This document shows, in pieces, positions 1-32,000 of a stretch of DNA of 32,000 nucleotides. The notes below the pieces were generated by a model. That model was not told where the DNA came from. It was given only the letters and a program-made list of their open reading frames with translations, and ran no database searches. A program made the position numbers and the translations under genes. The stretch lies in the NCBI GenBank assembly GCA_021735045.1, contig JAIPHU010000005.1, positions 33,811-65,810 on the forward strand. Direction: 5' to 3'. Origin of the DNA: Candidatus Omnitrophota bacterium. GTDB taxonomy: Bacteria; Omnitrophota; Gorgyraeia; Duberdicusellales; 4484-171. Every line of letters starts with the position of its first letter. The first letter of the stretch is position 1.

Positions 1-207
1 AGGACTTTCGCATCTTAGGTAATCGATATCTTTTACTTTTTCAATCAACATCCTGTTTTTACCTAAAAGTTTTGAATTAAAGTAGGATGCTACCCTTTTT
101 TTTAAAGAAGTCGCCTTACCCACATACAAAATACTACCTTTTGCCGATTTCATAATATAGACGCCGGGGGCATCAGGCAGATTTTTTATTTTTTCTTTAA
201 TAGCCAT
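1..207 (-). CDS. uvrC: UvrC excinuclease subunit, N-terminal GIY-YIG fragment (gene continues beyond the left edge)
   Basis: Minus-strand translation from ATG at 205-207 gives [46 protein letters not shown]..., the classic UvrC GIY-YIG N-terminus. It is open in frame to position 1. It is absent from the ORF track because it is truncated. It overlaps the murJ 3' end by 22 nt. Confidence 0.8.
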
Positions 208-1721
208 CGCCAAAATAAATTAACTTGTTTTATCTTTAAAAAATATCCTCCTAAAAGAAAAATCACAAAACCAATACCGGCTACAACTGCAATTTTTATA
301 TATTTATTGTATGAAAATATTTGCCAAATAACCCAAGATGTTAATCCATGAATTAAACTTAAAGTTAAAACTTTAACAAAATAAATTTTAGTATCTTGCC
401 AAGGAATAGCCCCAATTTTTTCTTTTAACAGATGAAAAAGTAAGAAAAAATTAAATATAGCAGCTAAACTGCTACCTAAAGCTACTCCCCCAACCCCTAA
501 GGGAAATATTAATATTCCGCTTAATACCACATTAACCAAAAGAGCCAAACCAGCACTTTTTGCCGGAGTTTTGGTATCAGCTAAAGCATAAAAAGAGTTA
601 ACCATCAACTTTATACCGCAAAAAAATAACAAACCAAAAGAATAGAAAAAAAGTACTGAGGCAGTAATATTTAAAGAATACAGATCAAACTCACCTCTCC
701 CAAAAATAACATTAATTATACCGCGAGGCAGAAAAAGAAAAATTAACGAAATTGGTAAAACAAAAAAGATAACATTTTGAAAAGAAAAAACTAAAAGTTC
801 TTTAAACTTATTCATGTCTTTTTCTTTATGATAAAAAGATAAATCTACCATGACCACCCGCGAAAGTGACAAGATAACGATTGCAAAAGGAAATTGAATT
901 AAACGATTGGCATAATAAATAGAAGCTAAAGCCCCCTGGCCAACGATAAAGGTAAGTGAAGAAAATATAGTATCAACAAGAACACTTAAATGATAGATAA
1001 GACTTGAAAACAACCGGCCGACAAAAAGTTTAAACATTTTAATAATTTGGCTATTGCCTAAAGCTTTAATTAAATTAAATTTAAGCCTAAAGCCTTGTCG
1101 ATATAGAGCAAAAAAAGAAACCAACAACTGGCAAACTCCACCGGCTAATACAGAAAAAACTAATACTTTTACCCCAAAAGCCCTGCCAAAAAATAAAATA
1201 CCGCCAATAAAACAAAGATTTAGAAAAACCGGAGAGATGGCAGGAATAAAAAATTTTTTATAAGCATAAAGTATAGATGTAAAATTTGAAGTTAAACCGA
1301 TCAAAAACAGATAAAAGAAAGTAATTTGGCTAAAAGATACTGCTAAATTAAATTTATAGCTTTGAGTTATAAACCCCGGAGCAACCAAGATTACAAAATA
1401 TTTTGCAAAAATAATACCAATCAAAGTAAATAACAAAAGAAAGAAACTTAATACACAGATTAAATCTTGCCCAATCCCTATTATTTTTTCTTTATCTTTA
1501 CGGTATGAAGAAAGCACCGGCGTTGCTACCGAGTCAGAAAACCCTTCGGCAAAAATAGTTCTAAAAATATTCGGAATCCGAAAAGCTACTAAAAATGCTT
1601 CTAACCCAGCTGAGGTACCAAAAAAACTCGCAATCAAAACATCTCGAATAAATCCAAAAATACGAGACAACAAAGTTCCGGACCCCATTAAGGTGGTATT
1701 TTTTGCTATTTGTTTAAACAT
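186..1721 (-). CDS. murJ: Lipid II flippase MurJ/MviN
   Basis: 511-aa polytopic membrane ORF. The N-terminus [35 protein letters not shown] matches the MurJ signature, and the protein is hydrophobic throughout. Confidence 0.9.
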
Positions 1722-1741
1722 TTTCTTTTCTTAAAAAATAC

Positions 1742-1770
1742 TTGACAGTTTAAGCCAATTTCTATACAAT
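1742..1770 (+). promoter_or_regulatory. sigma70-type promoter of rpsT
   Basis: TTGACA (1742-1747), 17-nt spacer, TACAAT (1765-1770). AAGGGGG SD at 1784-1790 and ATG at 1796. Confidence 0.6.
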
Positions 1771-1795
1771 CTTTTCACTTAACAAAGGGGGAATT

Positions 1796-2053
1796 ATGCC
1801 ACAAAGAAGAGCAGCAGAAAAAGCGCTTAGACAAAACGAACGAAAACGAAAAAGAAATCGCAAGATTAAACAAGAAGTTAAATCTACCTTGAAATCTTTT
1901 CGAAAATCTTTAGAAAAAAAAGATTCTGACAGCAGTAAAAAGAATCTCCAAAAAGTTTACAAGGCATTAGATAAGGCCGCTTCTAAAAAAATAATCCATC
2001 CTAATAAAGCAGCCCGGAAGAAAGCCCGCTTAGCTCGTTCTCTAAGCAAATAA
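1796..2053 (+). CDS. rpsT: 30S ribosomal protein S20 (bS20)
   Basis: 85-aa very basic ORF. MPQRRAAEKALRQNERKRKRN... has the typical S20 N-terminus and length, with a strong SD. Confidence 0.9.
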   Translation: MPQRRAAEKALRQNERKRKRNRKIKQEVKSTLKSFRKSLEKKDSDSSKKNLQKVYKALDKAASKKIIHPNKAARKKARLARSLSK

Positions 2054-2728
2054 TTTAATCAAAAGCCTTTCCATCAAAAGACGAATATCGGTATTACTTT
2101 GTTTTAAAGCCCTATCTGCCTGCCAAAGCTGATCAAAGGCTTTTTCTTTTTTTCTTGAACTATTAATATATGAAAACTTAGCTGTAACTAAACCTAAAAT
2201 TTGGGTAGCAACTGCCTTACCTTTAGTTTTTGAACCCAATAATTCCTCAAGGATAAATAAACAAGATTTAAGGTCATTTCTATATAGCTGTTTGCGAAAA
2301 TCATCTATACTAAGCTCAGCTGGATAAACTTTACCTTCATGCCTTATGCTTTTTTCTAAAACATAACTAAAAAAAACATCAGAAATTATTTTTTTCTTTT
2401 TTTTCAAAGAAAAATAAGGTATCTCTGACTCAAAAATTATATAATTATAATCGAATATTTTTTGAATATTTGCAAATAAAAATTCTCTTGCCGGTTTAGC
2501 TAAACTGATAAAATTTTTAATTAAGATTACTTTCTTTTTTTGGAAAGATAAAGTAAAAACTAAATCTTTAAAAGAATCTAAATTTAGATCCCCTGCATAT
2601 AGAGTCACTGCCCTAAGGGCAGAGCCCTCATTTTTAAATATATCTCTTTTAATGTTATTTATAATTTTTCGGCGCTGGAAAGGTTTACCGCCACTTACAA
2701 GATATGCCTTAGATTTTGCCCCTACCAT
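2042..2728 (-). CDS. holA: Putative DNA polymerase III delta subunit (short form)
   Basis: 228-aa ORF overlapping the lptE-like stop by 7 nt. Resemblance to the delta N-terminal domain is weak. The call rests mostly on the widely conserved lptE-holA adjacency. It is shorter than canonical delta (about 330 aa). Confidence 0.45.
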   Translation of the reverse strand: MVGAKSKAYLVSGGKPFQRRKIINNIKRDIFKNEGSALRAVTLYAGDLNLDSFKDLVFTLSFQKKKVILIKNFISLAKPAREFLFANIQKIFDYNYIIFESEIPYFSLKKKKKIISDVFFSYVLEKSIRHEGKVYPAELSIDDFRKQLYRNDLKSCLFILEELLGSKTKGKAVATQILGLVTAKFSYINSSRKKEKAFDQLWQADRALKQSNTDIRLLMERLLIKLFA

Positions 2729-3273
2729 GTCTCAACAACTGCTTCAGTTATCCTGCGCGCTGTATCATCAATCAATTCAGCTTGAGTAGCTACTTCACTT
2801 TTTTTATCTAAGAAAAAGCTTGCTTGACCAACAATACTTTTATCTTGAATAATATCTCCCTTGGAACTAATCAACTTCATTTTTACATGTAAGCGCAACC
2901 TTTGTTCTTCAGGATCATCACTATCTGTATATCTAAGAGTTTGGCGCTTATAGTCGGTCACTTGGCATTCCAGTTTAAGTGCGCCTTCAGGCTCACTTAC
3001 AACATTTAAGCCACTTTGGATGTTAAACTCTGAAACTAATTTATTAGTCAATCTATCTTCAATTAACCTCGGATAAACTGTATAGCCAGAATATTTTCTA
3101 TCTTCTGAAGTTATATTTATCTTATTAATAACCGGTTTAATCCTGATTCTATTTTCCTTATACTTATAACCTTTAGTTGAATATCCACAACCAGCTAGAG
3201 TCATTAGAAAAACTAATAATAGCTTATAAATTATTGCCAACTTTTTATTTGTAGTAAGAATTAATTTTAACAT
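2722..3273 (-). CDS. lptE: LptE-like outer-membrane lipoprotein
   Basis: 183 aa with a signal peptide and lipobox LAGC (Cys29) followed by GYSTKGY, as in LptE/RlpB N-termini. It lies immediately upstream of the holA-like gene. Confidence 0.55.
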   Translation of the reverse strand: MLKLILTTNKKLAIIYKLLLVFLMTLAGCGYSTKGYKYKENRIRIKPVINKINITSEDRKYSGYTVYPRLIEDRLTNKLVSEFNIQSGLNVVSEPEGALKLECQVTDYKRQTLRYTDSDDPEEQRLRLHVKMKLISSKGDIIQDKSIVGQASFFLDKKSEVATQAELIDDTARRITEAVVETW

Positions 3274-3277
3274 AGGC

Positions 3278-4228
3278 TCATTTGGATTTTGATAAACCGC
3301 CTAACTCTTTAAGTACCTGTTTAGCCTTCTGATAGTAAGGGGTGTCTGGATATTTATTGATTATTTTTTCTAAGTAAATCTTTGCACTTTGAGGCTTTTT
3401 TTGTTTTTTATAGAATAAAGCAATCTCAAATACTTTCTTAGCTTCTTTACTGCGAAGTTTAGCCAACTGGCCCTTTGCTTTTTTAGATATCTTTGCCTCA
3501 GGATGTTCTTTTATAAACTCATCCAGCCTTTGGGTCGCTTTCTTAAGATAAGATGCATCATAGTCAGCCCCCGGAAAAGCTTGAGCTGTCGCCAAAGCCA
3601 GCTGATATTTTGCCGGAGTCGCCCAGCGACTATCTGGGTAATCATCGATAACTTTCTGAAAAGCTTCCCGTGCTTCTTTAAAACGACTTAGTTGAAGAAA
3701 AATTACTCCTAGTTTATATTGAGCTCGAGAAGCATACTCCGAATAAGGAGTTTCTTCAACAATACTTTGAAATATTTGAACCGAAGGATGATTAACAAAG
3801 TCATATATTGAAATACCCAGCAACTTTTTATTTTCTCGATTTAAAAAGTATTCTCCAATATTATATTCTCTTTCTACAATCTCATTAATTCGTTTGCTAT
3901 TAGGATAACTCTGGATTACTTTTTTAAAAGCAAGATAAGCTTCATATGGTTTATCAAGTTCTTCTAAGGTCCTACCTAAATAATACTGAGCTTCCGGACC
4001 CTCTTTAGAGTCAGGATAATTAACAAGAAGCTTTTTAAACTCTTTATAAGCCCTTTTAAACTCTCCTTTCTTAAAATACTTAATGGCTTCTTTATATTGA
4101 AGGGTTGGAGTAGCAAGGGCAGAATATTCAGGATTCTTCCATTTTTGAGTCTTCGGTGACCAAATCCAAAATGGATAAGCGTCAAAGCAAATACAAGTAA
4201 ATATTACCAAAAGAATCAATCTAATCAT
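3278..4228 (-). CDS. bamD: TPR-repeat outer-membrane assembly factor, BamD/YfiO-like
   Basis: 316 aa with an N-terminal hydrophobic signal. It has repeated TPR-like units with the YPDS/YPNS..A..A.Y.LG pattern typical of BamD/YbgF-type proteins, and it neighbours lptE. Confidence 0.55.
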   Translation of the reverse strand: MIRLILLVIFTCICFDAYPFWIWSPKTQKWKNPEYSALATPTLQYKEAIKYFKKGEFKRAYKEFKKLLVNYPDSKEGPEAQYYLGRTLEELDKPYEAYLAFKKVIQSYPNSKRINEIVEREYNIGEYFLNRENKKLLGISIYDFVNHPSVQIFQSIVEETPYSEYASRAQYKLGVIFLQLSRFKEAREAFQKVIDDYPDSRWATPAKYQLALATAQAFPGADYDASYLKKATQRLDEFIKEHPEAKISKKAKGQLAKLRSKEAKKVFEIALFYKKQKKPQSAKIYLEKIINKYPDTPYYQKAKQVLKELGGLSKSK

Positions 4229-4234
4229 AAAGAA

Positions 4235-4263
4235 AATATATCAGAACCTCTTCTCTTTGTCAA
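4235..4263 (-). promoter_or_regulatory. Promoter of the bamD-like gene (apparently leaderless mRNA)
   Basis: Minus strand: TTGACA (4263-4258), 17-nt spacer, TGaTATATT with the -10 at 4240-4235, then only 6 nt (TTCTTT) before ATG at 4228. There is no SD. Confidence 0.5.
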
Positions 4264-4272
4264 TCTATATGC

Positions 4273-4306
4273 AAAAACCAAAAAATTCCCACCGCGGAGG
4301 TGGGAA
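4273..4306 (-). terminator. Intrinsic terminator after yefM-yoeB
   Basis: Minus sense TTCCCACC-tccgc-GGTGGGAA (4306-4286) followed directly by TTTTTTGGTTTTT. Confidence 0.8.
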
Positions 4307-4323
4307 ATGGTTATTATTCTTAA

Positions 4324-4385
4324 CATTCGAATTAAGCGGCCCGCCTCGACAGCCGAAGGCTGGCGGGCGAGGTCTCGCTCGAATG
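4324..4385 (-). other. GC-rich compound hairpin in the yoeB 3' UTR, related to the 5' part of the tRNA leader modules
   Basis: The outer stem is CATTCGA (4324-4330) with TCGAATG (4379-4385). The inner stem is GCCCGCC/GGCGGGC, with a small AGCC-GAA-GGCT hairpin nested inside it. It shares GAGAC, a 7-bp GC stem and TTA.TCGAAT with 10501-10551 and 19338-19388. Confidence 0.6.
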
Positions 4386-4410
4386 AGTTATCAGACATTT
4401 TTATCTAAAT

Positions 4411-4674
4411 CTATTCATAATGCGTCCATAATCGAATAATTTTTATGGTTTTGTATTTTTTTATAATTTGGTAAACTACACGATGCTGAATATTTATTCT
4501 TCGGGAATAAGCCCCTTCCAAGTCCCCTATTAATTTTTCAAAAGGTGGGTGTTTTTGGTAAGGATCTTTTTCTAAAATTTCAAGAATAGCTTCTGCTTTT
4601 GAGCGTAGCCCTGCAGCGGAAAGTTTTTTGGCATCTTTTTGCGCTTGCTTAGTATAGACGAGTTTCCAGCTCAC
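4411..4674 (-). CDS. yoeB: YoeB/Txe-family toxin (ribosome-dependent mRNA interferase)
   Basis: 87 aa. MSWKLVYTKQAQKDAKKL...YSRRINIQHRVVYQI...IKIIRLWTHYE is the characteristic YoeB sequence, including the C-terminal W.HY. There is a 4-nt ATGA overlap with the antitoxin gene. Confidence 0.92.
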   Translation of the reverse strand: MSWKLVYTKQAQKDAKKLSAAGLRSKAEAILEILEKDPYQKHPPFEKLIGDLEGAYSRRINIQHRVVYQIIKKYKTIKIIRLWTHYE

Positions 4675-4913
4675 CAGTTTAGCTTTTTATCGCATTTTTT
4701 AAGAGGAGTTTTTAATCCTTTGCGGATCGATTCCCTCATTTTAGGAATAGAAAGCAAAAATAAAGTTTCTTTAATTGCTCTCCAATCCTCTTGGCTAATC
4801 AGGACAGCATCGTGCCTTTTGCCACTAATTTGGATAGGTTCGTGAGATTCAGCTAATTTATCTAACAATTTATATAATTTTGCTCTTGCTTGGCTTGCTG
4901 TTAAAGTTGTCAT
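4671..4913 (-). CDS. yefM: YefM/Phd-family antitoxin
   Basis: 80 aa. MTTLTASQARAKLYKLLDKLAESHEPIQISGKRHDAVLISQEDWRAIKETL is the canonical YefM N-terminal fold sequence. GGAGGTG SD at 4921-4927. Confidence 0.92.
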   Translation of the reverse strand: MTTLTASQARAKLYKLLDKLAESHEPIQISGKRHDAVLISQEDWRAIKETLFLLSIPKMRESIRKGLKTPLKKCDKKLNW

Positions 4914-4933
4914 TGCTTTTCACCTCCATATAA

Positions 4934-4962
4934 AACGTACCATATTGCGTACGTCTTGTCAA
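4934..4962 (-). promoter_or_regulatory. yefM-yoeB promoter with paired GTAC-core operator
   Basis: Minus strand: TTGACA (4962-4957), 17-nt spacer, TACGTT (4939-4934). The inverted repeat ACGTAC-N8-GTACGT (4935-4954) overlaps the -10 and spacer. Confidence 0.6.
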
Positions 4963-5140
4963 GGTGCTTTTATTTTTATTATTTATGCCTAACATCTACT
5001 ATACAGCCGTCGTAATTTGTAAAAACTCCTATTTTTAAGGTAGCATATTTTTATAAATTTCTGAAAAAAATGCCAATTTATTTCGTCTATAAGCAGAGGG
5101 TAAAAAAATAGGCGGCTTCCACCTAACAAGAAAGTTTTTT

Positions 5141-5176
5141 AGCAAATAAAACCATTTCCCACCTCCGAGGTGGGAA
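5141..5176 (-). terminator. Hairpin after comEC (probable terminator; same stem as 4286-4306)
   Basis: TTCCCACC-5 nt-GGTGGGAA at 5156-5176, starting 4 nt after the comEC stop. It is followed in minus sense by AUGGUUUUAUUUG, a weaker U tract. Confidence 0.5.
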
Positions 5177-5180
5177 TCGG

Positions 5181-6605
5181 TTAATTAAATAAAAACCTAC
5201 CCTTAATTAGGTATTTTCGTTTTGTGAACAAGACTATCGCGGTAAATAACAATAAATAATAGATGAAAATACCTAGAATTGAAAAAGAATAGGAAAGATA
5301 AGAGTAAGGAAGAGATCCAAAAACCTTGGCAAGGCTTTGAAAAATATAGACGAGCCAAGATAAAACAGCTCCTAAGCTTTGAGCCAAAAAAGCTAAAGGA
5401 GATAAGATTAACAATAATAAGTTCAAAAACAGAATAAAAGTAAATATCGGAATTAAGATCAAATTAAAAAAGATGCTTAATAAATAAATTTTTCCAAAAT
5501 AAAAGGATACAACCGGTAAAGTAAATAAAATTACAAACAAGGAACAAAGAAAAATTTGTTTTAGGTAGTTAATTAAAAGATTACCTTGTTGTTTATAAGG
5601 AAAAATCTTAAATCCCAACACAATTCCAAAAACGGCTAAAAAAGAAAGTTGAAATCCGATATCATAGATAATCGCCGGTGAAAATAATAACAAGATTATA
5701 CCGGCCAGCCCTAATGAATTTAATACCTCAACTCTTCTTTTGATAAAAAATCCAAAAACAAAAACAAGATACATAAGCACTGCTCTTTGAGTTGAAGGCC
5801 TAAAGCCAGTAGCAGCAACATAGAAAATAAGAAAAATTGATAAAATAAAAAGTATCGGGCCAAGGCTTATCGGAAAACACCTTAAAAAATAAAACAAGAT
5901 CAAAGAGAGAAGCCCCACATGAAGGCCGCTTATTGCTAAAAGATGAGCCAGGCCAGCATTTTGGATAAATTTCTTTTCTGGCCCAATTAGTTCTTTTCTG
6001 CCTAGAAATATTGCGGCAAGAAAATTTTTTGCTCTAAAACTACAGTTCTGCCTAAAAACATCTAAGCAATAGTCATTGGTCTCCTTAACTGCTTTTTCCC
6101 AAAAAGATAAAGGTATTTTTTCTAACGAAGTTTTCTTTTTAACCCAAAGATAATAAAACTCTTTACCATGATAGGTGCGTCTGGATAACTTTGCTTCAAA
6201 TCTATATTTATTCAGATACTCCATTTTTTTAGAGTAATCAATAACTTTTGCCTGAAAATCTTGCCGGTGCCCGCCAACTTTGATAACTTTTGCTAAAAAA
6301 GTATTTTTATTATTCTTTTCTTTAGGCAAAGAAACTACCTTCACTATGACATTTTGTCTTTTTTTAAAACATATGTCTTTATGGCTAAAGTCGGAAACGA
6401 TAAACAATAATGCGCCCAGGCAGATAATCAAAAAAGAAATAGCTAACTCTGAAGATAAAACTTTATTTTTTTTAGATAAAAAATAGGCTAGAAACCCAGA
6501 TAAAATGAAAAGAAAACTAAACAAAAGATATAAAGAAAACAAACTGCCTAAAATAATACCAATTAAAAGAAATAGAAAAATAAAAAAGTTAAATACCTTT
6601 GCCAA
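5181..6605 (-). CDS. comEC: ComEC/Rec2-family DNA internalisation channel (no C-terminal metallo-beta-lactamase domain)
   Basis: 474-aa polytopic membrane ORF with the signature GLAHLLAISGLHVG. It has an apparent TTG start. Confidence 0.85.
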   Translation of the reverse strand: MAKVFNFFIFLFLLIGIILGSLFSLYLLFSFLFILSGFLAYFLSKKNKVLSSELAISFLIICLGALLFIVSDFSHKDICFKKRQNVIVKVVSLPKEKNNKNTFLAKVIKVGGHRQDFQAKVIDYSKKMEYLNKYRFEAKLSRRTYHGKEFYYLWVKKKTSLEKIPLSFWEKAVKETNDYCLDVFRQNCSFRAKNFLAAIFLGRKELIGPEKKFIQNAGLAHLLAISGLHVGLLSLILFYFLRCFPISLGPILFILSIFLIFYVAATGFRPSTQRAVLMYLVFVFGFFIKRRVEVLNSLGLAGIILLLFSPAIIYDIGFQLSFLAVFGIVLGFKIFPYKQQGNLLINYLKQIFLCSLFVILFTLPVVSFYFGKIYLLSIFFNLILIPIFTFILFLNLLLLILSPLAFLAQSLGAVLSWLVYIFQSLAKVFGSLPYSYLSYSFSILGIFIYYLLLFTAIVLFTKRKYLIKGRFLFN

Positions 6606-6625
6606 TTGCTTATAGTACCTCTTAG

Positions 6626-6955
6626 CTAAAACTTTATATAATCTTTGATCAGTTTTGCCTTCTTTTTACCAATACCTTTTACTTTCTCTAAATCTTTAAT
6701 TTTTTTAAAGGGCGGGTTATTTTTTCTATATTCTACTACCCGTTGTGAAAGGACCGGGCCTAGGCCAGGAATTTTCTCAAGATCAAAGGCAGAAGCTTGG
6801 TTTATATTTATAGATTGAACCTGTTTGCTGGCTGACTGATAAGAAACTGCGGTATCCTCTACTTCTAAATTAAAAAAACGGATCAATGTCCCCAAAAAAA
6901 TAATAAAAGCTATGACAATCAGTACTTTCTTTTCTGGTGGGCTCAAGGAAAACAT
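6626..6955 (-). CDS. comEA: ComEA-like helix-hairpin-helix DNA-binding protein
   Basis: 109 aa with an N-terminal TM anchor, then tandem HhH motifs LEKIPGLGPVLSQRVV and LEKVKGIGKKKAKLI. Confidence 0.85.
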   Translation of the reverse strand: MFSLSPPEKKVLIVIAFIIFLGTLIRFFNLEVEDTAVSYQSASKQVQSININQASAFDLEKIPGLGPVLSQRVVEYRKNNPPFKKIKDLEKVKGIGKKKAKLIKDYIKF

Positions 6956-6961
6956 TTAATT

Positions 6962-9424
6962 TTAAACTACAATATTAATAATTTTTCCTTTGATATAAAT
7001 AATCTTTTTCGGTGGTTTACCAGCTATAATCTTTTTTATTTTATCTAGCCTTTGAGCTTTTTGAAAAACTTCTTCTTTACTCAGGCTAAAATCAATAACT
7101 ATTTTTCCTCTTACTTTTCCGTTTACTAAAATTGCAATCTCCCCTTTTTCTTTTTTTAAGAATTTTGGATTCACTTTCGGCCAGCTGCGATCAAAGATAG
7201 TCCCTTGATTACCTAAAAGGCTATTTACCTCTTCACTAATATGGGGGGTAAAGGGTGAAAGCAGTAAAAAAACAATATCTACTGCTTGCGCAAATAATTC
7301 TTTTTTTATTCCTGCCTGAATCGATTTATAGGCCTGGTTTACTAACTCCATGATTCTACTAATTGCTGTATTAAATTGAAAATTACCTTCTAGGTCTTGA
7401 GTAACTTCATAAATAGTAGAGTGGATTTTTTGCATGAGGATCTTTTCTTGTTTTGAATCAATTTCCTCTTCTTTAAAATTATTTAAATTATCCACCAGGC
7501 GTAAAGCTCTTTGCAAAAACCGCCAACTTCCCTGCAAGGCTTCGTCTTGCCAGATAGCTTCTTTTTGCGGTGGCCCCATAAATAAAATATATAAACGCAT
7601 TGTATCGGCACCATATTTATCAATTATATAATCAGGAGCAACTACATTACCTTTTGATTTAGACATCTTTGCTCCATCTTTTACAATCATGCCTTGGGTA
7701 AATAACTTAATAAACGGCTCATCAAAGTTTATTTTGCCTTGATCAGCTAAAAACTTGGTTATAAAACGTGAATACATCAGATGTAAAATCGCATGTTCAA
7801 CTCCGCCAATATATTGGTCTACAGGCAACCAGTTGTCCACATCTTCCCTAACAAAAGGCAACTGCTTATTACCGGGTGAAATATAGCGAAGATAGTACCA
7901 GCTTGAATCAACAAAAGTATCCATAGTATCTGTTTCTCTTTTTGCCTCGCCCCCGCAGCGCGGACAGTTAGTTTGGATAAATTTTTTATCTTCTGCTAAA
8001 GGAGATTTTCCAGTCGGCAAGAACTTCTCTACCTCAGGAAGCAAAACAGGTAAATCTTTTTCATCCAACGGGACCTCTCCGCAATCTTTACAATATACAA
8101 TCGGGATTGGCGCCCCCCAATATCTTTGTCGAGATACCAACCAATCTTTAAGGCGAAAATTGGTTTTTCTGGATCCAATATTTTCCTGTTCCATAAAGTC
8201 AGCTATTTTTTCTTTGGCAGCTTCAGAGCCTAATCCATTAAAATCGCCAGAATTAATCAAACCCCCTTCTCCTTCATAAACCTCTTCTTCATTTTCTTCT
8301 CCCGACGCTTCGGTCGGGACTCCCTTTGGTCGTGGGCCTTGGATAACTTTTCTAATCGGTAGTTGATATTTTTTTGCGAATTCACAATCTCTTTTATCGT
8401 GAGCTGGAACACACATTATTGCACCTGTTCCGTATCCGGAAAGTATATAGTTAGCAATCCAAATCGGTATTTTTTTACCAGTCATCGGATTAATAGCAAA
8501 CTTACGAGTAAAAATACCCTTTTTTTCAAAGTCCTGACTGTAAGCTAGAGAGGCTTCTTCTTTTTTGATCTGACTTACAAAATTTAATACTTCTTCCTTG
8601 TTCGGTAAATCTTCAATTAACTTTATTACCGCAGGATGATTGTAGTTTAGGGCTAGAAAAGAAGCGCCAAAAATTGTATCTACTCTGGTTGTAAAGCAAT
8701 CAAGGTGTTCATCTAGGCCTTCTACTGGAAATTTTATAGTTACTCCAACTGATTTTCCGATCCAATTCTTCTGCATACGCTTAACTCTTTGCGGCCATTC
8801 TTTTAGTTTATCTAGATCATCTAAGAGGCGCTGGGCATAGTCTGTTATCTTAAAAAACCATTGTTTAAGATTTCTTTGAATAACTTCATTGGAACACCTC
8901 TCACATTTTCCTTCGATTACTTGTTCATTAGCTAAAACTGTTTTACAAGACTCACACCAATTAACCGGAGCCTCCCTTCTGTAGGCTAGGCCTTTTTTGT
9001 AAAGCTGTAAAAATAACCACTGGGTCCATTGGTAATAGTTTGGAAAACAAGTAGCAATTTCTTTATCCCAATCATAACTTATCCCCCAACTCTTTAACTG
9101 CTCAGTTATTCTTTTTATATTTTTTAAAGTCCAGTTACGGGGATGAATGTTATGTTTAATCGCCTGGTTTTCAGCCGGAAGGCCAAAAGCATCCCAACCC
9201 ATAGGATTTAAAACATTAAATCCATGCATTCTTTTGTATCTAGCAACAGCATCTCCAATTATATAGTTACGGCCATGGCCAACATGAAGTTCGCTGGAAG
9301 GATAAGGAAACATCACCAAGCAATAATATTTAGGCTTTTTAAAATCTTTAATCTCTACCTTAAAAGTATTATTTTCTTGCCAAAATTTTTGCCACTTTTT
9401 ATCAATTTTCTTTGTGTATTCCAT
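6962..9424 (-). CDS. leuS: Leucyl-tRNA synthetase
   Basis: 820 aa with the HIGH motif (ELHVGHGRNY), KMSKS (AKMSKSKGN) and LeuS-type editing and zinc-finger regions. Confidence 0.97.
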   Translation of the reverse strand: MEYTKKIDKKWQKFWQENNTFKVEIKDFKKPKYYCLVMFPYPSSELHVGHGRNYIIGDAVARYKRMHGFNVLNPMGWDAFGLPAENQAIKHNIHPRNWTLKNIKRITEQLKSWGISYDWDKEIATCFPNYYQWTQWLFLQLYKKGLAYRREAPVNWCESCKTVLANEQVIEGKCERCSNEVIQRNLKQWFFKITDYAQRLLDDLDKLKEWPQRVKRMQKNWIGKSVGVTIKFPVEGLDEHLDCFTTRVDTIFGASFLALNYNHPAVIKLIEDLPNKEEVLNFVSQIKKEEASLAYSQDFEKKGIFTRKFAINPMTGKKIPIWIANYILSGYGTGAIMCVPAHDKRDCEFAKKYQLPIRKVIQGPRPKGVPTEASGEENEEEVYEGEGGLINSGDFNGLGSEAAKEKIADFMEQENIGSRKTNFRLKDWLVSRQRYWGAPIPIVYCKDCGEVPLDEKDLPVLLPEVEKFLPTGKSPLAEDKKFIQTNCPRCGGEAKRETDTMDTFVDSSWYYLRYISPGNKQLPFVREDVDNWLPVDQYIGGVEHAILHLMYSRFITKFLADQGKINFDEPFIKLFTQGMIVKDGAKMSKSKGNVVAPDYIIDKYGADTMRLYILFMGPPQKEAIWQDEALQGSWRFLQRALRLVDNLNNFKEEEIDSKQEKILMQKIHSTIYEVTQDLEGNFQFNTAISRIMELVNQAYKSIQAGIKKELFAQAVDIVFLLLSPFTPHISEEVNSLLGNQGTIFDRSWPKVNPKFLKKEKGEIAILVNGKVRGKIVIDFSLSKEEVFQKAQRLDKIKKIIAGKPPKKIIYIKGKIINIVV

Positions 9425-10268
9425 TATTTGAAAGCCTCCGAACCATTTTTAAATTTTTTAAATCATCATCTAGTTTTTCCTTGGGAGTTTCCAAGATAAA
9501 AGTTAAATTTTTTAATTTAGAATGATTTAAAATAAGACGAAATCCATCCTTACCAATATTTCCCCCTCCAATATGAAAATGACGATCTAGCTGTGAGCCT
9601 AATTCAACTTGAGTATCATTAAGATGGATTACCTTTAACTTATCTATTCCAACTTCTCGATCAATCTCTGAAATAAGCTCCTGAAGATTCTTTTTTTCAT
9701 TTATCTGATAGCCAGCCGCCCAAGCATGAGCTGTATCAAGGCAAACTCCTAAACGATTCTGCATTTTTATTTTATCAAAAATAAATTTAAAATGAGAAAA
9801 TTTATACCCTAACCAGCTCCCACTCCCAGCAGTATTTTCAATAAGAACTTTAGTTTTTACGCCTTTTGTTTTTCCTAAAATCAGGTTTAAGGCTTTAACT
9901 ATTTTTAAAAGGCCAAGCTTTTCGGTACCCTTTTTATGAGAACCCATATGAGTCACTAAGTAATCTATGCCTAACTTATCAGCCTCTATTAAATCTTTAG
10001 TAAACTCTCTTATGGTTATCTGATGAAAACTTTCTTTGACAGAAGCAAGATTAAGAAGATAAGGTGCATGAACAATAACCGGATCTATCTTTGATTTTTT
10101 TCTTTTTTCTCTAAATATCTCAATATCTTCTGGGCTTAAAGACTTTCTTCTCCATTGCCGAGGGCTGCGAGCAAATATTTGCATAGTATTGCAACCAAGC
10201 TTTTCGGCTCTTTCAATTGATCTATAAATCTTGCCAGCAATTGATACATGAACACCTAATTTTAGCAA
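9402..10268 (-). CDS. nfo: Endonuclease IV (AP endonuclease family 2)
   Basis: 288 aa. LGVHVSIAG...HAPYLLNLAS...HLND pattern of Nfo TIM-barrel enzymes. TTG start preceded by an AAGGA SD. It overlaps the leuS start by 23 nt. Confidence 0.88.
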   Translation of the reverse strand: MLKLGVHVSIAGKIYRSIERAEKLGCNTMQIFARSPRQWRRKSLSPEDIEIFREKRKKSKIDPVIVHAPYLLNLASVKESFHQITIREFTKDLIEADKLGIDYLVTHMGSHKKGTEKLGLLKIVKALNLILGKTKGVKTKVLIENTAGSGSWLGYKFSHFKFIFDKIKMQNRLGVCLDTAHAWAAGYQINEKKNLQELISEIDREVGIDKLKVIHLNDTQVELGSQLDRHFHIGGGNIGKDGFRLILNHSKLKNLTFILETPKEKLDDDLKNLKMVRRLSNNGIHKEN

Positions 10269-10311
10269 TTAAAATCCTTAATTTTATGATTTTTTAAATT
10301 ATTTTTAATTA

Positions 10312-10384
10312 TGGAGCCGGGGGGATTTGAACCCCCGACCTCAACACTGCCAGTGTTGCGTGCTCCCAACTGCACCACGGCCCC
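10312..10384 (-). tRNA. tRNA-Ala (anticodon GGC)
   Basis: The reverse complement GGGGCCGTGGTGCAGTTGGGAGCACGCAACACTGGCAGTGTTGAGGTCGGGGGTTCAAATCCCCCCGGCTCCA folds as a cloverleaf. It has the G3:U70 Ala identity pair and anticodon loop CUGGCAG. No CCA is encoded. Confidence 0.93.
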
Positions 10385-10551
10385 GTTGAAAATGCAATTA
10401 TATAGCGAATACCTTAATTTTCAACGGCACTAAGCCAAATTCCTTGGCGAAGTGCCTTAGTAACCTAAATAAGATACTTCGTCATTTCATTCCTCAGTAT
10501 CAATTCGATTAGAACTTTTTCTTCGAAAAAGCTAAATCTCATTGAATATTA
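10385..10551 (-). repeat. Conserved structured leader module, copy 1 (unclassified; putative 5' leader RNA of tRNA-Ala)
   Basis: Aligns colinearly with 19225-19388. Long blocks are identical, and the differences are confined to hairpin stems and loops. See findings. Confidence 0.85.
10397..10424 (-). promoter_or_regulatory. Proximal promoter (P2) of tRNA-Ala, nested in an 11-bp inverted repeat
   Basis: Minus strand: TTGAAA (10424-10419), 16-nt spacer, TATAAT (10402-10397). The tRNA 5' end lies about 12 nt further on. Confidence 0.6.
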
Positions 10552-10574
10552 TCATCTCCCTAAGAAATTGTCAA
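10546..10574 (-). promoter_or_regulatory. Distal promoter (P1) of leader module copy 1
   Basis: Minus strand: TTGACA (10574-10569), 17-nt spacer, TGaTAATAT with the -10 at 10551-10546. The same register is seen in copy 2. Confidence 0.55.
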
Positions 10575-10603
10575 TTGACAAAGATAAATAGCATTGTTAT
10601 ATT
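10575..10603 (+). promoter_or_regulatory. Promoter of tRNA-Leu
   Basis: TTGACA (10575-10580), 17-nt spacer, TATATT (10598-10603). The -35 is half of the palindrome TTGTCAATTGACAA, shared with the divergent P1. Confidence 0.6.
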
Positions 10604-10644
10604 AATAATTCACGACAAACTAATCATTAACTATAAGTTAACTC

Positions 10645-10730
10645 GCCGGAGTGGCGGAATGGCAGACGCGCGGGATTCAAAATCCCGTCTTCGCAAGAAG
10701 GTAAGGGTTCAAGTCCCTTCTCCGGCACCA
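10645..10730 (+). tRNA. tRNA-Leu (anticodon CAA), CCA encoded
   Basis: GCCGGAGTGGCGGAATGGCAGACGCGCGGGATTCAAAATCCCGTCTTCGCAAGAAGGTAAGGGTTCAAGTCCCTTCTCCGGCACCA. It has a long variable arm, anticodon loop UUCAAAA and a terminal CCA. Confidence 0.93.
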
Positions 10731-10778
10731 ATTTAAGCTCTTCTTTTTTAACTTATAAATTCTGTTATAATAAATGCT

Positions 10779-12716
10779 ATGGATCAATTTCAGTTAGACC
10801 CCTTCCAAAAAAAATCTATTCAGCTTACCAAGGACCAAAATTCGGTAATAGTCAGCGCTCCGACCGGATCAGGTAAAACCCTAATCGCCGAAAGGCTTAT
10901 TGAAGACTGTATCAAAAAAGAGGAAGGCATAATCTATACTGCACCAATAAAAGCCTTAAGTAACCAGAAATTTCGTGATTTTGGCAAAAAATACCCGAAT
11001 AAAGTGGGAATAGTTACCGGTGATGTCAGTATAAACAGAGATGCTCCCATTTTGATCATGACTACCGAAATTTTTAGAAATGCGATAATGGTCAACCCGC
11101 AAGAATTTAAAAGAATCAACTGGGTAATCTTTGACGAAATACATTACCTTGATGATATCGAACGCGGCACTGTCTGGGAAGAAGCAATAATATTACTTCC
11201 GCCGAATATGAAAATGTTAGCCCTCAGTGCAACTATTCCTAATTCTAGGGAGTTTTCTGGCTGGCTTAAAAAGGTTCATCGGCATCCAATAAAAGTAATA
11301 ATCGAAAATAAAAGGCCGGTACCCCTCCATTTTTTCTTTCAATGTAATAATGGAATTTTTACAACCTTTAAGAAATTAAAACAGGTGCCTTCTTTTTCTC
11401 CAAGAATCAAACATCGCTCCTACAAGGAAGAATATAGGTCAAGCCGGCCCAATCGGATAAAAACCCTGATCAAATATATTCGTAAAAATAAAGCTTACCC
11501 TTGCATCTATTTTTCTTTCTCGCGCCGCCGCTGCGAAGAGCTCGCCTACGAACTTAGCAGTTTGAGCCTTATCTCTGAAACAGAAAAAGCTAAAGTAGAT
11601 GAGTTGTTTGACCAACTAATAGAAAAATATGATACTGCTTCTTCACCTCATATAAACCATTTGAGGCCTATACTAAAAAAAGGGATTGCCTACCATCATG
11701 CCGGATTACTGCCTACTATAAAAGAAGTTATAGAACAACTATTTACAACCGGCCTGATAAAACTTATCTTTACCACAGAAACTTTCGCTCTTGGCATCAA
11801 TATGCCAGTAAAAAGTGTTGTTTTTGATTCACTAAGTAAATTTTACGGCAGATACCACCACTACCTAAAAACTCGAGACTTTTATCAGATGGCCGGCCGA
11901 GCCGGAAGAAGAGGAATAGATAAAGAAGGCTTTGTCTACAGCCGGGTTAACCCCTCTCATATTGATCAAATATCTTTAGAAAATATAATCTACGGTGGCT
12001 ACGAGCCAATCAAAAGCCAGCTAAACTCATGCTATGCAACAATCCTTAACCTTTGGGCTCATATGGCTGAAAATATCTATCAAATATATCCCAAATCTTT
12101 TCATTTCTACCAAAGCAAACCCTGGCCGCAAAAAAAGATGCTTGAGAATATAAAAAATAAAGTCCTTCTTTTACAAAAACTTGATTATATCGTAGGAAAA
12201 GAACTAAGCCCTAAGGCTCAGCTGGCATCAGGAATTTATAGTTTTGAACTAGCAATAGGAGAACTTTTCCAAGAAAACTATCTAGACAAACTAAGCCCTA
12301 AAGAACTATTTGTGCTAATCGTAGCCTTAGTACATGAACCACGTAAAGGGCAAAGGCGTCCTAAACTGGACAAAAAAACCAAAAAAATAAAAAGGGAAAC
12401 AAATAAAATAATTAGAAAAATTCAAAGGATGGAAAGAAGGTATAGGATATATCCTCCCAGTAAAAAGCTTTTTTTTCATTTAACCGAGCCAGCACAGCTC
12501 TGGTTCCAAGGAGCTCAATTTCATAAATTAATTAAAAACTCAAGAATAGACGAGGGCACTATCGTCCGGTATTTTAGAATGGCCCTTCAGGTATTAAGAC
12601 AACTGCGCAAGGCAGGCCAAATTAACCAAAAATTAAAAGATAATATCAGCTACTGTATCCAAAAAACAAAAAGAGATGTCATCGATGCCGAGAACCAGCT
12701 TCGGCAGGAAATATAA
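10779..12716 (+). CDS. Superfamily-2 DEAD/DEAH-box helicase, Ski2/HelY-like
   Basis: 645 aa with motif I APTGSGKT, motif II DEIH, motif III SAT and motif VI QMAGRAGRRG. The helical C-terminal region resembles that of Ski2-like RNA helicases. Confidence 0.8.
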   Translation: MDQFQLDPFQKKSIQLTKDQNSVIVSAPTGSGKTLIAERLIEDCIKKEEGIIYTAPIKALSNQKFRDFGKKYPNKVGIVTGDVSINRDAPILIMTTEIFRNAIMVNPQEFKRINWVIFDEIHYLDDIERGTVWEEAIILLPPNMKMLALSATIPNSREFSGWLKKVHRHPIKVIIENKRPVPLHFFFQCNNGIFTTFKKLKQVPSFSPRIKHRSYKEEYRSSRPNRIKTLIKYIRKNKAYPCIYFSFSRRRCEELAYELSSLSLISETEKAKVDELFDQLIEKYDTASSPHINHLRPILKKGIAYHHAGLLPTIKEVIEQLFTTGLIKLIFTTETFALGINMPVKSVVFDSLSKFYGRYHHYLKTRDFYQMAGRAGRRGIDKEGFVYSRVNPSHIDQISLENIIYGGYEPIKSQLNSCYATILNLWAHMAENIYQIYPKSFHFYQSKPWPQKKMLENIKNKVLLLQKLDYIVGKELSPKAQLASGIYSFELAIGELFQENYLDKLSPKELFVLIVALVHEPRKGQRRPKLDKKTKKIKRETNKIIRKIQRMERRYRIYPPSKKLFFHLTEPAQLWFQGAQFHKLIKNSRIDEGTIVRYFRMALQVLRQLRKAGQINQKLKDNISYCIQKTKRDVIDAENQLRQEI

Positions 12717-12742
12717 AAATATATAAAATTATCATATAAAAC

Positions 12743-12770
12743 TTGACAATATCAAATATATTAGTATATT
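12743..12770 (+). promoter_or_regulatory. Promoter of rpmB
   Basis: TTGACA (12743-12748), 16-nt spacer, TATATT (12765-12770). GGAGG SD before ATG at 12795. Confidence 0.55.
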
Positions 12771-12794
12771 AGTCCTTGCTAAACGGAGGAAAAA

Positions 12795-13043
12795 ATGAGC
12801 AGAAAATGTTTCGTATGTGGAAAAAAATCTATATCTGGAAACTCTATATCCCGCAAAGGTAAGGCAAAAAAACAAGGCGGGGTAGGTAAAAAAACGACCG
12901 GAATTAATAAAAGAAAGTTCCATCCCAATCTTCAGCCAAAAAAGATAATCCATGCAGGCAAGATTAAGAAAGTCTTGGTTTGTACAAAATGTCTAAAAAA
13001 AGGAAAGGTTGAAGTAGCCTCAAGCAAGCCTGCAGTCTCTTAA
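12795..13043 (+). CDS. rpmB: 50S ribosomal protein L28 (bL28)
   Basis: 82 aa. MSRKCFVCGKKSISGNSISRKGKAKK...FHPNLQ is the typical L28 pattern. Confidence 0.85.
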   Translation: MSRKCFVCGKKSISGNSISRKGKAKKQGGVGKKTTGINKRKFHPNLQPKKIIHAGKIKKVLVCTKCLKKGKVEVASSKPAVS

Positions 13044-14678
13044 CACCAATCGAGGGTTATTGTGGTAGTTATCTTTATCTAAAGAAAAAACTATATCAAA
13101 TCTTTTCCCATAGTTTATAATTTCAGCTAGATCTTTATTATACAATACAGCCTCAAAAGTTCTGTCTCCATCAGTGAGCCAAAGAGAATATCTTGATCTA
13201 ATTTTTTCGATATTTTTTCTTTTGCTTACCCCTTCAGCCAAAAAAATTGGCTTAGGATTAGCTTCTCCATAAGGGTAAAACAAGTCTAGTCCGCCGATAA
13301 GATCCAGATCAATTTGATTAAAGTTTAACTTAGCATCTATCTCTAAAGCGGGCATAAAATCTTTTGAACTAATATCTTTGCTTATAGCTAAATTTATATT
13401 TTGACGAAAAAGATCTAACTTCTCTTCTTCTAACTCCATACCTACAGCCTTTTTGTGGCCACCATAAGAAGTTAAAGAAGTTGAACATTTATCTAACATA
13501 TCCATCAGATGAACCCCTTCTACAGAACGCCCGGAGCCCTTAGCTACTCCTTGATCAAAAGAAACCACAATAGACGGCCTACGGTACCTATCTTTAAGCC
13601 GAGAAGCTACAATACCTAAAACTCCAGGATGCCAGCCTTTACTGCCAACAACTAAAGCATGTTCACCACAGAGGTCAGTTTTTACTCTTTCTTCAGCTTC
13701 TTTTAAAATCTGATTTTGAATATTTTTTCTTAATTTATTATGTTCATTAAGCTTTAAGGCGATTTTTTCAGCCTTTTTAATATTATCTGCTAAAAAAAGT
13801 TCCAAGGCATCGTTAGCGTGAGCTATACGCCCGGAAGCATTGATCCTTGGCCCCAAAATATAACCAATATGAAAATTACTTATATTCCTCTGTTTTATTT
13901 TTGCCACCTGGCACAAAGCCTTTATCGCAGGCCGCTTACTTGTCTTTAGGCGGTTGATACCTTCCTTAAGTAAAATCCGGTTTTCCCCTAAAAGCGGTGC
14001 AATATCACATACTATCGAAAGAGCTACTAAATCTAATACCTGATAACAATCTTTTTTTTCGATAAATTGAATAAGTTTAAAAGCTAAAGCTGCTGCAGTT
14101 AAATTAGAAAAAGGATATTTTGAATTTTTTATTTTTGGATTTACTAACGCTATTGGTTTAGGCATTTTGTCTTGAGGCAGATGATGATCTACTACTATTA
14201 CATCTATGCCTAAATCTTGAGCGTATTTTACTTCCTGACAAGAGTTGGTTCCGCAATCAAAAGCAACAATCAGATCTTTCTTTTGTTTTTCAGCAACATC
14301 AACTACTTCTTTACTTAATCCATAGCCTTCTTTAACACGGTCTGGTATATAAAAAGTAAAAATATCAGGATAGTTTTTACTAAACTCATTGAATACGGCC
14401 AAAGAAGTTATGCCGTCAACATCATAGTCTCCTAAAACCATCACTTTTTCTTTTTTAGATATTGCCTGCTCTATTCTTTTTTTTGCCTTATTGATACCAG
14501 GCAACAACTTTGCTGAAAAGAGATTATCTAGGCAGGGGTAAAAAAAAGGAGCAACTTGATCTTCTCCAATTCCACGGGCTAAAGCGATATCTATCAAAAG
14601 AGGATTTATCTTAAGCTTAGTTGATATTTCTTTGCTTTTTTTGGGGACATCTTTTATTTTCCAACGCTGTCTTTTCAT
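13020..14678 (-). CDS. recJ: Single-stranded-DNA-specific exonuclease RecJ
   Basis: 552 aa with DHH-family motifs DYDVDG, VVDHH and GGHKKA (DHHA1). Confidence 0.92.
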   Translation of the reverse strand: MKRQRWKIKDVPKKSKEISTKLKINPLLIDIALARGIGEDQVAPFFYPCLDNLFSAKLLPGINKAKKRIEQAISKKEKVMVLGDYDVDGITSLAVFNEFSKNYPDIFTFYIPDRVKEGYGLSKEVVDVAEKQKKDLIVAFDCGTNSCQEVKYAQDLGIDVIVVDHHLPQDKMPKPIALVNPKIKNSKYPFSNLTAAALAFKLIQFIEKKDCYQVLDLVALSIVCDIAPLLGENRILLKEGINRLKTSKRPAIKALCQVAKIKQRNISNFHIGYILGPRINASGRIAHANDALELFLADNIKKAEKIALKLNEHNKLRKNIQNQILKEAEERVKTDLCGEHALVVGSKGWHPGVLGIVASRLKDRYRRPSIVVSFDQGVAKGSGRSVEGVHLMDMLDKCSTSLTSYGGHKKAVGMELEEEKLDLFRQNINLAISKDISSKDFMPALEIDAKLNFNQIDLDLIGGLDLFYPYGEANPKPIFLAEGVSKRKNIEKIRSRYSLWLTDGDRTFEAVLYNKDLAEIINYGKRFDIVFSLDKDNYHNNPRLVLRDCRLA

Positions 14679-14716
14679 GGTTTAATCTATTTGCTTCTAT
14701 TTTTTAGTTGATAAGG

Positions 14717-16312
14717 TTACATCTCTTTGACTGGCTCTATTCCTAAAATTTCCAAACCAAAGTAAAGAACTTCTTTAGTTGCTTGCAAAATATTTAATCT
14801 AACCTTTGTTTTTTTAGGGTCATCACTTAACACTCTTACCTTTTCATAAAATTTATGAAACATCGAAGCTAGCTCTTTTAAGTATTCGATAATAAATACC
14901 GGCTCAAGCAAATAGTAAGATTTCTGCAAACATAGAGAAAATTGCAGAAGCAGGCGTACCATAGCTAACTCTTGAGGCTCGCTTAGATATTTACTAAAAC
15001 TTTTATCCGGTTTTTTATCAGTTTTTAAAAAAATACTTTCGATTCGAGCACAAACATAATGAATATAGTATAATGGATTATCAAAAGAAGATTTTTTGGC
15101 CAAATCAATATCAAAATCTAGATGAGAAGAATTTTTACGAGTTAAATAATAAAAACGTGTTGCATCCTTACCTACCTCTTTTATAAGTTCTGAAAGACGA
15201 ATCAAAGTTCCAGCCCGCTTTGACATTCTTTGCTTGGATTTAAGCGATACCAGCTGAATAATAACAACTGCAAGCAAATCTTCTTTTTTATAGCCTAGAG
15301 CCTTAAGTACAGATTTAATTCTACCGATATAACCATGATGGTCAGGCCCCCATAAGTTTATAAGCTTATCATAACCACGCCTACATTTATCATAGTGATA
15401 AGCTATATCCGAAGCAAAATAAGTAAGTTGGCCATCTGATTTTTTAACTACTCGATCTTTGTCATCAGAAAACTTAGTTGAACTAAACCACAGCGCACCT
15501 TCTTGCTCATAGATAAGGCCTTTCTTTTCTAAAAACTTTATAGACTCTTCTACTTTTTTTTCATTAATTAACTTTTTTTGGCTAAACCAGCTATCAAAAA
15601 ATATATCTAACTTGCTAAGATCTGATTTAATTAAATTTTGCAGAGAAGATAGACAAAAATCATAGAGGTCGGCATTCTTGCCGTCTCGGATATAGTCTGA
15701 GGCGATATCTTTTAAGTATTGGCCCTTATATCCACCTTCTGGTATCTGATAATCTTTACCTTCGATCTCCTTTATTCTTTCTTTAACAGATAAAACCAAA
15801 AGTTCCATCTGCTTTCCTGCATCATTGAGGTAATACTCTCTTTGAACTTTATCCCCTTGAGCTTCTAACAAATTAGCAATCACATCACCAACCACCGCTT
15901 GCCTTCCATGGGCAATAGAAAGAGGCCCGGTAGGATTGGCGCTAACAAATTCAATTAATACTTTTGTTTTTTTGTCTTCTTTAAAATAATCTTTTTTATC
16001 TTTGATAATTTTTTCTAATGCTTTGATTAAAAACTCCTGAGAAAAAAATAAATTTATAAAACCTGGTTTTATCAACTCTATCTTTTCAACCTGATTACCA
16101 ACTTCTTTAATTAACTCTTCTTTAATTTTTTGAGCAACATCTAAGGGGTTCTTGCTTATTTTTGAAGCAATCTTTAAAGGCACAGCGGTTGATAAATCAC
16201 CAAATTTTTGACGCGAGGACAGTTCCCAAACAGGATAGTCTAGATCTATATTATATTTTTTCTCAACTATCCCCTTCAAAAGAGAAGAAACTCTATCATA
16301 AAAATTTTTCAT
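14717..16312 (-). CDS. argS: Arginyl-tRNA synthetase
   Basis: 531 aa with SANPTGPLSIAHGR (HIGH-like), the MSKR motif, and a C-terminal DALR anticodon-binding-type region. Confidence 0.95.
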   Translation of the reverse strand: MKNFYDRVSSLLKGIVEKKYNIDLDYPVWELSSRQKFGDLSTAVPLKIASKISKNPLDVAQKIKEELIKEVGNQVEKIELIKPGFINLFFSQEFLIKALEKIIKDKKDYFKEDKKTKVLIEFVSANPTGPLSIAHGRQAVVGDVIANLLEAQGDKVQREYYLNDAGKQMELLVLSVKERIKEIEGKDYQIPEGGYKGQYLKDIASDYIRDGKNADLYDFCLSSLQNLIKSDLSKLDIFFDSWFSQKKLINEKKVEESIKFLEKKGLIYEQEGALWFSSTKFSDDKDRVVKKSDGQLTYFASDIAYHYDKCRRGYDKLINLWGPDHHGYIGRIKSVLKALGYKKEDLLAVVIIQLVSLKSKQRMSKRAGTLIRLSELIKEVGKDATRFYYLTRKNSSHLDFDIDLAKKSSFDNPLYYIHYVCARIESIFLKTDKKPDKSFSKYLSEPQELAMVRLLLQFSLCLQKSYYLLEPVFIIEYLKELASMFHKFYEKVRVLSDDPKKTKVRLNILQATKEVLYFGLEILGIEPVKEM

Positions 16313-16345
16313 AATGTTTTGCCTTGGACAAAAAGCATATACATC

Positions 16346-17434
16346 TTAAATAATTCCAGAAACTTTTAAAACTTCCTTTGTGCTAGGCTTGATAACAGGA
16401 GGGCGTTTTATATTATTAATAGCTATTTGAGGGTCTTTTAATCCGTGTCCGGTTAAAGTGCAGGTAATAATTGTTCTTTTGCCTTTAATCTTTTTAAAAA
16501 AACCTTTTTTATTTAATTTTAGCAAGCCAGCTATAGAGGCTGCCGAAGCTGGTTCGGCAAAGACACCCTCTTGTTTTGCTAATATCTTATAAGCAGAAAT
16601 AATTTGATTATCAGTTACAGAATCTATTAATCCTTTTGACTCATCCTTAGCTTCAACTGCTTTTTCCCAACTAGCAGGATTCCCAATCCTTATAGCCGTA
16701 GCCAAAGTTTCAGGATTTTTAAAAGGTTTTCCTCTGACAATCGGAGAAGCTCCCTTGGCTTGAAACCCTAACATCTGTGGCAAACAAGAACTCTTTTTTT
16801 GCGAATAATACTCTTTATACCCTTTCCAATAAGCAGTTATATTGCCAGCATTACCTACAGGAAGTATATGAAAATCAGGACTACAACCTAGATAATCACA
16901 AATCTCAAAAGCAGCCGTCTTTTGGCCCTCTATCCTGTAAGGATTAATAGAATTAACTAAAGTCACCGGGTAGTTAGTAGATATCTCTTTTACAATATCT
17001 AAAGCATGATCAAAGTTACCTTTGATAGCTACCACCTTTGCATTATGGATTAAAGCTTGGGCTAACTTGCCTAAAGCGATAGCCCCCTCTGGAATTACCA
17101 CAACACACTTCATACCCGCTCTGGCCGAATAAGCTGCTGCTGAAGCAGAAGTATTGCCGGTTGAAGCACAAATTACAGCTTTCATCTTATTTTCAACCGC
17201 CTTAGCCATAGCAACCGTCATCCCTCTATCTTTAAATGAACCGGTAGGGTTTAGCCCTTCGTATTTAAGATAAACTTCAAAGCTTTTACCTAACCGTTTT
17301 GATAAACTAGGCGAATAGATTAAAGGGGTATTTCCTTCTAGAAGGGTTATCCGGGGTGTTTTTTTGCTAACCGGCAAAAATTTTTTATATCTTTCGATTA
17401 CACCTTTATAAGCTTTTTTAGAGTTTAAAATCAT
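16346..17434 (-). CDS. thrC: Threonine synthase
   Basis: 362 aa with the PLP-lysine motif NPTGSFKDRG and an overall ThrC-like sequence. It lies downstream of hom. Confidence 0.92.
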   Translation of the reverse strand: MILNSKKAYKGVIERYKKFLPVSKKTPRITLLEGNTPLIYSPSLSKRLGKSFEVYLKYEGLNPTGSFKDRGMTVAMAKAVENKMKAVICASTGNTSASAAAYSARAGMKCVVVIPEGAIALGKLAQALIHNAKVVAIKGNFDHALDIVKEISTNYPVTLVNSINPYRIEGQKTAAFEICDYLGCSPDFHILPVGNAGNITAYWKGYKEYYSQKKSSCLPQMLGFQAKGASPIVRGKPFKNPETLATAIRIGNPASWEKAVEAKDESKGLIDSVTDNQIISAYKILAKQEGVFAEPASAASIAGLLKLNKKGFFKKIKGKRTIITCTLTGHGLKDPQIAINNIKRPPVIKPSTKEVLKVSGII

Positions 17435-17463
17435 CTTTTTTTTTAATATTATTTTAACAAAGG

Positions 17464-18732
17464 CTAAATCTTTTCTATCCTAATCAGCTGAGAGGGGCTT
17501 TTGACTATTGATAACTTATCTATTTTTGACATTGCTTTTTTTAAATCTTTTTCTTTAGCTTCATGAGTCACCATAACCAAGGGGACAAATTTTCCTCTAC
17601 TGCGCATTTTTTGACTTACAGATAATATGCTTATATCGGATAAAGCAAGAATTTTAGTAATTTTAGCTAAAGCCCCGGGCCTATCTTGAATCATACATCT
17701 AAGATAATATTGATTTTCAACTTCCTTAATATCTTTTATAGTTAGATCTTCTTCTTTTCGTGCAAACCCTTTATTACCTGAGGCTATAGTTACAATATCT
17801 GAAACTACCGAAGAAGAAGTAGGTGTACCTCCAGCGCCTTCTCCAAAAAAGAGTAACTCGCCGGCCGGATGAGTGTATAGAGTTACCGCATTATAAGCCA
17901 AAGGAATCCCGGATAGCGGATGCCGCTGCGGCACAAGCACCGGATGAACTCGCAAATCTAAAGAATTCCTGTTACGCTTAGCAATTGCCAATAGTTTAAT
18001 ACGATATTTTAATTCTTTTGCATAAGTAATATCTAATAAAGATAGTTTTGTTATCCCTTCGGTATATACTTTAGAAAGCTTAGGCCAAATTCCATAACAA
18101 AGGTAACTTAAAATACAAAGCTTATGAAGAGTATCTCCTCCTTCTATGTCAAAAGTTGGATCTTGTTCAGCCAATCCTTTTTCCTGAGCTTGAGTAAGAG
18201 CTTTTTGAAAACTAATATTTTCTTTTTCCATTTTATAAAGTATATAGTTGGCTGTGCCATTTAAAATTCCAAAAATTTTATCAACTTGACAGCCAATTAA
18301 CCCTTCTGATACGCTTTTTATAATCGGAATCGCTCCACAGACAGAAGCTTCAAAACCGACTGATACATCATTTTTTGCGGCTAAATTAAAAATAGTTTTC
18401 CCATTTTTAGCTAAAAGAGCCTTATTTGCTGTAACCAAGCTCTTTTTATTTTTCAAAGAATCCCGGATTAGACTATAAGCTGGTTCTATCCCGCCAATTA
18501 ACTCGATAACTATATCAATATCAGGATCGTTAATAATTTTATAAGGATTGGTAGTAAAAGGTAATGAAAACTCTTTGGCAACCTTGCCCTTAGAACGGTT
18601 AGCATCACAAACTTTTTTAATCTTAATATCTAAAGAAGTCCGCCTTGTAATTAAAGAAGAATTTTTCTTTAATGTCCTTAAAACCCCTTGCCCAACTGTC
18701 CCTAAACCAATCAAACCTATTTTTTTAATCAT
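17464..18732 (-). CDS. hom: Homoserine dehydrogenase with C-terminal ACT domain
   Basis: 422 aa with the Rossmann motif IGLIGLGTVG, a central catalytic region and an ACT-like C-terminus. Confidence 0.92.
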   Translation of the reverse strand: MIKKIGLIGLGTVGQGVLRTLKKNSSLITRRTSLDIKIKKVCDANRSKGKVAKEFSLPFTTNPYKIINDPDIDIVIELIGGIEPAYSLIRDSLKNKKSLVTANKALLAKNGKTIFNLAAKNDVSVGFEASVCGAIPIIKSVSEGLIGCQVDKIFGILNGTANYILYKMEKENISFQKALTQAQEKGLAEQDPTFDIEGGDTLHKLCILSYLCYGIWPKLSKVYTEGITKLSLLDITYAKELKYRIKLLAIAKRNRNSLDLRVHPVLVPQRHPLSGIPLAYNAVTLYTHPAGELLFFGEGAGGTPTSSSVVSDIVTIASGNKGFARKEEDLTIKDIKEVENQYYLRCMIQDRPGALAKITKILALSDISILSVSQKMRSRGKFVPLVMVTHEAKEKDLKKAMSKIDKLSIVKSPSQLIRIEKI

Positions 18733-19082
18733 TTATCTAACTCTTTGTTTATAAAATTTCCAATCTTTTTTAAAAAAGCCTCATCTGAATCTTTAAACTG
18801 TATGTGAGTCTCATAAAGTAAATTTTTTACTTTCTCTTCAGAGTTCACTACTTGGCCGGTAAGTTTTAACTTATCCGAGGCAAAAGGAAAACGAATAGTC
18901 ATAGATAAAAGTGTTCCTTGCTCAAAACCTTTATTAGTAGTCAAAAATAATCCTCCTTGACTAACATCTTTGGTTTGGCTAAGGTCAAAATCAGAAGGAG
19001 GTTCTATAATTTTATAACTTACAATAAAATTAGCATTCAAACGCGGATGTTTTCTTCTTTCTGGACCTTTATATTTTCCCAT
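18729..19082 (-). CDS. Stand-alone PilZ-domain protein (putative c-di-GMP receptor)
   Basis: The track ORF 18729-19190 was trimmed to the internal ATG at 19082, because the 5' extension overlaps tRNA-Pro. GGAGGAGG SD at 19088-19095. PilZ motifs RRKHPR (RxxxR) and DVSQGG (DxSxxG) are present. Confidence 0.75.
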   Translation of the reverse strand: MGKYKGPERRKHPRLNANFIVSYKIIEPPSDFDLSQTKDVSQGGLFLTTNKGFEQGTLLSMTIRFPFASDKLKLTGQVVNSEEKVKNLLYETHIQFKDSDEAFLKKIGNFINKELDK

Positions 19083-19148
19083 ACTACCTCCTCCTTTTAT
19101 TTCTGTGTAGCCCCACTTGCCTTTTGCCTTGTATTGGGCGAAGCAGAA

Positions 19149-19224
19149 TCGGGAGAGCGGGATTCGAACCCGCGACCCCTTGCACCCCATGCAAGTGCGC
19201 TAAGCCAAACTGCGCCACCTCCCG
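19149..19224 (-). tRNA. tRNA-Pro (anticodon GGG)
   Basis: The reverse complement CGGGAGGTGGCGCAGTTTGGCTTAGCGCACTTGCATGGGGTGCAAGGGGTCGCGGGTTCGAATCCCGCTCTCCCGA folds as a cloverleaf. It has C1-G72, as in bacterial tRNA-Pro, and anticodon loop AUGGGGU. No CCA is encoded. Confidence 0.9.
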
Positions 19225-19388
19225 TTGAAAATGCAATTATATAGGGTTATTCTTTCATTTTCAACGGCACTGAACCGACTTCTTCGGCGAAGTGCCTAAA
19301 CACCTAAATGAGATACTTCGTCATTTCATTCCTCAGTATTAATTCGACTAATCCCGGCGTTCCGCCGGGAAAGTCTCATTGAATTCTA
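19225..19388 (-). repeat. Conserved structured leader module, copy 2 (unclassified; putative 5' leader RNA of tRNA-Pro)
   Basis: Colinear with 10385-10551, with the same order of hairpins, mini-ORF and nested promoter. See findings. Confidence 0.85.
19236..19264 (-). promoter_or_regulatory. Proximal promoter (P2) of tRNA-Pro, nested in an 11-bp inverted repeat
   Basis: Minus strand: TTGAAA (19264-19259), 17-nt spacer, TATAAT (19241-19236). Confidence 0.6.
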
Positions 19389-19411
19389 TCATGCTTTATA
19401 AGGGCTATCAA
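19383..19411 (-). promoter_or_regulatory. Distal promoter (P1) of leader module copy 2
   Basis: Minus strand: TTGATA (19411-19406), 17-nt spacer, TGaTAGAAT with the -10 at 19388-19383. The -35 starts 2 nt after the upstream gene's stop. Confidence 0.5.
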
Positions 19412-19412
19412 G

Positions 19413-19883
19413 TTAAATCGCCTTAGCTGTAAAAGAAAATTGCTTAAGCAACTTACCTTGTGTGTAAATTTTTATTTGATATTGGCCTAAAGGGTCCCCT
19501 TTGCTTAACCCCCATACATTGTAAATAATCCCATCTGCTAAATTAGATGATCTTTTAGTGATTGCTTTCTTTCCGTTTCTACTTATTTTTGTTGATTTGG
19601 TAACTAGTAATTTTTTAGGCTTCTCAGGAAAAACAACAACTTCTTCCCAGGATATATCTTTGTCTATCTCCTCGGTTACAATAATCCAGCCAAAACCAAG
19701 ATCATCTTTTAAGGTGATTATTTCTGTCTCTTTAATTTTAGGAATATCGCCTCGATAACCAACTACTAAACCAGATTTTGCTCCCAAAACCTTTACCTGA
19801 TAACCGTTATTAACAGCATATAACCCTAGGCCTAGCAAAATAACAACTGTTATAGTTACTATCATCGGCTTCTTTGATTTCAT
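19413..19883 (-). CDS. Hypothetical membrane-anchored/exported protein (possibly DUF3859-like beta-sandwich)
   Basis: 156 aa with an N-terminal TM/signal (MIVTITVVILLGLGLY). The C-terminal pattern LGFGW...FPEKP...G.Y.IKIY..GKLL..FSF recalls DUF3859 proteins. That assignment is from memory only. Confidence 0.55.
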   Translation of the reverse strand: MKSKKPMIVTITVVILLGLGLYAVNNGYQVKVLGAKSGLVVGYRGDIPKIKETEIITLKDDLGFGWIIVTEEIDKDISWEEVVVFPEKPKKLLVTKSTKISRNGKKAITKRSSNLADGIIYNVWGLSKGDPLGQYQIKIYTQGKLLKQFSFTAKAI

Positions 19884-19900
19884 TTGCCCTCCAATATAAA

Positions 19901-20905
19901 TTAATTTATCTTTTCTTTTTTTAACGGCCGATTCATCAAATCGGTAACCGCTTGGTAAGCTGACTTATTTTGGTATAACACAGCATACACTTGTTCAATG
20001 ATTGGCATAGTTACCTTGAACTTTTTACTTATTTCATATGCTGATTTTGTAGTTTCTATGCCTTCGGCAACCATATTCATATTTTCGGTAATCTCTTTAA
20101 GCTTTTGGCCTTTACCTATAAGCTCTCCAACTGTCCTGTTGCGAGAATGAGGGGAAAAACAAGTAGTCATTAAATCTCCTAGCCCACTAATTCCCCAAAA
20201 TGTTTTGGGTTTAGCTCCTAGCTGTTTGCCCAACCGCGTAATTTCAACTAACCCTCTGGTTACCAGCGCAGCTTTAGTATTTGTACCAAAGCCTAAACCA
20301 TCGGATATACCACAAGCTAATGCAATAACATTTTTCAATGACCCACCCAGCTCAACACCAGCAATATCGCTATGGAGATAAATCCTAAAAGTCTGACTAT
20401 TAAATAATTTTTGCAGTTTTAGCCCTATTGATTCTTGCCCAAAGGCCATAATCGCAGTTGTCGGTATGCCCTTAGCTACTTCTTTTGCTATAGTGGGTCC
20501 TGAAAGGACAGCAATATTATCTGTTTTTAACTCTTCTTTTATAATTTCTGAAACTCTTTTTAACGACTTTAGTTCAATACCTTTACTTACACTTACAAAA
20601 ATTTTATTTTTGAAGTTTTTTTGGCAAGCAAATATTTCTTTCAACACTTTTCTTACAAACTTAACTGGAATAGCAATTAAAATAACATCTTCATCTAATG
20701 TTTGGCTTAAGGAAGGTTCTATAGACAAACAGGAAGGAAATTTTACATCTTTTAGGAAAGTCTTGTTCTCTCTTTCCTTTTCCATCTCGAGATTATGCTG
20801 TTTAAATACACTATGAAGTTTTACCTGAACATCTTTTTTAGCTAAATAAACCGCTAGAGTTGTACCCCAGCTACCAGCACCAATTATGGATATCGAATCT
20901 TTCAT
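19901..20905 (-). CDS. gpsA: NAD(P)H-dependent glycerol-3-phosphate dehydrogenase
   Basis: 334 aa with IIGAGSWGTTLA dinucleotide-binding motif and a GpsA-like central and C-terminal sequence (GLGDLMTTC, RN..VG). Confidence 0.92.
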   Translation of the reverse strand: MKDSISIIGAGSWGTTLAVYLAKKDVQVKLHSVFKQHNLEMEKERENKTFLKDVKFPSCLSIEPSLSQTLDEDVILIAIPVKFVRKVLKEIFACQKNFKNKIFVSVSKGIELKSLKRVSEIIKEELKTDNIAVLSGPTIAKEVAKGIPTTAIMAFGQESIGLKLQKLFNSQTFRIYLHSDIAGVELGGSLKNVIALACGISDGLGFGTNTKAALVTRGLVEITRLGKQLGAKPKTFWGISGLGDLMTTCFSPHSRNRTVGELIGKGQKLKEITENMNMVAEGIETTKSAYEISKKFKVTMPIIEQVYAVLYQNKSAYQAVTDLMNRPLKKEKIN

Positions 20906-20910
20906 AGATT

Positions 20911-20942
20911 AGTTAATTGGTTAATTAGTTAATTGGTTAATT
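20911..20942. repeat. Two perfect tandem copies of the 16-mer AGTTAATTGGTTAATT
   Basis: 20911-20926 and 20927-20942 are identical. The complementary 10-mer ACCAATTAAC lies at 20951-20960. Confidence 0.9.
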
Positions 20943-20975
20943 TTCTACTCACCAATTAACCACTCACCAAAAATA

Positions 20976-21046
20976 AGCGGGCGAGCGGAGTCGAACCGCC
21001 ATATCTGGCTTGGAAGGCCAGTGTTCTGCCATTGAACTACGCCCGC
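20976..21046 (-). tRNA. tRNA-Gly (anticodon UCC)
   Basis: The reverse complement GCGGGCGTAGTTCAATGGCAGAACACTGGCCTTCCAAGCCAGATATGGCGGTTCGACTCCGCTCGCCCGCT folds as a cloverleaf, with anticodon loop CUUCCAA and discriminator U73. Confidence 0.92.
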
Positions 21047-21047
21047 A

Positions 21048-21132
21048 TGGGCAGGGGAGGATTTGAACCTCCGAAGCGCAAGCGCAACAGATTTACAGTC
21101 TGTCCCCTTTAACCAGACTCGGGAACCTGCCC
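21048..21132 (-). tRNA. tRNA-Tyr (anticodon GUA), long variable arm
   Basis: The reverse complement GGGCAGGTTCCCGAGTCTGGTTAAAGGGGACAGACTGTAAATCTGTTGCGCTTGCGCTTCGGAGGTTCAAATCCTCCCCTGCCCA is the tRNA. Only 1 nt (21047) separates it from tRNA-Gly. Confidence 0.9.
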
Positions 21133-21139
21133 GAAAATA

Positions 21140-21213
21140 AGCCGGCGAGAGGAATCGAACCTCCAACATCCTCATTACAAGTGAGGTGCTCTGCCAGATT
21201 GAGCTACACCGGC
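21140..21213 (-). tRNA. tRNA-Thr (anticodon UGU)
   Basis: The reverse complement GCCGGTGTAGCTCAATCTGGCAGAGCACCTCACTTGTAATGAGGATGTTGGAGGTTCGATTCCTCTCGCCGGCT is the tRNA, with anticodon loop CUUGUAA. Its 5' 10 nt overlap the nnrD 3' end. Confidence 0.9.
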
Positions 21214-22055
21214 AATTTTTTAATAGCCTGGGGCAAATAGTTAATTAAATCAGAAGCTACTACACAACTTTGAGTTTTTTCTTGAGCGGCTAAATCTCCG
21301 GCTAAGCCATGAAGATGCACCCCTAACTTTGTCGCTTCATAACTATTAATACCTTGAGCGATCAAGCCAGCTATCATCCCACTCAATACATCACCGGTTC
21401 CTGCAGTAGCCATAGCTGGATTACCAGTATCATTTTCAAAAACCATCTTCCCATTAGTCACTAGAGTTCTGTGCCCTTTAAGAGCAAGGTTAAGATTATA
21501 TCTAAGAGCAAAGTTTTTCGCAAGTTCTTTTCTGTTTTCTTTAATTTGCCTAATTTTTTTCTTTACCAGTCGAGAAAACTCTCCTAGATGAGGAGTTAAT
21601 ACAATGTTCTGATTATTATTTTTCTTTAACACTTTTAAACTTAAAGAAAGAATATTAAGGCCATCAGCATCTATGACCAAAGGTTTATCCACTTTTTTAA
21701 TTATTTTAATTACTAATTTTTGCGTAGCAGGATGCAATCCAGCTCCTGGCCCTAAAACTAACACGCTAACTTTATCTAAACTTCTCTCTATTGTTTTAAA
21801 GGCTTTAGCCGATAGATGGCCTTTCTTATCCGCCAAAGGAATACTCATTTCCTCGGTTAACTTTATTTCAAATATCGAATGCAAGCTCTCAGCTACTGCT
21901 ACTTTTACCAAACCAGCCCCAATACGTAATGCGGCCTGGGCGCAAAGACAAACTGCTCCGGTTAACCCGGGAGAGCCTCCGACTACAAGAACTTGCCCAT
22001 AACTTCCCTTATGGGTTTCAGGTTTTCTTTTGAGCAACTGCATAAGCGACTGCAT
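21204..22055 (-). CDS. nnrD: ADP-dependent NAD(P)H-hydrate dehydratase (YjeF C-terminal type, no epimerase domain)
   Basis: 283 aa with HKGSYGQVLVVGGS near the N-terminus and the GTGDVLSG motif. Confidence 0.85.
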   Translation of the reverse strand: MQSLMQLLKRKPETHKGSYGQVLVVGGSPGLTGAVCLCAQAALRIGAGLVKVAVAESLHSIFEIKLTEEMSIPLADKKGHLSAKAFKTIERSLDKVSVLVLGPGAGLHPATQKLVIKIIKKVDKPLVIDADGLNILSLSLKVLKKNNNQNIVLTPHLGEFSRLVKKKIRQIKENRKELAKNFALRYNLNLALKGHRTLVTNGKMVFENDTGNPAMATAGTGDVLSGMIAGLIAQGINSYEATKLGVHLHGLAGDLAAQEKTQSCVVASDLINYLPQAIKKLPV

Positions 22056-22117
22056 AATCTTTAATGAGACTGTAATTTTTCAAGCTTAAAATAAAGAAAA
22101 ATTACTTAGTCGAACTA

Positions 22118-22144
22118 ATCCTTGACATCTTAGATGTCAAGGAT
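22118..22144. repeat. Perfect 12-bp-arm palindrome ATCCTTGACATC-tta-GATGTCAAGGAT
   Basis: Read directly from the sequence. It starts 1 nt after the acpS stop codon (22146-22148). No adjacent U tract on the minus strand. Confidence 0.9.
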
Positions 22145-22145
22145 C

Positions 22146-22517
22146 TTATTTAGGTAATCCCTTTTTTTGAACTTTTTGTGCCACTGCACAAGCGACTGCA
22201 TAATCTTCAATATGTGTTATCGAAAGAATCAAATCAGCTTTTGTATCTTTTTTAAAGCTGCAATAAGGTGCTCCATTGGTTCTATTTAATATAATGATAT
22301 CCCGAAAACTTAAGGGTATGCTTTTTGAAATTGCTTTTATCACTGCTTCCTTAGCTGCAAATCTAGCCGCTAGCCTTTGATAATACATCTTACCTTGAGA
22401 AATCCCTTTTACTTCTTCTGGGTTAAATATTCTTTCGACAAAACTACTGCCCCATTTTTTAATGGCACCCCTAAACTTATCTATCTTGACCATATCTATA
22501 CCAATACCTAAAATCAT
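22146..22517 (-). CDS. acpS: Holo-[acyl-carrier-protein] synthase
   Basis: 123 aa. MILGIGIDMVKIDKF...RFAAKEA..KA is the typical AcpS sequence. Confidence 0.9.
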   Translation of the reverse strand: MILGIGIDMVKIDKFRGAIKKWGSSFVERIFNPEEVKGISQGKMYYQRLAARFAAKEAVIKAISKSIPLSFRDIIILNRTNGAPYCSFKKDTKADLILSITHIEDYAVACAVAQKVQKKGLPK

Positions 22518-22544
22518 CTTTACATCTATTGACTTATTAAATTA

Positions 22545-23267
22545 TTATTTTTTTAAAAATGAGAGCATTTTTTTAACTGCTGGTGCCAATCCCAGAAAAA
22601 TAGATTCGCAAATTATGGAATGGCCGATATTAAACTCTTGGATTTCATTTATTTCTACTATTTTTTTTATATTTTCATAGTCTAGCCCATGGCCAGCCGC
22701 AACAAAAAACTTTTTTTCTTTAGCAAATAAAGCTGCCCTTTTAATTCTTTCTAGTTCTTTTTTTTGTTTTTCTTTAGGAATCTTTTGAGAAAACTGGCCC
22801 GTATTAATCTCAACTATCTCAACCCCTAAATCTTTAGCTGCTTTTATTTGTTTTTTTATTGGGTCTATAAATAAACTAACTTTTATTTTTTTCTTCTTAA
22901 GCCGATTAACTGCTTTTTCAACTTTCTTATAGTTTTTAACTAAATCTATTCCGCCTTCAGTAGTTAGTTCTTTTCTGTTTTCAGGAACTAAAGTAGCCTG
23001 ATCTGGTTTTAATGTTTCTGCCAGAGAAACTATAGAGGCTGCAATTGACATCTCTAAATTAAAAGGAATCTTTATAAGATCTTTAATCAAGAAAACATCC
23101 TCTTTTTGAATATGCCTCTGGTCTTTGCGCAGATGAGTAACTATTGAATCACAACCGGCTTTTTCAGCTATTACAGCAGCTGTAGCTGGATCCGGATAAG
23201 TAGTAAAACGAGCCTGGCGCAATGTAGCTACATGATCAATATTTATTCCTAATTTAGTTCTTCTCAT
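22545..23267 (-). CDS. pdxJ: Pyridoxine 5'-phosphate synthase
   Basis: 240 aa. LGINIDHVATLRQAR is the PdxJ N-terminal signature, and a HGLDY-type C-terminal motif is present. Confidence 0.93.
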   Translation of the reverse strand: MRRTKLGINIDHVATLRQARFTTYPDPATAAVIAEKAGCDSIVTHLRKDQRHIQKEDVFLIKDLIKIPFNLEMSIAASIVSLAETLKPDQATLVPENRKELTTEGGIDLVKNYKKVEKAVNRLKKKKIKVSLFIDPIKKQIKAAKDLGVEIVEINTGQFSQKIPKEKQKKELERIKRAALFAKEKKFFVAAGHGLDYENIKKIVEINEIQEFNIGHSIICESIFLGLAPAVKKMLSFLKK

Positions 23268-23279
23268 TTTTACCTTATC

Positions 23280-23435
23280 CTAGATCTGAATACCTTGAGT
23301 AATCTCTCCGCTTACATAATACCAAACTATTACAGCTATCACCAAAGCCACCAACTTAAGCCAAAAATTATAAGTAACAGCCATTTTTAAATCAATCTTT
23401 TTTAACCATCTTTTAACTATTTTTATCCATTCCAT
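23280..23435 (-). CDS. 51-aa single-TM stub resembling only the N-terminal anchor of CdaR/YbbR
   Basis: Not in the ORF track because it is under 60 aa. ATG at 23435 lies 11 nt after the cdaA stop. Translation is MEWIKIVKRWLKKIDLKMAVTYNFWLKLVALVIAVIVWYYVSGEITQGIQI*. It sits where cdaR normally follows cdaA. Confidence 0.4.
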   Translation of the reverse strand: MEWIKIVKRWLKKIDLKMAVTYNFWLKLVALVIAVIVWYYVSGEITQGIQI

Positions 23436-23446
23436 TATATACCTGC

Positions 23447-24205
23447 TTAAGTTTTAGTTAACTGCCCTTTTAAAATAGTAAACAAATCATTAGGGCTTAG
23501 ACGTCTAGTAAGTTGGCCCTCTATTGCTAAAGATATTATTCCTGTTTCTTCAGAAACAACAATAACCACAGAATCAGCTGTCTCAGAAAGCCCCACCGCA
23601 GCCCGATGCCTCATCCCTAATGTCCTTTCTATATTGGGATTATCTGATAAAGGAAAAAGACAAGCCGCAGCCACAATCCTGGAACCTTCTATAATGACTC
23701 CTCCATCATGCAATGGAGCTGAGGGATAAAATATATTCTGCACTAACTCCGAAGTTATATCTGCATCTAAGACAACCCCGCTTTCAGTATATTTTCTTAA
23801 ACCCATCTCTCTTTTTATTGCAATTAAACCGCCTATTTTCTTTCGAGAAAGAACACCTACAGAAGATACTATCTCTCTTAAAACCTGCTCCATCTTCTCA
23901 ATTTGAGGCTCCATGTGAAAAATATGACGCCTACCTAATCGGATTAACCCTTCTCTTAGCTCAGGCTGAAAAATTATAGCTACAAGAATAAGAAAAAAAG
24001 CAAAAAGATAAGTGAGTATTCTAGTTAAAACCGGTAAACCTAAAAGCTGAAAGGCAAGTAAAGAAATTACCAAAACAATTATACCTCTTAAAAGATATAC
24101 GGCTTTGGTTCCTTTCAAAAATAAAAATATCCTATAGATAACCATCCATAAGATTATTATCTCAAGAATCGACTTCCAATTAAGTATTTTAACTAAACTT
24201 GTCAT
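23447..24205 (-). CDS. cdaA: Membrane-bound diadenylate cyclase CdaA (c-di-AMP synthase)
   Basis: 252 aa with three N-terminal TM helices and a DAC/DisA_N domain (PLHDGGVII, GMRHRAAVGLSE). Confidence 0.9.
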   Translation of the reverse strand: MTSLVKILNWKSILEIIILWMVIYRIFLFLKGTKAVYLLRGIIVLVISLLAFQLLGLPVLTRILTYLFAFFLILVAIIFQPELREGLIRLGRRHIFHMEPQIEKMEQVLREIVSSVGVLSRKKIGGLIAIKREMGLRKYTESGVVLDADITSELVQNIFYPSAPLHDGGVIIEGSRIVAAACLFPLSDNPNIERTLGMRHRAAVGLSETADSVVIVVSEETGIISLAIEGQLTRRLSPNDLFTILKGQLTKT

Positions 24206-25416
24206 TTTTTTACCAATGCAGAAAAAAGTTTAATGGCGTCTTTTGTCTGGCCCACATCATGAACCCTTAAAATATTAGCTCCTTTAGTTAATGCAAATAT
24301 CTGAGCTGCAATAGTAGCCCCTAGCCGTTGTGCTGGGCCTTTTTTAATTATATCACCGATAAAAGATTTACGCGACAACCCAATAAAAATTGGTACTCCT
24401 AAAGCTTTAAATTGATATAAATTATTTATTATATCTAAATTATGTTTTTTTGACTTTCCAAATCCAATGCCCGGGTCGATAAAAATTTGGTTTTTATCTA
24501 TTCCTTTTTTTTGACAATAGTCTATTCTTTTTCTTAAAAAATCCCCTATCTCTTGGCTAACTTGATTATAACTAGGATTAACCTGCATAGTCTGAGGATT
24601 CCCCTGCATATGCATAAGCACACAGCCTAAATTATATTTTTTTATCAAAGAAGTTATTTTATTGCTTTTTAGGGCGGTAATATCATTTATAATATCAGCC
24701 CCTGCTTCAACAGCTGCTTTGGCTACTTTAGGCTTATAGGTATCAACTGAAATAATTAAACTCTTAAACTCTTTCCTAACGGCTTTGAGCACCGGGATAA
24801 GCCTGTTTATTTCTTCCTGGGGTTTTATTCTCCTAGAAAATGGCCGAGTTGATTCTGCACCAAAGTCGATAATCTTAGCGCCATCTTTAACCATCACAGA
24901 AACTTTATCTAAGGCTAACTTTTTTAAGCCAAGAGAAGGCTGATCTGCCTTAGATAACAGGCCATCGCCAGAGAAAGAATCTTTGGTAATATTTACTATT
25001 CCACAAATAATCGGTTTATTTATTCGTAAACTTTTATCTCTAGCTCTATAGTTATAACTAGTTTTTTCGCTATTTTCTAAACTTTCTGATAATTGCTTAG
25101 ATAATATTTTTAATCTTTTAGTCTGATTTTTTAATTTTTGACAAAGCTTCTTTAACTGGCTAATACTGCCAAAAAGCAACACGCCTGTTTCAATATCTTT
25201 AATCAAAGCATTTCTTTCTACAGCTGCATCAGAACCAAGAGAAAGTAGATGCTGTTTTAATATATTAGCTTCCCAGGATCTTATTCCTTGAACCTTAAAA
25301 CTTCTAAATACAGACTTAGGACTCAGTATCTTAGTACCTTCTTTAGTTACCCCTAAAGAAAGAATTGCTTTCTTTGCTTCTTTTTGATTGTCTAAAGTTA
25401 ATGGAACTACATTCAT
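24202..25416 (-). CDS. folP: Dihydropteroate synthase with an N-terminal extension of about 135 aa
   Basis: The C-terminal ~270 aa form the pterin-binding domain (GIVNITKDSFSGDG, FGAESTRPF, DPGIGFGK). The N-terminal 135 aa are unassigned. Confidence 0.88.
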   Translation of the reverse strand: MNVVPLTLDNQKEAKKAILSLGVTKEGTKILSPKSVFRSFKVQGIRSWEANILKQHLLSLGSDAAVERNALIKDIETGVLLFGSISQLKKLCQKLKNQTKRLKILSKQLSESLENSEKTSYNYRARDKSLRINKPIICGIVNITKDSFSGDGLLSKADQPSLGLKKLALDKVSVMVKDGAKIIDFGAESTRPFSRRIKPQEEINRLIPVLKAVRKEFKSLIISVDTYKPKVAKAAVEAGADIINDITALKSNKITSLIKKYNLGCVLMHMQGNPQTMQVNPSYNQVSQEIGDFLRKRIDYCQKKGIDKNQIFIDPGIGFGKSKKHNLDIINNLYQFKALGVPIFIGLSRKSFIGDIIKKGPAQRLGATIAAQIFALTKGANILRVHDVGQTKDAIKLFSALVKK

Positions 25417-25452
25417 TTAGGTTAAGGAAAGATAAATATAGTTAAATATTTT

Positions 25453-27339
25453 TTATGAAGCTGAGTCTTTTTCTTTTTGTTTAGATAAACCAACTATTTT
25501 TTTAAACTCTTGAGCCCCGAGTACTTCTTTATCTAATAAAACATCTACAAGCTTAGCTAAATCTTTTTTATTATCTTGAATAATTTTTTTGGCTCGGAGA
25601 TAACATTCATCCACAATTCGTTTTACCTCTTGATCGACAATCCGGGCAGTTTCCTCGCTGTAATCTTTTTCTTTCATCATATCCCTGCCTAAAAATACAG
25701 GGCCATGGCTTTTGCCTAAAGTATAGTTACCCAGCTTATCGCTCATCCCATAGTCACAAACCATCTTGCGAGCTAACTTTGTTACTGCTACCAAATCACT
25801 CATTGCTCCGGTTGTAATATCATCTAAGTTCACTTCCTCAGAGGCTCTACCTCCTAAAGCAACGGTAATTTCGCCCATAAGCTGCTTTTTTGATTTATAG
25901 CTTCTGTCTTCTTGAGGTGGGATAAAAGTATAACCCCCAGCCATGCCTCGGGGAATAATTGATACTTTTGCCATAGAATCAACTTCTGGAATAACAAGGG
26001 AAACTAAAGCATGGCCGCCTTCATGAAAAGCAGTTATCTTTTTTTCTTTTTCTGACATTACCCGGCTTTTTCTCTCCGGCCCCATCATTACTCTCTCAAT
26101 CGCTTCTTCAAGCTCTTTCTGAGTTACGGATTTCTTATTTCTGCGTGCAGCTAGTAAAGCTGCTTCATTACAGAGATTTTCTAAGTCAGCCCCGGAGAAG
26201 CCAGGTGTTCTTTTAGCAACTTCTTCCAGATTTACTTGAGAGGATAAGTTTATTTTTTTAGTATGCACTTTTAAGATTCCTTCTCTCCCCTTTATATCCG
26301 GTGCACTAATGACAATTTGACGGTCAAACCGGCCCGGCCTAAGCAAAGCAGGATCTAATACATCAGGGCGGTTTGTAGCAGCTATGATTATAACCCCTGT
26401 TTCGGTTTTAAATCCATCCATCTCAGATAAAAGTTGATTTAGGGTTTGTTCTCTTTCGTCATGTCCTCCGCCTAAACCAGCAAAGCGTTGTCTGCCAACC
26501 GCATCAATTTCATCAATAAAAATAATACAGCCTTTATTCTCAGATTTAGCTGCTTTTTTAGCTTGATCAAACAAAGACCTAACCCGAGATGCCCCTACTC
26601 CAACAAACATCTCCACAAAATCAGATCCTCCTATTGAAAAAAATGGCACTTCTGCTTCACCGGATACAGCCTTAGCGAGCAAAGTCTTACCACAACCAGG
26701 AGGGCCCATAAGAAGAACTCCTTTAGGGAATCTGCCGCCAAGCCGCTGAAACTTCTTAGGGTCTTTTAAAAACTCAACTACTTCCTGCAACTCTTCTTTT
26801 GCCTCATCAATTCCAGCTACATCGCTGAAAGTAACTTTTTTAGCTCTATTTTTATCCAAAATAGCGTGTTTTGACTTACCAAAACCCCAAATTTGTGAAC
26901 CCATTTGATTTCCCTTACGAGAAAAGTACCATAAAAACAAAATAAAAATAAGCATCGGCCCAAAGAAGTAAAGAAAGTTAGTAAAAGCAGTGCTGGCAGG
27001 CTCAATCTCAAAATTATCTACATTTTGCCGCATCAAAGAGATAATCTCTTTATTTTCTTTAGGGATATACACATAAAAATATTTCTGGCCTTGGGGCTGA
27101 TTGAACTGTCCTTGGACAAGATTTTCTTTTAAAGTAATTGACTCTATTTGATTGGTTTCAGGGTTATTTTTAACTAAATAGTAAAATTCAGGATATTTTA
27201 ATTTTTTAGCAAATCCCCCCATATTAGCCCCAAAGAGGTTAGCTAACCAGATAACAGCCATAAATATAATAATTATATATAGAGCTCGGCGGAAAAAATT
27301 AGGATTAGGTTGTTTTTTCTTGTTCTTTTTTGGTTTCAT
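25453..27339 (-). CDS. ftsH: ATP-dependent zinc metalloprotease FtsH
   Basis: 628 aa with Walker A GPPGCGKT, the AAA+ SRH region and zinc motif HEGGHAL. Confidence 0.97.
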
Positions 27340-27363
27340 TGATAGCTATTATACTTGCATTAG

Positions 27364-28359
27364 TTACAAAATCAAGGGCTGAATCGAAACAGCCTTTTTT
27401 TCTTTTTTTATCACAACTTTGGGTAAGTGGATACTAGCCTGGTCCCGGCCTTCTAAAACCAATTTTTTTACCTCAGCCAGATGGGCCTGATCTATTCGGC
27501 GGGTATCCCCCTTTATTTGTTCAATAGCAATTCTTATTACATTATTAAAAATAGCCGGATGCAGTTCTCTTAGGCCTTTTAAATCAAGAGATAAACCTCT
27601 CCCTGATTTTTTTTGCCGAAGACGCCTAAACTCACGCTCAGAGAAATTATAGATAAAATCATAATCAAGGCCAGTATTAACTGCTAGATCAGATAACCTG
27701 TCTGTAATAGATTCATTGATGGCTTCAAGCTGTGGCAGAAGTTTAATTCTTATCTTATTTCGGAGAAACTTTATGCTTCGATTGCTCTTGTCTAGGCAAA
27801 AAGAGATATTTTTTTTATCTAACCAGTTTAAAATTTGATCTTTTTCTAAATCAATAAAAGGCCTAACCACAGTTAAGCTCTTAAAATTAGACTTAGGCAA
27901 AAACCCTCGTAACCCTTTTAAACCTGTACCTCTTATTATCCGCATTAAAACAGTTTCAGCTAAATCATCTTTATGATGAGCCAAAGCAAGTTTTTTTATT
28001 TTTGTTTGGCGAGAAACTTTTAGGAAAAAATCAAAACGTAACTTCCGAGCAGTTTGCTCTAAAGAGTCTCCGGTAAAGAAATCATTTACCATCTTTTTTT
28101 CGCTAATAAACTCTATCTCTAACCTTTTACATAAATCTCTAATAAACTTTTCTTCCCGGTCGCTCTCTTCTCTTAGGCCATGATTAAAATGAACACAAAT
28201 AATTTTAAGTTTATACTTTTTTTCTAAACTTATAAAACTGTAAAGTAAAGCTATCGAGTCAGGGCCACCCGATACACCTAATAAAACCTTATCTTTTCTT
28301 TTAAGAAGGTCATATTCATTTATTGTTTTTAGCAAAGTTTTTTTCAACATATCTACCAA
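27364..28359 (-). CDS. tilS: tRNA(Ile)-lysidine synthase (short form)
   Basis: 331 aa with PP-loop VSGGPDSIAL. The tilS-ftsH neighbourhood is typical. Confidence 0.88.
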   Translation of the reverse strand: MVDMLKKTLLKTINEYDLLKRKDKVLLGVSGGPDSIALLYSFISLEKKYKLKIICVHFNHGLREESDREEKFIRDLCKRLEIEFISEKKMVNDFFTGDSLEQTARKLRFDFFLKVSRQTKIKKLALAHHKDDLAETVLMRIIRGTGLKGLRGFLPKSNFKSLTVVRPFIDLEKDQILNWLDKKNISFCLDKSNRSIKFLRNKIRIKLLPQLEAINESITDRLSDLAVNTGLDYDFIYNFSEREFRRLRQKKSGRGLSLDLKGLRELHPAIFNNVIRIAIEQIKGDTRRIDQAHLAEVKKLVLEGRDQASIHLPKVVIKKEKKAVSIQPLIL

Positions 28360-28379
28360 AATAAATACTCCTTAACTAA

Positions 28380-28997
28380 CTATTTTTTTGAAACAAACCT
28401 ATTTTCCTTTATATAATAACGCAAAGGTAAATCTTTTGACTCTGTTGCATAATCTATACCTACTCTATTTGTCTCCACAATATCAAAGTTTTTTTTCTTT
28501 TTCTGCAAAATATAAATTTTATCTGAATATATCTTCTTACCTAAAAACTTTTTATCTATTCCAAATGCTTCTGTCCAACGACAAGGGCCATTAGTTAAAT
28601 TTTTTTTGCCCTTACCTCTTCTTCTTTTCATCTGGTCTATGCCTTCGATAGGTTCTAGAGCCCGGATAAAGACTCCTTGAGGATTGGTTTTAGACGAGGT
28701 AACTATATTAAAACACCAATATAGGCCGTAGATCAAATAAACATAAATTATACCACCCTGATGATATAAGATTTCATTTCGAGCGGTCCTTCGGCCAGAA
28801 AAACTATGCGATGCATCATCACCCAAACCCAGATAGCTTTCAGACTCAACTATCCGGCCAACTAAAAAATGTTTTCTTTTTTTTAATACTAAAAAATCTC
28901 CAAGAATGTTTTTTGCAACATATTTTGCATCTTTTAGAAAAAAACTTTTCTTTCTTTTCTTAGCTTTTTTAAAATTAAAGTTCGTTCCAACCATCAA
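28380..28997 (-). CDS. mpg: DNA-3-methyladenine glycosylase, AAG/MPG family
   Basis: 205 aa. ESYLGLGDDASHSFSGRRTARNEILYHQGGIIYVYLIYG matches the AAG/MPG core. Confidence 0.85.
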   Translation of the reverse strand: MMVGTNFNFKKAKKRKKSFFLKDAKYVAKNILGDFLVLKKRKHFLVGRIVESESYLGLGDDASHSFSGRRTARNEILYHQGGIIYVYLIYGLYWCFNIVTSSKTNPQGVFIRALEPIEGIDQMKRRRGKGKKNLTNGPCRWTEAFGIDKKFLGKKIYSDKIYILQKKKKNFDIVETNRVGIDYATESKDLPLRYYIKENRFVSKK

Positions 28998-29298
28998 CCT
29001 TTTCTCTATAAAATATTATTTCTAACTTCTTGTCTTCATATCTCCAAATTTCATTTCCTTCTAAGCTTGTAGTTATCTTATCTGGATACCCAAGTGACGC
29101 TATAACTTCCTTCTTGCTATATCCTTGAATTATTACTTCTTTTCTTTTAGTAAGATAATAATCTTTTTTAATTTCCCCTTCTCCTATACCTTGTTTTATA
29201 TCTAGCCCAAAAGCACCTTCTTTTTTGCCTGTATAGTCACGCATCTGCACACAAGCTGACAGAAACAGGACTAAAGTAGTAAAAAGTAATAGTTTCAT
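28975..29298 (-). CDS. Small hypothetical lipoprotein
   Basis: 107 aa with a signal peptide and lipobox LSAC. No family recognised. Confidence 0.6.
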   Translation of the reverse strand: MKLLLFTTLVLFLSACVQMRDYTGKKEGAFGLDIKQGIGEGEIKKDYYLTKRKEVIIQGYSKKEVIASLGYPDKITTSLEGNEIWRYEDKKLEIIFYREKVDGWNEL

Positions 29299-29954
29299 TA
29301 TTTTTTCTCTCTGGGTCCAAAAATAGCTGTGCCAATTCTTACGATATTGGCTCCTTCTTCAACTGCTATTTTGTATGAAGAACTCATCCCCATCGAAAGA
29401 TACCGCCAATGGTTATCTTGATATTTATCCTCTAACTTATCAAATACCTTTTTTGTCTGCCTAAAATATGGCCTGGCTTCTTCAGGATTTTTGGCAAAAG
29501 GGCCCATAGTCATCAGGCCACAAACTTTAAGATAAGAGAGTTGGTCTAGCTCTTCTTTAAACTTGATAACTTCTTCTGGAGTTATCCCAAATTTTTGCGC
29601 CTCAGAAGCAGAGTTAACTTCAATTAAAACCGGCATAACTTTGTTTATCCTTTTACATTCTTTATTTATAACTTCTGCCAACTTCAATGAATCAAGTGTC
29701 TCAATCAAATCAAAGATCTTAACTGCCTTGCGTACTTTATTTTTTTGGAGATGGCCGATAAAGTGCCATTTAACTCTAGATCCAATACTATTATAGTGAA
29801 GTTTAGCTTGCTTAAGATAGTTTTCTCCTATAATCTTTACTCCAGATTCAATCGTTTGCCCTATCTCTTCTGAGGTTCGATCTTTTGCAGCTGCAACTAA
29901 CTCTACCTGCTTAGGTAGAGTTTGTAGTATTTTTTTTGTTTTTTCTTTAATCAT
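29298..29954 (-). CDS. yggS: YggS-family pyridoxal-phosphate homeostasis protein
   Basis: 218 aa with the WHFIGHLQKNK motif and an Ala-racemase N-terminal-fold pattern. Confidence 0.9.
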   Translation of the reverse strand: MIKEKTKKILQTLPKQVELVAAAKDRTSEEIGQTIESGVKIIGENYLKQAKLHYNSIGSRVKWHFIGHLQKNKVRKAVKIFDLIETLDSLKLAEVINKECKRINKVMPVLIEVNSASEAQKFGITPEEVIKFKEELDQLSYLKVCGLMTMGPFAKNPEEARPYFRQTKKVFDKLEDKYQDNHWRYLSMGMSSSYKIAVEEGANIVRIGTAIFGPREKK

Positions 29955-30873
29955 TAATTAAAAAATATTTGTTATCCTTTTCTATTTTTGCTTTAATTTT
30001 TTCTTCTTCTAAAAGTTTAGCCAAATATTTTAATAACTCACTAATATTTATACCCAAAGAACTACTTAAATCATCACTTGTAGCCGGGCGCCTTTTTAGA
30101 TAATTAAGAATTTCTTCTTCTTTTATATCTGCCTGCTTTGGCCTTTTATCTTTAGGAAAAGTTGCTACTACTTCAACCTCTTGGCCGATAATGCTTTTTA
30201 TCTTGGCTATCTGCCTTGAGTCAGGAACTAAAACTTCTTCCGTTGATGGCCGAACCGGAAGATTAAGCTGAACTTTATCCGGTTTAATTCTTTTGATAAT
30301 TTTTCTAAACTTATCTGCTGCTTCTAGGCTATCGTTTACTCCCTTAACAAGCATTATCTCTAACCAGATTTTTCCTTTAAATTCTTTTCTCAATTGAATA
30401 CATCCCTTTTTTATCTTATAAAAATTTATTTTAGGATGAGGCCGGTTAATTTTTTTAAAAATCTTGGCAGAAGGTGCATCCAAAGAAGGAACAATCAAAT
30501 CAGCCTCCATCAGTTGATCCCTTACTTTTTTTCGATGTAGGAGAGAAGAATTGGTTATTACCGCTACCGGATACCTGTATTCACTGATCTCTTTTATGAC
30601 TTTAATGACTTTAGCTAAATCTTTATGTAAAGTTGGTTCTCCTGATCCTGATAAAGTAATATAATCAATTTTTGGATTTTTAGCTAAAATAGTTTTAAGT
30701 TCTTGCTTAAATTGGGCAAGATCTATATAAAAAACCCTTTTTATTTTTGGTTGAGTAACTACTCCTAACTGGCAATAAATACAATTAAAAGTACAAGTTT
30801 TTTTAGGAGTCAAATCAACCCCTAAAGAAAAACCTAACCTTCGTGAAGGTACTGGGCCATAAAAATATTCCAT
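29947..30873 (-). CDS. Radical SAM protein with C-terminal winged-helix-like tail
   Basis: 308 aa. GPVPSRRLGFSLGVDL is followed by CTFNCIYC (CxxxCxxC). The C-terminal ~60 aa look like a small wHTH. The substrate is unknown. Confidence 0.8.
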   Translation of the reverse strand: MEYFYGPVPSRRLGFSLGVDLTPKKTCTFNCIYCQLGVVTQPKIKRVFYIDLAQFKQELKTILAKNPKIDYITLSGSGEPTLHKDLAKVIKVIKEISEYRYPVAVITNSSLLHRKKVRDQLMEADLIVPSLDAPSAKIFKKINRPHPKINFYKIKKGCIQLRKEFKGKIWLEIMLVKGVNDSLEAADKFRKIIKRIKPDKVQLNLPVRPSTEEVLVPDSRQIAKIKSIIGQEVEVVATFPKDKRPKQADIKEEEILNYLKRRPATSDDLSSSLGINISELLKYLAKLLEEEKIKAKIEKDNKYFLIND

Positions 30874-30875
30874 AA

Positions 30876-31196
30876 CTAAATATCTAGGTCAGACCACCAA
30901 CCATCATAAAACTGTTTTAGGTGGCGATAGGTAATTTTATCCATATCCATTTTTTTAATATCTTTTTTATGAAATGAAATCCTAAACCGTTCTATATAAC
31001 TCATTATAATATCATAAGCCCAACTTATCTCCTTAAATCTCTCCTCGCAGGCTTGTTTATTTTCTTGGCAACGATCCGGATGATAGTTTTTAGCTAATCT
31101 TTCGTAGCTTTTTTTTACTTCCCCAACAGTAGCTTCTATGTCTAGTTCCAGGATTTTTCTCGCTTTATCGATAATTTGAAAACTGTCTTTTTTCAT
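30876..31196 (-). CDS. Small J-domain (DnaJ-like) protein
   Basis: 106 aa. VKKSYERLAKNYHPDR contains the HPD tripeptide. There is no Zn-finger or C-terminal DnaJ domain. Confidence 0.75.
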   Translation of the reverse strand: MKKDSFQIIDKARKILELDIEATVGEVKKSYERLAKNYHPDRCQENKQACEERFKEISWAYDIIMSYIERFRISFHKKDIKKMDMDKITYRHLKQFYDGWWSDLDI

Positions 31197-32000
31197 CTTT
31201 TCTCAACTCCTGCAGGCGTTTCGAAAAAGCACCACCTGTATAATAGTCTAAAATTGCCGTAAGTTCTCTAACTCTTAATCTTTTTTCCACTAATTCAGAT
31301 TCTGATAAAGAATCACTATCTAGTTTAATTAATATTCTTAAGCGTTCAAAATAAACTCGATTAACCTCTTCTAAAATATCAATCCGCAGCTTTGTATTCA
31401 GCCGGCTTCTGGTATCAATGGAGGTTTGAGAAGAATTCCAAATAAAATCTCCCACATCCCAGGAAAAAGAAACTCCCCAATCCCGTGGGCCAACCGCAAA
31501 CTGTCCTCCATCTCTATATGAACCATAAATCGTTTTATCGTAATCTAGGCTTATCTCCGGAAATAAAGGTTTCAATGAAGCTGCTTGTCTCCATCTACTA
31601 ATTTTTTTAGCTGAGACCCCATTGGCAACAATAGCAACCTTATGGACAAAACCAATCGAAGGTTGCACTCTTAAAACTCTCTTTAACTTTACACCTTGAT
31701 AAGAACGGCTAAAATACTGATTGGTAAAAAGGCCTTTTGCGGTGGCTAGATAAATTTTTCCTTTATCAGAGAACTTTATTTCATTAATTTTAGAAGCATA
31801 TAATCCTTCAAATAAAGGTTTAGCTCTTTTTTTAACTAAATCTATCCTAAAAAAACCTTTATCTGTACCTAAATAAAGGCTATTTTTTTCAAAACTAGTT
31901 TGAGCCAGAGAAAGAATATTTAAGGAATCAATACCGGCTACAAAAAACTTTTGAAAACTTTCTCCCCTATCTTTTGATCGAAATAAACCTTCGCTGGTAG
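31165..32000 (-). CDS. Asp-box/BNR-like repeat protein, C-terminal part (gene continues beyond the right edge)
   Basis: The frame of track ORF 31165-31668 stays open upstream to 31998 (..TSEGLFRSKDRGESFQKFFVAGIDSL..GTDKGFFRI..ATAKGLF..). SKDRGESF resembles an Asp-box. The C-terminal ~110 aa resemble a TolC-type half repeat only by pattern. Confidence 0.6.
   Translation of the reverse strand, partial: TSEGLFRSKDRGESFQKFFVAGIDSLNILSLAQTSFEKNSLYLGTDKGFFRIDLVKKRAKPLFEGLYASKINEIKFSDKGKIYLATAKGLFTNQYFSRSYQGVKLKRVLRVQPSIGFVHKVAIVANGVSAKKISRWRQAASLKPLFPEISLDYDKTIYGSYRDGGQFAVGPRDWGVSFSWDVGDFIWNSSQTSIDTRSRLNTKLRIDILEEVNRVYFERLRILIKLDSDSLSESELVEKRLRVRELTAILDYYTGGAFSKRLQELRKDEKRQFSNYR

Follow-up and report, generated by a model that had tools for sequence, protein, structure and literature searches.

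Modules ahead of tRNA-Ala and tRNA-Pro genes in a Candidatus Omnitrophota genome: probable copies of a mosaic, promoter-bearing intergenic repeat

The window, which is the whole 32,000-nucleotide stretch of Candidatus Omnitrophota DNA analysed here, contains two look-alike modules of ~155 bases, one before tRNA-Ala and one before tRNA-Pro. Read in the tRNA sense, each follows a predicted promoter (P1) and consists of three hairpins (H1, HA, HB) and a cassette with a second predicted promoter (P2). The features of the two sites are:

10312-10384, minus strand: tRNA-Ala(GGC), the gene abutted by the Ala-site module (Rfam tRNA model)
10385-10425, minus strand: P2 cassette, predicted -35 TTGAAA (10424-10419), 16 nt, -10 TATAAT (10402-10397); 11/12
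10426-10456, unstranded: HB, bipartite hairpin GGCACU..AGUGCC, covarying, of G.A type on the plus strand
10473-10501, minus strand: HA, invariant 20-mer UGAGGAAUGAAAUGACGAAG (10477-10496) within the closing stem GAUAC/GUAUC
10507-10538, minus strand: H1, upper stem of 9 bp with a GAA triloop on a lower stem GAUU/AAUC; folds
10541-10545, minus strand: left junction motif TCAAT, common to the junctions of other copies
10546-10574, minus strand: P1, predicted resident promoter of tRNA-Ala-nfo-leuS, TTGACA, 17 nt, TG-n-TAATAT; 10/12 with TG
19149-19224, minus strand: tRNA-Pro(GGG), the gene abutted by the Pro-site module (Rfam tRNA model)
19225-19265, minus strand: P2 cassette of the Pro copy, predicted -35 TTGAAA (19264-19259), 17 nt, -10 TATAAT (19241-19236); 11/12
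19266-19296, unstranded: HB of the Pro copy, plus strand ggcacTGAAccgacttcttcggCGAAgtgcc
19313-19339, minus strand: HA of the Pro copy, 20-mer at 19316-19335
19346-19375, minus strand: H1 of the Pro copy, GACU/AGUC plus CCCGGCG-GAA-CGCCGGG
19383-19411, minus strand: P1, predicted promoter of tRNA-Pro, TTGATA, 17 nt, TG-n-TAGAAT

The two minus-strand regions (10385-10574 and 19225-19411) are colinear paralogs with 83% mean column identity in the alignment, and every identical block listed in the preliminary description is present. The 26-mer CTGAGGAATGAAATGACGAAGTATCT has exactly two occurrences in the window, where 100 shuffles give an expectation of 0, and a 29-nt block around HA shows no differences between the copies. 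Alignment and folding of the tRNA-sense strand (z = -4.0 and -4.5 against shuffles) bear out the multi-hairpin module that had been described behind a sigma-70 promoter. The opposite strand of the two copies likewise folds better than shuffles (z = -4.8 and -5.6).

P1 was found as first described, with TTGACA or TTGATA, a 17-nt spacer and an extended -10, at 10574-10546 and 19411-19383; at the Ala site its predicted start lies near 10539. P2, a predicted strong sigma-70-type promoter, has the higher hexamer score in both window copies, and in the Ala copy its predicted start lies ~6 nt ahead of tRNA +1. There the cassette is enclosed by the inverted repeat GUUGAAAAU (10425-10417) / AUUUUCAAC (10393-10385), and in the Pro copy the arms lie at 19265-19257 and 19232-19225; this 9-bp inverted repeat ends at tRNA +1. 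Fourteen copies, from upstream of tRNA-Ala, -Pro, -Gly and -Ile, clpP and another protein gene, were aligned over P2. The inverted-repeat arms covary among them, and hexamers resembling -35 and -10 elements, 15-18 nt apart, are readable in most (the window copies alone were scored).

The position of P2 changes two parts of the earlier picture. A stem of 11 bp had been drawn running into the tRNA, but two of its C's also belong to the 3' arm of HB, the GGCACU/AGUGCC hairpin. The stem that is free of HB is therefore 9 bp long, and the P2 promoter lies inside it. The string GUUGAAAAU had been taken for a boxA-like antitermination signal. The boxA of rrn-type antitermination leaders is GCUCUUUAACAA-like, and the boxA reading is not supported, the string being the -35 region of P2. 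An rrn-type antitermination leader was set aside on a by-eye comparison with boxA, on GUUGAAAAU being a covarying stem arm and on the module being missing at orthologous operons.

All helices covary in the alignment of copies. In the conserved structure 91.5% of cells pair, versus 34-44% when partners are slid, and 14 pairs are altered on both sides among copies, which none of 500 shuffles matches. H1 has both-side changes in 8 of its 13 pairs, and its differences between the Pro and Ala copies are fully compensated; the closing stem of HA varies as GAUAC, GAUCC and AAUAU. Wobble counts (7 G-U versus 6 A-C) do not tell the folding strand apart. The predicted pairing of HA runs U-A, G.A, A.G, G-C, G.A, A.G, A-U, U-A and then a GAA loop, with putative non-canonical G.A pairs. 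HA and HB bear the same motif, N5-TGAG-x-CGAAG-N5', on opposite strands; in the window they have different stems and no mutual pairing. The plus-strand form of HB, N5-TGAG-hairpin-CGAAG-N5', is intact in L008, L030, L122, L140 and L142 and degenerate (TAAG) in the window Ala copy. Within HB the conserved internal loop reads UC/UC on the tRNA-sense strand and G.A/A.G on the opposite one.

HA also contains an SD-like GAGGA and the start of a mini-ORF. The Shine-Dalgarno sequence with six codons in the preliminary description holds for the two window copies and L008, which share the peptide MTKYLI with one synonymous change; it does not extend further, since the frame has 7 codons in L006 (MTKYFYK), 22 in L030, 4 in L122 and none in L137. 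A leader-peptide attenuator combines a conserved short ORF carrying regulatory codons with alternative terminator and antiterminator hairpins. That MTKYLI is translated and regulates the tRNA operon would suit the strong SD (GAGGA) 5 nt ahead of AUG and the peptide shared by three copies. The variable frame length, the lack of Ala, Pro or Gly codons, the missing terminator/antiterminator pair and the pairing of SD and AUG within HA make this reading extremely improbable. The 20-mer as a gene start was rejected as well: among the matches listed, it opens a real ORF in 3 of 113 distinct occurrences.

Further copies, sought beyond the window, were found in related Omnitrophota genomes, and their distribution is patchy. 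At the tRNA-Ala site five of seven related genomes have no module (L133, L009, L134, L132, L135); in these the same P1 stands straight before the gene, with a leader of 18-26 nt between them. One of them, L134, is the closest relative (LeuS identity 86%). At the tRNA-Pro site, checkable in one relative (L009), P1 is followed by TTT and tRNA-Pro. A conserved operon leader, as had been proposed, does not agree with this absence in 5/7 and 1/1 relatives. Before tRNA-Gly(CCC), the module occurs in all genomes that have this tRNA at that locus, and the neighbouring protein is 73-93% identical among the genomes retaining it. Other copies precede tRNA-Ile(GAU) and tRNA-Ala(UGC) inside an rrn operon, and sub-units lie ahead of clpP and of a gene presumed to encode a nitroreductase. 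In total, copies stand ahead of five different tRNA genes and two protein genes, a range that removes the suggested restriction to tRNAs with GGN anticodons.

The module is a mosaic of the sub-units H1, HA, HB and P2. HB plus P2 stands by itself before clpP and before the tRNA-Ala(UGC) gene of the rrn operon. Between tig and clpP, L137 has a spacer of 14 nt, L142 and L143 have the HB+P2 cassette, and L136 has a different G.A-hairpin doublet. L006 carries H1+HA+P2 with HB missing, and L137 has a different hairpin in place of the 20-mer. The module of L140 has no promoter of its own and begins at the thiC stop codon; the same genome has an H1+HA-like unit after tRNA-Gly. Copy similarity follows neither locus nor genome: the window Ala copy is 90% identical to the tRNA-Gly copy of L008, 78% to the window Pro copy and 70% to the L010 copy at the same Ala locus. 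Contigs of several metagenome-assembled genomes (L008, L010, L122, L142, L143) end inside or beside the module, as is expected for repeats; the L133 contig end falls inside tRNA-Pro.

Junctions are uniform on the left, and the element is always oriented with the downstream gene. Every observed left junction is TTCAAT followed by GAG(A/G), mostly by GAGAC, and tandem copies in L008 and L137 share TTCAAT. The H1+HA-like unit of L140 is preceded by CTTAC rather than TTCAAT. Three of these hexamers exist independently of the module (one in the D-loop of tRNA-Gly, one in the leader of the empty Ala site, one closing a preceding module), and the module-free Ala sites of L133 and L009 read ATATTCAAT followed by AAAC at the junction position. 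The right end, ..TTTTCA[A/G][C/T], is flush with the start of the gene, which is tRNA +1 or, in some relatives, the Shine-Dalgarno sequence. At the Ala site 21 nt of native leader, due after a simple insertion, are missing, and no target-site duplication or clean excision footprint is definable at the examined sites. The 5' half of the module as a decayed tRNA-Gly was considered and rejected: in local alignment, beyond the heptamer TTCAATG, 17-181 of 500 shuffles score as high.

Presence varies at orthologous sites, the helices covary, and hexamers of promoter quality stand at the right spacing. The reading that we favour, with a probability of roughly 60%, is that the modules belong to a mosaic, intergenic, promoter-bearing repeat family of one Candidatus Omnitrophota clade, varying in presence among related genomes, and are not dedicated tRNA control RNAs. 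Two units would make up the element: unit A, H1 plus HA, the latter a hairpin with two putative tandem G.A pairs around the invariant 20-mer; and unit B, P2 in its 9-bp inverted repeat together with HB, whose similar G.A motif is carried by the opposite strand. The element would sit between a gene and its promoter and add a second promoter. P2, if it fires, would transcribe the tRNA together with its downstream genes and leave a leader of just ~5 nt, whereas P1, now ~155 nt upstream, would read through the element and give a structured leader that RNase P is predicted to remove. The hairpins would sense no signal for the tRNA; they would be retained because the element depends on them for its persistence or spread, whether folded as single-stranded DNA or as RNA. 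Spread may reflect movement of the element itself rather than recombination. The tRNA-Gly(CCC) module, present in all genomes with this tRNA at the locus, could be an old and useful part of that gene from which recombination made the copies elsewhere. The fixed orientation, the near-invariant 20-mer and the compensated helices would fit a host-level RNA function equally well.

If the favoured reading is true, these little-studied bacteria with small genomes use a portable promoter cassette to change how tRNA genes and some protein genes are expressed, and the stretches ahead of their tRNA genes would be hot spots for small insertions. It would also matter for annotation: structured, covarying "leaders" that comparative RNA searches bring up in genomes of this kind can be repeats and not regulators.

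A functional cis-acting 5' leader is the first such RNA function to weigh. The P1 transcript would fold into H1, HA, HB and the terminal stem and would aid or control tRNA maturation, perhaps through pairing with tRNA +1 to +4 or as a handle for RNase III or RNase P, or else would tune operon read-through. The element is always tRNA-oriented and abuts tRNA +1, every helix is compensated, and the covarying terminal stem can take in tRNA +1 to +4 in the tRNA-Gly copies (CCGC/GCGG). Processing stems are usual in rrn operon spacers, and the element is present in such a spacer before tRNA-Ile and tRNA-Ala(UGC); it is also kept at tRNA-Gly(CCC) across genomes with 73-93% identity in the neighbouring protein. 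Yet close relatives dispense with the module at the same tRNA genes, copies precede protein genes too, and predicted P2 would yield tRNA precursors without the whole leader. In the window copies the two bases that reach into the tRNA are also claimed by HB, the HB loop has its G.A/A.G form on the strand opposite to the tRNA sense, and neither copy has a terminator/antiterminator alternative. We consider a cis-acting leader possible and clearly less probable than a repeat family.

A separate sRNA gene is less probable again. P1 would drive an sRNA of ~150 nt, with RNase P cleavage at the tRNA generating its 3' end, and HA, with its SD-like GAGGA exposed, would bind a protein or the ribosome in trans. 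The strong predicted promoter, the stable 5' and 3' hairpins and the unchanged 29-nt HA block suit such a gene, as does the occurrence of the 20-mer with covarying closing stems in distant lineages, as a ligand-binding motif would have it. The promoterless module of L140, the replaced 20-mer of L137, the absence of a terminator from either window copy, and the 20-mer standing in either orientation to adjoining tRNAs and in inverted doublets speak against it, and we regard it as unlikely.

Database searches give the module no name. At the gathering threshold Rfam returns tRNA models alone in the window and tRNA and LSU rRNA alone in 25 related loci, and scans at E-values up to 10 and up to 1 give chance-level matches over the module. 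The earlier statement that it belongs to no named RNA family and has no T-box or riboswitch core thus stands: the Rfam scan of both copies gave no match. Neither the window nor the genes adjoining any copy yielded a transposase, RAYT, recombinase or other gene for mobilisation, and no RAYT turned up in the window gene lists or ~1.2 Mb of further loci. Pfam on ten window ORFs detects no mobile-element gene; ORFs bracketed by inverted hairpins, inspected by eye, look ordinary or spurious and include none recognisable as a transposase; and exact look-up of the two window-end ORFs gave no record, probably through differing called start codons. Searching the literature by sequence returned unrelated primer matches and nothing else, and keyword searches found the element nowhere described. 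By-eye comparison also rejected a K-turn or box C'/D' K-loop for HA (a register shift breaks continuity with the covarying closing stem), an integron attC-like GTTGAAA...TTTCAAC (arm order inverted relative to attC) and CsrA-type GGA loops (which differ between copies).

Promoter-carrying upstream repeats are among the nearest known systems. The module is the same repeat before unrelated genes with -35 and -10 at functional spacing. Neisseria REP2 and the Borrelia IR are repeats of ~100-150 nt directly 5' of unrelated genes, with a promoter, SD, ATG and two internal inverted repeats that are predicted to fold into stem-loops (PMC3184786). Like them, the module lies directly before genes and has stem-loops, the predicted promoter P2, and SD plus ATG in HA. 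It differs in having no sequence similarity to them, in targeting mainly tRNA genes with a right end flush with tRNA +1, in its four to five helices, tandem G.A motifs and mosaic, recombining units, and in downstream genes that form no apparent regulon-like set.

The module is absent or present at orthologous sites and has copies at non-homologous sites, as mobile repeats do. MITEs, derivatives of DDE transposons, are marked by terminal inverted repeats and a copy-specific target-site duplication. A MITE was rejected on both counts: the ends of the window module, GAGAC... and ...TTTTCAAC, do not form inverted repeats, and the left junction is always TTCAA(T) with a similar right end, TTTTCAA, no duplication varying between copies having been seen. 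Correia elements (CREE) and promoter-bearing MITEs are small non-autonomous repeats 5' of genes with outward promoters, and putative mobile promoters are homologous upstream regions ahead of non-homologous genes (PMC3184786, PMC3575422). Unlike Correia elements and MITEs, the module is orientation-specific and has neither matching terminal inverted repeats nor a target-site duplication.

The palindromic, mosaic organisation recalls REP sequences, whose cognate RAYT (a Y1 transposase) is typically REP-flanked in the genome. REP, BIME and REPIN elements are short imperfect palindromes mobilised by RAYT transposases and arranged as inverted pairs and mosaics (PMC3116915, PMC3733652). The module is likewise intergenic, multi-copy and mosaic, with hairpins kept by compensatory change, HA and HB inverted and units variously combined. 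In contrast to REPs and REPINs, it has no evident GTAG or CGTC tag, carries a promoter and has no RAYT in the loci searched; REPs are usually species-specific, whereas the 20-mer is common to distant lineages.

IS200/IS605-type elements use hairpins of folded single strands and insert on the 3' side of a fixed target of 4-5 nt, which they do not duplicate. Oriented and tandem insertion, as in their derivatives, is compatible with the TTCAAT junctions of the module; the inverted rather than parallel arrangement of HA and HB, the unclean Ala site and the unit after CTTAC are not what they would give. IS200/IS605 ends were rejected, as HA and HB carry their G.A motifs on different strands and TnpA/TnpB are absent beside the copies. 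A transposon guide-type RNA (like omega RNA or bridge RNA), with the tRNA 5' end as 3' flank and guide, would account for a structured RNA ending exactly at the element boundary, for left junctions that all follow TTCAAT with a similar right end (..TTTTCAAT/C), and for the resemblance of these junctions to those of elements inserting 3' of a short target without duplication. The gene lists have no TnpB, IscB or IS110-type gene near any copy, Rfam gives the module no match to IS605-orfB or HEARO-type RNAs, HA and HB are inverted unlike IS200/IS605 ends, and the L140 unit follows CTTAC; we think a guide RNA very improbable.

The G.A motif itself has structural precedents. Tandem sheared G.A motifs occur in the d(ATGAGCGAAT) duplex, in the d(GCGAAGC) mini-hairpin and in the UGA/GAA stack beside stem II of the hammerhead. 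The generic core N-UGAG-x-CGAA-N' shares their Y-GA-R context, and many relatives have GCGAAGC as the G.A hairpin centre; those precedents are structural motifs, whereas the module is a genetic element. The hammerhead ribozyme has CUGANGA and GAAA cores, three stems and a cleavage site. It was rejected for the module, in which just the UGA/GAA half is present, the CUGA half and the cleavage site are missing and no model matches at E <= 10. Generic G.A hairpins number 16 in 240 kb of Omnitrophota DNA, against ~1.6 in shuffles, and all 16 fall inside these cassettes.

The 20-mer reaches well beyond this clade. A metagenome scan for it matched at least 120 stretches, and the 20-mer also occurs in a genome labelled Wildermuthbacteria (CPR). 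Among the matches listed, the contigs range from 32 to 73% GC and have covarying closing stems, and the 20-mer often forms MITE/REPIN-like inverted doublets; it lies within 100 nt of a tRNA in 14 of 109 (4.2 expected) and abuts a tRNA end within 0-2 nt in six cases. The metagenome pattern TCGAATTNATANTGAGGAATGAAATGA gave 0 matches. The 20-mer is unmatched in viral contigs, as is the 39-nt class-A consensus in phage and plasmid collections. As a separate lead, a hairpin constant across very different and distant genomes and often touching tRNA ends suggests a conserved partner. We tentatively propose, as a minority possibility, that the 20-mer hairpin (UGAGGAAUGAAAUGACGAAG in a covarying stem) is the recognition module of an undescribed cross-phylum mobile family homing to tRNA borders, moved by a single-stranded-DNA transposase or small GIY-YIG nucleases, with the Omnitrophota module as its promoter-delivering derivative.

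Small GIY-YIG nucleases adjoin several 20-mer copies. The related class-A doublets, at which no duplication was seen, have the inverted ends GTCATYCTGAG...CTCAGRATGAC and occur in other contigs and in L136.

The best-supported reading of the module in front of the two tRNA genes is a mosaic repeat that carries a predicted promoter and whose presence varies between genomes; most likely, it is a mobile or dispersed promoter cassette of hairpin units. The original observation of two related copies is real and well described. In a pairwise alignment in the minus sense, window 10375-10600 and 19215-19440 are colinear at 83% identity and contain the long identical blocks reported, and the central 26-mer occurs exactly twice in the window (0 in 100 shuffles). 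Predicted folding of both copies is much stronger than that of shuffled controls, and the complementary strands behave likewise. No Rfam family matches either copy, whether gathering thresholds are applied or E-values as high as 10 are allowed, in line with the earlier statement that the module is not a recognised RNA family.

Features of the two copies and their tRNA genes
10312-10384, minus strand: tRNA-Ala(GGC) (ARAGORN and Rfam)
19149-19224, minus strand: tRNA-Pro(GGG) (ARAGORN and Rfam)
First part, tRNA sense: P1, resident upstream promoter with extended -10 (TTGACA/TTGATA, 17 nt, TG-n-TAATAT/TAGAAT)
Second part, tRNA sense: H1, two-tier hairpin with GAA triloop
Third part, tRNA sense: HA, hairpin around the invariant 20-mer UGAGGAAUGAAAUGACGAAG
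Fourth part, tRNA sense: HB, bipartite hairpin GGCACU/AGUGCC
Fifth part, tRNA sense: terminal stem, which holds the predicted promoter P2
10424-10397, minus strand: P2 of the Ala copy, TTGAAA-16-TATAAT, 11/12
19264-19236, minus strand: P2 of the Pro copy, TTGAAA-17-TATAAT, 11/12

In both copies, the best promoter of the region is formed by the 5' arm and loop of the terminal stem (11/12 vs 10/12 for P1). A predicted start about 7 nt past the P2 -10 would leave a tRNA precursor with a leader of about 5-6 nt. Since the P2 hexamers score within this stem, the string GUUGAAAAU, formerly read as boxA-like, is the -35 region of P2 by promoter scoring. The stem itself stands, its 11 bp do not: 9 bp are left free because HB also uses the two outer C's of this stem as its final two bases. 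The arms of the inverted repeat around P2 covary (GYUGAAAAU/AUUUUCARC and AUUGAAAAU/AUUUUCAAU), a pattern that a promoter role by itself leaves unexplained. HA can be drawn as a closing stem, U-A, G.A, A.G, G-C, G.A, A.G, A-U, U-A and a GAA loop, in which we infer the non-canonical G.A pairs. An SD-like GAGGA and the AUG of the mini-ORF both lie inside HA; the mini-ORF is not a shared feature, as its length ranges from 4 to 22 codons (6, 6, 6, 7, 22 and 4 across copies) and it is absent in L137, a related locus.

Further copies were found in Omnitrophota MAGs beyond the window. A genome-collection scan with the core pattern detected true copies in two of them (L006 and L008), and later fetches added L010, L030, L122, L137 and L140-L143. 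The LeuS of the window is matched at 100% by a protein from a Candidatus Omnitrophica MAG, and there are relatives at 79-86%.

The tRNA-Ala site in the window and its relatives (LeuS identity to the window in brackets)
Window (100%, reference): module
L134 (86%, closest): P1, short leader, tRNA; no module
L132 (85%): P1, short leader, tRNA; no module
L133 (84%): P1, short leader, tRNA; no module
L135 (83%): P1, short leader, tRNA; no module
L009 (83%): P1, short leader, unrelated insert, tRNA; no module
L010 (83%): diverged variant of the module

The regulatory-leader or antitermination reading of the preliminary description is not supported, the module being absent at most orthologous tRNA-Ala sites. 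Nor is it a conserved leader of these tRNAs: it is missing at tRNA-Ala in five relatives and at tRNA-Pro in the syntenic L009, where just TTT separates the same P1 from the tRNA. Other genes carry it. All genomes with tRNA-Gly(CCC) beside a conserved 520-aa protein have the module upstream (L008, L030, L137, L140, L141); contig ends cut this locus in L142 and L143. Upstream of 23S rRNA in L122 (840-1412), a full module precedes tRNA-Ile(GAU) and a lone HB+P2 precedes tRNA-Ala(UGC), which implies putative promoter-like cassettes within an rrn spacer. The tig-clpP spacer is 14 nt in L137, holds an HB+P2 cassette in L142 and L143 (its end CATTTTCAAT followed by GAGGAGG) and contains another kind of G.A-hairpin doublet in L136. 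In L006, a protein gene that by eye resembles a nitroreductase is preceded by H1+HA+P2 lacking HB. Because copies precede these other tRNAs and protein genes, the association with GGN anticodons is a coincidence of the window.

The window Ala copy shares 90% identity with the tRNA-Gly copy from another MAG, L008, 78% with the window Pro copy and 70% with the copy at the orthologous site in L010. Contigs start or stop in or beside the module in L008, L010, L122, L142 and L143, and that of L133 ends within tRNA-Pro. Units occur in tandem in L008 and L137, where the P2 unit end (..CATTTTCAAT) is directly joined to GAGAC.. of the next. All left junctions seen consist of TTCAAT followed by GAG(A/G), mostly GAGAC. 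TTCAAT is already present in three settings: the tRNA-Gly D-loop (nucleotides 1-16 of the tRNA come before the module in L030), the empty Ala leader (L133 and L009) and P2 unit ends. These junctions resemble motif-directed insertion, though imperfectly; 21 nt, the rest of the native leader, are absent from the window Ala site. At L140:9380-9400, the module's TTCAATGAG overlaps the final codons and stop of thiC (..CTT CAA TGA; L137 ..CTT AAA TAG), a stop codon apparently supplied by the repeat. Also in L140, CTTAC precedes an H1+HA-like unit downstream of tRNA-Gly.

As a promoter cassette, the repeat would land, or be copied, into the gap that separates a gene from its promoter; P2 would sustain expression of the gene behind it, and the displaced P1 would transcribe the repeat as a leader. 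From sequence, we infer both the use of P1 and P2 and the processing of the leader. The nearest described elements are Neisseria REP2 and Borrelia IR repeats, which sit just ahead of genes and combine a promoter with an SD, an ATG and two stem-loops (PMC3184786). Near analogues also include Correia-type promoter-bearing MITEs and "putative mobile promoters" (PMC3184786, PMC3575422), and REP/BIME/REPIN mosaics (PMC3116915, PMC3733652). By MITE criteria, the window module lacks matching terminal repeats and a target duplication, and by RAYT and TnpA criteria, no such gene was found in the window or fetched loci; the module is therefore not placed in any named family.

The paired hairpin structure proposed earlier is borne out by covarying helices among eight copies. 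Over 42 pairs, 91.5% of cells pair vs 34-44% with partners slid, both sides change in 14 pairs, and 0/500 shuffles reached the observed values. Judged from this alignment, the module structure is under selection. A host-level RNA role, whether as a processing handle or a stable leader RNA, is rather unlikely even with both forms combined. The wobble tally, G-U 7 vs A-C 6, favours neither strand as the one that folds. HB's conserved internal loop reads UC/UC in the tRNA sense and gives the tandem G.A context UGAG..CGAA on the opposite strand, so the module holds one G.A hairpin per strand. As DNA, C-G-closed GAA triloops and Y-GA-R tandem mismatches have particularly high stability, which suits single-stranded DNA folding.

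Other small inserts also occur at tRNA genes. Inserts of about 115-135 nt in the 5' part of tRNA-Ala, -Leu(CAA) and -Gly lie between direct repeats (13-24 nt) that copy the tRNA 5' end: 117 nt between 22-nt repeats in L009 tRNA-Ala (L009:8905-9062), about 125 nt with 13-nt flanking repeats, promoter-bearing by eye, in tRNA-Leu(CAA) of L133 (8464-8603) and L132 (8686-8833), and nested inserts in L137 tRNA-Gly (L137:8885-9030). Common to them are a C-GAA(G)-G-closed hairpin (CTTGACGAAGTCAAG, CTTGCCGAAGGCAAG, CTTGGCGAAGCCAAG) and, by eye, a promoter-like stretch. Duplicated 3' ends surround inserts of about 65-150 nt in tRNA-Gly(CCC), in L140 and L137, and in tRNA-Leu(CAA) (L140:9606-9810, L137:9080-9235, L132:8886-9060, L134:3775-3925); that of L140 comprises an H1+HA-like unit whose centre differs (TGAGGAGTGTTAGCGACGAAG) and a piece resembling a tRNA 3' half. 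This variety suggests that tRNA genes may be a general target of small insertions in this clade.

Separately, the divergent tRNA-Ala/tRNA-Leu pair with both promoters (window 10312-10730) is inverted in L132:8470-8910, L134:3495-3800 and L135:2115-2500, where tRNA-Leu, not tRNA-Ala, faces nfo-leuS. The tRNA-Thr/Tyr/Gly(UCC) cluster (window 20976-21213) begins at the stop of an NAD(P)H-hydrate dehydratase ORF (21204-22055), has no space for its own promoter and lacks the module. Two overlapping small ORFs (87 and 80 aa; window 4411-4913) occupy the site of a PhdYeFM/YoeB-type toxin-antitoxin pair in L009, which has three further toxin-antitoxin-like pairs there.

Most worth following is that the HA 20-mer, for reasons still unexplained, recurs in genomes of very different kinds and meets tRNA gene ends. 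The 20-mer TGAGGAATGAAATGACGAAG is unchanged in at least 120 metagenome stretches, with contig GC of 32-73% among the matches listed (L012-L131), and one copy lies in a genome recorded as Candidatus Wildermuthbacteria, CPR group (L005:3229-3254). Among the matches listed, it always sits within a covarying closing stem (CAUUC..GAAU, CAUCC..GGAU, UACCC..GG, UACAC..UG, GAUAC..GUAUC), and many are the left arm of an inverted doublet, e.g. GTCATTCTGAG...CTCAGAATGAC. On the opposite strand, the right arm consists of a simpler N5-TGAG-CGNAG-CGAAG-N5' hairpin, reading ..CTTCG-x-CTCA.., the same layout as HA and HB. The 20-mer had no match in viral contigs, nor the 39-nt consensus of class-A doublets (related inverted hairpin pairs) in phage/plasmid collections. 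A tRNA gene lies within 100 nt of 14 of the 109 distinct matches listed (4.2 expected), and in six a tRNA end is 0-2 nt away, in each case 3' of the hairpin.

20-mer copies abutting tRNA ends, among the matches listed
L040:570-591
L111:5270-5289
L068:340-359
L036:3922-3941
L085:118-137
L110:1544-1563

Three of these lie at the tRNA 5' end on the same strand; the other three, on the opposite strand, lie at the 3' end. In L040 and L111, inspection by eye suggests that the hairpin stem is closed by bases at or beside the tRNA end. Small GIY-YIG nuclease ORFs (about 90-120 aa) occur no more than about 150 nt from the hairpin in seven loci (L040, L061, L074, L076, L086, L091, L124); the AUG of the 20-mer is the GIY-YIG start codon in L124, and the UGA of the hairpin is the GIY-YIG stop codon in L040. 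No transposase was recognised in ORFs bracketed by hairpins. A real ORF is opened by only 3 of 113 occurrences among the matches listed. The 20-mer AUG opens long ORFs in L053 (969 aa) and L072 (393 aa, aminotransferase-like by eye), genes whose own start region the hairpin may have displaced.

Follow-up and report, generated by a model that had tools for sequence, protein, structure and literature searches.

The DNA analysed here, referred to throughout as the window, is a stretch of 32,000 nt from a Candidatus Omnitrophota bacterium (assembly GCA_021735045.1, contig JAIPHU010000005.1, positions 33,811-65,810), and it contains two copies of a module that lies immediately upstream of tRNA genes on the minus strand. 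The two copies are 85% identical over 127-128 nt (BLAST) and have in common an exact 26-mer that occurs twice in the window and in none of 100 shuffles. In window coordinates the features are as follows.

19149-19224, minus strand: tRNA-Pro(GGG), identified by ARAGORN and Rfam, the gene served by the cassette
19224-19383, minus strand: module copy 2, directly 5' of tRNA-Pro(GGG)
19224-19265, minus strand: promoter hairpin of copy 2, a 9-bp inverted repeat enclosing the predicted promoter P2
19266-19296, minus strand: hairpin 2 of copy 2, with outer stem GGCACU/AGUGCC, inner stem GCCGA/UCGGU and loop AGAAG
19297-19311, minus strand: linker UCAUUUAGGUGUUUA, predicted to be single-stranded
19312-19340, minus strand: core hairpin (GA unit 2) of copy 2, with stem AUAC/GUAU and loop UGAGGAAUGAAAUGACGAA
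19341-19380, minus strand: hairpin 1 (GA unit 1) of copy 2, from RNAfold and RNAalifold
19383-19411, minus strand: promoter P1 of the tRNA-Pro locus, TTGATA, 17 nt, TAGAAT, with TG upstream of the -10 box
10385-10546, minus strand: module copy 1, directly 5' of tRNA-Ala(GGC)
10385-10574, minus strand: copy 1 including its P1, before tRNA-Ala(GGC), from alignment, BLAST, promoter scan and folds
10385-10425, minus strand: promoter hairpin of copy 1, with P2
10426-10456, minus strand: hairpin 2 of copy 1
10473-10501, minus strand: core hairpin of copy 1
10502-10543, minus strand: hairpin 1 of copy 1
10546-10574, minus strand: P1 of copy 1

Promoter P1 at tRNA-Pro scored 10/12, with TG, in the promoter scan and begins directly after the stop codon of a gene of the PM0630 family. 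The base helix of hairpin 1 in copy 2 (AAU-GA-GACU...AGUC-GA-AUU) contains tandem G.A pairs and is crowned by a variable apex (19353-19369), and the core loop UGAGGAAUGAAAUGACGAA can be drawn as the succession U-A, G.A, A.G, G-C, G.A, A.G, A-U and U-A closed by a GAA triloop. A 20-mer inside this core hairpin (19316-19335) is found in many phyla. The inverted repeat of the promoter hairpin consists of the arms GUUGAAAAU (19257-19265) and AUUUUCAAC (19224-19232), its 3' arm reaching tRNA position -1 to +2, and its final base in copy 2 is C1 of tRNA-Pro. Every module copy is oriented like its downstream gene.

A preliminary description of this DNA had treated the sequence adjacent to the tRNA as part of an RNA, and we found there instead an 11/12 match to the sigma-70 consensus (in copy 2, -35 box TTGAAA at 19259-19264 and -10 box TATAAT at 19236-19241, with a spacer of 17 nt) set in the 9-bp inverted repeat. 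All nine sequences compared retain both boxes, and P2 is predicted, from its sequence, to be a near-consensus sigma-70 promoter abutting tRNA +1. The absence of a terminator after the gene ending at 19413, which had also been noted, holds for the window, and relatives have the hairpin CCACCUCGGAGGUGG at that place. A scan for intrinsic terminators returned no terminator-like minus-strand site in the region of either copy; hairpins 1 and 2 were themselves rejected as intrinsic terminators, the U tract being absent.

Four hairpins maintained by compensatory change

The differences between the two copies had been proposed to behave as covariation of an RNA read from the tRNA strand. Alignment with seven homologues from related Omnitrophota, beyond the two copies of the window, bears this out as far as the helices are concerned: the substitutions preserve them, and the homologues contribute many further compensatory pairs. 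For the five full-length homologues, belonging to a set of about ten in total that comes from one narrow clade and is not independent, the four hairpins are 97.6% paired and both sides change in 18/42 pairs, which none of 500 shuffles reproduced (0/500), the slid controls being 30-45% paired. Hairpin 2 and the promoter hairpin, which could be followed through nine sequences, are 99.4% paired with both-side changes in 8/20 pairs.

Each hairpin contributes to this pattern. The apex of hairpin 1 is CCCGGCG-GAA-CGCCGGG in copy 2 and CUUUUUC-GAA-GAAAAAG in copy 1 (10515-10531), so that, as first described, all seven of its pairs differ (7/7) with triloop and position the same; over the homologues both sides change in 8/15 pairs of this hairpin, and its apex is nearly missing in L125, L128 and L129. 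Hairpin 2 was likewise correctly drawn, with the outer stem identical in the two copies and the inner stem GCCGA/UCGGU in copy 2 against GCCAA/UUGGC in copy 1, which amounts to one compensated pair and one G.U; its 11 pairs are 100% paired in nine sequences and 6/11 change on both sides. In L125 and L127a a further GA unit is nested within the 3' internal loop of hairpin 2. The stem of the core hairpin covaries among the module homologues (AUAC/GUAU, AUCC/GGAU, AUAU/GUAU, GAUUUC/GAAAUC), and so does the repeat of the promoter hairpin, with GC..GC at three tRNA-Gly loci, an A/U swap in L117 and a G.U in L121. The change from GU..AC to GC..GC occurs where the 3' arm overlaps positions +1 and +2 of tRNA-Gly.

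Wobble pairs favour the tRNA strand, in agreement with the strand assignment made initially. Read in tRNA sense, hairpin 2 and the promoter hairpin hold five G.U or U.G cells and no A.C, and a hand count over all helices gave about 8 wobbles against 1 A.C. Folding stability does not tell the strands apart, the z-scores being -4.0 and -4.5 for the minus strand and -4.8 and -5.6 for the plus strand. The same G.U signal would be expected from an RNA and from a single-stranded DNA intermediate in tRNA sense.

The long-range helix suggested between AAUGAGA (19380-19374) and UCUCAUU (19313-19307) fared differently. Both segments are present and 97% paired, but both-side changes are lacking at every pair, and the 5' nucleotides are also claimed by a local helix, AAUGAGAC/GUCGAAUU, which RNAalifold prefers. 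On these two grounds we rejected the long-range helix, most of whose 3' arm lies in the linker UCAUUUAGGUGUUUA, unpaired in the RNAalifold consensus.

At gathering thresholds Rfam recognised only tRNAs in the window and only tRNA and tmRNA in 18 further loci, and at E<=10 nothing above noise appeared in the region 19100-19500. A hammerhead reading of CUGAGGA...CGAAG was discarded, stem II being absent, the flanks pairing together in the wrong topology and no ribozyme model matching at E<=10. We also rejected, as a conserved peptide, the mini-ORF with a Shine-Dalgarno sequence in the core loop (AUG ACG AAG UAU CUY AUU UAG, MTKYLI): copies 1 and 2 and L093 carry it, L117 has a longer form and L081 a different one, and it is missing from L125 and L127, where the core is another GA variant.

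Gain, loss and recombination of the cassette among Omnitrophota

Comparison of the same tRNA genes between relatives showed that the cassette is gained, lost, shortened, duplicated and recombined among closely related Omnitrophota. At tRNA-Pro a module of about 155 nt is found in the window, L121 and L125, two tandem copies in L127, a 33-nt version (AATGAG...GACAA) in L128, L129 and L131, and no module at all in L118 and L132, where the same P1 precedes the junction ...TAAAATTC^TCGGGAGG. At tRNA-Ala the window alone has the full module, only its first ~25 nt are kept in L118, and L121, L125 and L129 have none. Occupancy thus differs at the same tRNA between genomes that are about 83% identical, and the conserved presence at an orthologous gene that a leader RNA should display was not found at tRNA-Pro or at tRNA-Ala. 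The parts also occur separately, hairpin 2 and P2 standing alone between tRNA-Tyr and tRNA-Gly(TCC) in L129 and L131. These observations speak against the module being a conserved RNA gene or leader, as it had been taken to be.

A nearly identical upstream region precedes tRNA-Ala, tRNA-Pro, tRNA-Gly(CCC), tRNA-Gly(TCC) and a nitroreductase-like gene, the module standing upstream of a protein gene in L081. There are two copies in the window and two in the relative GCA_021735105.1 (contigs JAIPHS01..., loci L093 and L126); the module is small, non-coding, multi-copy and polymorphic between relatives, as a MITE is. A covariance model of hairpin 2 and P2 run over 38 loci found no copy outside its training set, and a metagenome scan with the pattern GAATT-N5-20-mer, which was too specific, gave at least one match (L117). 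In L117, nt 1-17 of the downstream tRNA-Gly recur without change ahead of the module.

The ends of the element are AATGAG... on the left and ...TTTTCAA on the right. No terminal inverted repeat of the whole cassette was found at these two ends, the 9-bp inverted repeat being confined to the P2 part. TTC precedes the left junction in all cases, and in both window copies this junction lies 2 nt past the -10 box. TTC or TTCAA occurs at both junctions, and the empty site AATTC^TCGGG reproduces no clean target duplication; the right junction is unclean, with a T missing at tRNA-Pro and the native leader replaced at tRNA-Ala. The sites called empty may be deletions, and at them the -10 box is only 3 nt from C1 of the tRNA, which is awkward for a working promoter.

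The core hairpin in other phyla

The core, which had been called invariant, is not specific to the module: it belongs to a hairpin family of many phyla that is linked to mobile DNA. Its 20-mer matches 113 genome stretches from at least 15 phyla, in which it folds into a hairpin whose loop is fixed and whose stem covaries. Of the 116 matches, 83 have a closing stem of 4 bp or more (against 38 with shuffled partners), and 64/116 have an inverted partner within 220 nt, the hairpin being mostly found in inverted pairs of REPIN or MITE type. In L041, L042 and L096, from phyla other than Omnitrophota, GA units bracket a small ORF of the GIY-YIG type (PF01541). Outside the module, the family supplies the inverted terminal repeats of small GIY-YIG nuclease genes and of gene-less REPIN/MITE-like derivatives, often at tRNA boundaries. 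In about 14 of the 113 stretches the hairpin is within 150 nt of a tRNA, and it abuts tRNA G1 in L060 and L096. In L121 and L132, REPIN-like copies of the hairpin adjoin the same tRNA-Pro promoter that precedes the module in the window.

No nuclease or transposase gene was seen in the Omnitrophota loci examined, and the 20-mer had no match in viral contigs. The bracketed GIY-YIG proteins gave no family-level match in NCBIfam. Literature searches with 16-17-mers returned no paper and those with 11-mers primer noise only, and nothing relevant was found on GIY-YIG proteins in connection with repeats or tRNA.

Origin of the cassette and its relation to known systems

We lean, with considerable reservation, towards a mosaic non-coding cassette of about 160 bp that sits between the native P1 and the tRNA, in tRNA orientation, and would be transcribed as a pre-tRNA leader, a reading drawn from sequence comparison. 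The cassette is composed of two GA hairpins (stem / UGAG...CGAA / apex), of hairpin 2, which is lineage-specific, and of P2 within its 9-bp inverted repeat, and it may have spread as DNA, by transposition, by nuclease-triggered repair or by recombination between tRNA upstream regions. P2 would restore transcription of the tRNA with a leader of 4-6 nt, and it is presumably because of this that the cassette is tolerated or even favoured. Transcripts from P1, or read-through transcripts from the upstream gene, would include the entire folded leader (about 160 nt), which RNase P would remove. The hairpins may be kept because a single-stranded form in tRNA sense needs them, this form being either the RNA leader or a DNA intermediate, with possible roles in propagation, insulation or stability.

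The covariation of hairpin 2 and the adaptation of the repeat to positions +1 and +2 of tRNA-Gly would also fit an RNA function beneficial to the host. A functional structured RNA, namely a leader of about 160 nt acting in cis or a small RNA processed from P1 or read-through transcripts, whose hairpins control pre-tRNA processing, stability or tRNA output (the last hairpin could, for example, sequester the RNase P site), is a serious alternative that we nevertheless judge clearly the less probable. It would account for the 18/42 both-side changes at 97.6% paired cells, for wobbles that favour the tRNA strand and an orientation that is always that of the downstream gene, for the GU..AC to GC..GC change at tRNA-Gly +1 and +2, and for the P2 hairpin being 98% identical to that of L125 over 47 nt against a genome background of about 83%. 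It is harder to reconcile with a module that some close relatives have, others lack and others have shortened at the same tRNA, and that is tandem in L127, with apexes and whole hairpins that are swapped or nested, with a core common to mobile DNA in many phyla and with the lack of an Rfam match; moreover, control by the leader would be bypassed by the strong internal promoter.

That the 5' half of the module is instead a decayed tRNA-Gly(CCC) left by tandem duplication, in which the D arm would have given TTCAATGAGAC, the anticodon arm hairpin 1 and the T loop GUCGAAUU, and in which hairpin 2 and P2 would be the former spacer and promoter belonging to the tRNA that follows, seems improbable. 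The tRNA-Gly copy of nt 1-17 ahead of the module in L117 is consistent with such an origin, as is a second P2-like block in L093 fused at TTCA, as expected from a deletion of GCGGGCGGGGTTCA between TTCA repeats. Local alignment of the 5' part to tRNA-Gly(CCC) reached z=4.3 with L093 and z=3.3 with copy 2, but fell short of significance with L117, L081, L127b or copy 1 against the L117 tRNA, leaving 2/6 modules significant. Even at E<=10 no tRNA model scored in the module, its left end fits the 5' half of a UGAG...CGAA GA unit equally well, and the copies at tRNA-Pro, tRNA-Ala and a protein gene would be unexplained.

We give still less credit to a single-strand element of the IS200/IS605 type, similar to PATEs, or to an orphan guide-RNA scaffold, whose end hairpins would be recognised as single-stranded DNA and inserted 3' of TTC without duplication; in the guide-RNA variant the right-end transcript would take the 5' sequence of the tRNA as its guide. 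The constant TTC at the left junction and the CAA end, the hairpins at both ends, the strand-specific wobbles and the apparently precise presence and absence in L118 versus L128 would all agree with it. However, no TnpA, TnpB or IscB gene was seen in the loci examined, no Rfam family matched even at E<=10, the right end is a near-consensus promoter rather than a guide scaffold, and GA units are tied to GIY-YIG genes, not to Y1 transposases. Least credible of all is a double-stranded regulatory region in which dimeric regulators of the tRNA promoters bind the palindromes as operators and the single-stranded form is irrelevant, for although P2 has its -35 box and start region flanked by the 9-bp inverted repeat and fold z-scores are alike on both strands, the wobble asymmetry favours one strand and the stems vary while pairing persists (7/7 pairs between copies in hairpin 1, 6/11 both-side changes in hairpin 2), which argues against operators, as a protein site would conserve sequence and not complementarity.

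Among known systems, IS200/IS605-derived PATEs carry subterminal hairpins, are strand-specific, insert after a short motif and leave no obvious duplication. The cassette resembles them in its hairpins and strand specificity, and appears to do so in its left junction after TTC and in showing no obvious duplication; it differs in that a link to a Y1 transposase was not seen and in its internal promoter at the right end. In E. coli the rrn operons have tandem P1 and P2 sigma-70 promoters before a stable-RNA gene, and the long leader from the distal one is removed by processing. At the cassette two predicted sigma-70 promoters likewise lie in tandem ahead of a stable-RNA gene, but the proximal promoter and the intervening leader are an insertion missing in close relatives, and the proximal promoter lies within a hairpin touching tRNA +1. 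REPs, associated with work by Bertels & Rainey (2011) and Nunvar (2010), are reportedly species-specific, with a GTAG head and a partner Y1 (HUH) transposase, RAYT. Like REPs and the REPINs described as populations (PMC8049555), the GA hairpin is a short imperfect palindrome that occurs in inverted pairs with a short spacer and in many copies per genome, and in some loci it brackets a small nuclease gene. It departs from REPs in a loop identical over 20 nt in at least 15 phyla, in its GTCA... head and in the GIY-YIG nature of the bracketed gene.

Promoter-bearing bacterial MITEs, among them the Correia repeat-enclosed elements of Neisseria, are non-coding repeats of about 100-160 bp just upstream of genes (PMC2649163; reviewed in PMC10969869). 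Their sigma-70-type promoters drive the neighbouring gene and they yield a co-transcribed folded RNA, as is predicted for the cassette, and like it they are found in some strains and missing from others (PMC2649163; PMC10969869). Correia elements additionally end in 26-bp terminal inverted repeats, duplicate a TA target, contain an IHF site and have their long hairpin processed by RNase III, whereas the cassette has four separate hairpins, no element-wide terminal repeat, no clear duplication and a location at tRNA 5' boundaries. Mobile promoters, or promoter reuse in prokaryotes, are defined by sequence identity alone (PMC3575422); the cassette is similar in placing nearly the same upstream region at unrelated genes, and unlike them in its defined hairpin architecture with covariation.

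If the mosaic-cassette explanation is correct, the module would clearly exemplify how a small structured repeat can rewire the expression of stable-RNA genes, wedging itself in between promoter and tRNA and making up for this with a promoter of its own. It would also be a caution for RNA discovery, given that mobile hairpin cassettes too could yield strong covariation and G.U asymmetry. The 20-nt loop tied to GIY-YIG genes and tRNA boundaries may indicate an unrecognised mobile-element family. As a tentative proposal, which we think unlikely to hold, the GA hairpin (stem/UGAGGAAUGAAAUGACGAA/stem and shorter relatives) could be the terminal repeat of an undescribed mobile family made up of GIY-YIG cassettes and far commoner gene-less REPIN-like derivatives, present in bacterial phyla and archaea and preferring tRNA and tmRNA boundaries, where it would leave partial tRNA duplications; the Omnitrophota module would then be a promoter-capturing derivative that supplies minor tRNAs (Pro-GGG, Ala-GGC, Gly-CCC). 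No description of such a family was found in the literature searched. This wider lead may outweigh the cassette in importance and may hint at what the very common small GIY-YIG proteins of unassigned function do.

Module anatomy and the second promoter

Two of the six tRNA genes in the window, tRNA-Ala(GGC) and tRNA-Pro(GGG), are each preceded by about 165 nt of module-type sequence, and the two copies of the module are 85% identical over 127-128 nt (BLAST), sharing a 26-mer that occurs twice in the window and in none of 100 shuffles. Searching the window against Rfam, also at E<=10, returned the tRNAs and no other family. The promoter scan gave copy 1 the same layout as copy 2, whose elements are listed here with the two tRNA genes.

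Features of the tRNA genes and of copy 2 of the module
10312-10384, minus: tRNA-Ala(GGC), downstream of copy 1
19149-19224, minus: tRNA-Pro(GGG), downstream of copy 2
19411-19383, minus: P1, the native tRNA promoter (TTGATA, 17 nt, TAGAAT, with TG upstream), starting directly after the stop codon of a PM0630-family gene
19380-19341, minus: hairpin 1, with AAUGAGAC at its base paired with GUCGAAUU, tandem G.A included
19340-19312, minus: core hairpin, stem AUAC/GUAU and a 19-nt loop
19311-19297, minus: linker
19296-19266, minus: hairpin 2
19265-19224, minus: promoter hairpin, a 9-bp inverted repeat GUUGAAAAU...AUUUUCAAC around P2

The tRNA-adjacent sequence of the module appears to be a second promoter, P2, which in copy 2 (TTGAAA, 17 nt, TATAAT) matches 11 of the 12 positions of the sigma-70 consensus in the promoter scan; the final C of the surrounding inverted repeat is C1 of tRNA-Pro. 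A start at P2 would leave a leader of just 4-6 nt, and the module apart from its P2 end would be transcribed solely from P1 or through read-through. Because the PM0630-family gene of the window extends to P1 (compared over 19384-19440) without the hairpin CCACCTCGGAGGTGG, which lies between stop codon and P1 in three Omnitrophota relatives (L118, L125, L128), read-through from this gene into the module is plausible only in the lineage of the window.

tRNA-Ala (minus) and tRNA-Leu (plus) have divergent promoters at 10546-10603, with -35 boxes overlapping within the palindrome TTGTCAATTGACAA, an arrangement kept in all relatives. The pair is inverted in L125 (18892-19240) relative to the window and L118, and additional sequence with a GC-rich hairpin (CCCCGCCTACGCGGTGGGG) separates the two genes there.

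Covariation and strand of the hairpins

Scanning species-representative genomes with the central 20-mer of the module yielded 113 DNA stretches (L004-L116), among which only L081 and L093, both from Omnitrophota, hold the whole module. A further homologue, L117, came from a metagenome scan, and syntenic loci of seven related Omnitrophota, with 77-83% DNA identity to the window, were reached via homologues of the neighbouring 156-aa protein; the resulting set of about ten homologues represents a single narrow clade and is partly non-independent. Two short Logan contigs of the same species (L002 and L003) terminate within the module, one at its core hairpin and the other 50 nt in; if the module were a multi-copy repeat, assemblies would be expected to break in this way.

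The four-hairpin structure of the module is real. RNAalifold predicted all four hairpins unaided from the five full-length copies, in whose alignment 97.6% of cells are paired and 18 of 42 pairs have changed on both sides; none of 500 shuffles matched the observed pairing, and slid controls were 30-45% paired. For hairpin 2 and the promoter hairpin nine sequences were aligned, with nested insertions removed by hand in two (hand trimming was applied to two alignments), giving 99.4% paired cells and both-sided change in 8 of 20 pairs. The outer stem of hairpin 2 occurs as GGCACU/AGUGCC, GGCGCU/AGCGCC and GGCAUC/GAUGCC, and the inner stem as GCCAA/UUGGC, GCUUA/UAAGC, GCUGA/UCAGC and GUCGA/UCGAC. 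In the inverted repeat over positions +1/+2 of tRNA-Gly, the 5' arm has changed from GU to GC with pairing preserved.

The differences between the window copies that the preliminary description had read as RNA covariation, namely seven different pairs out of seven in hairpin 1 and one compensated pair plus one G.U in hairpin 2, are indeed present in the sequence. Its assignment of the structure to the minus-sense, tRNA strand is likewise backed by an excess of wobbles over A.C, in copies that are few and related: read in the tRNA sense, hairpin 2 and the promoter hairpin contain five G.U/U.G cells and no A.C, and a hand count over all helices gave about eight wobbles against one A.C. Folding stability exceeds that of shuffles to a similar degree on each strand of both copies, and therefore stability alone is uninformative on this point. 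We infer from the alignments that the hairpins have been selected in a single-stranded, tRNA-sense form, RNA and single-stranded DNA being indistinguishable in these data. The long-range helix also proposed has its arms in the sequence as described and is 97% paired, yet we consider it unsupported because it shows no both-sided change and competes for nucleotides with the better-supported base of hairpin 1.

A mosaic module among tRNA upstream regions

Comparison of syntenic loci suggests that the module is an insertion rather than a fixed leader. At tRNA-Pro, L118 and L132 share P1 with the window but have the tRNA immediately behind it (...TAAAATTC^TCGGGAGG); L128, L129 and L131 carry a 33-nt version (AATGAG...GACAA) exactly at that junction point; the window, L121 and L125 carry the module of about 155 nt; and L127 has two copies in tandem. 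At tRNA-Ala the full module is confined to the window, with just its first 25 nt or so retained in L118 and none in L121, L125 and L129. Parts of the module also occur separately or combined: hairpin 2 with P2 stands isolated between tRNA-Tyr and tRNA-Gly(TCC) in L129 and L131, hairpin 1 and the core followed by a P2-like block precede a protein gene in L081, and an additional hairpin of the type designated GA (stem / UGAG...CGAA / apex) is nested within hairpin 2 in L125 and in one L127 copy (L127a). An exact duplicate of nucleotides 1-17 of the downstream tRNA-Gly precedes the module in L117. The left junction is immediately preceded by TTC in all cases, and in both window copies lies 2 nt past the -10 box; the right junction falls at tRNA position -1, +1 or +2.

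The extended -10 box of the module-less loci (TGGTAAAAT in L118, 10517-10526; TGATAAAAT in L132, about 3926-3935) ends 3 nt before C1 of tRNA-Pro, which is too near for a normal start site; given this proximity, deletion may have produced these "empty" sites and crippled the tRNA promoter.

The most economical account of these comparisons is a mosaic cassette of hairpins that carries a promoter and either spreads or recombines between tRNA upstream regions of the clade. Firing of P1 would transcribe the cassette as a long pre-tRNA leader, and firing of P2 would bypass that leader. The strong covariation, and the way in which the last hairpin follows the tRNA 5' end, keep a genuine regulatory or sRNA role of the module in serious contention. 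Weaker explanations are a tRNA-derived origin, a mechanism like that of IS200/IS605, and operators in double-stranded DNA.

Among other rearrangements nearby, insertions rich in ACAGA/CACAG motifs (e.g. CACAGATTACACAGAAC) precede or separate the tRNA-Thr, tRNA-Tyr and tRNA-Gly genes of L121 (8448-8843), L128 (8624-8758) and L129 (8300-8527), genes that are tightly packed in the window. A 38-nt direct repeat in the window (22028-22065 and 22174-22211; 89% identical, 146 nt apart) looks like a local tandem duplication at the junction of an ACPS-type gene and an NAD(P)H-hydrate dehydratase gene, which in relatives instead overlap by 38 nt.

The GA hairpin across phyla

The 20-mer TGAGGAATGAAATGACGAAG (19316-19335 and 10477-10496) is identical in the 113 stretches, which span at least 15 phyla and derive from, among others, Clostridia, Synergistota, Bacteroidota, Ignavibacteria, Chloroflexota, several candidate-phyla-radiation (CPR) lineages, Planctomycetota, Elusimicrobia, Alphaproteobacteria, Omnitrophota and two archaea. 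It forms a hairpin loop whose flanking 4-5 nt are complementary and covary (AUUC/GAAU, AUCC/GGAU, ACCC/GGGU, GCAC/GUGC, AUAC/GUAU), at least four contiguous closing pairs being found in 83 of 116 hits against 38 (maximum 47) with shuffled partners. A few matches (L004, L012) are plain gene starts, since a Shine-Dalgarno site followed by AUG can be read in the loop. In 64 of the 116 hits the left end recurs in inverted form within 220 nt (GTCATTCTGAG..CGAAGAATCTC ... GAGATTCTTCG..CTCAGAATGAC), and these hits are therefore REPIN/MITE-like; REPIN-like copies stand directly upstream of the tRNA-Pro promoter in L121 and L132. Hairpin 1 shares its UGAG...CGAA design with the core hairpin, which is itself swapped for other GA-family members in L125 (UGAACGAAGUGAA) and L127 (GAAGCGAAGCGA). 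Rfam and the literature searched contained no description of this family, which is not proof of absence.

At a handful of loci, in phyla other than Omnitrophota, GA hairpins are linked to small GIY-YIG nuclease ORFs (PF01541), and those ORFs that they bracket may constitute an undescribed mobile cassette.

GIY-YIG loci
L042, 7350-7950, minus: bracketed by inverted GA units
L041, 2000-2709, minus: bracketed by inverted GA units
L096, 2784-3323, minus: bracketed by inverted GA units
L075, 4400-5100, minus: 20-mer provides the ribosome-binding site and the start codon of the ORF; a tRNA/tmRNA-like 3' end adjoins
L089, 900-3461: four GIY-YIG ORFs interleaved with tRNAs

In about 14 of the 113 stretches a GA hairpin and a tRNA are no more than 150 nt apart, and the last G of the hairpin is G1 of the tRNA in L060 and L096. 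The hairpin follows a tRNA at a distance of 37-141 nt in the CPR loci L043 (2300-2640, minus), L080 (2876-3230, plus), L107 (4050-4274, minus), L040 and L048, and several CPR loci have a copy of the tRNA 3' end after it; in L043, L080 and L107 this copy comprises the 3' strands of T-stem and acceptor, in some cases as tandem arrays. L040 and L048 have in common a conserved CCUUCYUCCCUYCGGUCRUCAGGGCCUUCGGCACUGA upstream of the hairpin. In L089 (3258-3399) a truncated tRNA-Gly(GCC) 5' half and then the complete tRNA-Gly(GCC) come after the GA hairpin, a partial duplication resembling the 17-nt one of L117.
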